Shown here: positions 1-64,000 of the stretch, piece by piece
How positions within the stretch are numbered: the stretch's first letter is position 1
How the letters are laid out: the number at the start of each line of letters is the position of its first letter
Assembly (NCBI GenBank): GCA_001805445.1
Contig: MHGF01000028.1
Location: 9,651 to 73,650, forward strand
Source of the DNA: Omnitrophica WOR_2 bacterium GWF2_43_52
GTDB taxonomy: Bacteria > Omnitrophota > Gorgyraeia > Gygaellales > UBA12090
Length of the DNA stretch: 64,000 bases
Direction of reading: 5' to 3'
Notes under the pieces: generated by a model
The model's input: the letters and a program-made list of their open reading frames with translations, nothing else
Database searches by the model: none
Told to the model about the DNA's origin: nothing
Translations under genes and position numbers: made by a program

Positions 1-100
1 GCGCTCCGCCGACTTATCGTCGGCTACGCTGAGCACCCCCCAATCGTGGGGAAAATTTTTCCCCACACCCCTTTTAGTACACCGTCACACTAGTAAAAAC
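1..100. repeat. Y-family structured repeat, copy 1 (truncated by window edge)
   Basis: Shares a block with copies at 37858-38048 and 49085-49300 (gcgctc..ccgcc-hairpin-ggcgg..ctgagcaccccccaa..cgtgggg..ccccacaccc). Hairpin stems differ between copies but pairing is preserved. Confidence 0.6.
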
Positions 101-222
101 TAATTTAACGGTGTAATAGTTACATTGTATCGGTAATTTCAAGATAATCATCTACCATGTTCAAATCACAGTGTGTGCCGGTAGACGGGTTATCTCTTCA
201 ATTACCTCTCCTTATCCTTAGT

Positions 223-1914
223 TTACTGCGCTGCCGTAACCCTCACCACTTCATCGACAGTCGTTATCCCCTTTTCTGCCTTTAGCAATGCTTCCTGGCG
301 CAGGGTTTTCATCCCGGAATTACGTACCGCGTATTCCTGAATCTGCTCACTGGTTGCGCCTTTAACAACCATCTCTCGTATTATATCATCAATCATCAAA
401 ATTTCCAGTATTGCTTGTCTGCCATAATAGCCCGTATGCGCGCACGACGGACAACCTTCGCCTCTAAAAAATTGCAGATCAGGATTTAACCCAAGGTTCA
501 AAAGCAATGCGTTAGGGGGATTATCCGGTTTTTTACAGCGGCTGCAGATAACCCGCATTAAACGCTGGGCAGAGCTCATAATAACGCTTGAAGCCACTAA
601 AAAAGGTTCTAGCCCCATATCAATCAATCTCGTTATCGCCTGAGCCGCGTTATTGGTGTGCAGCGTAGACATTACAAACTGCCCGGTAAGCGCGGCCTTG
701 ATGGCGATATCAGCGGTTTCAGAATCCCGGATCTCGCCAATCAAAATAACATCGGGGCTTTGCCGCAGAATAGACCGCAGCCCCGCGGCAAAATTCATAC
801 CGATATCTGATTTTACCGGTATCTGGCTAATTCCTTCTAACTGATATTCTACAGGATCCTCAATGGTAATAATATTCCTTTCCGGGGTATTCAGTAAACT
901 TAATACCGAATAAAGGCTGGTAGATTTCCCGCTTCCCGTGGGTCCGGTAACCACAATCATTCCATAGGGCCGCGCGATTGCCTCTTTCAAAAGCGCTAAT
1001 GAGCCTGGAGAAAAACCTAAAGAGTCTAACCCTACTACTAATGATGCCCTATCCAGCACGCGCAGCACCAAGGTCTGGCCAAAACTGGTAGGAAGCAGAG
1101 AAACCCTGAAGTCAACCTCCTTATTTAAAAATTTAATTTTAAATCTTCCGTCTTGAGGGAGGCGCGCCTCGGTAATATCTAAACCGGAAATAATTTTTAT
1201 CCTGGCAGTAATGGCGTTTTCGCTTTTTTTAGGAATAGTAAAGGCATCAATAAGCTCTCCGTCAATGCGGAAACGCACCCTCAGATTATTTTCCTGAGGC
1301 TCGACATGAATATCCGATGCCCTTCGTTTAAGCGCTTCCGCAAGCATCAGATTAACGATCTTAACCACAGGGACAGCATCGCCCTGCTCCTTACTATTAT
1401 CCAATTCAAGCGTATCTTCTCCCAAAACGGTAGATGGGCTTTCCACAGATTCTTCTTGCGTAACCACAGATTCCTCTTTTTTATGGCTATAGACATTCTG
1501 AATCGCGTGCAAAATATCTTTTTCCAAGGCAAGCACGGGATCAATCCTATACCCGGTAATTATCCGTAAATCATCGAGCGCGAATATATTGAGAGGATCA
1601 AACATGGCAACGGTTAAGGTATCCCCAATACGTGAAACAGGCACCGCGGTATATTGACTGGCTAAACGCTCAGGAACAATGTCCGCAAGCGAACGATCGA
1701 TACGGTAATGAGACAGGTTTAAGGTAGGCAAATAAAGCGACTCTGATAAAGCGCTGATAAGTTTTGATTCCTCCACAAATCCTTCTTTAAGCAGTACTTC
1801 CCGTAAAGGAAGGCCTTTCTTTCTTTGAATTTCAATTGCTTCTTGCAATCGTTCCTTAGAAAGTATTTTCTGTTTTATCAACAGTTCTATAAGCTTTTCC
1901 TTAAATAATGCCAT
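223..1914 (-). CDS. Type II secretion / type IV pilus assembly ATPase (GspE/PilB family), paralog 1
   Basis: 563 aa. N-terminal T2SSE_N-like domain, Walker A 'GPTGSGKST', Asp/His boxes, C-terminal tetracysteine motif 'CSRC...CPSC'. Confidence 0.9.
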   Translation of the reverse strand: MALFKEKLIELLIKQKILSKERLQEAIEIQRKKGLPLREVLLKEGFVEESKLISALSESLYLPTLNLSHYRIDRSLADIVPERLASQYTAVPVSRIGDTLTVAMFDPLNIFALDDLRIITGYRIDPVLALEKDILHAIQNVYSHKKEESVVTQEESVESPSTVLGEDTLELDNSKEQGDAVPVVKIVNLMLAEALKRRASDIHVEPQENNLRVRFRIDGELIDAFTIPKKSENAITARIKIISGLDITEARLPQDGRFKIKFLNKEVDFRVSLLPTSFGQTLVLRVLDRASLVVGLDSLGFSPGSLALLKEAIARPYGMIVVTGPTGSGKSTSLYSVLSLLNTPERNIITIEDPVEYQLEGISQIPVKSDIGMNFAAGLRSILRQSPDVILIGEIRDSETADIAIKAALTGQFVMSTLHTNNAAQAITRLIDMGLEPFLVASSVIMSSAQRLMRVICSRCKKPDNPPNALLLNLGLNPDLQFFRGEGCPSCAHTGYYGRQAILEILMIDDIIREMVVKGATSEQIQEYAVRNSGMKTLRQEALLKAEKGITTVDEVVRVTAAQ

Positions 1915-1970
1915 TGCACACCTTCAATAACGGCGGTATCGTATCATTCCAATAGAGCTAGCCATACAAA

Positions 1971-3683
1971 TTACTCATCACTGGCAGTAACCCGGATAAT
2001 TTCCTCAAGCGAAGTAACGCCGTTTAAGGCCTTCGCAATCCCATCTTCCCGCAGCGTCTGCATTCCCTCAAGGCGCGCTTGCTGTTTTATCGTGTGTTCC
2101 TGCGCCCTCTCAAGAATAAGCTCCTTTATCCTTGGGCTTACCACAAGCACTTCCGCGACTACTGCTCTTCCTTTATATCCTGTATGATAACACTTTGGAC
2201 AGCCCTTAGGCCTAAAAAAAGTATATCCTTTCTTCTGGGGTGGAAATTTTAATCGAGCAACGATATCATCCTTGAGTATATACTGTTCCTTACACGCCGG
2301 ACAGAGAATCCTCGCCAGCCTCTGGGCTACGATACAGCTAACCGCGGAAGTAATCAAAAATGGCTCAACCCCCATATTGACCAGGCGTACAACCGCACCG
2401 CTGGCACTGGTGGTATGAATGGTAGAAAGCACCAAATGGCCGGTAAGGGCGGCTTTAACCGCAATATCGGCGGTTTCCGAATCGCGGATTTCCCCAACCA
2501 TAATCACATTAGGGTCCTGCCTGAGTATTGAACGCAGCGCTAAAGCAAAGCTCAAGCCGATTTCAGATTGGATATTGACTTGATTGATACCCGGAATCTG
2601 AAATTCTACAGGGTCTTCTACTGTAATAATATTTATTTTTGGTTTGTCTACAAGCTTTAATACCGAATATAAGGTAGTGGTTTTTCCCGCGCCTGTCGGC
2701 CCACAGGTTAAAATCATCCCATAAGGCCTGAAGGCGCATTTTTTCAGGTCTAGAAGAGCCTTTTCCTGAAACCCTAAAGTATCAATGTCTAAGTTAACCC
2801 TGGTTTTATCCAGAATGCGCAATGCTACCTTCTCCCCAAAACTTGTCGGCAAGACCGAAACGCGAAAATCAACCTCCCTCGCCGCGAATTTCATCGTAAA
2901 CCTTCCGTCTTGGGGAAGCCTGTGCTCTGAGATATCCAAGCCTGAAATAACCTTGATACGCGAAATAACCAAAGGGCTCATGCTGGTAGCACAATCAGGT
3001 TGTTCCTTAAGCATTCCGTCAATACGGAAACGTATCCTCAATCTTCTTTCCTGAGGCTCAATCAAAACATCCGAAACCTTAAGGTTCACCGCTTGTTCTA
3101 CCATCTTATTGATAAATGAAACAATGGGCGCTTCTTTAATAAGCCTCCCAAGCTCGTCAAGGGGAAGCTCAAATCCCTTCTCCTCCTGAATCAATTCTAT
3201 ATTTTCTGCCGATATCCCCTGAAGTAAGCCTTCAATTTCAGTTTTAGCGCTCTGCCCATAATATTGCTCAATAGCTTGAAGTACCCGGCGCGAATCCGCG
3301 ATAATAGGATTAATCTGATAACCGGTAAGCGTCTTTACATCATCGAGGGCGAGAATATTAAGGGGGTCAACCATAGCCAACGTCAGGGTATTGGCAAATC
3401 TTGAAATTGGCATAATCTGATACTGCCTGCAGATATTCGGGGGAATAAGGCTCAGGACTTCAGCGTCAATCGTAAAACGGGTCAAGTCAATGCTTGGCTT
3501 AGAAAATACCTTCGACATGGCGATAAGAAGTTTATCCGCGTCGATGAGTTTTTCCTTTACCAGGATATCACTTAAACTCCCCCCTTTGTCCTTCTGGATT
3601 TCTAATGCCTGCTTGAGGCTCTCCTGGGAAATAAGCTTACTTTCGGTGAGTGTTTGAATAATCCGCTCTTTGAGGGAAGGCAT
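1971..3683 (-). CDS. Type II secretion / type IV pilus assembly ATPase (GspE/PilB family), paralog 2
   Basis: 570 aa. Walker A 'GPTGAGKTT', tetracysteine 'CPAC...CPKC'. Tandem with paralog 1. Confidence 0.9.
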   Translation of the reverse strand: MPSLKERIIQTLTESKLISQESLKQALEIQKDKGGSLSDILVKEKLIDADKLLIAMSKVFSKPSIDLTRFTIDAEVLSLIPPNICRQYQIMPISRFANTLTLAMVDPLNILALDDVKTLTGYQINPIIADSRRVLQAIEQYYGQSAKTEIEGLLQGISAENIELIQEEKGFELPLDELGRLIKEAPIVSFINKMVEQAVNLKVSDVLIEPQERRLRIRFRIDGMLKEQPDCATSMSPLVISRIKVISGLDISEHRLPQDGRFTMKFAAREVDFRVSVLPTSFGEKVALRILDKTRVNLDIDTLGFQEKALLDLKKCAFRPYGMILTCGPTGAGKTTTLYSVLKLVDKPKINIITVEDPVEFQIPGINQVNIQSEIGLSFALALRSILRQDPNVIMVGEIRDSETADIAVKAALTGHLVLSTIHTTSASGAVVRLVNMGVEPFLITSAVSCIVAQRLARILCPACKEQYILKDDIVARLKFPPQKKGYTFFRPKGCPKCYHTGYKGRAVVAEVLVVSPRIKELILERAQEHTIKQQARLEGMQTLREDGIAKALNGVTSLEEIIRVTASDE

Positions 3684-3690
3684 ACTATGT

Positions 3691-3790
3691 AAAGGTTGCG
3701 TAAGGTTACGTGAGGTTGCGTAAAGTTACGTGAGGTTGCGTGAAGAAGTTACATAAGGTTACAAAGGCACCGTTACGAAACCTCACGCAA
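3691..3790. repeat. 10-bp-phased direct repeat array (aggttRcgtR x about 6) plus one inverted copy (cctcacgcaac)
   Basis: Read directly from the sequence: aggttgcgtaaggttacgtgaggttgcgtaaagttacgtgaggttgcgtgaagaagttac...cgttacgaaacctcacgcaac. Lies between the MshEN gene stop and the gspE-2 start. Confidence 0.7.
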
Positions 3791-3797
3791 CATTTCA

Positions 3798-4253
3798 CTA
3801 CTGGTTCTTGGTTTCTTTATAGTACTTTTCAATTGACTTACGGATATCAGAGGATGTAGAAACAAATGCCTGCACACTACAGTTTAACAGCGTTTCTATA
3901 TCTTCAATTGCCTGGGTGTTTAAAGGGTTGCTCATGGCTATGGTAAGATTATTCGCTATTTTATCGATGGGTATCAAACAATACTGCTGAGCTACGCGCT
4001 CGGGAATCAGTTTAATTAAATCCTGGTCAATTTCATAATTGGCTAAGGGAAGAAACGCAAACCCATATTGCGCGGTAAGCATCTTCGCGATATCTTCTTC
4101 GGTAGTAAACTTCAACTGGACTAATACTTCGCCGATCAAGCCTCCTTTATCATTCTGAAGCTCTAAAGCCTCGTCAAGCTGCGCTTGGGTAATAATACCC
4201 GCGTCCACAAGCAGTTCGCCTAATTTTTTATTAATATTCTTTTGGGGAAGCAT
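3798..4253 (-). CDS. Stand-alone MshEN (T2SSE_N) domain protein, predicted c-di-GMP receptor
   Basis: 151 aa. 'KLGELLVDAGIITQAQLDEALELQ' matches the MshEN c-di-GMP-binding motif RLGxx(L/V)(L/V)xxG(L/I)(L/I)xxxxLxxxLxxQ at every position except K for R. A second, looser copy follows. Confidence 0.75.
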   Translation of the reverse strand: MLPQKNINKKLGELLVDAGIITQAQLDEALELQNDKGGLIGEVLVQLKFTTEEDIAKMLTAQYGFAFLPLANYEIDQDLIKLIPERVAQQYCLIPIDKIANNLTIAMSNPLNTQAIEDIETLLNCSVQAFVSTSSDIRKSIEKYYKETKNQ

Positions 4254-4271
4254 CGTGTTTCTATTGTATCA

Positions 4272-5645
4272 TTACGTTTTGACCGTATCCAATGCCTTCT
4301 GCGCTGAAAGTATTAATTCCTGCGCCGTTACCCCGTCAAGCGGATTCTCCGCGACCACGGCAGATATGCTAAAGTTTCTTTGCGGATCAGGCTCTTTCTT
4401 GAAAAAACGCTCTACCTCCTGCTCCATTTCTTCAGCTATTTTCTGGGCCTGGCGCTTATTTTTTTCAGGGAAAATAACGGCAAATTGATAATCCGCGAAC
4501 CTTCCTATACGCTCATCACCGATGAAAAGATTGCCCATGCACGCCGCTGTTTTTTTCAGTATCGCCTCAGCGGCAATTAAGCCGTGGGCTTTCTGATATT
4601 CCATGAAGTTATTTATTTTTGCCAACACCAACGCGCAAGGCCGCTGGTAAAGAATTGCCCGTTTTATTTCCTCGTCAAGCCGGCTGCGGATATAATACTC
4701 GTTATAAAGGCCGGTAAGCATATCCTTGATTTCCAGTTTTTCAAGGCGTTCAACCATACAGTTATTCTCAATAGCAATCGCCATTTGCTTGCCGAATATG
4801 CTTAAGAGTTCAATGTCGTCAGCACTGTAGGTAAAGTCTAAAAGGGCGTTGCCGATTCCCAATAAGGCAACAGGCTTCTGATAAGAGAATATGGGAACGC
4901 CCAAGAAATGCTTAATCTCAAATCCGGCCAGGAACTTTTGGAAAGAATGTTTCTGATTCTTACTGTCGATAACTGTAGGTATATCTTTTTCCAGCATCTG
5001 AATTAAGCACATATTATGCTCTGAAAAGGTTGCCTTAAGCTTTGCTTCATGGGTTAGCCCCCACTGCGCCTTGAGGCTAAAAATACCTTCCTCTAAATAC
5101 AAAATAAATACCACGGAAGAATGCGCTAAATCCTTCACCTTTTCAACGCAAAGCGTTAAAACTGAATCGATCTCCCCTCCTTGAGCGACAACATCGGAAA
5201 TATGCAGGAGTGCCGAAATAAAATGTACCCGCTTCTGGATTTCTGAATTTATCTGGGCGGTTTTAGAGCCGTAATTCTTTAACTCGTCCATATTGAGCCT
5301 TATCTTTTGTGTAAGCTGATTAAGCGCCTGCCCAAGCTGGCCGATTTCATCTTCACCTTTAATATCAATGTGCTTCGGCACGCCTTGCTCTGCAATCAAG
5401 GTGGCTTCCCTGCTCAGTTTTACTACAGGGTCAAAAATCTGTTTGAGAATCGTGGCCCCGAGAATGACCAAGCCGAGCATTATCGCGATGACAATAACAA
5501 AATTCGACTTGATGCCAAAGCCTAGAAGAAAACTTGGAAAAATATAATTAAAGCAGATGAGGATAGGAATAACCGACATAAGGCATACAGCGATTATCAG
5601 CTTATACTTTATGCCTCGTGAAGATAAAGAACTGCTCTTAGCCAT
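4272..5645 (-). CDS. Membrane HAMP-GAF-GGDEF-domain protein with degenerate GGDEF motif (predicted non-catalytic)
   Basis: 457 aa. Two N-terminal TM segments, HAMP-like region, GAF-like middle, C-terminal 'DMLTGLYNEYY...GRFADYQF' instead of RxGGDEF. Confidence 0.75.
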   Translation of the reverse strand: MAKSSSLSSRGIKYKLIIAVCLMSVIPILICFNYIFPSFLLGFGIKSNFVIVIAIMLGLVILGATILKQIFDPVVKLSREATLIAEQGVPKHIDIKGEDEIGQLGQALNQLTQKIRLNMDELKNYGSKTAQINSEIQKRVHFISALLHISDVVAQGGEIDSVLTLCVEKVKDLAHSSVVFILYLEEGIFSLKAQWGLTHEAKLKATFSEHNMCLIQMLEKDIPTVIDSKNQKHSFQKFLAGFEIKHFLGVPIFSYQKPVALLGIGNALLDFTYSADDIELLSIFGKQMAIAIENNCMVERLEKLEIKDMLTGLYNEYYIRSRLDEEIKRAILYQRPCALVLAKINNFMEYQKAHGLIAAEAILKKTAACMGNLFIGDERIGRFADYQFAVIFPEKNKRQAQKIAEEMEQEVERFFKKEPDPQRNFSISAVVAENPLDGVTAQELILSAQKALDTVKT

Positions 5646-5686
5646 GGGATCCTCCTTTAGTTATCACTGAAAAAGCGTCTTTTAAA

Positions 5687-5776
5687 CACGAATTCCCACG
5701 AATTACACACTAATCATCACGAATACAGCGACGAAGTAATTCGTGTGTATTTGTGTGTAATTTGTGCCTATTCGTG
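5687..5776. promoter_or_regulatory. Dyad-symmetric candidate operator with repeated CACGAAT / ATTCGTG half-sites
   Basis: CACGAAT at 5687, 5697 and 5718; ATTCGTG at 5739 and 5770. Larger inverted repeat ccacgaattacacac / gtgtgtaatttgtg. Sits immediately upstream of the 4272-5645 gene start. Confidence 0.5.
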
Positions 5777-5894
5777 CAAAATAAAGGTTTTTCAGCAGTA
5801 ACTCCTTTAGAAACCTTAAGGGACATACGCACCCTTACCAGCCTCACCTATATGGTGGAATATACTATAACGCTATTGCTCCTACCCGTCAAGC

Positions 5895-7619
5895 TTAAGC
5901 TGTCAAAACAATATGCTGCCAGGGCAAAACCGTATCTTCTGATAGCGCCTGACAATACGATTCCATCGGCCTCTGGCATTCTTCAAAAGCCTTGCGCCAG
6001 GTATTAAACTTAAAATGTTCCGTCCACCCATCAAGCATACAGCCATCCTGATAGGCTTTTAACAAAACCTTTCCTAACCTCCTGTTGCCGCGGGATACTA
6101 CCGCTTCTAAAAGGCTCGTTTCTAAGGCATGAAAATCAAGCCGTACCGCCTTTGGCAGGCATTGAGCTTTCTTTCGTAAATAGTTCCGCTTTTCACGCAG
6201 CACATCTAAAGAATCCATGGCAACGCGTTCAAAAGCAGTATGCGGCTTGGGCACAAAAAATGATATACTCGCGTGCACCTGCCCAAGGTAAGGGGTATAT
6301 TCCTTTCTTAAAAACGATACCTGCCGGGCCAAAGCAATGAGCGCGTCTAAATCGTCATAGGTCTCATCGGGTAAACCCAGCATAAAGTATAATTTTATTG
6401 ACTGCCAACCTGCCTTATATGCCGCTCGGATTGCCGCGTAAAATTCTTCAATATCAAAATTTTTATTTATTGCCTGCCTCATTCTTTCTGAGCCGGCCTC
6501 CGGAGCGAACGTAAGGGTGGTTTTTCGCACCCTTGATAGATACTCCGTTACATTGCCAAGATATGACTTTGGCCTTAAAGAAGGCAGGGATATCGCCACT
6601 GCCTGCTCTTGCATTCTTTCACGCAGGCCGTCAAGGACTTGCCTTAAGAAAGGATACTCGCTGGTAGATAAACTTAAGAATGAAATTTCTTCGTATCCGG
6701 AGGATCGAAGTATGTTCTCTGTAATTTCAATGATTTTCTCTGGCGAGCGTATTCTAAGCTTCTGATAGACAACTCTTGCCTGGCAAAAGCTGCAGTGGTG
6801 AGGACACCCGCGCATGAGCTCAATCGCCGCCCGGTCATGGACGATTTGAATATACGGCACAAGCCATTTTTGAGGATAATACGCGTTATTGAGATCCTCT
6901 ACAATGCGCTTTGTAATTCTCTGCGGCACGCCAGGATACAAGGGTAAAAATTTCTTAACCGCCCCCTCCTCATCATAGTCTACATCATAAAAAGAAGGGA
7001 TATACACCCCTCGCACAGCTGCTATTTTCTTGAGGATATCCTCTTTTGTGATTTGTGATTTGTGATTTGCGATTTGCGATTTATATATCTCAACTATTTC
7101 TAAAAGTGCCTCCTCTGCCTCTCCAATAAAAAAGATATCTATAAAATCCGCCAATGGTTCCGGATTCGTCACGCAAGGGCCTCCCGCGATAACTAAAGGA
7201 AACGCCAATGAACGATCTTTTGACAAAAGCGGTATCCCTGCCAGATCAAGCACCGCCAAAACATTGGTATAGGCTAACTCATAATTAAGGCAAAAGCCAA
7301 GAAAATCAAACTCGCTTAAAGGAATTTTTGATTCTAAAGAAAAAAGGGGAAGCTTCTTTTCTTTTAACAGCCCCTGCATATCTACGTCTGGCAAAAAAGC
7401 TCTTTCACACGCTATCCCAGGCTCTTCATTGAGCAACCCATAGAGTATCCGCAAACCCATATTACTCATCCCGATTTCATATAAATCAGGAAAACAAAGC
7501 GCGAAAGTCACTTCTTGCGCGTCAAAATCTTTCTTGACGGCATTCCATTCGTTCCCCACATACCTTCCCGGTTTTCTTACTTGTAAAAGTATATCCTCTA
7601 TCGCTACCACTCTTTTCAT
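5895..7619 (-). CDS. B12-binding-domain radical SAM protein (TIGR03960-like, uncharacterized family)
   Basis: 574 aa. 'RKPGRYVGNEWN' N-terminal signature, CxxxCxxC 'CPHHCSFC'. Located next to rodA/mrdA/mre genes, as is typical for this family. Confidence 0.8.
   Translation of the reverse strand: MKRVVAIEDILLQVRKPGRYVGNEWNAVKKDFDAQEVTFALCFPDLYEIGMSNMGLRILYGLLNEEPGIACERAFLPDVDMQGLLKEKKLPLFSLESKIPLSEFDFLGFCLNYELAYTNVLAVLDLAGIPLLSKDRSLAFPLVIAGGPCVTNPEPLADFIDIFFIGEAEEALLEIVEIYKSQIANHKSQITKEDILKKIAAVRGVYIPSFYDVDYDEEGAVKKFLPLYPGVPQRITKRIVEDLNNAYYPQKWLVPYIQIVHDRAAIELMRGCPHHCSFCQARVVYQKLRIRSPEKIIEITENILRSSGYEEISFLSLSTSEYPFLRQVLDGLRERMQEQAVAISLPSLRPKSYLGNVTEYLSRVRKTTLTFAPEAGSERMRQAINKNFDIEEFYAAIRAAYKAGWQSIKLYFMLGLPDETYDDLDALIALARQVSFLRKEYTPYLGQVHASISFFVPKPHTAFERVAMDSLDVLREKRNYLRKKAQCLPKAVRLDFHALETSLLEAVVSRGNRRLGKVLLKAYQDGCMLDGWTEHFKFNTWRKAFEECQRPMESYCQALSEDTVLPWQHIVLTA
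7045..7079. repeat. Heptanucleotide tandem repeat (tttgtga x3, tttgcga x2) inside the radical SAM CDS
   Basis: Read directly from the sequence. Encodes 'KSQIANHKSQITK' in the protein. Confidence 0.85.
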
Positions 7620-7666
7620 TTTCTTAGAAAACCTTCTCTCCTAACCTTCAGGAATCCCTGAAAAGC

Positions 7667-8779
7667 TCAGCCCCTTGCATTGATATTCTGCACTATTCCC
7701 AGGCATAAAAAATTTACCAGCATATTCGAACCGCCATAGCTCATTAACGGAAGCGGAACACCTACAACAGGAGAAATACCCAACGTCATTGAAATATTGA
7801 TATACACCTGAATAGCCAGCATAAGGCCAATGCCAAAAGCGAATAATTTCCCGAAATTATCGTTTGCCTTCTGGGCAATTCGAAAAGATTCGAAGATAAG
7901 AACTCCATAAAGCCCTAAGAGAAAAAGCGAGCCCAGGAAACCGGTCTCTTCAGAAAAAATGCCAAAAATGAAATCAGTATGTGACTCTGGCAAAAAGTTC
8001 AACTGCCCTTGAGTCCCTGAAAGCCACCCCTTACCAAAAATCCTTCCCGAACCTATGGCTATCTTCGATTGAATAATGGTATAGCCCGCGCCCAGAGGGT
8101 CAGAATTAGGATTAAGAAAAACAAGGATTCTGTCCTTTTGGTAGTCGCGTAAGCAATGCCATAAAAAAGGGCTCAAGGCGCTACCTACCACTAAAATTAA
8201 AAGAATATAGCGCATTTTTACTCCCGAATAATACGCCATCCCTAAGAAGATAAACATAAGTAAAAGCGCTGTCCCCAAATCAGGCTGCTTTACGATAAGC
8301 CCAAAGGGGACTAAAATGATCAGAAAAGGATACACAATGCCCCGTAAAAAAGAAAGGCTGCCAATATTAAGCCGTATCTGATTGACGGCCTTTCTGCTGT
8401 AATAATGGCTTAAAACAAGAATAATCGCGATTTTGGCAAATTCCGAAGGTTGAAAGTTAAACCACCAGATCTTTATCCAACGCTGCGCGCCCAAACGCGC
8501 CGCTCCCGCCACTAAAACAAAAGACAATAATACAATGATAACCACATAAAACGGATAAATAACCGCAAGAAGCCCACGGAAAGGAATCCTGCTAAAAATA
8601 ATGAAGACTATCCACCCTAAAACAGCCCAGACTAATTGGCGAAAGAATACGGAACTTGTATCAAACGCATGCTTAGGATAGATCTCGCTGTAGAGCATCA
8701 GTAAGCTAAGGCTGACAATGACGAAGACTGCGATAGCAATCGCATGAGCCCTTATATTCATCGGTAGATAATGACGCAT
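7667..8779 (-). CDS. rodA: Rod shape-determining protein RodA (SEDS family)
   Basis: 370 aa polytopic membrane protein of the FtsW/RodA family. Directly downstream of PBP2. Confidence 0.9.
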   Translation of the reverse strand: MRHYLPMNIRAHAIAIAVFVIVSLSLLMLYSEIYPKHAFDTSSVFFRQLVWAVLGWIVFIIFSRIPFRGLLAVIYPFYVVIIVLLSFVLVAGAARLGAQRWIKIWWFNFQPSEFAKIAIILVLSHYYSRKAVNQIRLNIGSLSFLRGIVYPFLIILVPFGLIVKQPDLGTALLLMFIFLGMAYYSGVKMRYILLILVVGSALSPFLWHCLRDYQKDRILVFLNPNSDPLGAGYTIIQSKIAIGSGRIFGKGWLSGTQGQLNFLPESHTDFIFGIFSEETGFLGSLFLLGLYGVLIFESFRIAQKANDNFGKLFAFGIGLMLAIQVYINISMTLGISPVVGVPLPLMSYGGSNMLVNFLCLGIVQNINARG

Positions 8780-8812
8780 GAGATAACGATATGTTCCCTG
8801 GGTTGAACGCCT

Positions 8813-10516
8813 TTACAGCAGGTTCTCTTCCTTCATTTTATTAAAAACCTGATGTGCCAGGATTACGCAATTGATACTGGGGCCTGTATTTTCCAGAAAA
8901 AAACAAAAGGCAAACCTCGGCTTATCATACGGAAGGAAACCCGCAAACCAGCCGTGAGAGAGCTTCGTGTGCACCTGCGCGGTACCAGTCTTTCCGGCTA
9001 CCCGAAGATCCCCCCATCCGATATTGGCGGTTCCGGTCTCGGCATTCACTACATTTTTTAATCCTTCTATCACTGTCTTGAGGGTAGCGGGATCTAAGGT
9101 GAGCATAGCCGCCTCCGGAGGAATTATTTCCTGATCCGCGATTTTACGCACTACAAACGGCTTTATGTATTTCCCGCCGCTTGCGATTATCCCCATGAGC
9201 CGTGCCGCCTGAAGAGGGGTTACCAACACATCCCCTTGCCCAATGCCGAAATTAGCGGTATCGCCGTCATACCACTTTCGCAATTTCATCCTCCGGCTTA
9301 CTACCGAAGGGATATATCCCGATACTTCATGCAACAAATCGATACCCGTAGGCTTGCTTAAGCCAAATTTCAACGCGTATTCGGTTAAAGAATCCGGCCC
9401 CAGCAATAAGGCTAGGTGGTAAAAATAGACATTACAGGAATGTGTCAAGGCTTCAACCAAATTCTGGGAACCATGGGTACTCCAGCACTTGAATTCCTTT
9501 GCCCCTACCAAAAGTTTCCCCGGGCAAAAATACCTTTTATCAGGAGTTATTTTCCTCTTCTCTAAAGCCGCAATCGCTACGATAGCCTTAAATACCGAAC
9601 CGACTGGATACAGGCCAGATAATGCCCTGTTCATGAGAGGGCTATCGGGAGAACGTAAAATGCCGCTCACATATTCGGCTTGATCGGAATCGGTAAAAGC
9701 CCCGGGATAAAACCCGGGGGAACTTACCAAAGCAATAATCTTCCCGGTATCAACCTCCATAATCACTGCTGCCCCTTTTCTTCCCGCGAAGGCATCCTCA
9801 ATAATCCTTTGTATCTTTATGTCAAGGGTTACAGAAACATCCCTTCCTTCAAGAGGCTCCCTGAACCCCAAAACCTTTTGCACCCTACCCCGGTGATCCA
9901 CCTGTATCTGCGTTCCGCCTCCTATCGCTCTTAAGTCATGCTCCAGATACTCCTCCAGTCCCCCAAAGCCAACGATATCGCGCATTTTATATCCATAGTC
10001 CTTAAGCTTGGTAATTCGCCAGGTATCTATCTTGGCTACATAGCCCAGGAGATGGCTTGCGGCATCATGATAGGGATAGTAGCGCTTAGGGATGATCTGA
10101 ACGATGACTCCGGGAAGCTCAAATTTATTTTCTTCTATAAGAAAAGCTGTCTTTTTATCCACATCTTTCGCCACAACTATGGGGACAAATGAAGAAATAA
10201 AATCTTTTTTTATGGCTTTTGTTATTTTTGAGGTAGGCGTGCTTAATAGTACGGCTAATTTCGAAAGCGTTCCCGCATTCTGCCTGAATTCCTGCGGCAA
10301 GACACTAATGGCATATGAAATTCGATTGTCGACGATCAGCTCATTATGGCGATCCAAAATTTTACCTCTGACTCCCTCATGGGGAAGCAACCTGATACAA
10401 TTCTTATTGCTCACATAATAATAGAAGTTCCCCTGTATAATTTGAAAATAAAAAAGCCTGCCGATTAAAATAATAAAGAGTATCCCCGCGAGAATCCTGA
10501 CGTTACCTATACGCAT
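8813..10516 (-). CDS. mrdA: Penicillin-binding protein 2 (peptidoglycan D,D-transpeptidase MrdA)
   Basis: SxxK 'SVFK', 'SCN', 'KTGTA' motifs. ORF track start at 10573 overlaps mreD by 70 nt. Internal Met at 10516 is more likely. Confidence 0.85.
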   Translation of the reverse strand: MRIGNVRILAGILFIILIGRLFYFQIIQGNFYYYVSNKNCIRLLPHEGVRGKILDRHNELIVDNRISYAISVLPQEFRQNAGTLSKLAVLLSTPTSKITKAIKKDFISSFVPIVVAKDVDKKTAFLIEENKFELPGVIVQIIPKRYYPYHDAASHLLGYVAKIDTWRITKLKDYGYKMRDIVGFGGLEEYLEHDLRAIGGGTQIQVDHRGRVQKVLGFREPLEGRDVSVTLDIKIQRIIEDAFAGRKGAAVIMEVDTGKIIALVSSPGFYPGAFTDSDQAEYVSGILRSPDSPLMNRALSGLYPVGSVFKAIVAIAALEKRKITPDKRYFCPGKLLVGAKEFKCWSTHGSQNLVEALTHSCNVYFYHLALLLGPDSLTEYALKFGLSKPTGIDLLHEVSGYIPSVVSRRMKLRKWYDGDTANFGIGQGDVLVTPLQAARLMGIIASGGKYIKPFVVRKIADQEIIPPEAAMLTLDPATLKTVIEGLKNVVNAETGTANIGWGDLRVAGKTGTAQVHTKLSHGWFAGFLPYDKPRFAFCFFLENTGPSINCVILAHQVFNKMKEENLL

Positions 10517-11018
10517 GAAAAGGCGTGTGTTTTGCACATGGTAGTTCCAGGCGATGATACAACGCGCCGACAAGGGGTAAAAAAAGGCAATTTAAAATCG
10601 CTTCGATACAGCCGATAAAGATAAACGGCTTTTTATACATAATACTCAAGACTCCATAATTCCACACGGTAACTGCGGCTACCGCCAGGAATTGCACCCA
10701 TTTCCTATCTTTATACACGTAGCGAAACACTCCATACATCATTGCCCCATTACAGGCAAAACCAAGAGTGCTCATCCCAAAAAAAGATACGCTAAAAAAA
10801 TCTTTTAACAAACCGCAGAGAAGGCTAAAAACAATCATTTCTGAAAACACCGGCATACGCATCGCCATAATAAGCGTTGAGAGTAAAAGAAAATCAGGCG
10901 CTATTGGCAAGCCCCAGAGCGAGGGAACAACGCTTACCTGCAGAAGGCATACTCCTATGGCCAGGCCAACAAGCTTTCCATACGCACGATATTTTTTATC
11001 CGGGGAATAAAAAACCAT
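10503..11018 (-). CDS. mreD: Rod shape-determining protein MreD
   Basis: 171 aa polytopic membrane protein between mreC and mrdA. Confidence 0.75.
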   Translation of the reverse strand: MVFYSPDKKYRAYGKLVGLAIGVCLLQVSVVPSLWGLPIAPDFLLLSTLIMAMRMPVFSEMIVFSLLCGLLKDFFSVSFFGMSTLGFACNGAMMYGVFRYVYKDRKWVQFLAVAAVTVWNYGVLSIMYKKPFIFIGCIEAILNCLFLPLVGALYHRLELPCAKHTPFHAYR

Positions 11019-11024
11019 GGGCTC

Positions 11025-11792
11025 TTATTGCGTGATGATTAACACTTCTTCCACCTGCTTTAAATCGACAAAAGGTTTCACGGTTGCATACTTACCTAAT
11101 CCGTGAGACTCTTCCTGAACCATTGCAACGCTGCCCAGAGGAATAGCAGATGGGTAATTCCTGGTAAGCCCTGAGGTAACCACAATGTCCCCTACGGCTA
11201 TATCGCTATCCTTCTCAAGATATCGCATGACTATCCCGCCTAAAAGAGTTCCGCTGGCCAGCCCTTCACTCTGGCTTCGCTGCAAAGACGCGCTTACAGC
11301 GCTATTGGCATCGTTAAGTAACATCACTTTCGCGGCATGCGCCCACACCTCTACCACCCTGCCTGCCAAACCAGCCTCTGTAATTACCACATTCCCGGAT
11401 TTTACTCCCTGCTTAAAGCCTTTGTCAATCACTACCCCCCTTGACCAATTACCGCTATCCCTGGCAATTACTCGTGCTGCTATAGTAACAAACGGCGCCT
11501 GTTTCTTAAAAGAAAGAAGCCTGTTAAGGCGGTCATTCTCCGCGGCAAGCTCGTTTACCGTAATACTATTGGCGATCAGGCTTGCGATTTGTTTTTTTAG
11601 CTGCCGGTTCTCATTCTGAATAAATTTATACCCAACCATAGCCTTCGTATCAGCGATAAAGCTCGAAACAATTTTTGAAGGGAATAAGAGAACGTTGAGA
11701 ATGAGTGGTTTGAGGTAAGAAATTGAAAGGATCAATAAGGCAATAAAAATAGTGCCTGTGAAAAACGCCTTATAGGGCTTGCGGTTAAACAC
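11025..11792 (-). CDS. mreC: Rod shape-determining protein MreC
   Basis: 255 aa. N-terminal TM, coiled coil, C-terminal beta-rich domains. Sits between mreB and mreD. Confidence 0.85.
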   Translation of the reverse strand: MFNRKPYKAFFTGTIFIALLILSISYLKPLILNVLLFPSKIVSSFIADTKAMVGYKFIQNENRQLKKQIASLIANSITVNELAAENDRLNRLLSFKKQAPFVTIAARVIARDSGNWSRGVVIDKGFKQGVKSGNVVITEAGLAGRVVEVWAHAAKVMLLNDANSAVSASLQRSQSEGLASGTLLGGIVMRYLEKDSDIAVGDIVVTSGLTRNYPSAIPLGSVAMVQEESHGLGKYATVKPFVDLKQVEEVLIITQ

Positions 11793-11992
11793 ATTAACCC
11801 GGATTTTGTATTAGGTTTTGAGGAAAATGGCCTAAATCTTTGTCAGAACAAGGCTTGCGAGCAAAAGTACCACAGCCGTACTCGGTGCAGTACGGCGAGG
11901 ACACTTTTGCGAGTAAAACGCAGTTATGGCAAAGAGTTAGAGACATTTTACCAAAATCCTAATGCAAATTCCGGGTTAAGAAGGATAGCCTG

Positions 11993-13069
11993 TTATTGCT
12001 GGATTCTGGTAGGAACGGTGAGCCTCTTTAAGTAACTCTCTTCATCTAAAACCTTACCTGTGCCCCTAGCAACTGCGGTTAAAGGGTCGTCAGCAATATG
12101 CACGGGCAAGCCTGTTTCTTCAGAAAGTAGTTTATCGAGGCCTCGTAACAACGAGCCTCCCCCTGCCATCATAATTCCATGCTCAATTAAGTCTGCTGCT
12201 AATTCGGGAGGAGTCCGCTCTAAAACTATTTTAGTAGATTCCACTATCGCCCGCACGGGTTCGCGAAGCGCGTCGCGAATTTCCTCGGAAGTTATGGTAA
12301 TGGCTTTAGGAAGCCCCGCGACCAAATCCCTGCCTCTGACGTCAAGGCTCAACTCTTCATCAAGAGGATAGGCTGAACCAATTTTAATTTTAATATCTTC
12401 CGCGGTGCGTTCACCAATCATTAAATTATACGCCTTCTTGAGGTACTCTATAACCGCCTGGTCCATCTCATCGCCTCCGATACGGATTGAGCGTGAAAAA
12501 ACAATCCCCCCCAGCGAAAGAACCGCGATTTCTGTGGTTCCTCCTCCGATATCGATAATCATATTGCCCACGGGCTCCTGGATTGGCAGGCCAACCCCAA
12601 TAGCCGCGGCCTTCGGCTCCTCAATTAACACAATAGAGCCCGCGCCCGCGCGTTCCGCGGATTCCCTGACAGCCCTTTTTTCCACTTCGGTAATACCTGA
12701 AGGGATAGCAATAACGATACGCGGACGAGCCAATTTTCTATAATGCTGTGCCTTTTCAATAAAATGACGCAACATGGCCTCGGTAATCTCAAAATCCGCG
12801 ATAACTCCGTCTTTCATCGGGCGAATTGCCACGATATCCCCGGGAGTCCTTCCCAACATACGCTTGGCTTCAAGGCCTACCTTCATAACCCTGTTGGTTC
12901 CTTTTTCGACGGCGACAACTGAAGGCTCACACAAGACAATGCCTTCACCTTTTACATACACTAAGGTAGTTGCAGTGCCCAAATCGATCCCCATATCATT
13001 AGAAAAAAGCCCCAAGATATAGTTAATGCCCCGGCGTAAGGTATCCCACAATTTTCTTATTTTTCTCAT
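11993..13069 (-). CDS. mreB: Rod shape-determining protein MreB (actin homolog)
   Basis: '[17 protein letters not shown]' N-terminus, phosphate and adenosine motifs. True start may be an internal codon near 12994-13030. Confidence 0.95.
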
Positions 13070-13080
13070 GGATTACATCG

Positions 13081-13869
13081 CTACCCTGTTTTACGAATTA
13101 CCATATCGTCTTCTTTTATCTGCCGAATACTCTCTTTTGAAACCGGTGTAGCAACTGACATAGTATCTTTAACCTCTTCGACCTTCAGTTCGCAAATCTT
13201 CTTACTGTTACGGAATACTTCTAACATATCAGAAACACTGATATTATCCTTCTGTCCAAGGTTTACCACCACAAAATCATATTCCTTATTAACCGCAAGC
13301 ACCTTCCCTTGCCCAGGGGCTGCATTTTTCTGGCCGGAAGCTTCTGAAGGGGTTACCACGATTTTCTCTAACTGCAGGTCCTGTGCCTTTGCTCTTAATT
13401 CCTCGGGGGCTGAAGGAGCTGCCGCATGGGATTTTTCAAGGGCGGTCAACTTTTCCTGGATGCCGCTAAGAGTTTCCTTGGTAGTTTTTAATTCTGCTTC
13501 CAGGCCTGCTTTCGTTGTTTTTAAAGACGCCAACTCTTTTTTCGCGCTTTCGGCCTGTGAGAATGCGTCCTGTTTCGATTTTTGCTCTGATTCAAGCTCG
13601 CTTTGAACCGAGGTAAGAGTTGATTGAAGTTCTTTAAGCTTTGCCTGCTGCTGATCTCTTTGCGCCTGTAAATCTTCCATCTTAGCGCGTAAATCCGTAA
13701 CCTGCTTATCTAATTCGCGTTTTTTTGTTTCTAATTGGCTCACCTGCTCGGTTAACTGCTGGTTCGTTGCTTTTTCCTCCTGTAGCTTCATAAAACAAAA
13801 CGCCGCAAGCGCGCTAACCGCAAGCAAAAAAATAAATAAAATAATGACCGGAGCCTTTCCTTTAGCCAT
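13081..13869 (-). CDS. Membrane-anchored coiled-coil protein with small C-terminal beta domain (function unknown)
   Basis: 262 aa. N-terminal TM, about 150 aa Q/E/K/L-rich coiled coil, C-terminal 'VLAVNKEYDFVVVNLG...' globular domain. Directly upstream of mreB. Confidence 0.6.
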   Translation of the reverse strand: MAKGKAPVIILFIFLLAVSALAAFCFMKLQEEKATNQQLTEQVSQLETKKRELDKQVTDLRAKMEDLQAQRDQQQAKLKELQSTLTSVQSELESEQKSKQDAFSQAESAKKELASLKTTKAGLEAELKTTKETLSGIQEKLTALEKSHAAAPSAPEELRAKAQDLQLEKIVVTPSEASGQKNAAPGQGKVLAVNKEYDFVVVNLGQKDNISVSDMLEVFRNSKKICELKVEEVKDTMSVATPVSKESIRQIKEDDMVIRKTG

Positions 13870-14037
13870 AGATACCTCCCTTATTATAAGCTTTTACTTT
13901 TTCTGCCTGACCAGAGCAGTTTTGGGCAGCTTCTTTTACACCTTTAACCTCAATTATAACAATGAGTTTAACAAATGCAAGCATTTTTTTATCTATGCCT
14001 AAGCCTAAGTAACTTAAAAAGCCTTACGGATCTCCGC

Positions 14038-14928
14038 TTAACTGTAAAAATCACTAAATTCTTCAGGCACCTTGGTAGAAAAAACAAGGAACTTTTTAGT
14101 CACAGGATGGAGGAAACCTAATTCTTTGGCATGAAGGGCAAGCCTGCTCAAAGCAGGAAGTTTGCCATACTTTGTATCGCCGACTATAGGATGGCCGATA
14201 TGCGCAAGATGCACTCTCAACTGATGTGTCCTGCCTGTTTCCGGAGTGAGCTCAACAACGCTAACTTCAGGTAAACGTTTTATAACTTTATAGCGTGTGA
14301 TTGCGTATTTACTGGAATCCGAAAAACGTACTGCTAAACGCCGAAAATCCCTTACATGCCTGCCGATAGGAAAATCAATAATCCCTTCATCTAATTCCAA
14401 ACAACCATGCACCACGGCGACATACTTTCTCGAAATAGTATGTTTTGCGAACTGCTGCACCAGGCTCAAGTGGGCCGCGTTAGTCTTGGCAACTACCATA
14501 ACCCCTGAAGTCTCTTTATCTAAACGATGGACAATCCCGGGACGAACGGGATTAATCGAAGAAAGGCACTGAGTATGCTTCAATAACGCGTTCACCAAGG
14601 TTCCGTCTTTGTTGCCAGCACCCGGATGCACCACAAGGCCTGAAGGCTTATTAATAACCAAAACAGCCTCATCTTCATAGAGTATTGTAAAAGGAATATC
14701 TTCGGGCACTATCTGGAATGGGGCTTGCCCAGGTACAACCACATGGACCATATCGCCTCTCTTAACCTTATAATGAGGCTTTAGAGAACATTGGTTAACC
14801 GTTACAGCCTCCTGCGTAATAACCCGCTGTATAAACGAACGGGAATATTCTTTGCCAAGCTTTTGCGCTAAAAATACATCTAAACGCTTGTCTGAGTCTT
14901 CTTCTGAAACCGTAAAATCATATACCAT
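14038..14928 (-). CDS. rluD: 23S rRNA pseudouridine synthase, RluA/RluD family
   Basis: S4 domain plus 'HRLDKETSGVMVVAKT' catalytic motif. Confidence 0.9.
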   Translation of the reverse strand: MVYDFTVSEEDSDKRLDVFLAQKLGKEYSRSFIQRVITQEAVTVNQCSLKPHYKVKRGDMVHVVVPGQAPFQIVPEDIPFTILYEDEAVLVINKPSGLVVHPGAGNKDGTLVNALLKHTQCLSSINPVRPGIVHRLDKETSGVMVVAKTNAAHLSLVQQFAKHTISRKYVAVVHGCLELDEGIIDFPIGRHVRDFRRLAVRFSDSSKYAITRYKVIKRLPEVSVVELTPETGRTHQLRVHLAHIGHPIVGDTKYGKLPALSRLALHAKELGFLHPVTKKFLVFSTKVPEEFSDFYS

Positions 14929-15629
14929 ACTATTCCTGCGCCAAAAAAAATTGCTGCGCTCAACACCTGGAATACCGTTAATCCGTAAAAGTTACGAGGA
15001 GAATCCCCACGGAAGTATTCCTCTATGAAACGTTCCAAAGAAGCGCATAAAAGATAGGCAACCACAATGAAGCCATCTCGATGCGGCCTGTCTTGCAAGA
15101 GCCGTAAAATGACAAAAATAGCCAACAGGCCAAGAACAGAAAGTAACTGCGAAGGGATAAGCACCTCATTATGCACAGGGAAATACACTCCCCATGAAGC
15201 AACCCTGCCGTAACAACAGCCGTTAAGAAAACATCCTATTCTGCCAATGGCATGGCCTAATGCCACAAAAGGCACAACCATATCCGCGGTTTTAAAAAAT
15301 GGTTTTTTCTTCAATTTCAAATATACGCTGGCGCTTATCAAGCCGCCGAAAAACCCTCCGTACCAGACTAACCCCCCATGCCAAAGCATAAAAATTTCCT
15401 GCGGGTTATCCAGAAAAAAGTCAAAATTAAGGATACTATAGAAGAGGCGCCCGCCAAGAATACCTCCTACTAAAATTACAAAAGCAAAATTCCAAAAAAA
15501 CTCTTTATCATAGTGTAAAAGGCGGGCATAGCGGGAAAGCAAAAAGGCGGAAACCAAAAAAGCCGCCGCCACCATTAAACCATAACTATAGATTTGGATA
15601 AAACCAAATTTAAAAATAACAGGGAACAT
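14880..15629 (-). CDS. lgt: Prolipoprotein diacylglyceryl transferase
   Basis: 249 aa. Lgt signature 'GGRLFYS', polytopic. Confidence 0.85.
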   Translation of the reverse strand: MFPVIFKFGFIQIYSYGLMVAAAFLVSAFLLSRYARLLHYDKEFFWNFAFVILVGGILGGRLFYSILNFDFFLDNPQEIFMLWHGGLVWYGGFFGGLISASVYLKLKKKPFFKTADMVVPFVALGHAIGRIGCFLNGCCYGRVASWGVYFPVHNEVLIPSQLLSVLGLLAIFVILRLLQDRPHRDGFIVVAYLLCASLERFIEEYFRGDSPRNFYGLTVFQVLSAAIFFGAGIVWYMILRFQKKTQTSV

Positions 15630-15695
15630 TTGCCTCTATTAGATAATGGGCAGGTGGATTTATTTGGTATACTCAATAATTTTTGTCACAGCGCG

Positions 15696-16157
15696 CTAGG
15701 AGCTCTGATGACGTGGGGACTTTTTCCAGACGAGATACGCTACCATCATTATCCCTATAGTAATAGCGCTGTCAGCGATGTTGAAGACCGGCCAGATACG
15801 AAAATCAAGGAAATCCACAATATATCCATATCTTAAGCGGTCTAACAGATTACCGCAGGCACCGCCTAAAAGCAAACTCAAGGCAATTCCTTTCGCGAGA
15901 CAATTCCGTGTGTGGCCAACCATAAGCTCACGCGTGATAAAGGCGATAATAAATAAAGATACCACAACAAAAAAGATACTATAGCCTTTCAATAATCCAA
16001 ACGCTATGCCTGTGTTATGGACAAGGGTAATATGAAAAATATTTCTGAGAACAGGAAGTGACTGGCCTACAAGAAGGTTTCGGGAAATATATGCCTTACT
16101 TATCTGGTCAAGGATAATGATACAGAGGCTAATAAACCACAACAAAAAGCCATGCAT
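15696..16157 (-). CDS. lspA: Lipoprotein signal peptidase II
   Basis: 153 aa. 'FNIADSAITIG' motif. Conserved ileS-lspA linkage. Confidence 0.9.
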   Translation of the reverse strand: MHGFLLWFISLCIIILDQISKAYISRNLLVGQSLPVLRNIFHITLVHNTGIAFGLLKGYSIFFVVVSLFIIAFITRELMVGHTRNCLAKGIALSLLLGGACGNLLDRLRYGYIVDFLDFRIWPVFNIADSAITIGIMMVAYLVWKKSPRHQSS

Positions 16158-16189
16158 AGCCTATGAGGGGCGGCCCTGAAGTAATAAGG

Positions 16190-16573
16190 CTATCGGTTTT
16201 TTTCTTCTATACTCTGGCATTTAAGGCAGCATCGGGCAAAAGGTAAGGCCTTAAGGCGCACCTTGGCAATAGGCTTTTTGCACTGCTCGCAGGCGCCATA
16301 GGTGCCTTCGTCGATTCTCTTCAAGGCGTCATTAATCTGCAGCAAAACATTTCTGTCATTAGAAGCCAGGCTCAAAGAAAATTCCCGATCGTAGGCATCA
16401 GTTGCGACATCTGCAGGATGTAAGGTATAGCCTGACATATCGCCTGCGGCTTCTTTCTGCGACTTTTTGAGCGCGTCCTCAGAGATATGTTTTACATCCT
16501 CAGTAATTCTTTCCTTGATCTTTAACAAACTCTCCCGATACCACCGTGCTTCTTTTTTAAGCATTTTTGCCAT
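16190..16573 (-). CDS. DksA/TraR-family C4 zinc-finger protein
   Basis: 127 aa. C-terminal 'CEQCKKPI...CCLKC'. Sits between ileS and lspA. Confidence 0.75.
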   Translation of the reverse strand: MAKMLKKEARWYRESLLKIKERITEDVKHISEDALKKSQKEAAGDMSGYTLHPADVATDAYDREFSLSLASNDRNVLLQINDALKRIDEGTYGACEQCKKPIAKVRLKALPFARCCLKCQSIEEKNR

Positions 16574-16638
16574 TCTGTTAATTCCTCCTTAACCCATACA
16601 CTAGGGGATGAGCTGTGTCTGTCTGACATAACCGCAGA

Positions 16639-19383
16639 TTAGCCCGTTAATGCCCTAACGCATTTAGAGCATATCTGCGGGTACTGCGTATTTTCTCCTG
16701 TATCCTGGGAATAATTCCAACAGCGAGAGCACTTTGTGCCTTTTGCTTTAAGTACGCGGATAAAAGGCTCTTGGGCATCTTCTAATGAAACTGCCGAAAC
16801 AATAAATACCTCAGGCAAACTGTAAAGCAATTCTTTTAAATAACTGTTTTCCTTGGTGATGCCAATGGCCAATGAGGCCTCAAGAGAACTCCCTATCTCC
16901 GCGCTTACTCTTTTCTCCTCAACCGCCTTTAACACCTTATTTCTAAATTGAAGGAGATTATACCATTTATTTTGTAATTCGTCATCAATATATTTACTCT
17001 TCTTTTCAGGCCATCGGGCGCAATGCACGCTTTTTTCCTTATCCTCAACCGCCACGTGGCGCCATATTTCTTCCGCGGTAAAAGGTACTATCGGCGCGAT
17101 TATCTTTACGAGGATGACAAGGATATCATGCATTACCGTCTGGGCTGAACGCCGCTCTAACCCGTCCTTTTTAAAGGTATACATTCTATCCTTTATAATA
17201 TCCAAATAAAAATTGGACATCTGCACAATACAGAACTGGTATATTTCCTGGTAAACCTTATAGAACTCAAATGCCTCATAATATTTAGTAACCTTTTCTA
17301 AGAGGCTATAGGCACAGGAAAGGATATAACGGTCTACCTCAAGCATCTGGGTATACTCGATGGCATCTTTCTCCGGGGAAAAATCTGAAAGGTTGCCCAG
17401 TAAAAATCGTACGGTATTGCGGATCTTACGGTAGGCATCGCTAAGCCGGGATAAAATATCCTTGGAGATACGCACATCCTCGCTGTAATTGCTAGAAGCT
17501 GTCCAAAGCCTTAAGATATCCGCTCCGTATTCCCTGATGACCTCTTCGGGAGAAACCACGTTTCCCATAGACTTTGACATCTTTTTCCCCTCTCCGTCAA
17601 CAACAAAGCCATGCGTAAGCACTGCCTTAAAAGGAGACTTGCCTTCTATCGCCATAGAGGCAATCAAAGATGCCTGAAACCATCCCCGGTGCTGGTCCGA
17701 GCCTTCCACATATAACGATGCCGGAAACGCAAGCTGCGTATCCGCCATGAGCACTGCCCTATGGCTTACTCCTGAATCAAACCAAACATCTAAAATATCC
17801 TCACCGCGCCTGAAGGCCGTATTTTTACAATGGGGACACATAAACTTTTCCGGAATGAATACCGCGGCATCCTCCTTAAACCATGCCTGCGTACCTTCGG
17901 ATAAAACTCTTTGCGCGAAATTCGCAATCACCCCGGCATCGAGGATTTCTTCATTGCACTGCGTACAATGCAACGCGGGAATCGGCACTCCCCAGTACCG
18001 TTGACGTGAAAGGCACCAATCAGGGCGCAGCTCGACCATTGCCTTAATTCTTCCTCTGCCGGACTCAGGGATAAAACAGATATCCTTTTCAATTGCCTTA
18101 ACAATCGCCTTTCGTAACTCCTTATGCTCAAGCCCTAAAAACCACTGTTTCGTTGCCCTGAAGAGCACAGGGCTTTTGCAACGCCAGCAATGCGGGTACG
18201 AATGCTGCTTCTGTCCGTAGAATAAAAGGCACTTTAGCCCCTCCAGTTTTTCTATAATCGCCTTGTTTGCGCTAAAGACATGCAAGCCGGAAAAATCTTT
18301 TACCGTTTGATCAAACTTCCCCTGTTTATCAACAGGCATAAGAATATCCAATCCGTAGCGCAGGCCTGCGACATAATCTTCCATACCATGGCCCGGAGCG
18401 ATATGCACTAAGCCCGTTCCTTCATCCTGAGACACATAATCGGCAAGAATCACCTTTCTGGTAATGGTATCTTCTAAAAACGGGTGCTGGTACAGGACAC
18501 CTTCTAATTCCCTGCCAGAAATCGTTTTTAGGCACGTGCTATCATTTTCAGATAATTCCATATCCTTAAGGGCATTACGCAATAAATTTTTCGCGATAAC
18601 TAGATTCCCCTTGCCTGTTTCAACAACAACGTACTGCACGTTACAATGGGCGGCTACTGCCACATTGGCATACAATGTCCAAGGAGTCGTGGTCCAAATT
18701 ACCAAAGAAGAATCCTTGGGGAACAGAGAACCGTCAATAATCTTAAATTTCACATAAATTGAAGGAGAGGCTTTATCTTCATACTCAACCTCGGCTTCAG
18801 CCAAGGCAGTTTCACAGGTTGAGCACCAGTTTACCGGTTTTAGCCCTCGGCAGATAAATCCATTCCGCACCAATTCCCCTAATGCCCGAACAATTTCATA
18901 CTCATAGCGCTTATCCAAAGTCAGGTAAGGATTATTCCAATCACCGAAAATTCCCAGGCGCATAAATTCTTCTTTCTGAATAGTGACAAAGCGCATGGCA
19001 TAGGCATATGCTTTCTTCCTAAATTCAATCTGTGAAATCTGCTCTTTGGTTATCTTCAATTCTTTGAATAACTGATGCTCAACCGGAAGGCCATGGCAAT
19101 CCCACCCAGGCACATAGGGAGCATCGAAACCCTGCATCGTCTTACAACGCACAATCATATCTTTGAGTATCTTGTTTAAGGCATGGCCGATATGAATACT
19201 GCCATTGGCATAAGGAGGGCCGTCATGAAGAATATACTTTGGTTTACCGCTATATTTTTTGCGGATTTCTCCGTAGATATCCTCTTCCTGCCAAAATCGT
19301 AATGTCTTTGGCTCGTTTAAAGGCAAACCCGCCTTCATCGGGAAATCAGTTGAAGGAAGATTAAGGGTTGTTTTATAGTCCAT
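16639..19383 (-). CDS. ileS: Isoleucine--tRNA ligase
   Basis: 914 aa. 'HIGHALNK' and 'KMSKSMGN' class I motifs, C-terminal zinc-binding cysteines. Confidence 0.97.
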   Translation of the reverse strand: MDYKTTLNLPSTDFPMKAGLPLNEPKTLRFWQEEDIYGEIRKKYSGKPKYILHDGPPYANGSIHIGHALNKILKDMIVRCKTMQGFDAPYVPGWDCHGLPVEHQLFKELKITKEQISQIEFRKKAYAYAMRFVTIQKEEFMRLGIFGDWNNPYLTLDKRYEYEIVRALGELVRNGFICRGLKPVNWCSTCETALAEAEVEYEDKASPSIYVKFKIIDGSLFPKDSSLVIWTTTPWTLYANVAVAAHCNVQYVVVETGKGNLVIAKNLLRNALKDMELSENDSTCLKTISGRELEGVLYQHPFLEDTITRKVILADYVSQDEGTGLVHIAPGHGMEDYVAGLRYGLDILMPVDKQGKFDQTVKDFSGLHVFSANKAIIEKLEGLKCLLFYGQKQHSYPHCWRCKSPVLFRATKQWFLGLEHKELRKAIVKAIEKDICFIPESGRGRIKAMVELRPDWCLSRQRYWGVPIPALHCTQCNEEILDAGVIANFAQRVLSEGTQAWFKEDAAVFIPEKFMCPHCKNTAFRRGEDILDVWFDSGVSHRAVLMADTQLAFPASLYVEGSDQHRGWFQASLIASMAIEGKSPFKAVLTHGFVVDGEGKKMSKSMGNVVSPEEVIREYGADILRLWTASSNYSEDVRISKDILSRLSDAYRKIRNTVRFLLGNLSDFSPEKDAIEYTQMLEVDRYILSCAYSLLEKVTKYYEAFEFYKVYQEIYQFCIVQMSNFYLDIIKDRMYTFKKDGLERRSAQTVMHDILVILVKIIAPIVPFTAEEIWRHVAVEDKEKSVHCARWPEKKSKYIDDELQNKWYNLLQFRNKVLKAVEEKRVSAEIGSSLEASLAIGITKENSYLKELLYSLPEVFIVSAVSLEDAQEPFIRVLKAKGTKCSRCWNYSQDTGENTQYPQICSKCVRALTG

Positions 19384-19384
19384 G

Positions 19385-19420
19385 TATCAGCTCTCTGCTA
19401 TCAGCCATCAGCCATCAGCT
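19385..19420. repeat. Heptanucleotide repeat (atcagcY x3-4) in the ileS 5' leader
   Basis: gtatcagctctctgctatcagccatcagccatcagct sits immediately 5' of the ileS start codon. Confidence 0.8.
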
Positions 19421-19432
19421 GAAAGCCAAACG

Positions 19433-20296
19433 TTACGCTTTTATATATTTTCCTATAATAATCTTCAAATCTTCTTTGACCTGTTTTGGGATTAGTTTTC
19501 TATCAGTTACAATTGCATCCTTAAGCGCGCTGGCGCAGCCGCATGTTTTTCGGCCACCTAAAAGAGGAATTAATGTTTTGATAATATTTTTCGCGTTATG
19601 GGTATTTTTGTTTAAATTGGCAATAACCATCTCCAGGGTTACGGCTTCTTCTGACTGATACCAACAATCGTAATCGGTAACCGCGGCCAGGGTGCAATAA
19701 CAGACCTCCATCTCTCTGGCCAGCTTTGCCTCCGCCATATTCGTCATCCCGATAATATCCATTCCCCAGCTGCGATAAAGCCTTGATTCGGCTTTTGTAG
19801 AAAAAGCAGGGCCTTCCATATTCAGATATGTCCCGCCCAAATGCACTCGTGCTGTAGTTTTCGCCGTCGCTTCATAGACCGCTTTCGCCAGCTCGCTGCA
19901 GACAGGCTCCGCGAAACTTATATGGGCAACAATTCCCTTTTCAAAGAAAGTCATGCCGCGCGCCTGATTCGTGCGGTCAACAAACTGGTCGGGAATCACG
20001 AAATCTAAAGGCCTCAGCTCCTCTCTCAGCGATCCACAGGCCGATACAGAGATAAGTGTATCTACTCCTAACTTCTTCATGCCGTAAAGATTAGCGCGAT
20101 AATTAATCTCTGAAGGGCTAATCCTGTGGCCGAGGCCATGGCGAGGCAAAAAAACCACCTGTCTGCCGCCTAAAGTGCCGGTAATATATTTATCAGAAGG
20201 CCTGCCAAAAGGTGTCGTAAGCGATACCCTTTTCACAGCCCTTATTCCCTCAATAGCATATAAACCGCTTCCTCCAATAATTCCGATTTTTCCCAT
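19433..20296 (-). CDS. mtnP: S-methyl-5'-thioadenosine phosphorylase / purine nucleoside phosphorylase family
   Basis: 287 aa. 'GIIGGSGLY' N-terminus, PNP/MTAP fold motifs. Confidence 0.85.
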   Translation of the reverse strand: MGKIGIIGGSGLYAIEGIRAVKRVSLTTPFGRPSDKYITGTLGGRQVVFLPRHGLGHRISPSEINYRANLYGMKKLGVDTLISVSACGSLREELRPLDFVIPDQFVDRTNQARGMTFFEKGIVAHISFAEPVCSELAKAVYEATAKTTARVHLGGTYLNMEGPAFSTKAESRLYRSWGMDIIGMTNMAEAKLAREMEVCYCTLAAVTDYDCWYQSEEAVTLEMVIANLNKNTHNAKNIIKTLIPLLGGRKTCGCASALKDAIVTDRKLIPKQVKEDLKIIIGKYIKA

Positions 20297-20300
20297 TTTT

Positions 20301-21131
20301 CTACTCCTCTTGAGACAGCTCTTTCGCTCGTTTTGAAGCTGCCTTAACCGCTTCCACGAGAGACCCTGTCCTGTGAAGGGCTTCTAAACCCGCCTCGGTA
20401 GTCCCTCCTTTTGAAGTAATTTGTTTTTTCGCTTCAGAAGGAGATATTTTTGCTTTTTCAAAATAAAGATTACTTCCTGTCCCCGTGCCTACGGCTAAAA
20501 ATTCCGCATCCTGCTGGCTAAAGTTAACACTGATAGCCGCATCCGTTAATTCGGTGTTAAAATCCTTGAGGAATTTATCTGGATTTCTCTTATATTCCTG
20601 GTTGCGGGATTCAATCCTATCAAAATAATACCCAGGGCCGCTTCCGGAAACCGCGGTTGCGGCATTCATCAAGCTTTCATCTATAATCAGGCTCTTTCCC
20701 ACATACTCAAAGAGCTTTTTGGCAAAAGCCAAATCTTCATCTAAGGCAAACTTTCCTTTACACAGGCAGGTGAGCCCTTTGCCAATCTTAGCCGGCATAT
20801 TCGGCATTGCCCTGATAACTCTTACCTTCCCTAATCGTTTTTCAATATGTCCGGTACGTATCCCTGCGGCAATAGAAATAAATACTTTGCCGGAAACGGC
20901 ATTCCTTATTTCGCTTATGGTAGTATCGGAATCCTGGGGTTTTACGGCTATGATAACAGTATCAACGTTATTGACTAAAGCGATAGTGTTATCGGCAATA
21001 ACGACTCCCCGCGCGCCTTCAAGCTTACGATTATCCTTATCAAATATCCAAAGCTGATAATAGGCTTTTAATTGCTCGGCAAGAGCAGAGCCCATATTCC
21101 CAAAACCGATAATCCCAAGGGTAGGTTTCAT
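20301..21131 (-). CDS. proC: Pyrroline-5-carboxylate reductase
   Basis: 276 aa. N-terminal Rossmann 'GIIGFGNMG'. Confidence 0.85.
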   Translation of the reverse strand: MKPTLGIIGFGNMGSALAEQLKAYYQLWIFDKDNRKLEGARGVVIADNTIALVNNVDTVIIAVKPQDSDTTISEIRNAVSGKVFISIAAGIRTGHIEKRLGKVRVIRAMPNMPAKIGKGLTCLCKGKFALDEDLAFAKKLFEYVGKSLIIDESLMNAATAVSGSGPGYYFDRIESRNQEYKRNPDKFLKDFNTELTDAAISVNFSQQDAEFLAVGTGTGSNLYFEKAKISPSEAKKQITSKGGTTEAGLEALHRTGSLVEAVKAASKRAKELSQEE

Positions 21132-21805
21132 CCTTCGAAAAGAGCCCTTCCTAAACGCACCATGGTCGCTCCCTCTAAAATCGCAGCCTCAAAATCACCG
21201 GACATCCCCATAGAAAGGATCGAGAGTTTATGGACACTTTTCTGGGAAAGACTATCTCGCAGCTGCCTCAGATCCCTAAAATAGGGGCGTACCTTTTGAG
21301 GGGTATCTACCATAGGAGCAATAGCCATCAGTCCGTTCACGCTTACATTTTTGAGCATTTCTATTTCCTTTAGTGCCTCTCCCACCGCTTGCGGAGCAAA
21401 GCCATACTTAGTTTCCTCAGCCGAGATATTAACCTGAATCAACACCTCTTGTATTTTTTGTATCTTTGACGCCTCCTTATCAATCTCAGACGCCAGATGT
21501 ACACTGTCTACCGAATGAATCAAATCAAACATTTTTACGCAATCGTCTACTTTATTGGTCTGAAGATGGCCTATCATATGCCAGCGCAGCCTCATGAGGT
21601 GGTGGCACTGGGCATAGTGTTGCCTGGCTTCCTGAATTTTATTTTCCCCTATATCTGTTACGCCGGCCTGAGTTACTTCCTGGACTTCTTCTATACTACG
21701 GCCTTTGGTGACCGCAATCAGCGTAATCTCCCGAGGCTGTCTTTGGGCTCTGACACAAGCAAGCCGTATTTTTTCTTGCACCATGGCTACTTTTTGCCGT
21801 ATCAT
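21128..21805 (-). CDS. yggS: YggS-family pyridoxal-phosphate homeostasis protein
   Basis: 225 aa. Alanine-racemase-N-like fold, 'VTKGRS' region. Confidence 0.85.
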   Translation of the reverse strand: MIRQKVAMVQEKIRLACVRAQRQPREITLIAVTKGRSIEEVQEVTQAGVTDIGENKIQEARQHYAQCHHLMRLRWHMIGHLQTNKVDDCVKMFDLIHSVDSVHLASEIDKEASKIQKIQEVLIQVNISAEETKYGFAPQAVGEALKEIEMLKNVSVNGLMAIAPMVDTPQKVRPYFRDLRQLRDSLSQKSVHKLSILSMGMSGDFEAAILEGATMVRLGRALFEG

Positions 21806-21879
21806 GGTAGTGCTCCGTCAAATTAATCCTTATAGATTAACGGCACAGTAGTACACCGTGACATAAATTTCTGTTATCT

Positions 21880-22046
21880 AGGGCGGAGGTCCTGTCAAGG
21901 TTATGTCTTCGCGGGGACGTTCGGCCTGCTCCTGCGGCAGGCCTCACTCGGCGTAAATTTCTGCGCTCCCCGCCGTTGGCGGGGAGACCAAGCCGCAGGA
22001 ATTTCCGTACGCCCCGCTCACACATAACCTTGCCACCCCCGCTTTC
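21880..22046. repeat. X-family structured repeat, copy A (about 165 bp, terminal inverted repeats caaggttatg/cataaccttg)
   Basis: Near-identical to the reverse complement of 49325-49490. Differences lie in hairpin stems and are compensatory (ccccgccgttggcgggg versus ccgcctgcggcgg). Confidence 0.8.
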
Positions 22047-22220
22047 AAGATAAAACGCGATAGCATGAATTTATGTCATAACGCAGTAGTATATGAGTGT
22101 TTATGCGGCTGTTAACACCAAGGAAAAATTGAAGCCGCCTAAACACGCAATAAATTATAGCTTCTTTTGCGTTTTTTACAAGCACTTTTGGTAATAGCAA
22201 GTAATGCGCCACTGAACGAG

Positions 22221-22250
22221 AAAAATGGGTGGCCCCGCCGCAGGCGGGGA
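22221..22250 (-). terminator. Intrinsic terminator after the REC gene
   Basis: Minus-strand hairpin ccccgcctgcggcgggg followed by a T-tract, downstream of the 22320 stop. Confidence 0.5.
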
Positions 22251-22319
22251 CAGGCCTTCAGCCCCGATAACTGGCCGGCTACCAAAGCAAGTCTCCCCAA
22301 AACTTCAAAAGCCAACCGG

Positions 22320-22694
22320 TTAAAGCAAGGATTGTATTGCTTCAAGCAATAGCGCGGGAGGAGAATCCTTTAAAATAAATTTATCTGCGAGGCGGGCATA
22401 AAGAGAATGTTGGTATTTATGGTACGCGGTATAAATAATCACTTTGCTCTTTGGCTTTAAGCATTTTAGGCAATCAAAGACTTCGATACCGTCTTTCTCA
22501 GGCATCATCAAATCCAGCACTATAATATTCGGCTCGCTCTTTTTTAAATAAATTAAGAGCTCATAGCCGTCTTTTACCGTATCAACAGCATATTTATGTT
22601 CCATGAGAATATCCTTTAATGTCTGGCGGATATGCTCATTATCATCCACAACGACTATACGTACCTGTTTTTCAGGATTAAGCTCTTCTTTCAT
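22320..22694 (-). CDS. Stand-alone response regulator receiver (CheY-like)
   Basis: 124 aa REC domain ('VVDDNEHIR...LDLMMP..DG'). Confidence 0.85.
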   Translation of the reverse strand: MKEELNPEKQVRIVVVDDNEHIRQTLKDILMEHKYAVDTVKDGYELLIYLKKSEPNIIVLDLMMPEKDGIEVFDCLKCLKPKSKVIIYTAYHKYQHSLYARLADKFILKDSPPALLLEAIQSLL

Positions 22695-24267
22695 CGCGCT
22701 CTTTCATTGTTTTTAGAAACACCTCAACGATCTCCGGGTCAAATTGGGTTCCAGAGCCCTCCTCGATAATCTTCAAAGCCTCTTTCTTTGTACAGGCCTT
22801 GCGATAGGACCTGTCAGAAATGAGGGCCTGATAGACATCAGCGATAGCAATAATCCGTGCCCCTAAAGGAATTTCTTTGCCTTTAAGCCCCGAGGTATAT
22901 CCGAAGCCGTCAAAACGCTCGTGATGGTAAAGAATCATCGGAACTATCTCTTTTAAGAAATGGATATTCCTGACTATCTCTGCCCCGATCTGCGGGTGGC
23001 GCTTTATCTTTTCCCTTTCCTTTTCGGTAAGGCTGCTTCTTTTGTGCAAGATCTTATCCTGAATTCCGATTTTTCCTAAATCATGGAGTATGGCAGCATG
23101 CTGCAGCATGTCTATCTCTTCTGAAGAAAGATGCAAGTCTTTCCCAATCTCGGTCGCGATTGAAACCATGCTTTCGGAATGTTTCCCGGTATAATAATCC
23201 TTGACTTCGACCGCCTTGGCAAAAGCAAAAATAGACTCCAAAAGCATCTGATTAGTCCGGTCTTCCATCTTTAATAACTTCTTTTTTAATTTCTCAACAT
23301 TTTCCTTGCCTCCGTCTTTAAGGATATCTTTGACTTCCTTAGCGGATATGCTTTGATAAGGGATGAGCACATTACCGCCTTTATCCTTTGCTTCATGCAA
23401 CGCCTTATCTATCGCATCAAGAAGTTCGGAAGGAGTCTCTATGCCGTTTTCAGGGTAACTTGCCACCCCCATGCTTATTCGTAATTTTAAAGACTTGCCC
23501 TTAGGGTCAAAAACATACTCTTTTAACATCTCCAGAAGACGCTCGCCAACAATAACCGCTCCTTCTTTATAGGTATCCGGCATGAGAATGATAAATTCCT
23601 CTCCGCCGTAACGGATTGCCACATCATTAACGCGCATATTGTTTTTCAGATAATCGGCAAATTCTCTCAGGATCTCATCTCCATACTGGTGGCCATAAAC
23701 TTCATTAATAGACTTAAAATAATCCACATCCAACATTATCACCGAAAGAGGCAGGATGTAGCGTTTTGCCCTTTTAAATTCAGAGACTAATCTCTCAATT
23801 AAATACCGGTAGTTATACAATCCGGTCAGGGGATCCTTGAGGCTTAACTCTTTAAGGCGGTCTACGAGGCGCCTATTTTCCAGGGTAAGCGCCTGTGTCT
23901 TCAATGCCTTCGCTAAAGTGATCTTCAGCTCTTCCACATTTAAAGGTTTCTGCAGATATCCAAAGGCCCCTTCTCTCATGGCACTCAGAGTACTTTCTAA
24001 GGACGCAAAAGCGGTGAAAATAATCACCATAGTATCCTCATTGGCTTTTTTTATGGCTTTTAATAAATCCAGGCCTGTACCTTCATCAAGCCTTAAGTCA
24101 ATGAGTGCCGCGTGAAAGAATTTCTTGGCAATACTTTTCTTTGCTAAGGCCGCGCTTGAGGCGGTCGTTACTGCATAGCCCTCTTCCGTTAAGATATCGC
24201 CAAGGGTCTCAAGTATCTGTGTTGTATCATCTACAATAAGTAGAGCAATGTCTTTTTCCATAATCAC
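22678..24267 (-). CDS. Response regulator with REC, GGDEF and HD-GYP domains
   Basis: 529 aa. REC N-terminus, 'RYGGEEF' active-site GGDEF, C-terminal HD domain with 'HHERFDGFGYTSGL' (GYP variant GYT). Confidence 0.85.
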   Translation of the reverse strand: MIMEKDIALLIVDDTTQILETLGDILTEEGYAVTTASSAALAKKSIAKKFFHAALIDLRLDEGTGLDLLKAIKKANEDTMVIIFTAFASLESTLSAMREGAFGYLQKPLNVEELKITLAKALKTQALTLENRRLVDRLKELSLKDPLTGLYNYRYLIERLVSEFKRAKRYILPLSVIMLDVDYFKSINEVYGHQYGDEILREFADYLKNNMRVNDVAIRYGGEEFIILMPDTYKEGAVIVGERLLEMLKEYVFDPKGKSLKLRISMGVASYPENGIETPSELLDAIDKALHEAKDKGGNVLIPYQSISAKEVKDILKDGGKENVEKLKKKLLKMEDRTNQMLLESIFAFAKAVEVKDYYTGKHSESMVSIATEIGKDLHLSSEEIDMLQHAAILHDLGKIGIQDKILHKRSSLTEKEREKIKRHPQIGAEIVRNIHFLKEIVPMILYHHERFDGFGYTSGLKGKEIPLGARIIAIADVYQALISDRSYRKACTKKEALKIIEEGSGTQFDPEIVEVFLKTMKERDERRA

Positions 24268-24286
24268 AAAACCCTTTTCTCCAATT

Positions 24287-26134
24287 TCATGCTCCCGCGT
24301 TTTTATCTACAGGCAGCATAATGGTTACGGCCGCCCCTTTGCCATATTCACTTTCCATCGTAATCTCTCCTCTATGGCCTTTGAGAATAATCTTCGCGGT
24401 GGCTAACCCTAAACCTGTACCCCTTGCCTTGGTGGAAAAGAACGGCTCAAAAATCCTCTTTTTGTCTTCATCCTTAACACCTTTTCCGCTATCACTAAAA
24501 GTAATAATAACATACTTATCGTTTTTTGTCACCTCTATTAGAATTTTCCCATGGCCGTTCATTGACTGAACGGCATTTACAATGATATTGGTAAAGACCG
24601 TGCTCATCTGCACAGGATCGGCTTCTATCAAAGGTAAGCCTTCCGCGGGCATAATAACTTCTATCCCCTCAGGGATAAGCACCCTTTTGATACTTGCTTC
24701 CAGTAATTCCTTAAGTTCGAACATTTGTAAGTCAGGCTGCTTATTCCGGGAAAAAGTCAGGATATTTTCAATAATCCTTTCGGTTCCCACCACCTGCTCA
24801 TCCAATATACTCAAGTGGCGCTGGATCTTCTCATCCTTATCCTGTATCTTCATTTTAAGAAAATACACCGCGTTCCTTATAACCGCAAGCTGATTTCTGA
24901 ATTCATGGGCTATAATTCCCGCCATCCTCCCGATACCGGCAAGCCGCTCCGCGAGCGCAAGCTGCTCTTGGGTATGGATATAGCCGCTGATATCTTCGAA
25001 AATCTCTAAGATTGCCTTCCTGCCATGATAGAGCATACCGGTATGGATAATAAGATAGGTCTTATCGCCGAGCACCCCTTTCACTTCAATTTCTTTCACC
25101 TCGCCAATTTCAACCCCATTTTTTAAAGGACAGTTAACACAGCGCTGCTTATCATCTTTGTAAAGAAGGTAGCATTTTTTCCCTAGGACATTCTCGCCAA
25201 AGGCTTTTTGCATCTTTTCATTCATATACAGTATATCGCCTTCCTCATCAACGATATCTATGCCAAAGGGAATCGTCCTAAGAAGCGCCTCGTCAAATTC
25301 ATGCATACTACGCAACTGCTTTTCCAGCGCGTTAGCCTCTTGAATCTTTAGATGCAAGAGCTTATTTGTCTCTTGCAGCTGGGCCTCATTATACTGGAGT
25401 ATCTGGGTCTTTTGCTGGATACGCTTAAGCATAGGGTTAAAAAGAAATACCCCGGTCATAAAAAGAATACCCGCGGTAATAAGAAACACCCATCCTTCCA
25501 AGGCCTTAAGCCGGCGTATCTTGGCCTCACTTTCTGCCTGATACTGCCAGACCGCCCTATCTAAAGAACGCGGCAGGTTTCCTTCTGCCGCGCTCACAAC
25601 GTATTGGATATTGGGATCTTGAAGGCTCATCTGAGTATCGCTTAAGGTAAGGGATATCCTTGCTTTTATCAAATACTCGCGTACCTGAGCGTCTACGTTG
25701 AGAGGTTCAGAAAAATAGATATCCTTGGCTTCCCGCGAGAGTGCCCCGCGGCGTTTTAAAGGCGTAGTATCGCTTATCAAATCATGATGCGAACTCTCCA
25801 TAAGGCTAATTGCCTTGCTTAATTCTTTTCTCAGCCTTTCTCTCTCTTGGCTGTCCTCTGTTATTGCCAGCGTTAGCGTAAGAAAGGCGATACGCTGAGA
25901 AAACATTCTCTGCCTGCCGCTGGTATTGATAAGAGCCGCGCTGCCTTCGTTTGACTTAATATTTTCTCTCAGGATCACATAATTGGCCAAAGCAAGCGCC
26001 GCCAAAATACCCAATACGCAAAGATACAAAAAAGTAAACCCCGTTAAAAATGACGGAGCTTTTACCCCGCCGTTTATGGCGGGGCTTTTTAACGGCGTAA
26101 AGGAAAATACTGGCGCGGCCTTTGTTTTTTTCAT
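24287..26134 (-). CDS. Sensor histidine kinase with periplasmic PilJ/NarX-type domain and PAS-like region
   Basis: 615 aa. Two TM segments flank a domain with 'SGRQRMFSQR'. H-box 'HEFRNQL', HATPase G-boxes 'GTGLGLA'. Confidence 0.85.
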   Translation of the reverse strand: MKKTKAAPVFSFTPLKSPAINGGVKAPSFLTGFTFLYLCVLGILAALALANYVILRENIKSNEGSAALINTSGRQRMFSQRIAFLTLTLAITEDSQERERLRKELSKAISLMESSHHDLISDTTPLKRRGALSREAKDIYFSEPLNVDAQVREYLIKARISLTLSDTQMSLQDPNIQYVVSAAEGNLPRSLDRAVWQYQAESEAKIRRLKALEGWVFLITAGILFMTGVFLFNPMLKRIQQKTQILQYNEAQLQETNKLLHLKIQEANALEKQLRSMHEFDEALLRTIPFGIDIVDEEGDILYMNEKMQKAFGENVLGKKCYLLYKDDKQRCVNCPLKNGVEIGEVKEIEVKGVLGDKTYLIIHTGMLYHGRKAILEIFEDISGYIHTQEQLALAERLAGIGRMAGIIAHEFRNQLAVIRNAVYFLKMKIQDKDEKIQRHLSILDEQVVGTERIIENILTFSRNKQPDLQMFELKELLEASIKRVLIPEGIEVIMPAEGLPLIEADPVQMSTVFTNIIVNAVQSMNGHGKILIEVTKNDKYVIITFSDSGKGVKDEDKKRIFEPFFSTKARGTGLGLATAKIILKGHRGEITMESEYGKGAAVTIMLPVDKNAGA

Positions 26135-26150
26135 AGCTTTACCACGATCA

Positions 26151-26666
26151 TCATCTGAGCCATCCGCAGAAGGCTAAGGCGCAGAGCGTCTTTGCATCGA
26201 TAATTTTACCTTGGGTAAAAAGCCTGCGAACCTGTTGCCTGGTGACACTATATGTTTCTATCACTTCATCTTCTTCGGGACAAGCTCTCCCTACTTTTGT
26301 AAGGCCTTCCGCCTTATAGAGGGTTATTTTCTCTGTTGAATATCCCGGAACAGGGAAAATTTCACCCAAGCGGGTAAATTTTTTAGCCGTATATCCGGTT
26401 TCTTCCACAATCTCACGTTGAGCGCACAGAAGCGGTGATTCCTTATGCCTGCGTGTACCCGCGGGCAATTCGTAAAGATACGCGCCCACAACCGGCCTGA
26501 ATTGTTTTAAAAGAAGTATCCGCGAACTTGAGATAAAAGCCGCGATAAGCGCTGCTCCCGGATGCTTAATGATTTCTATCTCGGAGGTAACCTTGTTTGG
26601 CAGCAAAAACTTCTCGCGAAAAAGACAAAGCAGTTTTCCTTTATAAAGCACGCCTGTTTTTGCCAT
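26151..26666 (-). CDS. NUDIX hydrolase (ADP-ribose pyrophosphatase-like)
   Basis: 171 aa. Nudix box 'REIVEETGYT'. Confidence 0.8.
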   Translation of the reverse strand: MAKTGVLYKGKLLCLFREKFLLPNKVTSEIEIIKHPGAALIAAFISSSRILLLKQFRPVVGAYLYELPAGTRRHKESPLLCAQREIVEETGYTAKKFTRLGEIFPVPGYSTEKITLYKAEGLTKVGRACPEEDEVIETYSVTRQQVRRLFTQGKIIDAKTLCALAFCGWLR

Positions 26667-26707
26667 ACGATATCTTGTTTATACGTCCTTAACAAACGGC
26701 CAGCGGC

Positions 26708-27928
26708 TTAGAAATATTCATGGTACAGTTCTTTAACCTTTTGGATTATCTTCTGATACATATTTCCGTAGGAGGAAAGTTTAAAGAGGTTTATCTGGGG
26801 ATGAGAGAGAACGGCATATTTCACTAAGCCGATACCAGCGCTATAACTAAGGTCACCAGCAGAAACATCTTCTATTGTGGCGATATGCGTTGGGGCTCCC
26901 AACGCGTGTTCAAGGCTTTCTATGAACCCTTCTAAAAGCGCTTCTTTCCCGTTTACTACCACGCCCGCGGGAAATTCAAATGCCCCGCGGTATGACACGA
27001 AGGATTCTTTTATTTGGGTAAAAAACTCCTGGAGCCGGTTCTCGATAATAGAGGCAATAGCCTTACGCTTAATAGGACGATATCCTTGCTCTTTTTTTAT
27101 CAACACCTCCTGCTCCGGGCTCACATGAGATGCCAAAGCGCATCCGTGGGAAGCCTTTACTTCTTCAGCTAACGCCTGAGGCAGTTTTAGCTCCGCGGCA
27201 ATCGCCTCAGTAATGTGGCGCGAACCAAAATTAAAAGACTCATATCCACGCAGTATTCCATCCTTGAAAATAAGCATTTGGCTCATGTCAAAGCCGATAT
27301 CAAGAAGACAACATCCCTTTTTTTTTGCTTCATCCGATACTACCGCTAAACTCGTGGCTACACCCGATGCCACGACAGCCCTGATTTTATAGCCCGCGCG
27401 GTCAACCGCGGAAACTATATTTTGGATATCTCTGCTTAAGGCGGTAACCAGGAGCAGATCCGCTCCAAGCTTATGGCCATAGAGCCCCGCGGGCTCAAGG
27501 ACCCTATTCTGATTATCTATGGTATATTCTTGAGGCGCCTGATACAAAATCTGTTCTTCTATGGTAAACCCGAGGCTGTAGGCCTGCTGATTAACCTTTG
27601 CCACATCGCCTGAAGTAATAATCTTATTGGCGCGCTCTGAAAGAGGTATTGTGCAAAGAGAATGCGTTGCTTTTATCTGCTGGCTGTGCATGGCTACATA
27701 AAAAGATTTAATTCTCACTCCCGTTGCGGCAGACAATGCTTCCATCACTGCCGCCACGCAATCACTTAAGGCACCTACATCCGTTACCCTTCCCTGCGTA
27801 ACACCCGCGGATACTCCAGACCGGCATTGAATCTTAATTATTTTTCCGGCCTTGTTTACCACTGCCATAACAGCCGTTAGAGTGCCGGCTGAAATATCTA
27901 ACGCATGATATACTGTACCTTTTCCCAT
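26708..27928 (-). CDS. ftsA: Cell division protein FtsA
   Basis: 406 aa actin-like ATPase. 'LLDIGFDMSQMLIFKDG' and 'GSRHITEAIA' motifs. Position after ftsQ. Confidence 0.85.
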   Translation of the reverse strand: MGKGTVYHALDISAGTLTAVMAVVNKAGKIIKIQCRSGVSAGVTQGRVTDVGALSDCVAAVMEALSAATGVRIKSFYVAMHSQQIKATHSLCTIPLSERANKIITSGDVAKVNQQAYSLGFTIEEQILYQAPQEYTIDNQNRVLEPAGLYGHKLGADLLLVTALSRDIQNIVSAVDRAGYKIRAVVASGVATSLAVVSDEAKKKGCCLLDIGFDMSQMLIFKDGILRGYESFNFGSRHITEAIAAELKLPQALAEEVKASHGCALASHVSPEQEVLIKKEQGYRPIKRKAIASIIENRLQEFFTQIKESFVSYRGAFEFPAGVVVNGKEALLEGFIESLEHALGAPTHIATIEDVSAGDLSYSAGIGLVKYAVLSHPQINLFKLSSYGNMYQKIIQKVKELYHEYF

Positions 27929-27968
27929 TATTCCCCTTTTTTACTTAAACCCGGATTTTGCAGTGGCC

Positions 27969-28811
27969 TCACAATCCCTTATCCTTCTTCTCTAAGACTA
28001 CTGGTGAAAAGGTATTCGTGAGGTCAATATATGCAATCCCTGCCAAAGAGCCTTTCCCTTCTTTTCTGGCATTCCCTGATGCTTTTCTTTTTTCTAAAAG
28101 CAGGCCCAGCACAGCAATGGTCTCGACAGGTTTATCGGGATCAAACCTTACCTCAATCTGAGCCTTGGAGAAGTTATCTTTTGACAAATCATCAGGCAGC
28201 GTATTTTCAGCGATAAAGAATGAACTGGTTTTTTGCTTGGCGAGGTTTATCCTGATGATAGTGTAGTCTTTTAAAGAATGCATCCTGTTTTTTTCCTGAA
28301 TGAGAACAAGTATCTTTTTTGCCTCTTCAAGGGCATAATACTTCGCGTTTGCCTGCTGAAACTTATGCTCGAGCCCCTGGATAACCGGCAATCCCTCATA
28401 AGCAATGTCCGATGCCCCAGCCATGAGCATCCCTGACTCATCCACACAATGATAACGCAAAAACTTCACTTGCGCGATCGCGATACGCCTCTTTAAGGTA
28501 AACCGAAGTTCACCGGGAAGCCTGCGCTCCAGCCTGACGCATTCACTATCCCCTGTTTCCTGTTCGACCTGGTTCTTAAGACGGCCTAAATCTACGGAGA
28601 AAATGTTCCTGCCGAAAAGCCTTCGCGCGAAACTCCTATAGGCGCTTTCGTTTACTCCTACAATAGTAACCTTATTGATGTTAAAATACGCGTAACGGTT
28701 GAAAAAGCTTTTAAGCATGAGAAAAAAAAGAAAAATGCTTACGGCAACGAGCGAAAACACAACGATTATTTTCCCCGGGACATTGATTGTTTTATTTTTT
28801 CTTTTTGGCAT
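27969..28811 (-). CDS. ftsQ: Cell division protein FtsQ/DivIB
   Basis: 280 aa. N-terminal TM, POTRA-like region. Position between ddl and ftsA. Confidence 0.75.
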   Translation of the reverse strand: MPKRKNKTINVPGKIIVVFSLVAVSIFLFFLMLKSFFNRYAYFNINKVTIVGVNESAYRSFARRLFGRNIFSVDLGRLKNQVEQETGDSECVRLERRLPGELRFTLKRRIAIAQVKFLRYHCVDESGMLMAGASDIAYEGLPVIQGLEHKFQQANAKYYALEEAKKILVLIQEKNRMHSLKDYTIIRINLAKQKTSSFFIAENTLPDDLSKDNFSKAQIEVRFDPDKPVETIAVLGLLLEKRKASGNARKEGKGSLAGIAYIDLTNTFSPVVLEKKDKGL

Positions 28812-28841
28812 AGTATTTAAACCGTGTTAGCTCTCTTATCT

Positions 28842-29849
28842 CTATAAGGATGGTATGGCCGCGTTTTGATTTTCCTGTTGAAGCGTTACCTTGCGCGCGT
28901 TTATTTTAACCTGGTCGGCCCTGCCGGATAAAGCAGCCTCAGATATCCTCACAATAAGCTCAGGGAAAGGAATCCCTTTATACAGCGCGGCCTTAGGAAG
29001 CAGGCTTGTGGCGGTAAATCCCGGGATGGTATTTACCTCAAGAATAAAAGGTGTATTATCATGACGCAAAATAATATCTACCCGAGAAAAGAAAGAACAT
29101 CCGAGCGCCTCATGCGCCGCGTACGCGGCCTCCTTAACTACCCGCATAAGCTCTAAAGATAATGCCGCGGGCACACAGTACTCAGTCTGGCCTGGCTCAT
29201 ACTTGGCCCTATAATCAAAAAAACGGCGCTTCGGCTTTATTTCAATTGCCTCTAAAGGAGAATCTTCAAATATGCCCACGGTCAATTCTCTGCCCGCGAT
29301 ATATTCCTCAACGATTACTTTTCTATCGTAGCGGAACGCCTCATCTATCGCGCCTTTTAATTGTGTTTGATTTTCAACAATTGAAAGCCCGATACTTGAA
29401 CCTCCGCCGGCAGGTTTAACAACCAAAGGAAACGTTAACACGCTTTTGCTATTTTTACGATTTTTCTCTATACTGTAATACCTCGGGCAGAGTAACCCCG
29501 CGTCCTGAAAAATTTTTCTTGAGGCAATTTTATCCATTGCCAGAGCGCTTGCCCGCGGCCCGGAACCAGTATAAGGAATACCTATTTCCTCTAAAATAGA
29601 CTGTATCTTCCCATCTTCGCCAAAACTACCATGGAGCGCCAAGAATGCGAGGCCGATATCATAGGAAAGCAGTAAATCCCGCGCATACTGTTTATCAGCT
29701 TTCTTAATATCAATCTCTAGTGCCTCACTACCTCGGGATTTGAGCGCGGCCGCTACTGCTTTGCCTGATTTCAGGGAAACATCCCGCTCTGACGAAACCC
29801 CTCCCATAACCACACCAATACGGATGCCTTCCATCATCTTTGCCTCCAT
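28842..29849 (-). CDS. ddl: D-alanine--D-alanine ligase
   Basis: 335 aa ATP-grasp with Ddl motifs. Confidence 0.9.
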   Translation of the reverse strand: MEAKMMEGIRIGVVMGGVSSERDVSLKSGKAVAAALKSRGSEALEIDIKKADKQYARDLLLSYDIGLAFLALHGSFGEDGKIQSILEEIGIPYTGSGPRASALAMDKIASRKIFQDAGLLCPRYYSIEKNRKNSKSVLTFPLVVKPAGGGSSIGLSIVENQTQLKGAIDEAFRYDRKVIVEEYIAGRELTVGIFEDSPLEAIEIKPKRRFFDYRAKYEPGQTEYCVPAALSLELMRVVKEAAYAAHEALGCSFFSRVDIILRHDNTPFILEVNTIPGFTATSLLPKAALYKGIPFPELIVRISEAALSGRADQVKINARKVTLQQENQNAAIPSL

Positions 29850-29898
29850 CGTACAGAGTATTTTGTTGACGTTTTAAATTTTTTTACGGAAAAACTCC

Positions 29899-30783
29899 CT
29901 ATACAATCTGTATTTCAGCCTCTAAGGTAAGGTTAAATTTCTTCCTTACCTGGGTTTTCATAAGCTTCATTAAAGTTAGGATATCTTTGGCCTCGGCATT
30001 ACCGCGGTTAATGATAAAATTCGCGTGTTTGGTGCTGATCATCGCGTCTCCAATGTGCTTTCCCTTCAGGCCGCATAAATCAATAAGTTTTCCGCTTGAC
30101 TGCCCGCTGCTATTCTTAAAAATACATCCGGCGGAAAATCCATCCAAGCCTTGAGTTTCTTTGCGGTGGTTAAGGAATTTCCGCATCTTGATCTTAATAT
30201 TCTCCTTTCTTTTCTTAAACAGCCTGAACCGGGCACTGACAATGATATATTTTTTAAGATTAGAATAACGGTAGCCGAATTCCAAATCATGGCGGTGCAA
30301 TGTTTTTATGAGCCCGTTGTGTGTCATTACCTCAAGCTCATGGACAAAAGGGCCTATTTCCAGACGCTCAGGCCATCCGACCCCGGCATTAAGCATGACT
30401 GCCCCTCCCACACTTGCCGGTATCCCGCTTAAGAATTCTAATCCTCCCAAACCATGGTCATAAGCGGCCTTCAGCAAGGAAGAAACCCTCACCCCAGCAC
30501 CGGCAACGATATCGTTATCTTCGGCACTACATGCCTTAAAATCTCCCGCGCCTAAGTGGAGTGCCAAGGGAAGGCTTTTTTTGGTAATCAACAGTTTCGA
30601 ACCGCATCCAATCACAAGCCAGGTTAGCTTGCGGGCCTTTATTTTTTTAACCAGGAGCGCTAAGGATTGCCTGTTGAAAGGCTCAATCCATAGTCTTGCC
30701 ACAGGGCCTAGTCGCAGTGTGGTATGCCTGGCTAACGGCTCGTCAAAAAGTATTCTGGCGTTTAAACCGCTGTACCAACTCAT
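29899..30783 (-). CDS. murB: UDP-N-acetylenolpyruvoylglucosamine reductase
   Basis: 294 aa FAD-binding MurB. Confidence 0.85.
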   Translation of the reverse strand: MSWYSGLNARILFDEPLARHTTLRLGPVARLWIEPFNRQSLALLVKKIKARKLTWLVIGCGSKLLITKKSLPLALHLGAGDFKACSAEDNDIVAGAGVRVSSLLKAAYDHGLGGLEFLSGIPASVGGAVMLNAGVGWPERLEIGPFVHELEVMTHNGLIKTLHRHDLEFGYRYSNLKKYIIVSARFRLFKKRKENIKIKMRKFLNHRKETQGLDGFSAGCIFKNSSGQSSGKLIDLCGLKGKHIGDAMISTKHANFIINRGNAEAKDILTLMKLMKTQVRKKFNLTLEAEIQIV

Positions 30784-32188
30784 CGCTTACTTTTCCGATA
30801 TCCCCCGCGCCCAAGGTAAGAATGACATCTGCCTTTTGAGCAATCCGCAGGATATAATCAATAATGTGTTCTTTCTTAAGGTAGACTACGTCTAAATCTG
30901 TAAACCGCTCTTTTATCGCATGGGCAAGCGCTTCTGAAGATACGCCAGAGAGAGGGCGCTCAGAAGCAGCATATATATCGGTAAGTATGAGGCAATCGGC
31001 CGACTGGAAACAGCCGGTAAATTCTTCCATTAGGAATTTAGTCCGGCTATAGCGATGAGGCTGAAAGATAACGATAATCCGCTTATGCGCGATATTCTTT
31101 GCCGCTTCAATAGTGGCCTTAATCTCGCTGGGGTGATGTCCATAATCATCGATTATCTTTATGCCGTTACTATCATATTTGAGCTCGAACCTGCGCTCGG
31201 TGCCTTTAAACGCGGCTAAGCCTGCCTCGATATTTTCCAAGCTAATGCCTAAGTGCCTGCCCAAGGCAATGACGGCTAAGGCATTTGAAACATTATGTTT
31301 CCCGGATAACGCGATGGTAGCTTTCCCCAAAGCTTCCCCTTTATAACAATACGTAAAGCTAGACGAAAAATCATTCAGGTGTATCTCGCGCGCTGAGAAA
31401 TCGTTATCCGGCAATAGCCCAAAATAAGCTATCTGCTTTTGGTAGCCTTGAGTAATCTGGCGTAGTGCCGGGTCATCACCACAGCACAAAAGCCAGCCCG
31501 CGCTTTTAATATGCGCGATAAAATTCGTATAGGCGTTGAGAATATCCTGCCAGCTATGATAAAAATCCAAATGCTCCTTATCAATGTTGGTAACAATAGC
31601 ATAGGTAGGCCGATAATAGAGAAACGTACCGTCGGATTCATCGGCCTCGGCAACAAAATAATCGCTTTTTCCCACACAACAGTTATCATCAAGATTCCGT
31701 AAAATGCCTCCGATGGCAACCGTAGGGCAAAAACCGCAATGCATAAGCAGATGGCTTGCCAGCGCGGTAGTAGTGGTTTTCCCGTGCGCGCCGCTGACGG
31801 CAATACAAATCTTATCCTGCATCAAGCCCGCAAGCGCCTGGGCCCTTCTCATAATAAAAAGCCCTTTTGCTTTTGCCGCTACTAATTCAGGATTATCTTC
31901 GGTAATAGCTGAAGAATACACCACCGTTTCCGCGTTGCCAAGATGCAGAGCGTCGTGGCCCTTAAAGATAACTATCCCTTCTTGCGATAATTTCCTCGTA
32001 AGAGCGCTCTCCTTCAAATCTGAGCCGCTTATGCGATAGCCCTGCTTTATTAAAATCGAAGCAATACCGCTCATTCCGATCCCGCCGATACCGATAAAAT
32101 GAACACGCTTACCTTCAAATTTTGGTTTTTCGGAAGGCTCTGCTTGATTCGCGCACTTGTATGCTCGATGAGTATCTCTTGCCAACAC
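30743..32188 (-). CDS. murC: UDP-N-acetylmuramate--L-alanine ligase
   Basis: 481 aa Mur ligase. 'GTNGKTTTT'-type P-loop ('HGKTTTTAL'). Confidence 0.9.
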   Translation of the reverse strand: MLARDTHRAYKCANQAEPSEKPKFEGKRVHFIGIGGIGMSGIASILIKQGYRISGSDLKESALTRKLSQEGIVIFKGHDALHLGNAETVVYSSAITEDNPELVAAKAKGLFIMRRAQALAGLMQDKICIAVSGAHGKTTTTALASHLLMHCGFCPTVAIGGILRNLDDNCCVGKSDYFVAEADESDGTFLYYRPTYAIVTNIDKEHLDFYHSWQDILNAYTNFIAHIKSAGWLLCCGDDPALRQITQGYQKQIAYFGLLPDNDFSAREIHLNDFSSSFTYCYKGEALGKATIALSGKHNVSNALAVIALGRHLGISLENIEAGLAAFKGTERRFELKYDSNGIKIIDDYGHHPSEIKATIEAAKNIAHKRIIVIFQPHRYSRTKFLMEEFTGCFQSADCLILTDIYAASERPLSGVSSEALAHAIKERFTDLDVVYLKKEHIIDYILRIAQKADVILTLGAGDIGKVSDELVQRFKRQNTF

Positions 32189-32200
32189 GCTCGACCTTTC

Positions 32201-33094
32201 TTATTCCTTTACATACCTAAGCCAGCCTTTGTCTAATTCTTCAAGATTTTTAAAAACTCTATATGATTCTTCTATTGCCTGATCAAAGTTCTTGCGCTCC
32301 TTCAAGGCTTTACACAACCGTACAAAATTATCTCTACCGAATTTGGTAATCAAATACTCGACCACGCTGATTGCCTCTGTATAGTAAAGGTCAACAACTT
32401 CTGTATCTTTAACAAACATGATATTGATTTCTGAAAGCTTAGTGAGCGGAATAAGCTTTCTTTCTTCTATTGCCTTGAGGAGTTTCTTTTTAATGTCCTT
32501 TCTCCTGAATTTTTCCTGGTACATCGCGACCCCCTCATCGAGCCAAATGGGGGCATTGTTCTGGATGCCGATAAACTCCCTGAAAATAATATGCCCTAAT
32601 TCATGGGGAAGCAACGATTGGAAGAACCCCTGAGCCCAGGGATAAGTCTCGATTGCCTTTTCATGATAAGAGGCAACCCCTCCGCTCCATGAAGGCTTGC
32701 CGGTCTTTTCCTGATAATCCTCGGCATTATTATAAATATAAATCTTTGCCCGGTTATCCCAACGCCAAAAGTTGTAACGGGTAAATCCTAATTCCTCTGC
32801 AATGCTTTTGTAATATTCCTCCGCGTTTTCAACAGTTTTCCGGACAAAATCTTCCTTAACCTCTTTATAGTATACGATAAAATGCTCGCTTTTCTGTGTA
32901 TTCCACTTTTCATCGTCACCGGCAAATAAAAAGCGCTGGCCCGAGAATAAAAGAAATACCGCAAAAAGAATGCGTGTTGTCATTCCAGAGCATGTACGCG
33001 TTTTCTCCTCCATGATTACCTTATGCGTAGACATTGTATCAAGATAAAAATCTGACTGCGAGCCTCGCCAATCGTGCCGCGCCATCGCTAACAC
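32201..33094 (-). CDS. Membrane-anchored putative gluzincin metallopeptidase (HExxH...E) inserted in the dcw cluster
   Basis: 297 aa. N-terminal TM or signal. 'HELGHIIF' plus a downstream 'WLDEGVAMYQE' third-ligand Glu. Confidence 0.6.
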   Translation of the reverse strand: MLAMARHDWRGSQSDFYLDTMSTHKVIMEEKTRTCSGMTTRILFAVFLLFSGQRFLFAGDDEKWNTQKSEHFIVYYKEVKEDFVRKTVENAEEYYKSIAEELGFTRYNFWRWDNRAKIYIYNNAEDYQEKTGKPSWSGGVASYHEKAIETYPWAQGFFQSLLPHELGHIIFREFIGIQNNAPIWLDEGVAMYQEKFRRKDIKKKLLKAIEERKLIPLTKLSEINIMFVKDTEVVDLYYTEAISVVEYLITKFGRDNFVRLCKALKERKNFDQAIEESYRVFKNLEELDKGWLRYVKE

Positions 33095-34160
33095 AAAATG
33101 TCCGAATATTTTTTTCTAGCGCCTGGCGTTCCGCCGCTGAATCCATCAGGCCGCGGATAGTTTCGCTTAACCTAACAGCAGTAAGCTCATGTTCTTCGAT
33201 TACCACGGCTGCATTGTGCTTGGCTAACACAGAGGCGTTCTCCCGCTGATGGCCGCCGGCATAAGGATACGGGATCACTATCGCTGCCTTTCCATAATAA
33301 GCAAGCTCAGCGATTGTTCCAGCGCCCGCGCGGCAGACTACCACATCGGCTGCGCTATAGGCCCATTGCATCTGGGGTAAAAAATCAAAAAGGCGATGTT
33401 TAATTGTAGTATAGCGGGAACTTTTTTGCAAGCCTAAATAATCACGCCTTCCCGCGATATGAATAGCTTGCACCTCTCTTTGAGAGTCTAACAAAGAGAG
33501 CGCCTGGCTAAATTCATTGTTTATTCGATGCGACCCCTGACTGCCGCCAAGGGCCATAATGGTAAATCTGTCCTCCAAGTTAAAAAACCCGAGCGCCTCT
33601 TTCCTGTTTTTTGGCGTTAACGAAGCCCGTAAGGGGTTTCCCGTAAAAACACACCGGGGGCTAATTTTTTCTGACTCCTTAAAGCTTACGGCGATCGCGT
33701 CCGCGAAAGGGCTTAACCATTTATTTGCTTTCCCTAAGGATACGTTCTGTTCATGGAGTAGTATATGTTTCTTCAATAACGCCGCCTCAAGAAGTATAGG
33801 AAAACTCACATAAGAGCCAAAACCTATAACGACATCCGGCCTGAACTTTTCAATAATAAAAAATGACTCTATAAAAGATTTTATAAAACCGTATACTGCC
33901 TGCAATAATTTTTTAAGCGGCCCGCTAAAAGGGCGGATAGAAATCAGGTAGCACTGATACGGGGCAATGTTACTTTCTATTCCGTTGCGCCGCGAGGAAA
34001 CAAAGGCAATCGTGCACAAAGGGTACTGCCGCGCGATACACTCGGCAAATGAAAGCGCCGGATAAAGATGCCCCGCGCTAGCCCCCGCGGCAATAAGGAT
34101 ACGCCATGCTCCGGCAGTCTTTGATGCGCTCTCTGAAGATAACGAATGCTCAGGGCTCAT
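33039..34160 (-). CDS. murG: UDP-N-acetylglucosamine--N-acetylmuramyl-(pentapeptide) pyrophosphoryl-undecaprenol N-acetylglucosamine transferase
   Basis: 373 aa GT28 family. Confidence 0.9.
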   Translation of the reverse strand: MSPEHSLSSESASKTAGAWRILIAAGASAGHLYPALSFAECIARQYPLCTIAFVSSRRNGIESNIAPYQCYLISIRPFSGPLKKLLQAVYGFIKSFIESFFIIEKFRPDVVIGFGSYVSFPILLEAALLKKHILLHEQNVSLGKANKWLSPFADAIAVSFKESEKISPRCVFTGNPLRASLTPKNRKEALGFFNLEDRFTIMALGGSQGSHRINNEFSQALSLLDSQREVQAIHIAGRRDYLGLQKSSRYTTIKHRLFDFLPQMQWAYSAADVVVCRAGAGTIAELAYYGKAAIVIPYPYAGGHQRENASVLAKHNAAVVIEEHELTAVRLSETIRGLMDSAAERQALEKNIRTFCVSDGAARLARLAVRFLS

Positions 34161-35251
34161 GGATTCTCGCCAAACCGTGCCACGTTAAGCAAAAGGCCCA
34201 CGCCAATCATATCAAAAATTAACGATGAGCCGCCATAACTGATAAAAGGTAATGGCAGCCCTTTTGTAGGAAAGACGCCGGCACTTACCCCGATATTAAT
34301 CACCGCTTTAAGAGAAATTAAAGAAACAATACCCAAACTCAAAAAGGCCCCGAAGGCATCAGAGGCGTATTTAATAATTTTACAGCTGTAAACAAAAAAA
34401 AGAATGAATAAACAAACAACAAACACCGCCGCTATAAATCCCAGTTCTTCCCCGATAATGGAAAAAATAAAATCCGTATGCGCCGCGGGCAGATAGGACA
34501 ACTTCTGAATACTTTTACCTAAACCTTTGCCGAACCAGCCTCCTGAACCCAAAGCAACCTGTGACTGAATAAGCTGAAAACCTGAACCCAAGGGGTCTGC
34601 CCAGGGATTTAAAAATGCCATAATCCTCTGCCGGCGGTACGGAACGCTGAAAACTAACAGGTAAAGAAACGGCACAGCCGCGATAAAAATGTAGAAAAGA
34701 TACCTAAGCTTTGCCCCCGCGGCAAAAAGCATAAGAGCCACAACCATACCCAAAGCCACAACCGTCCCTAAATCCGGCTGTATAAGAATTAAAATACTCA
34801 CCACCCCTAAAACTATTATTGCCGGTAAGAATCCGCTGCTAAAACGCTCCATCCTGCTTACGCCTTTTTTCGATAAGAAGGCAGCCACATACGTAATCAC
34901 CGCTAAATTCGCGAATTCAGAGGGCTGAAAACCAAACCCCCAGATACGAAACCACCGTTTTGCCCCTGAAATCTCCCTGCTTATTCCCGGCACATGTAAA
35001 AGCACCAATAATAATAAAGCGCACAAGACTAAGATTTTCGAGTACTTGGCAAGAACACGATAATCCATCGCCATAACCAAAAATGAGAAAAAGATACCCA
35101 CGGTAATAAAGATCAGCTGTTTTTTAAGAAAATACGCGCTATCTTTATATTTTTCCCAGCTATAAATAGCAGTTGAGCTGTAAATCATGACTACGCCTAT
35201 AGCAAGTAAAGTCAGCACAATCATTACGAGGGAAATTCTTATATGGCGCAT
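34157..35251 (-). CDS. ftsW: Cell division protein FtsW (SEDS peptidoglycan polymerase)
   Basis: 364 aa SEDS family. Position murD-ftsW-murG. Confidence 0.9.
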   Translation of the reverse strand: MRHIRISLVMIVLTLLAIGVVMIYSSTAIYSWEKYKDSAYFLKKQLIFITVGIFFSFLVMAMDYRVLAKYSKILVLCALLLLVLLHVPGISREISGAKRWFRIWGFGFQPSEFANLAVITYVAAFLSKKGVSRMERFSSGFLPAIIVLGVVSILILIQPDLGTVVALGMVVALMLFAAGAKLRYLFYIFIAAVPFLYLLVFSVPYRRQRIMAFLNPWADPLGSGFQLIQSQVALGSGGWFGKGLGKSIQKLSYLPAAHTDFIFSIIGEELGFIAAVFVVCLFILFFVYSCKIIKYASDAFGAFLSLGIVSLISLKAVINIGVSAGVFPTKGLPLPFISYGGSSLIFDMIGVGLLLNVARFGENP

Positions 35252-35320
35252 ATCAGTGAGCGGGTAAACGGGTTCGCGGGTGAACGGGTTAACTCATAAA
35301 CCCGCTCACCGGCTCACTCG

Positions 35321-36604
35321 CTAACCGGTTAACCTATTTACTATCTCCTTAAACACCTTTCCCCTATGTTCATAGTTTTCAAACATATCGAAACTCGCGC
35401 ACATGGGAGAAAGCAAGACACAATCCCCTGGTTGGGCATTACTAAAACTAACCTTAACCGCCTCCTCAAGGCTTGAGACTTCTGTAATAGGTAAAACACC
35501 GTTAAGTGCCGCGCGTATTTTATCTTTAGCCTCTCCAAACAAAACAAGGAGCTTTACCTTGAGCTTCATTACACTAGCAATCTGGCGGTAATCGCTTTTT
35601 TTATCCCGCCCTCCGGCAATCAAAAAAGCCGGTTTATGGATAGTATGCAATGCCCATACAGTAGAATCAACATTCGTTGCCTTTGAATCATTGATAAAAT
35701 CTATTTCGTTAATGGTACGGACTACTTCCATACGATGCTCAACGCCCTTGAAGTTACAAAACACTTCATCACTCACAGCATCGGGGATAGCAAAAATAGT
35801 GGCAACCGCCTTTACCGCAAGGTGATTGGGATTCAGATTGCTTTCTCCACTCTTTAGGTGGTTGTGCATACTGAAAAAAACCGTCTTTGCCCTGGTTTCC
35901 TGTGACAATACCCTGAGTGATGGATCATCGTAATTAAGTACCGTAAAGTCATGCTCATCCTGATTCATGAAAATTCGTTTTTTTGCCTGAAAGTATTCCC
36001 GCATATCTTTGTAACGGTCAAGATGATCGGGAGTCAGATTTAAAATCACCGATACGCGAGGTTTAAAATTACGAATGGTTTCTAATTGAAAAGAACTTAC
36101 CTCCAGTGAAACAAAATCATCTTTGGTAAGGTTCAAAACCTCTTGCGAAAACGGCCTACCGATATTGCCTAAGGCTAACGCCTTCTTCCCGGATGCCTCT
36201 AACACCTTAGCCATCAGGGTAGTAACCGTGGTCTTGCCGTTTGTCCCGGTAACGGCAATGACGGTTGCCGGGCACAACGACCATGCCAGCTCTATCTCGC
36301 TTATAACAGGAATACGCAATGTATCAGCCCACCGTAAGGCCTCTGAGGTATTACTCACCCCGGGGCTTACTACCAGCAAATCCTTGTTACGGATAAAATC
36401 TAAAGTATGCCCTCCGATTTCTACGATAAAACCCTTCCTTCGCAAATCCTCGGCACTTGCCTTTATCTTTTCCTGCGAGCCGCTGTCGCTAAGGAATACC
36501 TCGGCCCCTGCCTCTCTAAGCAAATGCCCGGCCGCAATTCCGCTTCGCGCCATGCCAACTACCACAACTTTTTTATTTTTGTAACTTAGCCCTTTCTCCA
36601 TCAT
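35321..36604 (-). CDS. murD: UDP-N-acetylmuramoylalanine--D-glutamate ligase
   Basis: 427 aa Mur ligase. 'GTNGKTTVT'. Confidence 0.9.
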   Translation of the reverse strand: MMEKGLSYKNKKVVVVGMARSGIAAGHLLREAGAEVFLSDSGSQEKIKASAEDLRRKGFIVEIGGHTLDFIRNKDLLVVSPGVSNTSEALRWADTLRIPVISEIELAWSLCPATVIAVTGTNGKTTVTTLMAKVLEASGKKALALGNIGRPFSQEVLNLTKDDFVSLEVSSFQLETIRNFKPRVSVILNLTPDHLDRYKDMREYFQAKKRIFMNQDEHDFTVLNYDDPSLRVLSQETRAKTVFFSMHNHLKSGESNLNPNHLAVKAVATIFAIPDAVSDEVFCNFKGVEHRMEVVRTINEIDFINDSKATNVDSTVWALHTIHKPAFLIAGGRDKKSDYRQIASVMKLKVKLLVLFGEAKDKIRAALNGVLPITEVSSLEEAVKVSFSNAQPGDCVLLSPMCASFDMFENYEHRGKVFKEIVNRLTG

Positions 36605-36650
36605 ACTCTCTACTCTCTACTCTCTACTCTCTACTCTCTACTCTCTACTT
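36603..36650. repeat. Heptanucleotide tandem repeat (ctctact x about 7) in the murD-mraY intergenic region
   Basis: Read directly from the sequence. Coordinates plus or minus 2. Confidence 0.85.
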
Positions 36651-36651
36651 T

Positions 36652-37746
36652 TTACCGTATTTTTAACGTTGCTAAGGTAAGCACCGCCAAGATTATCCCC
36701 ACTATCCAGAAGCGCACAATTACTTTACTTTCCGGGCAACCTAAGACCTGAAAATGATGGTGTAAAGGAGCAACTTTAAATATCCGCTTTCCTTTTCGCA
36801 GCCGAAACGACCCGACCTGTAAAATTACCGATAATGCCTCAACAACAAAGATTCCACCGACAACAACCAAAAGAAGTTCTTTTTTAATAAAAACCGCTAT
36901 AGTCCCGATAGCCCCTCCTAATGCCAAAGAGCCTATATCGCCCATAAAGACGCTTGCCGGAAAACAATTAAACCATAAAAACCCCAAACCCGCTCCTAAA
37001 ATACTCGCGCAAAAAACAGTCAATTCCCCTGAGCCGGGAATAAAAGGAATCAACAAATATTTACTAAAAACAAGATGGCCAGAGACATAACTTAAAATAG
37101 TATAGGTCAATGTCACCATAATGGTAGAACCAATAGCCAGGCCATCCAACCCATCCGTAAGATTAACGGCGTTGGAACAACCCACAACCACGACCATAAC
37201 AAAAAAGATATAAAACAATCCCAGATTAAGCATACTTTCTTTTAAAAAAGGGACATCAATGTGCGGCCCAAGATTTTTGTCATAATAGGCAAAGAGGCCA
37301 ACACCTAATCCTATCAACGCCTGGGGGATGAATTTCTCCGTAATACTAAGGCCCTTGGAACGTTTTTTGGTAAGTTTGATATAATCATCGCGAAACCCTA
37401 TCCAGCTAAAGCATAGAGTTACGACAAGAGTAAGAAGGATATAGCGATTCTGTAAATCCGCCCAGAGCAAAACCGAGAGCACAATACTTAACAAAATAAG
37501 GATCCCGCCCATGGTGGGAGTACCGGCCTTTGAGCTATGCAGCTGATATAAATCCAGGCACTCCTCAGCGCTGCGTAAGTGCTGGCCTATCTTTAACTGG
37601 GCGAGCTTACGAATCAGCCAGGGCCCAAAAATAATGCTGATAAGAAAAGCCGTCGTAGCGGCTAAGACGGCTCTGAAGGTGATATACTTAAAAATGTTAA
37701 AAAAAGAATGGAACTCTCTGAGAGGATAAAGGAGATGAAAAAGCAT
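36652..37746 (-). CDS. mraY: Phospho-N-acetylmuramoyl-pentapeptide transferase
   Basis: 364 aa polytopic. MraY motifs. Confidence 0.92.
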   Translation of the reverse strand: MLFHLLYPLREFHSFFNIFKYITFRAVLAATTAFLISIIFGPWLIRKLAQLKIGQHLRSAEECLDLYQLHSSKAGTPTMGGILILLSIVLSVLLWADLQNRYILLTLVVTLCFSWIGFRDDYIKLTKKRSKGLSITEKFIPQALIGLGVGLFAYYDKNLGPHIDVPFLKESMLNLGLFYIFFVMVVVVGCSNAVNLTDGLDGLAIGSTIMVTLTYTILSYVSGHLVFSKYLLIPFIPGSGELTVFCASILGAGLGFLWFNCFPASVFMGDIGSLALGGAIGTIAVFIKKELLLVVVGGIFVVEALSVILQVGSFRLRKGKRIFKVAPLHHHFQVLGCPESKVIVRFWIVGIILAVLTLATLKIR

Positions 37747-37857
37747 AGCTTACAATAACAGAGAGTACAGCATCAAACGCTGGAGCTCCGCATAGAAATA
37801 AAGTAGCGTTGAGAATTTAAGCATACTGCCGAACGACGGTTATCGCACATGCACATA

Positions 37858-38048
37858 CATATAGTGCTCCGTTAACTTAATTCTTACTGGTATAGCGAAA
37901 GTTAACTCCGCACTTCCGCTAGGGGGGCAAGCCCCCCTTCGGCGCTCTCCGCCTACGGCGGATCGCTGAGCACCCCCCAAACGTGAGGGACGGTCTCCCC
38001 CACACCCCCTTACTGCGTTATGACATCAAAAATTAATATTACAACGCA
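37858..38048. repeat. Y-family structured repeat, copy 2, inside the dcw cluster (murF-mraY spacer)
   Basis: tagtgctccgttaa box, hairpins with covariation relative to copy 3, ctgagcaccccccaaacgtg core. Confidence 0.8.
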
Positions 38049-38078
38049 GTAGACACTATAAAGCCTTACAGATTATGA

Positions 38079-39479
38079 TTATATCAAAAGATCCTCAAGC
38101 TTCATTGCCCGCGAACCTTTAAGCAAAATGGTATCATTCTTTTTTGCTATCGCGGAAATGATAGTTCGTGCCTGCTCTAGGGATGAACATCGAAAAATAG
38201 ACCGCGGATTAAACCCGCAGGTTTGGGCGGCATCACATGCGCCTTGGCTTAAAGGCCCTATGCCCACAATGACATTGACGTTTGTTTTACTAAGGGCTTC
38301 CCCCATTTGCTGATGGAACAGCTCCGCGCGATTACCTAATTCCATCATATCAGCCATGACCATGATTTTTCTTCCTGATGCCGGCAAATGATGAAACGCG
38401 TCGAGCGCGCAGCGAAACGATGCCGGATTAGCGTTATAGGCATCATCAATAATCGTCATTCCTTTTACTTTCTTCATCTGGAAGCGCGCCTTAGGAAACG
38501 CGAAATCCTGGAATCCTTTTATAATATCGTAGGCATCGACGCTAAAAAGCCTGGCTACGGTATACGCGGCCAAGGCGTTATAAATATTGACCCTAGAAAC
38601 AGTAGTAAGGGAACAAGGATAACGTTTGACGTAAAACGAAATCTTTTTTTTGCCGCGGCGCACTCTTTGTGCCATGATATCCGCTTTATGATGTATACCA
38701 AAGGTGAAAAAAGTTACGTCGCCAGGAAGCCCCGAAGGCCTTTCTCTAAGTAAAGGATCGTCACCATTGAGTATGGCTATACGCGGCCAGGCCAATTCTT
38801 CGACTAAATCCCACTTCTCTTTTAAAACTCCCCCTTCATCGCCGAAGAACTCCAAATGTGCCGGGCCAATATTCGTAATAACCCCCACACTCGGCGCGGC
38901 AATCCTTGCCAGCTCGCGGATTTCACCGAAATGATTCGTCCCCAATTCTAAAACCGCCATTTCATGATGATGCCGCAGGTTAAGCAAAGTTAAAGACAGG
39001 CCGATACTATTATTCTGGGTACCTTCATTCTTTAAGACCTTGTATTTTGAGCTTAAAAGCCGGGAAATCATTTCCTTTGTTGTGGTTTTCCCATTAGAAC
39101 CGGTAATACCGATAACCGGAATGGCAAAACGCTTACGATGATAATACGCCAAATCACTTAACGCTCCTAGGGTGTTGCCTACCGCGATAAGGCTATGAGG
39201 GATTGTGCTGCCAAGGAGAATAACATTGTAGCGAGAAAAAATAATACATGAGGCGCCTTTCGCGATTGCTTCGGGAATAAAGTCATGGCCGTCAAAACGC
39301 TCTCCCTTAATACAGATGAAAATGTCGCCCTTCTTAAGGGTGCGGGAATCTATGGAAATTCCCGTAAAGAGTTCATCGGGCTCACCGATGATTAAGGCTC
39401 CACCTGTTGCCTCTATTACTTCACCGGCAGTAAAAAAGTGAGCTGGCATTTTTTCTCCTGGTATTCTATGTCGAACCAT
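38079..39479 (-). CDS. murF: UDP-N-acetylmuramoyl-tripeptide--D-alanyl-D-alanine ligase
   Basis: 466 aa Mur ligase. 'GSNGKTTTK'. Confidence 0.9.
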   Translation of the reverse strand: MVRHRIPGEKMPAHFFTAGEVIEATGGALIIGEPDELFTGISIDSRTLKKGDIFICIKGERFDGHDFIPEAIAKGASCIIFSRYNVILLGSTIPHSLIAVGNTLGALSDLAYYHRKRFAIPVIGITGSNGKTTTKEMISRLLSSKYKVLKNEGTQNNSIGLSLTLLNLRHHHEMAVLELGTNHFGEIRELARIAAPSVGVITNIGPAHLEFFGDEGGVLKEKWDLVEELAWPRIAILNGDDPLLRERPSGLPGDVTFFTFGIHHKADIMAQRVRRGKKKISFYVKRYPCSLTTVSRVNIYNALAAYTVARLFSVDAYDIIKGFQDFAFPKARFQMKKVKGMTIIDDAYNANPASFRCALDAFHHLPASGRKIMVMADMMELGNRAELFHQQMGEALSKTNVNVIVGIGPLSQGACDAAQTCGFNPRSIFRCSSLEQARTIISAIAKKNDTILLKGSRAMKLEDLLI

Positions 39480-40944
39480 GGCTGCCTAAGGCCCGCAGGC
39501 ATTCTTGCGCTACTATTATATCATCAAATGCGACTTTTTTGTCCTTAAATATTTGGTAATTTTCATGGCCTTTGCCGGCAATTAAAATCGTATCGTTACT
39601 ACCGGCTTTCCTAAGAGCTTCGTAGATAGCCTCTCTGCGGTCTAGAATTATTGTATACCTCTTAGTTGCGATTCCTGAAGCTATGGCTTCGGCTATATCT
39701 TTGGGCTCTTCGCTTCGCGGATTATCGGAGGTAATAATAATAGTATCCGCGTACCTTTCGGCGGCGCTTCCCATAAGCGGCCTTTTCAAGCGGTCACGAT
39801 CCCCTCCGCAGCCAAAGACAACAATAAGCTTACCGCCTGACAATTGCCGTAAAATCCGCAAAACATTTTCCAAGGCATCAGGGGTATGGGCATAATCAAC
39901 AAAAATATTTCTGTCGGCAGAACACACCTTTTCTAATCTTCCTTTTACGCCGCTAAAGGCTGTCACGGCCTTTGCGATATCTTCTAAGCCGATGCCTTGC
40001 GTTAAGCTAAAGGCAACGCTTGCTAAGATATTGGAAATATTGTGCCTGCCGATAAGCCTGGTGCTCAAGGTTACTTCGTGTTCCTTGCTGCGCAGGCGAA
40101 ACTCACTACCGTCTAAGCTCAGTTTTATATCGGTAGCCCTGAGATCCGCGTCGGAATCTATGGCAAAGCTCACAACAGGCGCCTGTGTCATACCCACAAG
40201 CCTCCTGCCATACGGGCAATCTAAATTCAGCAGTGCGTACGCGTCTTTTGAGAGCGCGGTAAATAGTTTTGCTTTTGCCAAAAAGTAATTTTCCAAATGA
40301 ATATGGTAATCCAAATGATCCTGGGTCAGGTTCGTAAATATACCCGCCGTAAAATCAATGGCTTCAACCCTTTTTTGATCCAAGCCATGGGAAGAAACCT
40401 CCATAACGCAATAGTGGCAGCCCGCGTCAATCATCTGTTGTAAAAGCGACTGCACCTCTATGGCGCCCGGGGTAGTGTTAAGCGCGGGAATCAGCGTATC
40501 CTTAACAATAGAGCCTATAGTCCCCAGTATACCGGCAGAGAAATGGGCTTCCCTCAGAATGCTCCTGATAAGATACGTTATGGTAGTCTTTCCGTTAGTG
40601 CCGGTAACCCCCACAACCTTAATCCTGCCTGAAGGATGGCCGAAAAATTCATCGGCCGCTACCGCTAAGGCATACCGAGTATCGGGAAAGGTGATAAACG
40701 GCATTTCTGCTGAAACAGGAGAGGGTGTATGGAGCGGCGCGATAATGCATACCGCGCCTTTTATTACTGCCTCCGCGACGAATTCACTTCCTTTTGCTTT
40801 TGCCCCATCAATAGCCACAAACAAGGCTCCCGGCCTTACCGCTTTTGAATCACTGCAAATGGAAACAATATCCCTATCGAAGCCACAAGAACTGAATCGC
40901 TTATTGTCTATTCTTTTCAGTAATTGAGAAAGTTTCATGGCCAT
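39466..40944 (-). CDS. murE: UDP-N-acetylmuramoyl-L-alanyl-D-glutamate--2,6-diaminopimelate ligase
   Basis: 492 aa. 'GTNGKTTITY'. Confidence 0.9.
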   Translation of the reverse strand: MAMKLSQLLKRIDNKRFSSCGFDRDIVSICSDSKAVRPGALFVAIDGAKAKGSEFVAEAVIKGAVCIIAPLHTPSPVSAEMPFITFPDTRYALAVAADEFFGHPSGRIKVVGVTGTNGKTTITYLIRSILREAHFSAGILGTIGSIVKDTLIPALNTTPGAIEVQSLLQQMIDAGCHYCVMEVSSHGLDQKRVEAIDFTAGIFTNLTQDHLDYHIHLENYFLAKAKLFTALSKDAYALLNLDCPYGRRLVGMTQAPVVSFAIDSDADLRATDIKLSLDGSEFRLRSKEHEVTLSTRLIGRHNISNILASVAFSLTQGIGLEDIAKAVTAFSGVKGRLEKVCSADRNIFVDYAHTPDALENVLRILRQLSGGKLIVVFGCGGDRDRLKRPLMGSAAERYADTIIITSDNPRSEEPKDIAEAIASGIATKRYTIILDRREAIYEALRKAGSNDTILIAGKGHENYQIFKDKKVAFDDIIVAQECLRALGSHGST

Positions 40945-42613
40945 CTCTTTGCAATTTCAAATAATTAACTACATCCTGGCTGATACGCTTAAATACCGGC
41001 GCGGCCACCACTCCTCCAAAATAATAAGGACGAGGCTCATCTAAAGTCACGACAACCGCAATCAAAGGATCATCCGCAGGGGCAAAACCGATAAAAGAGG
41101 CAATATACTTACTATGCGAATATGTTCCATTTGGCTCTATTTTCTGGGCAGTGCCTGTCTTGCCCGCTACCTTAAAATCAGAAACCCTGGCTAATTTCCC
41201 CGTGCCTTCCTCGGTAGCAAGCACCAAGATATCTTTCATGCGCCGCGCGGTAGCAGGAGAAATCACCCTGCGCACTTCCTGCGGCTTATATTCATCAATG
41301 ACTTCACCGCTATCGTATCGAATCGACTTAACGATAAACGGCTTCATCAATACTCCTCCGTTTGCGATAACCGATATGGCGCAGGCAAGCTGCAAAGCGG
41401 TAACCCCAACCTCATGTCCTATAGGTACGGCGCCGATAGAAGTCTTCGACCATGTTTTTGGGGCCTTTAACACACCGGAGATTTCACCCGGCATGTATAT
41501 CCCCGTACTTTTTCCAAAACCAAAGGCAGCCGCGTATTTATAAATGATATCCGCCCCCAAACCTTGGGCAATTTTGGTAGTGCCGATATTGCTTGATTCC
41601 GCGATGACATGGCTAAAGGTAAGCCAGCCATGAGGCTGATGGTCATGGAGGATATGGTTTGCCACTTTATAGGAACCGTTTTCGCAAAAGAAACGGTCTG
41701 ACTCTTTGAATGTACCTTCCTCTAAGGCTGCTGAAGCAGTCACTATTTTAAAAACAGAACCCGGCTCAAACATATCGGCGACAGCCCTGTTTCTGCGCGC
41801 GTCAAGATTCGCGTTCTGGGGGCTATTGGGGTCATACGTCGGGCGGTTGGCCATAGCGAGGATTTCGCCGGTTTTAGGATCCATAACGATTACCGACGCG
41901 CCTTTTGCGCGGAATTTCCTATACGCTATATCCAATTCTCTTTCCGTGACAAATTGGATAAACTCATCAATCGTCAGCACTATTTCCTGGCCGTTTTTTG
42001 GCATCAGCATATCCTTCCAAAGAAGCTGATTCTGCCGGGCATCCCGTAAAACTTGAGCCCACCCGCTTGTACCTTTGAGATACGAATCATAAAACATCTC
42101 TAATCCTTCCAAGCCGGTATTATCTATCCCTACAAAACCGATTTCATGGACAGCAAGACTTTTATTTGGATAACAACGCCTGCTTTCTCTAACAAACCCA
42201 ATTCCGTCAAGTTTAAGCTTTTTGATTTTCTCAACCTGATCAAAAGGCAATTTACGCGCAATCCATACAAAGGCTTTATCACGATAGAGCCGGCTTTTCA
42301 AATAGGCGTAATCAAGCCCTACAATTTCTTTTATTTTTTTTATCGTTGTTTCTTTGTCTTTGATGTTCCGCGCGGAGGCATAGAGTGAATCGCAGGGCAG
42401 ATTAAAAGCCTGGGGTTTGAGATTACGGTCATAGAATGCCCCCCGCAGAGGCTCTAATTCTATAAGAAGATTATGCTGCTGATTGGCAATCGCGGAAAGG
42501 TAGCGTGATTTAAAAAATTGGATATAGGCGAGGCGGCTAAGGCATAACGTGAAGAGAAGGAAGAAAAATAGAATCGTCGCGCGTAAACGACGATGGCTGA
42601 TGCTAATGTGCAC
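40901..42613 (-). CDS. ftsI: Peptidoglycan D,D-transpeptidase FtsI (PBP3)
   Basis: 570 aa. 'SVFK', 'SSN', 'KTGTA'. Confidence 0.9.
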   Translation of the reverse strand: MHISISHRRLRATILFFFLLFTLCLSRLAYIQFFKSRYLSAIANQQHNLLIELEPLRGAFYDRNLKPQAFNLPCDSLYASARNIKDKETTIKKIKEIVGLDYAYLKSRLYRDKAFVWIARKLPFDQVEKIKKLKLDGIGFVRESRRCYPNKSLAVHEIGFVGIDNTGLEGLEMFYDSYLKGTSGWAQVLRDARQNQLLWKDMLMPKNGQEIVLTIDEFIQFVTERELDIAYRKFRAKGASVIVMDPKTGEILAMANRPTYDPNSPQNANLDARRNRAVADMFEPGSVFKIVTASAALEEGTFKESDRFFCENGSYKVANHILHDHQPHGWLTFSHVIAESSNIGTTKIAQGLGADIIYKYAAAFGFGKSTGIYMPGEISGVLKAPKTWSKTSIGAVPIGHEVGVTALQLACAISVIANGGVLMKPFIVKSIRYDSGEVIDEYKPQEVRRVISPATARRMKDILVLATEEGTGKLARVSDFKVAGKTGTAQKIEPNGTYSHSKYIASFIGFAPADDPLIAVVVTLDEPRPYYFGGVVAAPVFKRISQDVVNYLKLQRDGHETFSITEKNRQ

Positions 42614-42679
42614 TGAAGGTCTCTATACTGACTCCATCTCTTTCTAAAAACGAAAGGTGGAGATAATAAGTTAAAGCCT

Positions 42680-43123
42680 TTATTTATGGGTGATGTCCTG
42701 GGCTTGGGCCTGATTATTTACCATTGTTTTGAGAAACGACACAGGCCAGACATCCTGTATTCTTGAAAAACTTAAGAAGACATTATTATTAGTCGCGCTC
42801 TCACGTATCTCTGAGGGCCCTCGACGCGCGTAAGCAGTGCCGCCACTCTCTTCTTTTGGCGCTCCTAACGATAATATGCGCGATTCTTTCGGCACTTCAA
42901 AAGAAGTTCCTTCATTAAAGAGCTTATTGCCTAGATACGATGATGATTTTAAGATAGAAAGATTATAGCGTAAATAATGGTTCCTATCAAGCACTTCTTT
43001 GTAGATAGTGCTCGCGCGGCTTCCCTGATAGGCAAGTTTAATAATTTCAACCTGCTGCCAGGTATAGCCTAGGCATAGAAAAATCCCAAAGCACAAACCG
43101 ATACTAAAATGTTTAAGTTTCAT
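42680..43123 (-). CDS. ftsL: FtsL-like small bitopic cell division protein
   Basis: 147 aa. Single N-terminal TM. Position between rsmH and ftsI. Confidence 0.6.
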   Translation of the reverse strand: MKLKHFSIGLCFGIFLCLGYTWQQVEIIKLAYQGSRASTIYKEVLDRNHYLRYNLSILKSSSYLGNKLFNEGTSFEVPKESRILSLGAPKEESGGTAYARRGPSEIRESATNNNVFLSFSRIQDVWPVSFLKTMVNNQAQAQDITHK

Positions 43124-44064
43124 ATTTTGCAGGATATCCTCATTTTTGCGCTGCGGGAGCGGGGGTTATCAGCTATCTCCTGCTCCGTTGGTTCAAGTGG
43201 TTTTTTCGTAACTATCGTATAGAGTTGGTTTGCCGCGTTTTCCCGGAAATTATGTTTTACGATCCTGTCTTCCAGGGAATGGAAAGAAATCACACACACA
43301 TACGCGCCTTTGCGTAAAAGTTCTGGAAGCTTTGCCAATGATTCTTCCAACGCCTCTAATTCCCTATTGACCGCGATTCGCAGCGCCTGAAAGGTCCGCG
43401 TCGCGGGATGTATCCTCTGACGGCGCGTAACACCATGAGGCATTGCCCTAAGAACGGCATCTTTCAATTGGCCTGTGGTTGATAGAGGGCTTTGATTTCT
43501 CTGCCTGATTAAATGTCTTGCTATCCTGCTATGCCAACGCTCCTCTCCAAATGCCCAAAGGATATCGGAAATTTCTTTTTCCGTTAAATTATTGACAAGG
43601 TCATATGCCAGGATTTGGCTGGTCCTATCCATGCGCATATCAAGCGGCGCGTCATAGCGAAAGCTAAAGCCCCGTTCTTGTGAATCCAACTGATAGCTTG
43701 ATATCCCTAAATCAAAAAGAATACCGTCAATCTTTTTTATCCTGAGTTCTGCCAGCACCTTATCAATGTTACGAAAATCAGCATGCACGAGGCTTACCCT
43801 ATCGTGAAAGTCCTTGAGACGCTCTTTCGTCAGGGCTAAAGAATCTTCATCACGGTCAATACCGATCAACCTTCCATCAGGAGCTATTTCTTTCAGAATT
43901 TTCTGGGCGTGCGCGCCTGTGCCTATGGTCGCGTCAACGATGGTTAATCCGGCTCGTAAATGCAAAGCCTCTACCACTTCTTTGGACATAACCGGCTTAT
44001 GCTCAATCGCTGCCACTTCAATTTCTCCTATCATTGTGCCTGTCCTCTCTTCAATGGGAATCAT
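43120..44064 (-). CDS. rsmH: 16S rRNA (cytosine1402-N4)-methyltransferase
   Basis: 314 aa MraW family. Confidence 0.92.
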   Translation of the reverse strand: MIPIEERTGTMIGEIEVAAIEHKPVMSKEVVEALHLRAGLTIVDATIGTGAHAQKILKEIAPDGRLIGIDRDEDSLALTKERLKDFHDRVSLVHADFRNIDKVLAELRIKKIDGILFDLGISSYQLDSQERGFSFRYDAPLDMRMDRTSQILAYDLVNNLTEKEISDILWAFGEERWHSRIARHLIRQRNQSPLSTTGQLKDAVLRAMPHGVTRRQRIHPATRTFQALRIAVNRELEALEESLAKLPELLRKGAYVCVISFHSLEDRIVKHNFRENAANQLYTIVTKKPLEPTEQEIADNPRSRSAKMRISCKI

Positions 44065-44083
44065 TCTTTTTTCTTATAAAACC

Positions 44084-44545
44084 TTATTCAACAGCCTTTC
44101 CTGAAACGGATTCATCCAGAAGATTCTGCGCGATTTCCTCAAAGGTCGCGCTTGAGTTCTGATAAAATTCCTGCCATATCGTCTTTGCCCAAATTTCAAT
44201 GCGATTTGAAACCCCTACGACCACCACATCTTTTTTTATATCGGCATAATCCTTTAAATACTGCTGAATGATAATTCTTCCCTGGCGGTCAGGGATTACT
44301 TCAATTGCTCCGGAAAAATACAAGCGGTTAAAAGTCCGCGCCTGCTGCTTAGTAAAAGAGATATTTTTCAACTTACTCTCCTGGCTTCTCCACTCCTCTT
44401 CGCTAAACATAAAAAGGCATTTATCAAGCCCGCGCGTAATAAAAAATTTCTCTATAAAATGGGCTTTCGCGGCTTCTCTGAATTTTGATGGCATAATAAG
44501 CCTTCCCTTGCGGTCTATGCTATGCTGATATTCACCATAAAACAT
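44084..44545 (-). CDS. mraZ: Transcriptional regulator MraZ
   Basis: 153 aa tandem MraZ/SpoVT-AbrB domains. Confidence 0.9.
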   Translation of the reverse strand: MFYGEYQHSIDRKGRLIMPSKFREAAKAHFIEKFFITRGLDKCLFMFSEEEWRSQESKLKNISFTKQQARTFNRLYFSGAIEVIPDRQGRIIIQQYLKDYADIKKDVVVVGVSNRIEIWAKTIWQEFYQNSSATFEEIAQNLLDESVSGKAVE

Positions 44546-44800
44546 TTTATTCCACTTTCCTCCACTTCAAACCACTCTATGGGAAAGTATACTCAAAATT
44601 ATGGTATTGTCAAGGTAAAAATGCGATAAATTTAATAACTACTATGGGTAGTGGCAATTGTAGCGATGAGGCTAGAAGCGTAGTAGGAAATAAAAAAGTG
44701 AGGAAATCTTCAAAAGGGAATCGTTAATGGGGGAGGTAAGATTTATTCATTTCTTAGGCAAGTCTTAGGCAAGGGCACAATTCTTATTTTAGCATTTCTT

Positions 44801-44898
44801 GTTTCAATCCACGTGCCCGCGCGGGGCGCGACGAGGCAGAGCGCACCATTAGTCCTGGCCGTTCCCATCTCAATATAACGGTTCATCCCCACGTGCGT
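44801..44898 (-). CRISPR. Orphan mini CRISPR-like locus: one intact type I-C-like repeat, 34-nt spacer, degenerate second repeat
   Basis: gtttcaatccacgtgcccgcgcggggcgcgac is the reverse complement of the GTCGCGCCCCGCGCGGGCGCGTGGATTGAAAC family, with a palindromic core. A 34-nt unique segment follows, then atctcaatataacg, which keeps only the terminal portion. No cas genes are in the window. Confidence 0.45.
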
Positions 44899-44934
44899 GG
44901 GTAACATGTATTTCGGAATCAGAAAAATTATTTC

Positions 44935-45843
44935 TTAGCTTGAGAGATACTGCAGGGCTTTTTGCTGGTCTTTCTTAATTTGTAAACGCAGGGCTTCGCT
45001 TGAGGAGAATTTTTTTTCGTCGCGGATTTTGCGGATAAAGTTAATCTCTATATCTTCACCATAAATTTCTTTCGAGAAAGCACACATATGCACTTCCACA
45101 GTTTTGTTCTCGTCACTGCTTCCAAAGGTCGGCCTATAACCTATATTACAGACACCTTTATAAACTTTACACTTATACATAACTTTTACAGCATACACTC
45201 CTTCCTGCGGCAGGACTTCATGATGGGGATTAATATTGGCGGTAGGATAACCGAGTATTCTTCCCCGCTGTTTACCCCGAATGACGGTACCTAATACCGA
45301 GACATCGCGGCCAAGCAGTTTCTTTGCCTGAGAGAGCTTGCCAGTTCTAATCAAATCCCGGATATGCCGGGAACTTGCTTTTTGTCCTGAAATGTGCAGC
45401 TCCTTAATCCCAACACCCTTAAACCCATAATCCTCTCCCAGTGAAGCTAAAAGAGCGGCATCACCCTGGGCTCTATAGCCAAATCGAAATTGGCTGCCGA
45501 CAAAGACAGCCTGTGGATGAAACCGCTTAACGAGAATATCTTTGACAAATGATTCCGCGGGCATTGCCGCGAACCTTGTATTAAACGTAATCACTACACA
45601 GTAATCAATACCCATGGCTTCAATAAGCCTAAGCCGGTGCTTCAGTGAAATAAGGTAGGGCTCGCCTTTTGGATGAGGATCAAAGGTAATACACACAGCG
45701 CTCGCATGAAGCTTTTTCGCGGCCGCGGCCGCCTTGTTAATCAAATACCGATGGCCCCTATGCAGCCCGTCGAATACCCCGATAACGACTACCGTATTAT
45801 GTAATTCCCGGCTAAGGTTAGAAAGCCCGAATGTCGTCTTCAT
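44935..45843 (-). CDS. ribF: Bifunctional riboflavin kinase / FMN adenylyltransferase
   Basis: 302 aa. FAD synthetase N-domain plus flavokinase C-domain. Confidence 0.9.
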   Translation of the reverse strand: MKTTFGLSNLSRELHNTVVVIGVFDGLHRGHRYLINKAAAAAKKLHASAVCITFDPHPKGEPYLISLKHRLRLIEAMGIDYCVVITFNTRFAAMPAESFVKDILVKRFHPQAVFVGSQFRFGYRAQGDAALLASLGEDYGFKGVGIKELHISGQKASSRHIRDLIRTGKLSQAKKLLGRDVSVLGTVIRGKQRGRILGYPTANINPHHEVLPQEGVYAVKVMYKCKVYKGVCNIGYRPTFGSSDENKTVEVHMCAFSKEIYGEDIEINFIRKIRDEKKFSSSEALRLQIKKDQQKALQYLSS

Positions 45844-46480
45844 TGAAACTATCCACAGTTTTTGCCTGGCTTATCATATACGGGCCGATGGCAACCCGGC
45901 GTATACGTGAAATATGGCCGGCGGAATTAAGGCGGCTGGCAATGTCTTCACCTAAACTTCGGATATACGTGCCTTTGGAACATTTCACCTCAAACTCTAT
46001 TTCCGGTAAAGAAAACCTTAGCAGCCTCAACCAGGAGAGAAAAATTATTCTTTTTTTTCTTTCGACAGTAATGCCTTTACGCGCCAGTTTGTATAAAGGT
46101 TTTCCCTTATGCTTAATGGCCGAAACCATGGGAGGGATTTGCTCACTCTCTCCTTCAAGGGATTTGAAAACCGATACAACAGCAGGCTCACGCAATCCCT
46201 CATAGGATGCCTGCGCGATGACTTTCCCCTGGGAATCGCCCGTATCGGTTGCAAAACCCAGAGTAAGCGTCGCGATATACTCTTTATCAAAGCTGGTAAA
46301 ACGGCTGCATTCTTTGGTAGCAGCCCCTACCAAAATAATAAGCAGCCCTGTCGCCAGAGGGTCCAATGTCCCGGCATGGCCAACCTTACGAATGGCTAAC
46401 TTCTTGCGTACAATGTCAACGACATCGTGTGAAGTCAACCCTTGAGGCTTATCGATTAAAAGTAAACCGGCCTTATGCAT
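45818..46480 (-). CDS. truB: tRNA pseudouridine(55) synthase (short form)
   Basis: 220 aa. 'GHAGTLDP' catalytic Asp motif. Confidence 0.85.
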   Translation of the reverse strand: MHKAGLLLIDKPQGLTSHDVVDIVRKKLAIRKVGHAGTLDPLATGLLIILVGAATKECSRFTSFDKEYIATLTLGFATDTGDSQGKVIAQASYEGLREPAVVSVFKSLEGESEQIPPMVSAIKHKGKPLYKLARKGITVERKKRIIFLSWLRLLRFSLPEIEFEVKCSKGTYIRSLGEDIASRLNSAGHISRIRRVAIGPYMISQAKTVDSFNEDDIRAF

Positions 46481-47447
46481 AGCGCCTCATTAACTCTTTC
46501 GCGCGCTTAATAATACTGCCTTTGACTGCCTCAAAATCACCCTCAAGCGTAGCGCCGCTGGCGTTTCTATGGCCGCCGCCGCCAAAGCGCGAAGCCAAAT
46601 AATTGCAATCAAAATTATTCTGCGAACGGAAGTTAATACGTATCTGATCCTTTTTCCCCCTTACCTCTTTAAATACCATTGCCAGTTCAATGCCTTTAAT
46701 CGAGCGCAAGAGGCTTAAGGCTACTTCCGCCAAATCTATCTCCGGATAAATATGGTTAAGAATTTTCCTGGAAATAGTGGCCCAGACGATTTTCCCCGAC
46801 GGGTCTTTTTCGATCGAAGACACTATACTGCCTAATAATTTAATATCTTCAAACGGATTATTTTCAAAAAGCTTATTGTAGACTGTTGCCGGATTAATGT
46901 TTACAGCCAGCAACTTAGCAGCAATACGGTGGCACGACGCGCTCGCGTTACTATAACGGAAATTTCCGGTATCAACAACAATACCCGCATATAACGAGAG
47001 CGCCATATCGCTATCCAAAGCCACCTTAAGCTTTCGGCAAAGCTCATAGACCATTTCGCAGGTGCAACATGCTTTGACATCAACCCAATTCACTTTCGCA
47101 AACTTTGTATTCGAAATATGGTGGTCGATATTAAGGCTTTGGCACTTGGCTTTCATTACTTGCTGCACCTTGCCCACGCGCGAAATCTCAGCGCAATCAA
47201 GAAATACCGCGCAATCAAAATCTCTTATTTTCTTGGATACAGCCTGTACCGTGTTACTTCCAGGCAAGAATACGCATTCAGGGGGGACCTTACTCTCATT
47301 GACAATAAAACCTTCCTTCCCAAGCTTTCTTAGCATCGACAAAAATGCCAACTCAGCGCCTAAGCCATCTGCCTCAGGATTTATATGCGTGGTTATTAAA
47401 AAAACCTTATTTCTTCGAATTGCCTCGGCTACTTTGTTTAAGCTCAT
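46473..47447 (-). CDS. nrnA: DHH/DHHA1 phosphoesterase (NrnA-like oligoribonuclease/pAp phosphatase)
   Basis: 324 aa. 'DHH' and 'GGGH' motifs. Confidence 0.8.
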   Translation of the reverse strand: MSLNKVAEAIRRNKVFLITTHINPEADGLGAELAFLSMLRKLGKEGFIVNESKVPPECVFLPGSNTVQAVSKKIRDFDCAVFLDCAEISRVGKVQQVMKAKCQSLNIDHHISNTKFAKVNWVDVKACCTCEMVYELCRKLKVALDSDMALSLYAGIVVDTGNFRYSNASASCHRIAAKLLAVNINPATVYNKLFENNPFEDIKLLGSIVSSIEKDPSGKIVWATISRKILNHIYPEIDLAEVALSLLRSIKGIELAMVFKEVRGKKDQIRINFRSQNNFDCNYLASRFGGGGHRNASGATLEGDFEAVKGSIIKRAKELMRRYA

Positions 47448-47778
47448 CTTTAATCCTTTCTATCTTTGAGGCGATATCAATGCTATACTCAACCGAATTA
47501 TCCAGCTTAAAGATTATCTCGGGAGTAAGGCGCAGTTTTAGCTTTTGCCCGATAAGATGGCGTATCAACCCTTTGGCAGACTCAAGCGCGTCCTGAGCCT
47601 TCCGCTTCTGCAAGTCAGTGCCCATGATACTAATATAAATCTTGGCAAGCTGTAAATCCCTGGTTACTTCAACTCTCATGACGGTAACAAACCCCAGGCG
47701 GGGATCGCTTAATTCTGTCTGAAGGATACTGCCAACTTCTCTTTTTATCTCTTGCGCTACTTTTTCAATCCTGCTCAT
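47407..47778 (-). CDS. rbfA: Ribosome-binding factor A
   Basis: 123 aa KH-like RbfA. Confidence 0.85.
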   Translation of the reverse strand: MSRIEKVAQEIKREVGSILQTELSDPRLGFVTVMRVEVTRDLQLAKIYISIMGTDLQKRKAQDALESAKGLIRHLIGQKLKLRLTPEIIFKLDNSVEYSIDIASKIERIKDELKQSSRGNSKK

Positions 47779-49081
47779 CTCTACACTCCTGTTTTTGATG
47801 CTGCCACTTTAAGGCTTTATGCTTTACATAATTGATTTCTTCTTCTTTTGTCCTAAACTTTCCATCCAGTTTCGCGTAAAAAAGCTCTCTCAGGATTTCC
47901 TTAAACCGCGGGCCGGGCGCCATGCCCAAGGCCTTGAGTTCCTCGCCATTAAGATGTATCTGTATTCCCTTATGAAAAAACAAAAAATCCGTAATCTTGT
48001 TTCTTATTTTCTGTTGGCGCGCCTTGAGGTACACAAGTAAAATTACTTCATCGGGGACTACTCCCAATACCCTGTAAATTTCGCTGGCACTCTTTGCTTT
48101 CTTGAGCCTCGCCAAGATCCTTTGCGATTCCTTTTTAAACAGCACAGCGGCATTGGTTTCATGTTTCCTAAAAGCAAACTCGGAGAGCACCCTCTGCAGG
48201 GTATGCGGCTCTAAGTCTTTCAAAAGAATGATTAAATAAAGAACCCACGGCTCTACTTTATGCCTATGGGGAAACTCTTTGATAAAACACTCATAAAGCT
48301 CTCTGATTTTTTTAAACAAAGGATAGCTCTTGGATGAGACTTTAAGCTGTGGATGGATAAATTCAAACCCGTAAAGTTGGTTGATTCTTCGCAGGCAGCC
48401 TACGACAGTATGCTCCTTTAAAATAAGGATAAGCTCGTCGCGAAGGCGGTGCTTATGCACCTTTTCAAGCATCGCGCGCGAGGCTGCCTCACGGAAAAGC
48501 CCCCGCGTTTGTTTTTCCATGGAAAAACCGAAACGCTGTTCAAAGCGGATGGCGCGCAGCATTCGCGTAGGGTCGTCAATAAAGCTTGCCGCGTGTAAAA
48601 CCTTAATCACCTTCTTTTGCAAATCCTGCCTGCCGCCGAAATAATCGACGAGTTTTCCGAAGCTATTTTCTGAAATATCAACGGCCATGGCATTAATGGT
48701 AAAATCCCGGCGCGCGACATCATCGTGTATAGTCCCCGGGCTTACCTTGGGCAGGCTCCCCGGGCATTCATAAAATTCTTTACGAGCGCTGGCAATGTCT
48801 ATTTTTACTTTGTCATGAGTAATCAGGGTCGCGGTTCCAAAACGCTTGTGCGTAACAAAATCTACTCCCATCTTTTTGCTAAGCTCCCTAGCAAACAGGA
48901 TTCCATCGCCTTCAACTACAATATCCAAATCATAATCCTCAACCCCAAGGAGTAAATCCCGGACAAAGCCTCCCACCACGTACGCCGGATACCCCAACTC
49001 CTTCGCCAGGTTGCCAATAAACCTGAGGCGCTCCAAAACCTCTTGAGGCTGTGTATTTAATTTTTTGGTTACATTATCCAT
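47765..49081 (-). CDS. cca: CCA tRNA nucleotidyltransferase / poly(A) polymerase family protein
   Basis: 438 aa. 'GGFVRDLLLG...DYDLD' Pol-beta head domain. Confidence 0.85.
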   Translation of the reverse strand: MDNVTKKLNTQPQEVLERLRFIGNLAKELGYPAYVVGGFVRDLLLGVEDYDLDIVVEGDGILFARELSKKMGVDFVTHKRFGTATLITHDKVKIDIASARKEFYECPGSLPKVSPGTIHDDVARRDFTINAMAVDISENSFGKLVDYFGGRQDLQKKVIKVLHAASFIDDPTRMLRAIRFEQRFGFSMEKQTRGLFREAASRAMLEKVHKHRLRDELILILKEHTVVGCLRRINQLYGFEFIHPQLKVSSKSYPLFKKIRELYECFIKEFPHRHKVEPWVLYLIILLKDLEPHTLQRVLSEFAFRKHETNAAVLFKKESQRILARLKKAKSASEIYRVLGVVPDEVILLVYLKARQQKIRNKITDFLFFHKGIQIHLNGEELKALGMAPGPRFKEILRELFYAKLDGKFRTKEEEINYVKHKALKWQHQKQECRDEQD

Positions 49082-49084
49082 TAT

Positions 49085-49300
49085 TTTCTAGTGCTCCGTC
49101 AAATCAATTCTTATGAGTAAGCGAAATTTGACTCCGCACTTCCCTGCCTCGCCTTGCTCGGCAAGGCTGGCGCTATGACCCGCCAGCGGCGGGACTGAGC
49201 ACCCCCCAAAGCGTGGATGACGGTCTCCCCCACTCCCACTTTAGTGCACTGATAATCATTAAGAACTAAGTTTACAGTGCACTAGTGCTTCGTGACATAA
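49085..49300. repeat. Y-family structured repeat, copy 3
   Basis: tagtgctccgtcaaat...atttgactccgcacttcc plus hairpins plus ctgagcaccccccaaagcgtg...ctcccccactccc plus terminal hairpin agtgcactg/cagtgcact. Confidence 0.8.
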
Positions 49301-49321
49301 ATTTTTGCTATCTGCAACACT

Positions 49322-49493
49322 TCACTTGCCAGCGGGGGTGGCAAGGTTGTGTTTGAGCGGGGCGTACGGAAATTTTCGCGGCTTGGACTCCGCCGCAGGC
49401 GGAGCGCGGAAATTTACGCCGAGTGAGGTCTGCCGCAGGAGCAGGCCGAACGTCCCCGCGAAAACATAACCTTGACAGGACCTCCGCCCTATA
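49322..49493. repeat. X-family structured repeat, copy B (inverted relative to copy A with respect to the shared flank)
   Basis: Both copies follow the motif cgtgacataaattt..tatct. A is forward and B is its reverse complement. TIRs ggcaaggttgtg / cataaccttgacagg. Confidence 0.8.
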
Positions 49494-49581
49494 TTCAAAC
49501 ATGATAGCGCAATGTCAGAATCTAATGTCACAGCGCACTAGTATCCCTTATACACTTTACACTTACACACTTACACACTTT

Positions 49582-50493
49582 TTAAGGCCGGGGATGAAAC
49601 GTTTTATGTATTGTCTTAAGCCTGTTTTTGTCAATATGCGTGTAAATCTGTGTCGTAGAAATATCCGCATGGCCAAGCATCTCCTGGACGCTGCGTAAAT
49701 CCGCCCCCCCCTCCAGAAGATGGGTCGCGAAAGAATGGCGAAGCGTATGAGGCCTGATATCCTTTTTTATTTTTGCCTTACCCGCGTAATGTTTAATCAA
49801 TTTCCAAAAAGACTGACGAGAGATACGTTTTCCTAAACGGCTTAAAAATAAAATTTGGTCTGACGGCTGCTTCACCAACTTCGGGCGGGATTTCTCTAAA
49901 TAGAGCTTAATGGCATGCACAGCCTCTTTCCCCAAAGGGATAATCCTTTCTTTTGAGCCTTTGCCGATACAGCGTAAAAAACCTACATCGAGATTGACGT
50001 CGGTAACCTTAAGGGTTACGGCTTCAGAAACACGTACCCCTGTCGCGTACATAAGCTCTACAATAGCTTTATCCCTTAGGCCTTTGACAGAAGAAGTATC
50101 AACGGCCTTTAATAATAACTCTACCTCTGGCAAGGTCAAGGCATCGGGTATCCTCTTCCATAATTTAGGAGACTCAAGAAGGCTTGAGGGATCGGCCGCG
50201 AGAATGCGTTCTCGCACTAAAAAGCGGTAAAAAACCTTGATGGCAACTAAATTCCTGGCAATTGATGTGGGAGAAAGGCCTTTATCCTTAAGCGAAAACA
50301 TAAAATCGCTGATATTCTTTCTTGAGCTTGAGGATAATATGGCAATCTTCGCGCTATCAAGGTATGTGGAATATTTCTGAAGATCACGACGATACGAAAC
50401 AATGGTATTCTTGCTCAGCGCCCTTTCAACCGATAAATAATTCAGGAAACTATCAATAGACTGCTGCATAGTAATCACCGGCTCACGCCGCAA
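49582..50493 (-). CDS. xerD: Tyrosine site-specific recombinase XerC/XerD family
   Basis: 303 aa. 'HTLRHSFATHLL' and 'LGHADISTTQIYTHI' catalytic motifs. The likely true start is Met at about 50469. Confidence 0.9.
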   Translation of the reverse strand: MRREPVITMQQSIDSFLNYLSVERALSKNTIVSYRRDLQKYSTYLDSAKIAILSSSSRKNISDFMFSLKDKGLSPTSIARNLVAIKVFYRFLVRERILAADPSSLLESPKLWKRIPDALTLPEVELLLKAVDTSSVKGLRDKAIVELMYATGVRVSEAVTLKVTDVNLDVGFLRCIGKGSKERIIPLGKEAVHAIKLYLEKSRPKLVKQPSDQILFLSRLGKRISRQSFWKLIKHYAGKAKIKKDIRPHTLRHSFATHLLEGGADLRSVQEMLGHADISTTQIYTHIDKNRLKTIHKTFHPRP

Positions 50494-51119
50494 CTGCCGC
50501 CTTCAGAATGCGTTAAAAAGGGATTGGCCTTTCGTTCTTTCCCTATCGTAGAGTGAGGGCCGTGCCCGGGATAAATAATTGTCGCATCGGGCAAAACCAA
50601 TAATTTCTCACGGATGGATTTTATGAGCTGTTCATGGGAAGCTCCGGGAAAATCAGTCCTTCCCACGCTTCCGGCAAACAAGGTATCGCCGGTAAAGACA
50701 ATGGCATCGCAGGCAAAACATATTCCTCCCGGGGTATGCCCCGGAGTAAAAAGAACCTTCAAGATTATCTCATCAAGGATTATTGTATCAGAATCCTGAA
50801 CGGGCTTTATCTGGCCATCAACCTTAAAAGGATGGCTTAAAAAACTGGAAAGATTTTTATCGGGATTTTTTAAAAGTTCAACGTCTAACGCGTGAACATA
50901 CACAGGAAGATTAAATTCATTATCGGCCTGAATATGGTCAATATGGCCATGGGTATGCGCGATTATTTTAGCGGTGAGCTTCTTCTTTTGGAGAAATGCC
51001 TTTATCTTGGGGCAATCATCGCCGGGATCTATCAAGATAGCATTATGTGTGGCGTCACTTGAAACGATATAGCAATTCTCCTGAATTTCGCCTACGCAAA
51101 GAGTATCAACACGCATCAC
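50475..51119 (-). CDS. MBL-fold metallo-hydrolase
   Basis: 214 aa. 'HTHGHIDH' metal motif. Confidence 0.85.
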   Translation of the reverse strand: MMRVDTLCVGEIQENCYIVSSDATHNAILIDPGDDCPKIKAFLQKKKLTAKIIAHTHGHIDHIQADNEFNLPVYVHALDVELLKNPDKNLSSFLSHPFKVDGQIKPVQDSDTIILDEIILKVLFTPGHTPGGICFACDAIVFTGDTLFAGSVGRTDFPGASHEQLIKSIREKLLVLPDATIIYPGHGPHSTIGKERKANPFLTHSEGGSCGVSR

Positions 51120-51643
51120 AATAAATCCTTTCTAATCTTTAGAAAGGAAAAATTACGGCTGAGCCTTGATTTAATTCTCTCAACCTTGAGCCTGAGATAT
51201 TCATAATCAGGGCCGTTCAGGCGGCCCGCGAAGACAATCTCCTTGACTGTCTTAAATTCAGCAACAAGCGGCTCCATGGCCTTTGCCTTTTGCTCAGATA
51301 AGAGCGACTGCATTTTCAGGAGATTATCCAAGGCTTCATAAGCGCATTCCTTCTGTTTTTTGGCGTTATCATTTTCATTGAGATGAAGCAATGCTTCGTC
51401 TGACCATGTCTGCCAAAAAAGATAATAATCCATGTAAAGCTGTTCTTTGGAAACACTCGTTTCTGGATAAACCTGAGGCTCAATGATAGGCTCTTCCCTT
51501 TTAATCTCTTTTGGCTTTCGGGTAAACTTACGCACAAAAGCCTCGCAGCCGGTTAAAGTAGTAAGGAGTAAGCAGAGAGTAGAAAGTAAAATTATTCTGG
51601 TAACCTGTGACCTGTGACCTGTGACCTGTGACCTGCGACTCAT
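51116..51643 (-). CDS. Predicted lipoprotein (lipobox LTGC) of unknown function
   Basis: 175 aa. Signal plus 'LTGCEA'. N-terminus encoded by a heptamer tandem repeat. Confidence 0.7.
   Translation of the reverse strand: MSRRSQVTGHRSQVTRIILLSTLCLLLTTLTGCEAFVRKFTRKPKEIKREEPIIEPQVYPETSVSKEQLYMDYYLFWQTWSDEALLHLNENDNAKKQKECAYEALDNLLKMQSLLSEQKAKAMEPLVAEFKTVKEIVFAGRLNGPDYEYLRLKVERIKSRLSRNFSFLKIRKDLL
51604..51638. repeat. Heptanucleotide tandem repeat (cctgtga x4, cctgcga x1) at the 5' end of the lipoprotein CDS
   Basis: Read directly from the sequence. Encodes 'SQVTGHRSQVT' between the start codon and the signal peptide. Confidence 0.9.
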
Positions 51644-51697
51644 TGTATCATCTCCTTTCCCGCCTTACATTTAAAATAGCGCGGGATCCCGCCTTCC

Positions 51698-54434
<2,737 letters not shown>

Positions 54435-54508
54435 TTAATAGTCTATAGCCTATGGTCGATGGTCAATAGCCTCCATGCTATCACCTATCAGAATGACAGT
54501 CATCGGGC

Positions 54509-54790
54509 CTAAAACCTTACTTGAAAGCTGTTGAATTCACCAGAGGCATCCTGCCATTGGATAGCACTATCCTTGAGATAACGAGAAAATTCCTGTTTAA
54601 TCTTTTCCAGAAATTCCTTTATCGCAGCCTCTTGACCCTCAGCAACCAACTGAACCCTACCGTCAGAAAGATTTTTCACCCATCCGTTAATACCCATCTT
54701 AATAGCAAAACTCTCCGCGGTAAAACGAAACCCCACACCCTGGACCTTCCCCGAATAAAAGGCTTCTACGCGCTTACGCATACTTATCAC
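54509..54790 (-). CDS. acyP: Acylphosphatase
   Basis: 93 aa. 'VQGVGFRF' signature. Confidence 0.85.
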
Positions 54791-55113
54791 TTCTTAAAGA
54801 CAAAAAATACCGCGCCAATCATCATGAGGAATCCCACAATATAATTCCACTTGAGCCCTTCCTTAAGATACACGACAGAAAAAACAGAGAAGACAATAAG
54901 GGTAATTACTTCTTGAATGGTTTTTAACTGAGCCGCGGAAAACTGGTAATGTCCTATGCGGTTAGCCGGCACCTGAAAGCAATATTCCACAGAGGCAATG
55001 AGCCAGCTTACCAGAATCACCATCCAAAGCGGAGAATTTTTATATTTCAAATGCCCATACCAGGCAATCGTCATAAAGATGTTTGAGATACTTAGGAGGA
55101 TGATTGTTTTCAT
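54787..55113 (-). CDS. Small DMT-superfamily membrane protein (DUF486-like)
   Basis: 108 aa. 3-4 TM segments. Confidence 0.6.
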
Positions 55114-55186
55114 ATCGATTTCATCTCAATGCCTGGCACTAAATGGCGTTTTGCCTGCCGTCAGGGTGCCAGACATCGGTTTGTAT

Positions 55187-56656
55187 TTATGCGCTCCTTG
55201 AGATGAGTGTGTCCTTAAGCAGCTTGCTCTGCCTCTCAAATGCCTGGCGAGGGTTACGCTGGTCCTTCATCAGGCAAATTTCCTGAGTAATGAGCCGGGC
55301 GATGTGCAGCTCATAGGTGTCCCGCCTCTGCGCCTCTTTTTGATACAATGGATGGTCGCGGTTTATATAAATAATCGTGCCTTCGGTAAAACATTCCGGG
55401 CCTTCAGGGGTAAAATGATCTATCGCGCAGCTTACCCCCTGCTGGCCTATTTTTAGTTTTTTGATCACCGCGGTATTGGTCAACCTCTTTACCGAGGGGG
55501 CTTTCTTGCGTTTCTTCTTAGGCTTTACTTCAGCTTCCGCCTTTTCTTCCTTTTTCTCGAGTTCTGCCCTTGATGAAGGGATATAGCCCGGTTGTCCGCT
55601 CGCGGAAATGCCTTCCCCTATCGGAATCAACCCTTCAGGGCAAAAGTCCGGGTTAAGTAAAAGGGCGTGTTTAATCTTATCCAACACCTCGCCCAGAGAC
55701 TTCCGGGAGCGGCGATTTTCCTTCTGATCAGAAAGCTCTTCAATAACCGGCTTCGCCCGGTTTATCACCGTTTCCATTACCTCTAAAAATTTCTTATACT
55801 GCGGCGTATCGCGGATAAAACCGCTTCTGTCGCTGGTGATAGGCAGAAAATCCGCGTTTACCTCACCCCGTATCCGGGCAATATTCTTGACCAACTTATC
55901 CAAGTCGAAAAAATCCCTGGCTACGGTTACCTGTTTCACCTTACATTCAATGCCTGCCTCAGAGATATCCTGCTCCAATGAGGAACTGATAACTATCTCG
56001 CCATAGATTACGCCATATTCTGTCCCTTCCAAAAAAGGAATCTTATGGCCGGGAATAAACCTGGCGCTTATTTTATGATTATTGAGGTACACCGCGAAAT
56101 CAGGAGCCTTTATCGGAACAGCTTCTATAAGCCGCCTTTCCACATCCGCGAAATCAAATCTTTTCGTCAAGCCTTTCAAAATTACCTTAGTGCCGTCTTT
56201 AAGCCTATGGTCAACCTCTTCAACCTCAAGGGGAATATGCCATTTATCTTTAGACTTTGCCCATTCAGATTTATCAAAGATAACCTTCGCCTGAAAATCG
56301 CCTTTTTTGGTCCAAACCTCAAAATGCGAACAGGCGGACAAAGAAGCAAATTTTCCAATGCCAAACTCGCCAATCCTCTCCCTGCCAAACCTCGGGGACT
56401 TGGGATTGTTTTTCTTAAAGGAAGAGCCGATATTAAAATACTGTTTTAGGCCGCTAATATCCATTCCCACACCATCGTCTTCCACCGCTATCACATCCTC
56501 TTGTAGCGTTACCTTGACTTCCGCGGCGTCAGCATCATAGGCATTATTCACCAATTCCCGGATAAGCTCAATAGACTCGCCATAAAGCCTCTCGCCAATA
56601 GTCACGATATGGCTTTTATCAACGGTAACCTCAATAGTATTTAACGGCTCTTGCAT
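55187..56656 (-). CDS. GHKL-superfamily ATPase (HATPase_c_3 / MORC-like N-domain) with uncharacterized C-terminal region
   Basis: 489 aa. Bergerat-fold motifs N-box 'ELVNNAYDA', G1 'EDDGVGMD', G2 'GEFGIGKFAS'. Lysine-rich linker. Start is 1 nt after the upstream NTase stop. Confidence 0.75.
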   Translation of the reverse strand: MQEPLNTIEVTVDKSHIVTIGERLYGESIELIRELVNNAYDADAAEVKVTLQEDVIAVEDDGVGMDISGLKQYFNIGSSFKKNNPKSPRFGRERIGEFGIGKFASLSACSHFEVWTKKGDFQAKVIFDKSEWAKSKDKWHIPLEVEEVDHRLKDGTKVILKGLTKRFDFADVERRLIEAVPIKAPDFAVYLNNHKISARFIPGHKIPFLEGTEYGVIYGEIVISSSLEQDISEAGIECKVKQVTVARDFFDLDKLVKNIARIRGEVNADFLPITSDRSGFIRDTPQYKKFLEVMETVINRAKPVIEELSDQKENRRSRKSLGEVLDKIKHALLLNPDFCPEGLIPIGEGISASGQPGYIPSSRAELEKKEEKAEAEVKPKKKRKKAPSVKRLTNTAVIKKLKIGQQGVSCAIDHFTPEGPECFTEGTIIYINRDHPLYQKEAQRRDTYELHIARLITQEICLMKDQRNPRQAFERQSKLLKDTLISRSA

Positions 56657-56657
56657 T

Positions 56658-57194
56658 TTATAACGAAAGCCTTCTTTTAAGAGAATGCGGTATACGCTTA
56701 GCTAACACTTTCCTTGTTTCCAATAGGCGCAGGATATCCGCCAAATCCTTCTGGCGTTTGCTTGGCCTGCGGCTTTCATCCAGCGCAGCCCAAATCTTTC
56801 CTTGTAATACATCTTCAATAGCGGCCACAGGAAGGGCATAGCCTAAGACATCCTTATTTTTAGCTCTTTTGATAAAATCCTGATATCTAGAATCGGTCTG
56901 GATTTGAATACGCAGGTCAGAAAAAGGGCTGGATATATTTACACTGTGAGGATACTCTTTGACTTTATATTTCTTAACGAATATCTCTTGCAATTCTTTA
57001 ATTTGTTGCGCCACAACCACCACATCCAAGTCCAGGCTTACTACCGGCTCCGCGTAGGCATTTACTCCTAAACCACCTATTATACAAAAGGGAATCTTTT
57101 TTTTCTTAAGCAAAACCACAAATTCCTGCAACAAATCCGTTTTTCCCTTAGTAACTTCCCTAAAGAATTCTTTTTTAGTCATAGTTAATTGCAA
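56658..57194 (-). CDS. Minimal Pol-beta-superfamily nucleotidyltransferase (MNT/AbiEii-like motif)
   Basis: 178 aa. 'IGGLGVNAYAEPVVSLDLDVVV' (G[GS]...DxD NTase motif). C-terminal 'KRQKDLADILRLL' helix. Lower GC than its neighbours. Confidence 0.6.
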   Translation of the reverse strand: MQLTMTKKEFFREVTKGKTDLLQEFVVLLKKKKIPFCIIGGLGVNAYAEPVVSLDLDVVVVAQQIKELQEIFVKKYKVKEYPHSVNISSPFSDLRIQIQTDSRYQDFIKRAKNKDVLGYALPVAAIEDVLQGKIWAALDESRRPSKRQKDLADILRLLETRKVLAKRIPHSLKRRLSL

Positions 57195-57435
57195 TTATAT
57201 ACTGTTACCCGCACCTCATTTTCAAATTATCCAAGCGTTGAACCAATCCAATCACCGACAAAATGGGTTAAGCTTATAACTACAAGGGCGATAATCGAAA
57301 GAGTGATTCATTTATTCAAGGCCTCAGGTATATTGTAAATGTATATTTCACTTATCGAGAGAGAGGGGCGTTTTAGAAGCTATCTATCAACTTCTAAAGT
57401 TGAGGTCTAACCACTCTGCTCCATCTTTCATTAGC

Positions 57436-57717
57436 CTAAAGAAAGCTTTTAAAGATTGCATATAACAATACCACTACCACTACAATTAAAAAAGCAGTCT
57501 TAATCACTCGAATAATCTCATATTCAAAATATCGATTTTGCCATGTTTTCATGGGGTCAGGAACTTGCTGTGTAGAATAGTCTATAATATCCTTTACAGA
57601 ATTGAAAGTAGGGTTGCCATTTTCGTCCTCGCCTATATAGGCGTGTACTTGCTTTTCTATTCTCATAAAGACCAAAAAGATAACAAATAAAAATAACCAT
57701 ATTAAATTACATCTCAT
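57436..57717 (-). CDS. Small two-TM membrane protein (hypothetical)
   Basis: 93 aa. TM at both ends with a soluble loop between. Sits between tRNA-Pro and the NTase gene. Confidence 0.5.
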   Translation of the reverse strand: MRCNLIWLFLFVIFLVFMRIEKQVHAYIGEDENGNPTFNSVKDIIDYSTQQVPDPMKTWQNRYFEYEIIRVIKTAFLIVVVVVLLYAIFKSFL

Positions 57718-57787
57718 GATTATTCTCCTTCACAAGATTCGCAAAACGCTTAACGAACCTCAAACTTCAAAGTAGAGATATAGGAAT

Positions 57788-57862
57788 TCATGAAAGTCGG
57801 GGAGGGCGGATTTGAACCGCCGGCCTTGTCGTCCCGAACGACACGCTCTAGCCAAGCTGAGC
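57788..57862 (-). tRNA. tRNA-Pro (anticodon CGG)
   Basis: 75 nt. Perfect 7-bp acceptor stem (CGGGGAG/CTCCCCG), D, anticodon (TGTCG/CGACA, loop TTCGGGA) and T arms (GGCGG/CCGCC, TTCAAAT). Discriminator A. CCA is not encoded. Confidence 0.9.
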
Positions 57863-57966
57863 CACTCCCCGGTCTGCTTCGCTCTACAACTTCTAAGAAA
57901 TTATGGCATGAGCTTCGCAGACCTTCTTGCTGCGAAGCCATACTCTTACAGATGGGCGGCTTCCCG

Positions 57967-58335
57967 TTAAAGGAAATATCTGGATACCCCAAATCCCAGA
58001 AACACCAAGCCTATTCCTAAGATATTGCTAAGGGCAATATTTAATACCGCCGAGAAATTTTCTCCGCTGCGCAATAAATGGAAATTTTCCAAGCTATAGG
58101 CGGAAAAAGTAGTAAAACCTCCCAAAACCCCGGTAAAGATGAACGCCTTCCAATTAGGATGAAAAACCGCCTTTTCGGATATCCCCCAAAACAGGCCGAT
58201 TAGAAAAGATCCGCTCAGGTTAACCAGCAATGTTCCCAGGGGAAAATTAGCGCCGGCCTTGGAAAAAGCCCCAGATACGCCATACCTCAATAAAGAGCCT
58301 ATTGCTCCTCCCCCTAAAACTAATAAAAACCTCAT
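57967..58335 (-). CDS. crcB: Fluoride ion channel CrcB/FluC
   Basis: 122 aa, four TM segments, CrcB family. Confidence 0.85.
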   Translation of the reverse strand: MRFLLVLGGGAIGSLLRYGVSGAFSKAGANFPLGTLLVNLSGSFLIGLFWGISEKAVFHPNWKAFIFTGVLGGFTTFSAYSLENFHLLRSGENFSAVLNIALSNILGIGLVFLGFGVSRYFL

Positions 58336-58405
58336 TTATACCTTTCTTATATCCCGCATGAAAAAGTAGTATAACAAAAAACCTGTCGATTAGCAATAAC
58401 TGATG

Positions 58406-58993
58406 TCAACTTGCGATGCGGGGATTATTATACTTAGCCAGGATGTCCGTTTCAATATTCACTTCAGAAGACGGGCCTTTAAAACTCAAGGTGGTATTCT
58501 GGAGAGTATGGGGAATAACATACACTGTAAAGGCATTGGAATGCTTGTTTACCACGGTCAGGCTTATTCCGTCTATGGCCACAGAGCCCTTTGGAACAAT
58601 AAATTTCAAAAATTCCGATTTAAGAGTTATTTCAAAGCAGAGATTGCCGCTTTTATGGCTCTTAGCGCGGATAAGCCCAAGGCAGTCTATATGCCCGGTA
58701 ACAAAATGGCCGCAGAGCCTGTCTCCCACCTTCAAGGAACGCTCTACATTTACTTTTTCACCAACACTAGCCTTGCCTAAATTGGTAAGTTTCGCGGTTT
58801 CTTCTAATAGTTCAAAACTCAAAACACTGCCGGCTTTTTTTACGACTGTTAAACACACTCCATTAACAGCAATACTATCACCAACTTTCGTGTCTTGCGC
58901 GGCTTTATCAGTTTGGATAGATAAGATAAGCAAACTTCCTTTACGAAGCGCGCTTTTAACCTGTCCTAATTCTTCAATTATTCCGGTAAACAT
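58406..58993 (-). CDS. ribE: Riboflavin synthase (alpha subunit)
   Basis: 195 aa. 'MFTGIIEELG' lumazine-binding repeats. Confidence 0.9.
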   Translation of the reverse strand: MFTGIIEELGQVKSALRKGSLLILSIQTDKAAQDTKVGDSIAVNGVCLTVVKKAGSVLSFELLEETAKLTNLGKASVGEKVNVERSLKVGDRLCGHFVTGHIDCLGLIRAKSHKSGNLCFEITLKSEFLKFIVPKGSVAIDGISLTVVNKHSNAFTVYVIPHTLQNTTLSFKGPSSEVNIETDILAKYNNPRIAS

Positions 58994-59035
58994 TTACACT
59001 CTGTTTTGGGCAGGCACAAGGCCTGCCCCTACAAT

Positions 59036-60142
59036 TCAATACTCCTTAACCGTTCCTTCCACCAGAAAATCCTCACCGATTCTTGAGAGCTTTACTTCTT
59101 TTAACTTGACCGCTTTATCTACCCGCAAGGCTCCCTTACCCATGACTGAGCCTATAGAATCCTTGCCGCCGATAATCTTGGGAGCGATAAAAAATAAAAC
59201 CTTATCCACCAAATTGTAATCAAACAAAGAGCCTATTAAAGTCCCTCCGCCTTCAACTAAAATATTGGTTATTCCTAAGCGGGCTAATTTCTTAAATAAA
59301 TCATAGAGGTTTACCTGCCCATTATTCTCTCGAATTTCTAAAATCTTTGCCTTCGTCGCTAACAAATTCCTGTTCTCTGTTTCCTGGCCCAGGGCTTGCG
59401 TAAGGGTAGCAATGATGACCGGATCAGGCTTCTGGAACAGATTAGCTCTAGCGCTCATGCTGAGGCGGCTATCAGCGATAATCCTGGTTATCGGCTTCTT
59501 GGGATATCCAGATACCAAAAAAGGGTCATCACGAATTACCGTATTGATCCCCACCATTATCCCATCGTAAAAACGGCGTAAATTATGAGCAACAACTCTT
59601 GCTTTATCTGAAGTAATCCACTTTGAATCCCCATTTTTTGTGGCAATTTTACCATCCAAAGACTGCCCTGTCTTTACCGTGATATAAGGTATTTTCTTAG
59701 TGATATATTTGATAAATGGCTGATTTATCTTTCGCGCCTCATCTTCGCAAAAACCAACTTCAACTTTTATGCCATGCTCTTGCAGTAGTTTTATCCCTTT
59801 ACCGTTATTTAAGGGATTTGGGTCAACCATAGCCACTACGGCCTTTTGTATCCCTGCATCCACTATCTTATCAACGCAAGGAGGAGTCCTCCCGTAATGA
59901 GCGCAAGGCTCTAAGGTAACGTAAAGAATGGCGCCTTTTGCCTTATAGCCAGCGTCGTTAATAGCCTCAACCTCAGCATGAGGCAAGCCGGCTTTTTTAT
60001 GATACCCTTTCCCCACGATCTTCTCATCCTTGACTACCAGCGCGCCAACGAGTGGATTAGGAAACGTTTGGCCTTTGGCCTTTAACGCCAAAGAAAGCGC
60101 CTGACGCATAAAACTCTCGTGGAAATTCATATTAATTTTCAT
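59036..60142 (-). CDS. ribD: Bifunctional diaminohydroxyphosphoribosylaminopyrimidine deaminase / 5-amino-6-(5-phosphoribosylamino)uracil reductase
   Basis: 368 aa. CMP/dCMP deaminase zinc motif 'HAEVEA...PCAHYGRTPPC' plus reductase domain. Confidence 0.9.
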   Translation of the reverse strand: MKINMNFHESFMRQALSLALKAKGQTFPNPLVGALVVKDEKIVGKGYHKKAGLPHAEVEAINDAGYKAKGAILYVTLEPCAHYGRTPPCVDKIVDAGIQKAVVAMVDPNPLNNGKGIKLLQEHGIKVEVGFCEDEARKINQPFIKYITKKIPYITVKTGQSLDGKIATKNGDSKWITSDKARVVAHNLRRFYDGIMVGINTVIRDDPFLVSGYPKKPITRIIADSRLSMSARANLFQKPDPVIIATLTQALGQETENRNLLATKAKILEIRENNGQVNLYDLFKKLARLGITNILVEGGGTLIGSLFDYNLVDKVLFFIAPKIIGGKDSIGSVMGKGALRVDKAVKLKEVKLSRIGEDFLVEGTVKEY

Positions 60143-60956
60143 TCATTACCCTTTTGCGGGCATCTTTAAGGGCATCAATCAATTCACTGCTCACCTCAAT
60201 CATTCCAATGGTAACATCAGGTTTTAGTTCTCCGTGATAATCAGAGCCGCCGGTAACCACTAAGTTGTTATCCTGGGCTATCTTCAGATAGGTGGCAATC
60301 TGCGCAGGAGTATGTTCCGGATATAACACTTCTAGGCCCATAAGGCCGTCTTTAATGAAATCAAAAATCATATCCTGAAAAGGAAGGCAATACGGATGCG
60401 CCAACACAGGGACTCCGTGTGCCTTACGAATTAATGCTATCACCTCTTGCGGGCTAAGCCTGAAATGAGAAACATAGGCAGGCCCTCCATCTCTGATATA
60501 CTTATTAAATGCCTCCTGAACGCTGGATACAAAGCCTTTGCGCGATAGCATCCGCGCCAGGTGGAGCCTTCCCACGCAGTTATGCCCCGCGAATTTCGCT
60601 ATTTCTTCAACAGCTATCGGCATCCCTAAAGCGGTCAGCTTCTCACACATTTCGCGCATCCGCGATACACGGACATCACAAATATCATTTAGTTTTTCCT
60701 GAAACCACGGCTGGGAATAATCAATACAATACCCCAATATATGCACTTCCGTATTATTATAATCCGCGGTCAATTCTATTCCCGGAATGATTTCAATATC
60801 TGAAACAGGCAACGCTGGTAAATACGCGGCAACCGAATCATGGTCAGTAATACTGATGCATCGCAGGTGCGCTTCCTTGGCTAAGGCGATAAGTTCTGAA
60901 AGGCTCTGTGTCCCGTCAGAAAACGAGGTATGAAGGTGCAGGTCGGCATATTTCAT
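60132..60956 (-). CDS. PHP-domain metal-dependent phosphoesterase embedded in the rib operon
   Basis: 274 aa. 'HLHTSFSDG' PHP motif and further His/Asp metal ligands. Confidence 0.8.
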   Translation of the reverse strand: MKYADLHLHTSFSDGTQSLSELIALAKEAHLRCISITDHDSVAAYLPALPVSDIEIIPGIELTADYNNTEVHILGYCIDYSQPWFQEKLNDICDVRVSRMREMCEKLTALGMPIAVEEIAKFAGHNCVGRLHLARMLSRKGFVSSVQEAFNKYIRDGGPAYVSHFRLSPQEVIALIRKAHGVPVLAHPYCLPFQDMIFDFIKDGLMGLEVLYPEHTPAQIATYLKIAQDNNLVVTGGSDYHGELKPDVTIGMIEVSSELIDALKDARKRVMNEN

Positions 60957-61367
60957 TTAGGTTTTACCGCAATCGGCTTTGATGCGGTCGAGGATACCAT
61001 TGACAAACTTACCCGACTCATCCCCTGAATACTTTTTGGCTAAGTCTACCGCCTCATTAATAGAAACCTTAGCGGGGATATCTTTCACATACAACAATTC
61101 GAAGCTCCCTAACCGCAACACATTCCTGTCAACTACGGCCATACGCCCTAATACCCAATGCTCGGCAAAAGAGGATATCTTCTTGTCTATTTCCGCTAAA
61201 TGCTGTATGGCGCCTAAGACAATATCCTGCGTAAAATCCTTAACCTCCTGATTTTCCTCCTTCTGGCTTTGCCAGAAGGATTCCAAATCAGTGAGCATAA
61301 CTTTCTCAATATCATACTTATAAAGCAACTGTAAGGCGTATTCTCTGGCCTTGGTACGTTTACGCAT
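60957..61367 (-). CDS. nusB: Transcription antitermination factor NusB
   Basis: 136 aa NusB fold. ribH-nusB linkage. Confidence 0.9.
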   Translation of the reverse strand: MRKRTKAREYALQLLYKYDIEKVMLTDLESFWQSQKEENQEVKDFTQDIVLGAIQHLAEIDKKISSFAEHWVLGRMAVVDRNVLRLGSFELLYVKDIPAKVSINEAVDLAKKYSGDESGKFVNGILDRIKADCGKT

Positions 61368-61412
61368 TTCTCCTCGCTTCGCTCGGGTCTGTTTTTTTCG
61401 TTCTCTAACGTA

Positions 61413-61880
61413 TTATTTTATTTGCTGGATAAGGTTTGCCATCTCTATAGCGGTAGTCGCTGCGTCTTTTCCTTTATTTCCGTCTTTCGTGCCCGCGCGT
61501 TCAATCGCCTGCTCAATGGTATCCGCGGTAATCACACCAAAGATAACGGGGACACCCGTGTCTAACGAGACATGCGCGATGCCTTTTGAGACTTCAGAGG
61601 CAATATAATCAAAATGTGGCGTTGCTCCGCGGATTACGGTGCCCAAACAAATCACCGCGTCAAAGCGCTTAGACTTGGCTAACTTTTGCGCTGCCAGGGG
61701 AAGCTCAAATGCCCCAGGGACAAGAACAACCTGTAATTCATTCTTATCTACACCGTGGCGGATAAGCGTATCCACGCATCCGTCAATAAGCTGCTTGGTA
61801 ATAAAATCATTAAACCGGCTGGCTACAATACCAAAGCTTTTCCCCTTTGCAATCAATTGTCCTTCGATAGTCTTTACCAT
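61413..61880 (-). CDS. ribH: 6,7-dimethyl-8-ribityllumazine synthase
   Basis: 155 aa lumazine synthase. Confidence 0.92.
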
Positions 61881-61923
61881 TTTTATTTCCCTCCCTATTT
61901 CGTATACAAATGCCTATTTCAAT

Positions 61924-63156
61924 TTATGCCTCAGTCAATAAATGCCCTAGTTTTTCCTTCTTGGTCCTTAAATATTTTTTATTCACTTTTGTCGGTTTCA
62001 TTTGAAGGCCGACCCGCTCAGTTATTTCCAATCCATAGCCCTCCAAGCCGATAATTTTACGCGGATTATTGGTAAGCAGGCGTATCCGCTGTATCCCTAA
62101 ATCAACCAGAATCTGCGCCCCAATGCCGTAATCGCGTAAATCCGCCGAGAATCCCAACGCCTCATTTGCCTCAACGGTATCCATGCCTTTATCTTGCAGA
62201 GCGTAGGCATGGACCTTATTGGCTAAGCCTATGCCCCGGCCTTCTTGATTCATATAGATAATTACTCCTTTGCCTTCATCTTGGATCAAGCGCATAGCTT
62301 TCTTAAGCTGCTGGCCGCAATCACAACGCAAAGAAGAAAAAATATCTCCTGTCAGGCAGGAAGAATGCACCCTTACCAGAGTCGGCTTATCTTTCTCAAA
62401 ATCTCCCATCGCTAAAGCCAAATGGTGTGATTGGTCAATAAGTGACTGGTATAATACTAAGGTAAATTCACCAAAAGCCGTAGGTAATTTTGTCTCTTCG
62501 AGCCTTTTGATTAAAAGCTCTTTTCTTCTTCTATACTCAATAAGAGCGGCAATGGTACAAATTTTAAGCTTATGGGTTTTAGCGAACGCCAGCAACTCCG
62601 GAGTCCTGGCCATAGTGCCGTCATCATTCATAATCTCACAAATGACACCCGCAGGATACATTCCCGCAAGGCGCGCCAAATCCACCGCGGCCTCAGTATG
62701 TCCTGCCCTTACCAGCACCCCTCCTTCTTTTGAAGCCAAGGGAAAAATATGGCCCGGGCGAACTAAATCCTGCGGCCTGGATTTTTTATCAATCAATACC
62801 TTCATGGTATGCGCCCTGTCAGAAGCAGAAATACCGGTAGTAACGCCACTGCGCGCGTCAACGGAAATTCGCCAGGCGGTCTGGAACTTATCCTCATAGC
62901 CTTTGGCTGCCTCATGGGGAAGAAAATTAATCATCGGATGTAACCCGAGTGCCTCAAGGCGCTCATGAGTCATAGGCACGCAAATAAGCCCCCTGCCAAA
63001 CTTAGCCATAAAATTTATCTTTTCCTTCGTAGCAGCCGCGGCCGCCATCAGCAAATCGCCTTCATTCTCACGGCTTTCATCATCAATAACAATAACCATC
63101 TTGCCGGCTTTTATATCACAAATTATTTCTTCAATCGCGTTAAATTGTCCGCTCAT
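61924..63156 (-). CDS. ribBA: Bifunctional 3,4-dihydroxy-2-butanone-4-phosphate synthase / GTP cyclohydrolase II
   Basis: DHBP synthase N-domain plus GCHII C-domain (CxxC...C zinc site). The ORF track extends to 63171 through a TTG inside the terminator U-tract. ATG at 63156 ('[10 protein letters not shown]') is the likely start. Confidence 0.9.
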
Positions 63157-63159
63157 AAT

Positions 63160-63192
63160 AAAAAACCCCAAAGGTATACTTCGGGGTTATGG
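63160..63192 (-). terminator. Riboswitch expression-platform intrinsic terminator
   Basis: Minus-strand aaccccgaagtatacctttggggtttttt immediately 5' of the ribBA start. Confidence 0.75.
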
Positions 63193-63261
63193 TATTTGTA
63201 TTCTAACGTAACGTATCAGAGCAATCGTATACTACAAATACTCGGTTCTTTGCGCGTTTTT

Positions 63262-63463
63262 ATCTTCTCCCATCTAGACTTTCGCCAAAACCACTATGGT
63301 GGTTTGGCGTGCGCCTCTGCGCTAGCCCAAACTAATCTGATAGTTTGGCATGCGCCTTCTACGCAACTATCGGCACTGGACTTACACCAGTTCATGCCCT
63401 ATTTCTACTGGAGCTCGCGGGCTTTACCGCCGGTCGGGAATTGCACCCTGCCCCGAAGATTAA
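63262..63463 (-). promoter_or_regulatory. FMN riboswitch (RFN element) controlling the rib operon
   Basis: Minus strand reads cttcggggcagggtgcaattcccgaccggcggtaaagcccgcgagc ... gaaagtctagatgggagaag. These are the conserved 5' and 3' RFN cores. The variable region is unusually long, with two similar hairpins. Confidence 0.85.
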
Positions 63464-63563
63464 ATATATTCTACAATGAAATTTCACATTGTCAAGCCTT
63501 TTGTATTCGGATATAATGGCACTATCGCATCTTTAAATTAATTTTATATGTTAACGGAGCACT

Positions 63564-64000
63564 ATGCTGGCTGAAGTAAAACTCGTAAAACTACTGGAGC
63601 AAAAAAAGCTAACCCTGGGTATCGCGGAATCCTGCTCGGGGGGATTGCTTTCTAACCGCATCACCAATATCCCTGGCAGTTCTACAGTATTCCTCTTAGG
63701 AACCATAACCTACGCTAACGAATCAAAAAGCAAGATTCTTCAGGTGCCTGCGCAACTCATGAAAACCAAAGGCTCGGTTTCAGTTCACACAGCCAAAGCT
63801 ATGGCACTCGGCATCCGTAAGTTATCAGGCGCTTCTTTCGGCGTAAGCATAACCGGTATCGCCGGCCCTGCAGGAGGGACAAAAGACAAACCCATAGGCA
63901 CAGTCTTTATAGGAATTTCTTCGGACAAAAAAACTTTTGCTTCTCAATTCAATTTTTCAGGAAACCGTTTAGAAATAAAAAGAAAGTCAACAAGTAAAGC
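63564..64000 (+). CDS. CinA-family protein, C-terminal domain type (nicotinamide-nucleotide amidohydrolase PncC-like); partial, runs off the window
   Basis: 'LTLGIAESCSGGLLS...GIAGPAGG' CinA C-domain motifs. Preceded by acggagcactATG. This is the only plus-strand gene. Confidence 0.75.
   Translation, partial: MLAEVKLVKLLEQKKLTLGIAESCSGGLLSNRITNIPGSSTVFLLGTITYANESKSKILQVPAQLMKTKGSVSVHTAKAMALGIRKLSGASFGVSITGIAGPAGGTKDKPIGTVFIGISSDKKTFASQFNFSGNRLEIKRKSTSK

What the first reader, a model, noticed from the sequence alone, without database searches (positions are those of the whole stretch)
49322..50493. X-family element with terminal inverted repeats present in both orientations relative to a conserved flank, one copy adjacent to a XerC/D-type tyrosine recombinase
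Copy A (21880-22046) and copy B (49325-49490) both follow the same flank motif cgtgacataaattt..tatct, but X is forward in A and reverse-complemented in B. X is bounded by about 10-20 bp inverted termini (caaggttatg / cataaccttg). An IR-bounded segment found in both orientations is what an invertible DNA switch, or a MITE inserted either way, looks like. Copy B lies about 90 bp downstream of a tyrosine recombinase gene. Internal stems again covary (ccccgccgttggcgggg versus ccgcctgcggcgg).
Basis: partly seen in the sequence, partly recalled or inferred. Interest (0 to 1): 0.55.

Follow-up and report, generated by a model that had tools for sequence, protein, structure and literature searches.

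The report
Hairpin-forming intergenic repeat, not a switch
The "X element" is one copy of a small, hairpin-forming repeat scattered between genes in Omnitrophota groundwater bacteria; it is not a recombinase-driven on/off switch, and the recombinase next to it is the ordinary housekeeping XerD.

Summary
Copies A (21880-22046, +) and B (49325-49490, -) are about 90% identical, fold into a long rod, and sit in opposite orientation behind the same flank motif.

Each copy is therefore the GC-rich core of a 243-265 nt imperfect palindrome, so seeing it both ways round against the flank says little.

No inversion is visible. All full-length assemblies agree in orientation at three loci: B 8/8, A 6/6, alr 9/9.

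The neighbouring gene is a XerD equivalog in a gene order shared with sister taxa. One sister has only a 35-bp XerD-CCA spacer and no X.

X is a dispersed repeat, with at least five loci in this species and more in a second Omnitrophota clade, none next to a recombinase. Copies lie at strain rearrangement breakpoints and show chimeras and gene conversion.

A conserved basal stem encloses interchangeable interiors and swappable CCGCC-N3-GGCGG mini-hairpins. Two orthologous copies differ at 30 positions, with 8 compensated pairs and none broken. Eight of nine loci point the same way as the flanking genes, just after a stop codon.

Best reading: an ERIC/REP/MITE-like, probably co-transcribed, structured intergenic repeat. 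Its means of spread is unknown. It is a new member of a known kind, of moderate interest.

The parts
21847..21879 (+). Outer arm of composite A (5' side of X-forward): AGTAGTACACCGTGACATAAATTTCTGTTATCT.
   Evidence: Inverted repeat of 22047-22089 (22/29). The homology with the paralogous copy L022 starts here. It pairs with the other arm in the fold of the whole composite.
21880..22046 (+). X core, copy A (type I), forward on the + strand. It is antisense to the flanking minus-strand genes.
   Evidence: nhmmer E = 7e-56.
21923..21943 (+). Branch hairpin of copy A (GGCCTGCtcctgcgGCAGGCC). In paralogue L022 it is replaced by GTCCGCCgtaGGCGGAC.
21966..21986 (+). Apical mini-hairpin of copy A (CTCCCCGCC-GTT-GGCGGGGAG). 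This position is hypervariable.
22047..22089 (+). Outer arm of composite A (3' side), the reverse-complement partner of 21847-21879.
49281..49324 (+).
49325..49490 (-). X core, copy B (type I). It is forward on the minus strand, so it points the same way as xerD and the CCA-enzyme gene.
   Evidence: nhmmer E = 9e-54.
49388..49404 (-). Apical mini-hairpin of copy B (CTCCGCC-TGC-GGCGGAG). Strains L006 and L008 carry CCCGC-CACTAAAAGCGAGA-GCGGG at this position instead.
49427..49447 (-). Branch hairpin of copy B.
49491..49545 (+). Second outer arm of composite B, a longer variant with an internal duplication.
   Evidence: The homology with the alr-locus paralogue (L026) covers 49283-49549 at 97.8%.
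49582..50469 (-). xerD, the housekeeping tyrosine recombinase. The ATG at 50469 gives the 295-aa protein found in the databases; the open frame extends to a TTG at 50493. It is a neighbour of the element, not a functional part of it.
49242..49284 (+). AT-loop hairpin (TAGTGCACTG..CAGTGCACTA) between composite B and the Y element. It belongs to the same intergenic array of modules.
49089..49241 (-). Y element, a separate repeat family. It makes up the rest of the inserted 500-bp array and supplies the Shine-Dalgarno sequence of the CCA-enzyme gene.
21808..21850 (-). Hairpin carrying GGAG directly upstream of the yggS start codon. It abuts composite A.

Best explanation
X is a copy of a dispersed, non-coding, hairpin-forming intergenic repeat family of Omnitrophota. 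It is of the same general kind as ERIC/IRU, REP/BIME, BOX and Correia elements, and it is not an invertible switch.

**Shown here**
- The unit is a 150-170 nt rod. A conserved basal stem (GGGCGG.GGTCCTGTCAAGGTTRTGT ... ACAYAACCTTGCCACCC.CGC) encloses interchangeable interiors (type I, as in this window, and type II).
- The rod also carries swappable GC mini-hairpins of the form CCGCC-N3-GGCGG.
- In this species (Omnitrophica WOR_2) the core is nested at the centre of an AT-rich palindrome, and the two arms of that palindrome are the 'conserved flank'.
- There are several copies per genome. Copies are absent from some orthologous sites in sister taxa, and near-identical copies occur in a second clade. 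Together these imply spread, but the mechanism is not shown.
- Copies recombine with one another, producing chimeric copies, gene conversion and changed flanks between strains.
- Pairing is preserved by compensatory change.

**Inferred**
- The element usually lies 0-37 nt after the stop codon of the upstream gene and points the same way as that gene (8 of 9 loci). It is therefore most likely co-transcribed and acts as an RNA hairpin in operon transcripts, for example as a 3'-end protector or a processing site.
- XerD lies next to copy B by coincidence.
For: **Dispersed repeat**
- Exact proteins flanking the L025 and L026 copies carry accessions from the same MAGs as the window's proteins (HAH.., HBG.., OGX..).
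- Further copies: L022, and donor copies that are seen only inside chimeras (L046, L062).

**Second clade**
- L037 has one copy. L072 has three copies in 5.4 kb.
- L037's core is 93.9% identical to copy B and 88.1% to copy A.
- The nearest non-self CCA homologue of the window species anywhere in the database is only 64% identical.

**Empty sites**
- L054 has a 35-bp xerD-cca spacer. It keeps the sequence ...aagGGATACTcATG, which is the point where the 500-bp array begins in the window.
- Relatives of L037 have cobQ overlapping cbiB, with no X between them.
- L075 lacks the X2 copy that L072 has.

**Recombination**
- Flank combinations a-X-b (window), c-X-b (L044) and c-X-d (L022) all exist.
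- L046 and L062 are chimeric within X. L058 carries B-specific SNPs at the alr locus.
- Several contigs break inside X.

**Structure**
- Nine type I copies are 96.7% paired, with 7 pairs changed on both sides (2 of 500 shuffles reach this).
- Orthologous type II copies (L072 vs L075) differ at 30 of 171 positions with no indel, while the flanking genes are 79-87% identical. Eight pairs are compensated, 3 are kept through G-U, and none is broken.

**Orientation and position:**

**Not coding:** copy lengths are 163, 167, 169 and 170 nt.

**Not a known RNA:** no Rfam match at E <= 10 on either copy.
Against: - No target-site duplication and no autonomous partner were found, so transposition is not demonstrated. 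Flank changes alone could come from homologous recombination between existing copies.
- No transcript data were available.
- The strand that would act as RNA is unclear. The reverse strand folds 8-10 kcal/mol better. One-sided changes give G-U about equally often on either strand (about 7 vs 6). Yet the forward strand is the one co-oriented with genes.
- Compensatory change in DNA palindromes can also arise without selection, by intrastrand template switching.
- Copy A in the window is the exception in both orientation and position.
- The copy census is incomplete.
Confidence: 0.6

Rival explanations
1. X is a single-stranded-DNA hairpin element. It would be mobilised by a hairpin-recognising enzyme, such as a Y1 transposase of the IS200/IS605 or RAYT type, or an IS that targets hairpin loops. 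The conserved pairing would then serve transposition rather than RNA function.
For: - No target-site duplication was seen, as expected for that family.
- The stems covary instead of keeping a fixed end sequence.
- The core sits exactly at the centre (loop) of a larger palindrome.
- The arms and the empty hairpins are tagged by NTAG tetranucleotides (GTAG, CTAG, TTAG), reminiscent of GTAG-tagged REPs (PMC3733652).
- An orientation bias relative to genes, and hence to replication, is also expected for ssDNA transposition.
Against: - No Y1 transposase or any other transposase gene was seen in the 64-kb window or in about 0.5 Mb of related loci. That sample is small and was not screened systematically.
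- The tags vary (GTAG, CTAG, TTAG, TTAC) and occur on both sides.
- The arms are not themselves palindromic REPs.
- Copy number looks low compared with typical REP families.
Confidence: 0.15
2. X is a multi-copy stand-alone small RNA gene, or a cis-regulatory RNA with a specific ligand or protein partner. On this reading it is not a mobile or selfish repeat.
For: - Strong structure conservation with compensatory change, including in orthologous copies.
- Orientation bias of 8 of 9 loci.
- Internal-loop sequences (CTCACTCGGCGTAAATTT, CAAGCCGC, AATTTCCGTACGCC) are invariant in all nine type I copies.
- A -10-like AT hexamer often abuts the 5' end, by reading the flanks.
Against: - The flanking genes are functionally unrelated (xerD/cca, alr, a glycosyltransferase-like gene, radical SAM, recO, polX, cbiB).
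- The interior can be replaced wholesale (type II) while the basal stem is kept.
- Copies are present or absent between close relatives and nearly identical across distant lineages.
- No consensus promoter or terminator was found.
- No Rfam family matches.
Confidence: 0.15
3. X is an invertible DNA segment, or a recombination site, acted on by the adjacent XerD or by another site-specific recombinase.
For: - Inverted repeats flank the core.
- The core is flipped relative to the better-matching arm between loci A and B.
- A tyrosine recombinase gene ends 91 nt away.
- Contigs break inside or near X in several assemblies.
Against: - One orientation per locus in 23 of 23 full-length assemblies at three loci.
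- The contig breaks fall at the variable apical hairpin, not at the arms.
- The recombinase is a XerD equivalog, conserved in gene order in taxa without X.
- No other X locus has a recombinase.
- No dif-like 28-mer occurs in X or anywhere in the window (best 18/28, none in X).
- No promoter lies inside X.
Confidence: 0.03

Closest known systems
ERIC / IRU (enterobacterial repetitive intergenic consensus, a 127-bp imperfect palindrome)
   Same: - A long imperfect palindrome of 100-170 nt, non-coding, in transcribed intergenic spacers at low to moderate copy number.
- Size variants arise from insertions at fixed internal sites.
- Some copies are orthologous between species.
- An RNA-level role of the hairpin has been proposed.

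The ERIC properties are from general knowledge of the ERIC literature and were not re-checked here.
   Different: - No sequence similarity, and a different phylum.
- X has a conserved basal stem with wholly exchangeable interiors.
- In this species X is nested inside a second, AT-rich palindrome.
- X shows a strong orientation bias (8 of 9 loci).
REP / BIME / REPIN elements with RAYT transposases
   Same: - Extragenic palindromes located mostly downstream of coding regions, between genes transcribed in the same direction.
- Plausibly transcribed hairpins with a mosaic or modular arrangement.
- Tetranucleotide tags next to the stems (PMC3733652).
- The CCGCC-N3-GGCGG mini-hairpins and the NTAG-tagged AT-loop hairpins in this window resemble them.
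   Different: - REPs are 20-40 bp and occur in high copy number. X is about 165 nt and appears to be low copy.
- The mini-hairpins carry no GTAG or CGTC tag.
- No RAYT gene was seen.
Bacterial MITEs, e.g. Correia/NEMIS of Neisseria
   Same: - Small, non-autonomous, bounded by terminal inverted repeats, intergenic and co-transcribed.
- Found in either orientation.
- Hot spots of rearrangement, with filled and empty sites.

The MITE definition is from PMC11602168.
   Different: - No 2-10 bp target-site duplication could be shown.
- No parent IS is known.
- The terminal stems covary instead of keeping a transposase-binding sequence.
BOX elements of Streptococcus pneumoniae
   Same: A modular repeat built from interchangeable sub-units, highly structured and located in intergenic regions. 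This is general knowledge; PMC3049150 appeared in the list returned but was not read.
   Different: Unrelated sequence. BOX modules are arranged in tandem (A-Bn-C), whereas the X modules are nested palindromes.
Invertible promoter switches (fimS/FimBE, hin, Bacteroides invertons)
   Same: A segment flanked by inverted repeats, with a tyrosine recombinase gene nearby.
   Different: - No second orientation at any locus.
- The recombinase is the housekeeping XerD.
- No promoter lies inside the segment.
- The same element occurs at many loci that have no recombinase.

Membership tests
Invertible DNA switch (inverton) | Inverted repeats flank the invertible segment. | tested here: met
   The arms 21847-21879 / 22047-22089 and 49281-49324 / 49491-49545 are inverted repeats.
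Invertible DNA switch (inverton) | Both orientations occur at one locus within a population. | tested here: not met
   A single orientation in all full-length assemblies: B 8/8, A 6/6, alr 9/9. Only consensus contigs were available, so minority orientations at read level were not testable.
Invertible DNA switch (inverton) | A dedicated invertase is encoded next to the switch. | tested here: not met
   The neighbour passes the XerD equivalog cutoff (392.8 vs 329.6 bits). It scores 75-90 bits against invertase models whose cutoffs are about 221. It is conserved in gene order in taxa without X.
Invertible DNA switch (inverton) | A promoter or coding end lies inside the segment, so that flipping changes expression. 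| tested here: not met
   No sigma-70-like site lies inside either X copy. Only consensus promoters were scanned.
MITE | Small (50-800 bp) and non-coding. | tested here: met
   The core is 163-171 nt and the composite 243-265 nt. Copy lengths differ by 2-4 nt, so no reading frame is kept.
MITE | Terminal inverted repeats of at least 10-15 bp. | tested here: met
   The basal stem P1+P2 is about 26 nt on each side and is conserved across types I and II.
MITE | Target-site duplication of 2-10 bp. | tested here: not met
   Flanks of eight copies compared and the L072/L074/L075 copies show no direct repeat. The only shared feature is an NTAG/TA next to the outer arms, which is equally well part of the inverted repeat.
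MITE | Multiple dispersed copies, with filled and empty sites. | tested here: met
   At least 5 loci in one species. Empty orthologous sites in L054, L067/L070 and L075.
MITE | A related autonomous IS with the same ends. | not testable with these tools
   The complete genomes could not be scanned. None was seen in about 0.5 Mb of loci held.
REP / REPIN | A 20-40 bp palindrome with an unpaired GTAG or CGTC tag, in high copy number. | tested here: inconclusive
   CCGCC-N3-5-GGCGG hairpins occur 5 times in 64 kb, against 0.05 expected, but carry no tag. The AT-loop hairpins carry NTAG tags, but only about 5 are present. X itself is far longer than a REP.
REP / REPIN | An associated RAYT (Y1 transposase) gene. 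| not testable with these tools
   No such gene was noticed in the window, but the ORFs were not screened against protein families and the whole genome was not available.
Any described RNA family (Rfam 15, including 6S, SRP, Y RNA and omega/bridge RNAs) | A covariance-model match. | tested here: not met
   Nothing overlaps X at gathering score or at E <= 10 in small-region scans of both copies. The same holds for type II.
Xer substrate (dif / IMEX attachment site) | A 28-bp dif-like site: two 11-bp arms around a 6-bp centre. | tested here: not met
   There is no yATAA-N6-TTATG core anywhere in the window. The best match to E. coli dif is 18/28 and none lies in X; no window 28-mer reaches 18/28 against B. 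subtilis dif.
Integron attC | Cassette recombination sites next to an integron integrase. | tested here: not met
   The recombinase scores 141 bits against a cutoff of 265 for the integron integrase model. The flanking genes are core housekeeping genes in conserved order.

The most novel reading that the evidence does not exclude
The X family may be a horizontally spreading RNA scaffold rather than junk DNA. On this reading a conserved basal stem is the selected docking unit, for an unknown RNA-binding or RNA-guided protein, while the interior and the mini-hairpins are exchangeable cargo.

Observations that would fit:
- Two completely different apical hairpins at the same locus in near-identical strains (97% identity across the 500-bp spacer; L006/L008 vs L001-L010).
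- The same 15-nt hairpin (TCCGCC-TAC-GGCGGA) at three different positions in two element families.

These could reflect an active hairpin-exchange mechanism, meaning insertion of mini-palindromes into hairpin loops, which has not been described in bacteria.
Probability: 0.1. Interest if true: 0.7.

Novelty: new member of a known kind. Interest (0 to 1): 0.35.

Why it matters
- **It removes a false lead.** A recombinase next to a segment flanked by inverted repeats looks like a phase-variation switch. Here it is only a palindromic repeat next to the housekeeping XerD.
- **It documents a new repeat family.** The family is undescribed and belongs to a poorly studied, uncultured phylum. It shapes genome structure: contig breaks, strain-level rearrangements and swapped 5' regions of genes all coincide with it. 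That matters for MAG assembly and for strain comparison.
- **The evolutionary signal is clean.** The structure-preserving changes (8 compensated pairs, none broken, between orthologues) and the orientation bias make it a good candidate for a functional RNA hairpin in operon transcripts.
- **There is a possible mechanistic lead.** If hairpin swapping turns out to be an active process, the element would be a tractable example of nested palindrome mobility.

Tried and rejected
- **Genome-contig scan with an 18-mer from X.** It gave 8 hits, all in unrelated phyla and matching only the 18-20 nt seed, so they are chance.
- **Viral-contig scan with the two-arm pattern.** No hit, so there is no sign of a phage origin.
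- **Rfam at gathering and permissive thresholds.** Nothing on X. The 6S, SRP, Y-RNA, omega-RNA and bridge-RNA ideas were dropped for that reason and for lack of the partner genes.
- **dif-like or Xer substrate idea.** No site found.
- **Promoter and terminator scan.** Nothing inside X. A T-run follows the basal stem only in two recombinant copies (L046, L074).
- **Coding potential.** A 69-aa ORF across copy B is annotated in two MAGs, but the copies differ in length by non-multiples of three.
- **G-U versus A-C asymmetry to pick the functional strand.** No clear answer.
- **Search for more arm copies or more basal-stem pairs in all held sequence.** Nothing beyond the loci listed.
- **Look-up of a protein from L026.** This was solved through the cluster look-up.
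- **Literature search for Omnitrophica repeats and for Clostridiales-2.** Nothing relevant.
Full report
**1. The observation**

Copy A (21880-22046, +) and the reverse complement of copy B (49325-49490) align over 164 nt at 90% identity, with E about 2e-59. Either strand of X folds into a long branched rod far more stable than shuffled sequence: z = -6.6 and -8.3, with 0 of 200 shuffles as good. The termini caaggttatg / cataaccttg form helix P2 of that rod.

Both copies are preceded on the + strand by cgtgacataaattt.tg.tatct. The B core ends 91 nt from the stop codon of a tyrosine-recombinase gene.

**2.

The flank motif also occurs, reverse-complemented, on the far side of each copy, at 22047-22089 and 49491-49545. 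Comparison with paralogous copies shows where the homology ends: 21847-22089 for A (94.7% to L022) and 49283-49549 for B (97.8% to L026). X is therefore the GC-rich centre of a 243-265 nt imperfect palindrome that folds as a single rod.

A symmetric frame looks the same from both sides. That is why X can appear in both orientations relative to the same flank.

Arm by arm, the cross-wise pairing is slightly better:
- A5 vs B3: 27/33.
- A3 vs B5: 34/40, gapped.
- A5 vs B5: 23/32.
- A3 vs B3: 30/39.

A past flip of the core, or two independent insertions of the core into such a palindrome, cannot be excluded. The difference rests on a handful of bases.

**3. Is it a switch?**

The organism is an Omnitrophica WOR_2 bacterium from groundwater metagenomes. 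I retrieved independent assemblies of three X loci:

| Locus | Full-length assemblies with the same orientation |
|---|---|
| B | 8 of 8 |
| A | 6 of 6 |
| alr | 9 of 9 |

Contigs that break near X break at the variable apical hairpin, not at the arms. That is what a repeat with allelic variation does to an assembler.

The recombinase passes the XerD equivalog threshold (392.8 vs 329.6 bits) and fails the invertase and integron-integrase models. The gene order ligA-hyp-MBL-xerD-cca-rbfA is kept in the two nearest relatives. One of them (L054, CCA 64% identical) has only 35 bp between xerD and cca. It keeps the sequence ...GTGTAAGGGATACTcATG, which in the window runs up to GGGATACT and is then interrupted by the 500-bp array. 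There is no dif-like site and no promoter-like site in X. I conclude that the XerD adjacency is coincidental.

**4. What X is: a dispersed repeat**

A two-arm pattern scan of metagenome contigs found five further X loci.
- Proteins flanking two of them (alanine racemase in L026, a glycosyltransferase-like protein in L025) are exact matches to proteins of the same MAGs that hold the window's CCA enzyme and XerD. They are therefore paralogous copies in one genome.
- L022 shares a radical-SAM flank with strain L044, whose other flank is the window's yggS. This gives flank combinations a-X-b, c-X-b and c-X-d, the signature of recombination between copies.
- L046 and L062 are chimeric inside X, with partner copies not otherwise seen. 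L058 carries B-specific SNPs at the alr locus, which indicates gene conversion.
- None of these loci has a recombinase.

**5. A second lineage and a second type**

L037 (Hainich aquifer) carries the core without outer arms, 18 nt upstream of cbiB. In its relatives (CbiB 85-91% identical) cobQ overlaps cbiB and there is no X. Nucleotide homology between L037 and those relatives starts only at codon 3 of cbiB.

The left-flank gene of L037 led to L072 (GCA_040960315.1). There, three successive spacers within 5.4 kb each hold an X, all pointing with the genes. Members of this clade occur in the same Rifle samples as the window organism.

L037's type I core is 93.9% identical to copy B and 88.1% to copy A. 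By contrast, the best non-self CCA homologue of the window species in 5.8 billion proteins is 64% identical. The element is therefore either spreading between lineages or under very strong constraint.

One L072 copy and its orthologue in L075 (the polX-apbE spacer) are type II. They have the same basal stem of roughly 30 nt on each side, but a completely different interior.

**6. Structure is what is conserved**

Nine distinct type I copies are 96.7% paired in the consensus fold. Seven pairs are changed on both sides, a value reached by 2 of 500 shuffles, and the slid controls give 33-51% paired.

The orthologous type II pair differs at 30 of 171 positions with no indel, while the flanking genes are 79-87% identical. 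Of the 19 changes in paired columns, 16 form 8 compensated pairs, 3 are kept through G-U, and none breaks a pair.

The outermost helix P1 exists in at least three mutually compensated versions:
- GCGGGGGT / ACCCCCGC
- GCACGGGT / ACCCGTGC
- GCGCGGG / CCCGCGC

The ends are therefore conserved as a helix, not as a fixed protein-binding sequence.

Two hairpin positions are swapped wholesale between otherwise near-identical copies.
- The apical hairpin of copy B has two alleles in the population.
- The branch hairpin differs between A and L022.
- The 15-mer TCCGCC-TAC-GGCGGA recurs in the Y element (two copies), in the X apical position (L037) and, reverse-complemented, in the X branch position (L022).
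- CCGCC-N3-5-GGCGG occurs 5 times in the window, against 0.05 expected.

**7. Orientation and position**

In 8 of 9 loci, X-forward points the same way as the flanking genes. By my own calculation the two-sided binomial p is about 0.04. These loci are B, alr, the glycosyltransferase locus, L022, L037/L072-X2, L072-X1, and type II in L072/L075. L044 also counts when read relative to the radical-SAM gene.

The exception is copy A as arranged in the window, which is a recombinant arrangement. In the co-oriented loci the element or its arm starts 0-37 nt after the upstream stop codon, while the distance to the next start codon varies from 10 to 240 nt.

This matches what is reported for REP-type repeats: downstream of coding regions, between genes transcribed in the same direction, and plausibly transcribed (PMC3733652).

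**8. Mechanism, with its limits**

The best-supported reading is a non-autonomous, hairpin-forming intergenic repeat that is co-transcribed and acts as an RNA hairpin in operon transcripts. Its side effects are homologous recombination, contig breaks and re-wiring of 5' regions.

Shown here:
- Dispersal of copies.
- Presence and absence at orthologous sites.
- Recombination between copies.
- Structure-preserving evolution.
- Orientation bias.

Inferred:
- Transcription of the element.
- An RNA-level role.

Unknown:
- How new copies arise. There is no target-site duplication and no partner transposase.
- Which strand matters. The reverse strand folds 8-10 kcal/mol better, and G-U and A-C changes are balanced.

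Compensatory change in palindromic DNA can also come from template switching, so it is not proof of RNA function. A single-stranded-DNA transposon mechanism of the IS200/IS605/RAYT kind is the main rival. It would also explain the missing duplications, the NTAG tags and the orientation bias.

**9. Comparison with known systems, and novelty**

The element works like the ERIC, REP/BIME, BOX and Correia classes of small bacterial repeats. It has no sequence or Rfam match to any of them, and no paper in the searchable library describes it.

It fails the target-site-duplication criterion of MITEs and the size and copy-number criteria of REPs. I therefore file it as a new member of the general kind 'structured intergenic repeat', not as a member of any named family.

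The nested architecture has three levels: mini-hairpins inside a GC-rich rod inside an AT-rich palindrome. Together with the hairpin swapping, this is its most unusual aspect. Interest is moderate at 0.35. The switch hypothesis that motivated the finding is refuted.

Noticed in passing
window 1-74 (partial), 37862-38011, 49089-49241; also L051 5774-5928 and L050 about 592-760: A second repeat family, Y, is always sense with the minus-strand genes. It ends in AAGTTAACGGAGCACTA followed within 0-8 nt by the start codon of the downstream gene (the type II secretion protein F gene and the CCA-enzyme gene), so it supplies their Shine-Dalgarno sequence. At 37862 it lies 115 nt upstream of the next gene. 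Its core gives sub-threshold hits to Rfam Clostridiales-2 (RF02937): 33.3 bits, E = 2.5e-6 at 37932-38018(-), and 18.1 bits, E = 0.13 at 49139-49245(-). It also has swapped GC hairpins. It may be a mobile 5'-leader module.
   Followed up: partly
window 11793-11987; L026 8330-8523: A 195-nt near-palindromic intergenic element upstream of mreC. A 97% identical copy lies at another locus of the same genome. There is no Rfam match.
   Followed up: partly
window 75-118, 21808-21850, 38011-38051, 49242-49284; L050 591-633: Hairpins with a 9-13 bp stem, a 17-24 nt AT-rich loop and an NTAG tetranucleotide next to the stem. The stems differ between copies but stay complementary. The L050 and 38011 copies look like the arms around X without X, that is, an 'empty' frame.
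   Followed up: partly
window 21970, 22235, 37949, 49180, 49390; L022 13670; L025 3; L037 1180: The mini-hairpin CCGCC-N3-GGCGG occurs 5 times in the window, against 0.05 expected. The identical 15-mer TCCGCCTACGGCGGA sits in two element families and at three structural positions. This suggests a tiny exchangeable or mobile palindrome.
   Followed up: partly
L072 4943-5113; L075 4565-4735; L077 2553-2723: X type II has the same basal stem as X but an unrelated interior. It is orthologous in two species (the polX-apbE spacer). The two copies differ at 30 positions with 8 compensated pairs, none broken, and no indel.
   Followed up: yes
window 49546-49581, 45155-45179, 3684-3797; L054 3966-3995: Short tandem repeats (GTGTAAGT-like units directly after the xerD stop codon). 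They are conserved in the sister species that lacks X. A separate array of roughly 10-nt units (GGTTGCGTAA / GGTTACGTGA) lies at 3684-3797. Function unknown.
   Followed up: no
window 21806-22319 versus L044, L046, L050: Strains with an identical YggS protein have entirely different upstream regions, right up to 8 nt before the start codon. The window has composite A, L050 has a hairpin plus Y, and L044 and L046 have other flanks. The joints fall at the GCACTA motif, so these modules re-wire 5' regions between strains.
   Followed up: partly
window 49322-49531 (-); L002/L003 9551-9760: A 69-aa ORF running through X copy B is called as a hypothetical gene in two MAG annotations. Length differences of 2-4 nt between copies argue that it is spurious.
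   Followed up: yes
L056 3616-4000: A more distant relative (CCA 58% identical) has, in the same xerD-cca spacer, 385 bp of unrelated GC-rich hairpins and short tandem repeats. Lineage-specific structured inserts at this spacer may therefore be common in the phylum.
   Followed up: no
window 63350-63464 (-), 57797-57871 (-), whole window: An FMN riboswitch and one tRNA, both above the Rfam thresholds. Nearly every long ORF over the 64 kb lies on the minus strand.
   Followed up: no
window 22229-22255 (-): A GC hairpin (CCCCGCC-TGC-GGCGGGG) followed by CCACCCATTTTT on the gene strand, just after the response-regulator gene. It looks like an intrinsic terminator, although the consensus scan missed it. 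The 13-mer GCCACCCATTTTT also ends the recombinant X copy in L046.
   Followed up: no

What the first reader, a model, noticed from the sequence alone, without database searches (positions are those of the whole stretch)
51604..51643. Heptamer repeat at the 5' end of a lipoprotein gene: candidate phase-variable surface lipoprotein
Four or five copies of cctgtga lie between the only available ATG and the signal peptide/lipobox (LTGC). This is the classic architecture of slipped-strand-regulated surface proteins, where a change in unit number switches the reading frame on or off.
Basis: partly seen in the sequence, partly recalled or inferred. Interest (0 to 1): 0.55.

Follow-up and report, generated by a model that had tools for sequence, protein, structure and literature searches.

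The report
Heptamer repeat encoding lipoprotein signal peptide
A 7-base repeat at the start of a conserved Omnitrophota lipoprotein gene could in principle switch the gene off by slipping, but every informative natural copy found is in frame, so it looks like a tolerated, slowly shifting repeat that builds the export signal, not a proven on/off switch.

Summary
The repeat is real. On the minus strand, ATGAG is followed by TCGCAGG and four TCACAGG units (window 51604-51638). They are translated as residues 3-14 of a 175-aa lipoprotein precursor of Omnitrophica WOR_2 GWF2_43_52. The layout fits a slipped-strand switch: the ATG is the only usable start, and one unit more or fewer gives an early stop.

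Switching itself is not supported. Fifteen distinct contigs besides the window (98.1-100% identical) all carry exactly five units. None of the 78 informative orthologs (80 loci retrieved) is out of frame.

The wider pattern is more interesting. In 37 of those 78 species the signal-peptide-coding region holds a period-7 array, about 50 times the density elsewhere in the same loci. The units differ between species. Copy numbers differ between relatives (3, 5, 9, or 1 versus 4), always with the frame kept, by steps of three units or by compensating indels.

My best reading is a slippage-prone, in-frame microsatellite that builds a permissive signal peptide, with selection keeping the gene on (confidence 0.55). 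A rare on/off switch is not excluded (0.22). Counting repeat units in raw reads would decide.

The parts
51116..51643 (-). Lipoprotein precursor gene, 175 aa (GenBank OGX01994.1, locus tag A2Y00_00475, hypothetical protein of Omnitrophica WOR_2 bacterium GWF2_43_52).
   Evidence: ORF list. Exact match to P0001. 101 homologs, all Omnitrophota-type, with no Pfam or NCBIfam family.
51652..51656 (-). Shine-Dalgarno sequence AGGAG, 8 nt upstream of the start codon.
   Evidence: Sequence. The GGAGATG..CAATG context is conserved in relatives L114-L116.
51641..51643 (-). ATG start codon, the only in-frame ATG/GTG/TTG upstream of the lipobox.
   Evidence: and the frame translations.
51604..51638 (-). 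Heptamer array of five units, TCGCAGG followed by TCACAGG x4. It is translated as residues 3-14 (RRSQVTGHRSQV) of the positively charged start (n-region) of the signal peptide. Three units encode one 7-aa period, SQVTGHR.
   Evidence: Identical in 15 other contigs.
51597..51603 (-). Degenerate sixth unit TTACCAG (4 of 7 bases match), at the junction with unique sequence.
   Evidence: The same TTACC[AC][GT] junction occurs in relatives L114 and L116.
51557..51595 (-). Hydrophobic core (h-region) of the signal peptide, IILLSTLCLLLTT. It overlaps a weak second period-7 tract (TTACT-type units).
   Evidence: TRF 51555-51588, period 7, 4.9 copies, 74% matches, score 33. Clearer T-rich arrays at the same place in orthologs: TTACTAG, TTTTTAC, TACTCTC, CTTGTGT.
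51545..51556 (-). Lipobox L-T-G-C. The codon of Cys33 is 51545-51547.
   Evidence: G32 and C33 are invariant in 34 aligned family members.
51116..51544 (-). Mature protein. An almost invariant EAFVRKFTRKPK segment directly follows the cysteine, then a linker and a four-helix bundle (residues 66-175).
   Evidence: Alignment A1. AlphaFold2 model with mean pLDDT 84, above 95 over the bundle. Foldseek finds only generic four-helix bundles, E >= 0.05.
51681..51692 (-). Palindrome GCGGGATCCCGC in the 54-nt spacer between the ligA stop codon (51698-51700) and the lipoprotein gene.
   Evidence: Conserved in L114 and L115. Function not tested.

Best explanation
The array is an old, slippage-prone heptanucleotide microsatellite that is translated. 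It supplies most of the positively charged start (n-region) of the signal peptide of a conserved Omnitrophota lipoprotein. Signal peptidase II would remove that part after lipidation of Cys33.

Seven is not divisible by three, so three units encode one 7-aa period (SQVTGHR). Only changes of three units, or slips compensated by a nearby indel, keep the gene readable.

Slippage does occur over evolutionary time. It homogenises units and changes copy number. Selection for an expressed protein removes the out-of-frame products, so nature shows only in-frame states. In this organism's population that state is five units.

The repeat persists because the n-region and hydrophobic core of a signal peptide accept almost any basic or hydrophobic low-complexity sequence. 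On this reading it makes the signal peptide evolve fast; it is not a regulatory on/off switch.

Shown: the anatomy, the constant copy number in the population, the enrichment across the family, and the in-frame-only variation. Inferred: slippage as the mechanism, cleavage and lipidation, and the absence of a switching function.
For: Anatomy:
- The array, start codon and lipobox are as described. Out-of-frame products are confirmed by translation.

Population:
- 15 distinct contigs besides the window, 98.1-100% identical to it, all carry TCGCAGG + 4 x TCACAGG.
- No allele of another length exists in the 90%-identity cluster, apart from a strain 97.5% identical whose n-region holds two degenerate units plus a 30-nt insertion.
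- An intergenic 6.4-unit array in the same genome is also invariant.

Family:
- 37 of 78 informative orthologous loci have a period-7 array in the 123 nt up to and including the Cys codon; shuffles give 0-2 loci.
- That is 44 TRF rows in 9.6 kb against 35 rows in 393 kb outside.
- 16 perfect tracts of at least 21 nt lie there, against 4 in the other ~460 kb.
- 78 of 78 informative orthologs are in frame with a start codon.

Slippage with the frame kept:
- Relatives carry 3, 5 and 9 units, with 1-nt and 8-nt compensating indels.
- A 171-aa allele with (AAAGTCA)x4 and a 164-aa allele differ by exactly 7 aa, which equals three units.
- AAATTCA x4 against AAACTCA/AAACTTA at the same length in close relatives shows the units changing together.

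Permissiveness:
- Within 90%-identity clusters the mature proteins are 95-98% identical, but the signal peptides are 36-83% identical and 21-49 aa long.
- Arrays in the n-region are A/C-rich and encode K/R/Q/N/S/T. Arrays in the hydrophobic core are T-rich and encode L/F/V/T/S/Y.

Background:
- Heptameric repeats are reported as over-represented in many bacteria and are attributed to polymerase slippage (PMC4692102).
Against: - A 50-fold hot spot in one gene family, with many perfect arrays of different units, is more than simple tolerance predicts. Other exported or membrane proteins in the window have no such arrays.
- Copy-number differences of 2 and 4 units with compensating indels imply that lineages passed through out-of-frame states, so the gene is not always indispensable.
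- Perfect tracts cluster tightly at 29-34 nt, which is unexplained.
- All population evidence is assembly consensus. Many contigs are re-assemblies of the same aquifer datasets, so minority out-of-frame subpopulations would be invisible.
- Two public assemblies have NN scaffold breaks exactly at the array. That could reflect heterogeneity among reads or only an assembly problem at the repeat.
Confidence: 0.55

Rival explanations
1. It is a true contingency locus. Slipped-strand mispairing of the heptamer tract reversibly turns the lipoprotein off and on at a low rate. Selection in the sampled habitats keeps the majority allele on.
For: - All structural prerequisites are met.
- Repeats whose unit is not a multiple of three are enriched about 50-fold in the 5' coding region of this family, and many are perfect. 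That is the usual bioinformatic signature of contingency loci.
- Units change together, and copy numbers differ by amounts that are not multiples of three, so slips and out-of-frame intermediates have occurred.
- The architecture matches the opa CTCTT leader repeats, which switch at about 1e-3 per generation (PMC3960869).
Against: - None of the 78 informative species representatives is out of frame, and none of the 15 distinct population contigs differs in copy number.
- The only possible off allele is one rearranged or chimeric 2-kb contig in another species (L120).
- Tracts are short, at most 5.4 units, and their length is conserved between related species.
- The gene is a core gene with conserved neighbours (ligA, lipoprotein, metallo-beta-lactamase-fold hydrolase, xerC-like recombinase) across at least 40 array-bearing loci inspected, unlike typical accessory surface antigens.
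- From my own knowledge: characterised switches usually have longer tracts, and a large share of sequenced alleles are off.
Confidence: 0.22
2. The array is selected for a cis effect on expression, not for frameshifting. One possibility is that it keeps the translation-initiation region unstructured, or binds a factor, as proposed for heptamer repeats just upstream of start codons in Beggiatoaceae. Another is that it tunes export through in-frame changes in n-region length and charge (steps of three units).
For: - Arrays in this genome and its relatives cluster at start codons: immediately upstream for murD, the 914-aa ORF and the ORF at 3683, and within 3-8 nt after the ATG in 14 lipoprotein genes (13 orthologs and the window's own).
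- (TCACAGG)x5 folds at -1.4 kcal/mol, against a mean of -10.6 for permuted units.
- 10 of 15 n-region units fold at -1.4 kcal/mol or weaker.
- In-frame alleles with 1 and 4 units coexist in one 90%-identity cluster.
- Precedent in PMC4679880.
Against: - Most units are no less structured than permutations of themselves, and some fold strongly (CAGGGCG -14, TTACTAG -11.8).
- The local RNA fold is unremarkable, z = -1.5.
- Units are very diverse, so a sequence-specific binder is unlikely.
- Half of the orthologs have no detectable array.
Confidence: 0.13
3. It is a chance low-complexity stretch or an assembly artefact with no biological meaning.
For: None beyond the short length of the tract.
Against: No occurrence in 100 shuffles. 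Identical in 15 independently assembled contigs. Homologous arrays in many species.
Confidence: 0.01

Closest known systems
Neisseria opa genes: CTCTT pentamer coding repeats in the leader-peptide region (slipped-strand phase variation; PMC3960869)
   Same: The repeat unit is not a multiple of three. It lies inside the signal-peptide-coding 5' end and is translated as part of the leader. One unit more or fewer shifts the frame.
   Different: opa tracts are longer and polymorphic, switch at about 1e-3 per generation, and belong to a multigene family of surface antigens in a host-adapted pathogen. Here the tract has five units, the copy number is fixed, every allele seen is on, and the gene is a single-copy core gene with conserved neighbours in an environmental phylum.
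Helicobacter pylori oipA and related outer-membrane protein genes: CT dinucleotide repeats in the signal-sequence region (PMC10564699)
   Same: A simple-sequence repeat in the 5' signal-sequence region that can frameshift the gene.
   Different: The unit is a dinucleotide, and off alleles are described in isolates. No off alleles were found here.
Heptameric simple-sequence repeats over-represented in bacterial genomes: Xanthomonas GGGAATC, Nostoc GGGGA(T/C)T and the three heptanucleotide repeats of Calothrix PCC 7601 (PMC4692102), and Beggiatoaceae TAACTGA (PMC4679880)
   Same: 7-nt units with 2-6 copies, found at gene boundaries and close to start codons. Period 7 is also the dominant tandem-repeat class in this window and in 410 kb of Omnitrophota loci.
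   Different: Those systems use one characteristic unit genome-wide and are mainly intergenic. Here units differ from locus to locus and species to species, and the array is translated inside a signal peptide.
Haemophilus influenzae hmw1A/hmw2A 7-bp promoter repeats (PMC8262952)
   Same: A heptanucleotide repeat that modulates a surface protein.
   Different: Those repeats lie in the promoter and give graded transcription. Here the repeat is within coding sequence. From my own knowledge, hmw tracts are also much longer.

Membership tests
Simple-sequence-repeat contingency locus (slipped-strand phase variation) | A repeat tract whose unit is not a multiple of 3, inside the ORF or its promoter. 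| tested here: met
   7-nt unit, five copies, codons 3-14.
Simple-sequence-repeat contingency locus (slipped-strand phase variation) | Gain or loss of one unit abolishes the product. | tested here: met
   Four units give a stop after 14 codons. Six units give a 40-aa out-of-frame peptide. There is no alternative start before the lipobox.
Simple-sequence-repeat contingency locus (slipped-strand phase variation) | Copy-number polymorphism among cells, strains or samples of one species. | tested here: not met
   15 distinct contigs plus the window all have five units. There are no length variants in the protein cluster. This is consensus level only.
Simple-sequence-repeat contingency locus (slipped-strand phase variation) | Out-of-frame (off) alleles present among natural sequences. 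| tested here: not met
   78 of 78 informative orthologs are in frame. Shortened gene calls proved to be in frame. One rearranged contig, L120, is the only doubtful case.
Simple-sequence-repeat contingency locus (slipped-strand phase variation) | A tract long and pure enough for a high slippage rate, with a measured switching rate. | not testable with these tools
   The tract has four perfect units and one imperfect. Perfect tracts across the family are 21-38 nt. Measuring a rate needs reads or cultures.
Bacterial lipoprotein precursor (substrate of Lgt and signal peptidase II) | Basic n-region, uncharged hydrophobic core, and a lipobox [LVI][ASTVI][GAS]C with the Cys within about 15-35 residues of the start. 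| tested here: met
   MSRR..R16, IILLSTLCLLLTT, L-T-G-C33. G and C are invariant in the family. The lipobox pattern is recalled from my own knowledge of PROSITE PS51257.
Bacterial lipoprotein precursor (substrate of Lgt and signal peptidase II) | Actual lipidation and cleavage. | not testable with these tools
   One oddity: the conserved basic stretch RKFTRKPK begins only 5 residues after the Cys.
Heptameric intergenic repeat class (Mrazek 2007 as cited in PMC4692102; TAACTGA-type repeats) | Period 7 over-represented relative to other periods. | tested here: met
   80 of about 195 TRF rows in the ortholog loci are period 7. Excluding the signal-peptide region (78 informative loci), 35 rows remain, still the largest class.
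Heptameric intergenic repeat class (Mrazek 2007 as cited in PMC4692102; TAACTGA-type repeats) | Intergenic location with one characteristic unit genome-wide. | tested here: not met
   This array is translated. Units differ between loci: TCACAGG, GTAGAGA, GGCTGAT, TCACAAA.

The most novel reading that the evidence does not exclude
Heptanucleotide microsatellites are a selected, phylum-wide building block of this lipoprotein's signal peptide. The 5' end would be a conserved hypermutable module that works in one of two ways: as a rare on/off contingency switch, or as a 'quantised' length switch in steps of three units, with only in-frame states surviving. That would be the first contingency-type locus conserved across an uncultivated, largely non-pathogenic phylum. 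It would also be a natural case of signal peptides being generated and continually rebuilt from repeats whose unit is not a multiple of three.
Probability: 0.2. Interest if true: 0.7.

Novelty: new variant of a known kind. Interest (0 to 1): 0.5.

Why it matters
Genome scans usually treat a 5' coding repeat whose unit is not a multiple of three as evidence for phase variation. Here is a counter-example. The same gene family shows about 50-fold enrichment of such repeats across a phylum, yet no out-of-frame allele was found. This argues that permissive coding segments such as signal peptides can act as refuges for microsatellites. Annotation of 'contingency loci' in uncultivated bacteria should therefore not rest on anatomy alone.

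It also gives a concrete, testable system for two questions: how signal peptides can arise and turn over from simple repeats, and whether Omnitrophota, many of which may be host-dependent, use slippage-based variation at all.

Tried and rejected
- Gapped and ungapped DNA pattern scans of metagenome contigs, and a pattern scan of genome contigs, for alleles with other copy numbers found nothing at all. Those collections apparently do not hold this species, so this says nothing about variation.
- The 139-aa cluster member P0102 looked like an out-of-frame allele. Its two contigs carry the normal five in-frame units, so it is only a different gene call.
- The shortened members P0113 and P0153 in other clusters are likewise in frame: the contig ends nearby, or the start is GTG.
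- L021's 816-aa 'fusion' with ligA is a scaffold join (NN) at the repeat, not biology.
- A twin-arginine (Tat) signal (MSRRSQV) was considered and rejected. The RR is 12 residues from the hydrophobic core, and most family members lack it.
- No Pfam or NCBIfam family matches. The structure search gave only generic four-helix bundles such as cytochrome b562 and c', so no function can be assigned.
- The RNA fold around the start codon is unremarkable, z = -1.5. The promoter and terminator scan gave nothing above background.
- The test of whether units are unusually unstructured was inconclusive.
- Literature searches found no description of heptamer repeats in Omnitrophota.

Full report
**Observation**

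The + strand at 51604-51638 reads cctgtga four times, then cctgcga. Tandem Repeats Finder gives period 7, 5.3 copies, 96% matches and score 67. Five units allowing one mismatch occur once in the window and never in 100 dinucleotide-preserving shuffles.

The gene lies on the minus strand, 51116..51643, and encodes 175 aa. Its 5' end reads AGGAG, 8 nt, ATG AG, TCGCAGG, TCACAGG x4, then TTACCAG. The product begins MSRRSQVTGHRSQVTRIILLSTLCLLLTTLTGC. This has a basic n-region, a hydrophobic core and an L-T-G-C lipobox with Cys33. No ATG, GTG or TTG lies in frame between the repeat and the cysteine.

**Gene and organism**

The protein is identical to a hypothetical protein of Omnitrophica WOR_2 bacterium GWF2_43_52. 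It has 101 homologs, all from Omnitrophota-type assemblies and 136-248 aa long (most 160-195). None has a Pfam or NCBIfam assignment.

In an alignment of 34 members the lipobox G and C are invariant. The segment just after the cysteine, EAFVRKFTRKPK, is the best-conserved part. The residues before the hydrophobic core vary from 2 to about 30 aa.

An AlphaFold2 model gives a confident four-helix bundle for residues 66-175. It matches only generic helical bundles in the PDB. The gene order ligA, this lipoprotein, a metallo-beta-lactamase-fold hydrolase and a xerC-like recombinase recurs in the window, in this species' contigs and in the array-bearing ortholog loci. In many species the lipoprotein ATG overlaps the ligA stop codon. 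It therefore looks like a core gene, not an accessory surface antigen.

**Could the repeat act as a switch?**

In principle, yes. Deleting one unit gives MSRRSQVTGHRLPE followed by a stop. Adding one gives a 40-aa out-of-frame peptide. This is the architecture of the Neisseria opa CTCTT leader repeats, which switch at about 1e-3 per generation (PMC3960869).

**Does it switch?**

Three lines of evidence bear on this.

- *Exact look-ups.* I looked up contigs carrying the exact protein, and contigs carrying the downstream hydrolase. The second look-up does not depend on the repeat.
  - Together they gave 15 distinct contigs besides the window, from NCBI, ENA, JGI and other assemblies of several groundwater samples.
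  - The contigs are 98.1-100% identical to the window. All carry TCGCAGG plus four TCACAGG.
- *The protein cluster.* The 90%-identity cluster in a collection of 15 billion proteins has six members.
  - Four are 175-aa variants with the same N-terminus.
  - One is a 139-aa gene call whose DNA is the normal in-frame allele.
  - One is a 184-aa protein from a strain 97.5% identical. Its n-region holds two degenerate units plus a 30-nt GC-rich insertion.
- *An unconstrained control.* A 6.4-unit intergenic array upstream of murD in the same genome is identical in nine contigs.

There are caveats. Consensus sequences hide minority alleles. Many contigs are re-assemblies from one aquifer. Pattern scans of the two large DNA collections returned nothing because they do not hold this species.

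**The family-wide pattern**

I retrieved 80 orthologous loci from species-representative Omnitrophota genomes. Period 7 is by far the commonest tandem-repeat period in them, with 80 of about 195 TRF rows.

| Measure | Signal-peptide region | Rest of the sequence searched |
|---|---|---|
| Period-7 TRF rows | 44 in 9.6 kb | 35 in 393 kb (78 informative loci) |
| Perfect period-7 tracts of 21 nt or more | 16 | 4 in ~460 kb (80 loci plus the window) |

- 37 of the 78 informative loci have a period-7 (or 14 or 21) array in the 123 nt up to and including the Cys codon. Shuffled controls give 0-2 loci.
- The density is about 50-fold higher than elsewhere in the same loci.
- No arrays of period 3, 9 or 12 occur in that region.
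- Units differ between species. In the n-region they include AAACTCA, AAATTCA, AAATTCC, ACACGAC, GCAAGGG, CAGGGCG, AAGCTAC and AGTCACA. These often begin 3-8 nt after the ATG.
- In the hydrophobic core the units are TTACTAG, TTTTTAC, TACTCTC and CTTGTGT.
- The proteins show the matching 7-aa periodicity: MKFKIQNSKFKIT, MKYTTHDTRHTT, LLLVTSYSLLVT, FLLFTFYFLLFT.
- Outside this gene, substantial heptamer arrays are intergenic. The one exception is an in-frame array inside a radical-SAM gene of the window.
- Other membrane or exported proteins of the window have no such arrays.

**Every allele is on**

All 78 informative orthologs have a start codon 14-60 codons upstream of the cysteine with no intervening stop. 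The other two loci are cut by a scaffold gap or by a contig end exactly in this region. If a fraction f of consensus alleles were off, 0 of 78 implies f below about 4% at 95% confidence. This is my own calculation.

**Slippage has nevertheless happened**

- Close relatives of the window gene carry the same array family in different numbers:
  - 9 degenerate units plus an extra 8 nt (63% aa identity);
  - 5 degenerate units (73%);
  - 3 units with ATGG in place of ATGAG (70%).

  Differences of 4 and 2 units are thus offset by 8-nt and 1-nt indels that restore the frame.
- In another species cluster, one allele has (AAAGTCA)x4 directly after the ATG. A sister allele is exactly 7 aa shorter, which equals three units.
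- Two close relatives have AAATTCA x4 and AAACTCA/AAACTTA at the same length, so all units changed together.
- Within 90%-identity clusters the mature proteins are 95-98% identical. The signal peptides are only 36-83% identical and 21-49 aa long.

The 5' end is therefore a hypervariable, repeat-driven segment in which only in-frame outcomes are seen.

**Interpretation**

The best-supported reading (confidence 0.55) is an old, slippage-prone microsatellite that is translated into a permissive part of the protein. Selection for an expressed lipoprotein filters its changes.

A true but rare on/off switch remains possible (0.22). The enrichment of perfect repeats with a unit that is not a multiple of three, and the evidence for past out-of-frame intermediates, speak for it. 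The complete absence of off alleles, the short tracts and the core-gene context speak against it.

A cis role in translation initiation, or tuning of n-region length in steps of three units, is a third option (0.13).
- For it: arrays in this genome sit directly at start codons, and (TCACAGG)x5 is unusually unstructured. This resembles the TAACTGA repeats of Beggiatoaceae (PMC4679880).
- Against it: the unit-structure test was not general, and the local RNA fold is unremarkable.

**Comparison with known systems and novelty**

Heptameric repeats are reported as over-represented in many bacteria, and polymerase slippage is the suggested cause (PMC4692102). Signal-sequence repeats that cause phase variation are classic (PMC3960869, PMC10564699).

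What I did not find described is a phylum-wide, strongly enriched set of translated heptamer arrays that build a signal peptide while every allele stays in frame. Two literature searches turned up nothing of this kind, one for heptanucleotide repeats with signal peptides and phase variation and one for tandem repeats in Omnitrophota. I classify it as a new variant of a known kind and rate its interest as moderate. The specific claim of phase variation is unproven and currently disfavoured. Counting repeat units in raw reads would settle it.

Noticed in passing
window 36604-36649: A perfect (GTAGAGA)x6.6 array on the minus strand fills the whole spacer between mraY (36652..37746) and murD (35321..36604) and ends at the murD ATG. 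It is identical in nine contigs, and one Logan contig ends inside it.
   Followed up: partly
window 7045-7082: A heptamer array (TCGCAAA x2 then TCACAAA x3.4) lies in frame inside a radical-SAM gene (5895..7619) and encodes KSQIANHKSQITK. Its unit is 1-2 bases from the lipoprotein unit. It is the only substantial internal-coding heptamer array in 474 kb examined.
   Followed up: partly
window 19385-19420, 3692-3762, 35256-35326: Other short tandem repeats lie in intergenic spacers. (GGCTGAT)x3 and a 10/20-nt repeat (about 7 copies) sit directly upstream of start codons, where a Shine-Dalgarno sequence would be expected. 8-nt repeats fill the 69-nt spacer between murD and the next ORF downstream (34157..35251).
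   Followed up: no
window 49547-49580; L038, L049, L061, L062, L080 at about 4500-4990 (about 2890 in the shorter L080): A second conserved hot spot lies in the spacer just after the xerC-like gene. It carries an 8-mer array in the window and heptamer arrays of various units in five or more other species.
   Followed up: partly
L013 1516-1545; L117-L119 (about 20 nt after the ATG): Short GC-rich palindromic insertions interrupt the n-region arrays in close relatives: 30 nt (TCCGCCGCAGGCGGATGCGCCTACGGCGCA) and 21 nt (CTGTCTGCCGATCAGGCAGGC). They are in frame. Similar peptides (CLSGRQ, CLPAGR, PAYRQAG) appear in other orthologs, which suggests a small hairpin-forming insertion element.
   Followed up: no
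protein clusters of P0028, P0016, P0071, P0030: Near-identical mature proteins (95-98%) carry unrelated signal peptides 21-49 aa long. One signal-peptide type (HRLHR[FL]K.QITQI) recurs on distantly related mature proteins, which hints at recombinational exchange of the 5' end.
   Followed up: partly
L021 680-681; L031 (5' end of the gene); L113 1-29: Two public genome assemblies have NN scaffold breaks exactly at the lipoprotein array, and one contig ends inside the murD array. Either heptamer arrays break assemblies or the reads are heterogeneous there.
   Followed up: no
L120 280-345: In one 2-kb contig of another species, the 5' half of the signal peptide is replaced by unrelated AT-rich DNA with no start codon. 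This is either a rearranged pseudogene allele or a chimeric assembly. It is the only possible off allele seen.
   Followed up: partly
window 1-64000: All ORFs of gene-like length and arrangement (about 60) lie on the minus strand, and GC skew is negative throughout. This is an unusually long co-directional block.
   Followed up: no
window 51681-51692: The palindrome GCGGGATCCCGC, followed by a T-rich stretch, lies between the ligA stop and the lipoprotein Shine-Dalgarno sequence. It is conserved in two related species. It could be a terminator or attenuator, and was not detected by the simple terminator scan.
   Followed up: no
window 51506-51544 (residues 34-46): The most conserved part of the family is a basic stretch (EAFVRKFTRKPK) immediately after the lipidated cysteine. 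This is unusual, because early mature-region positive charges normally hinder Sec export.
   Followed up: no
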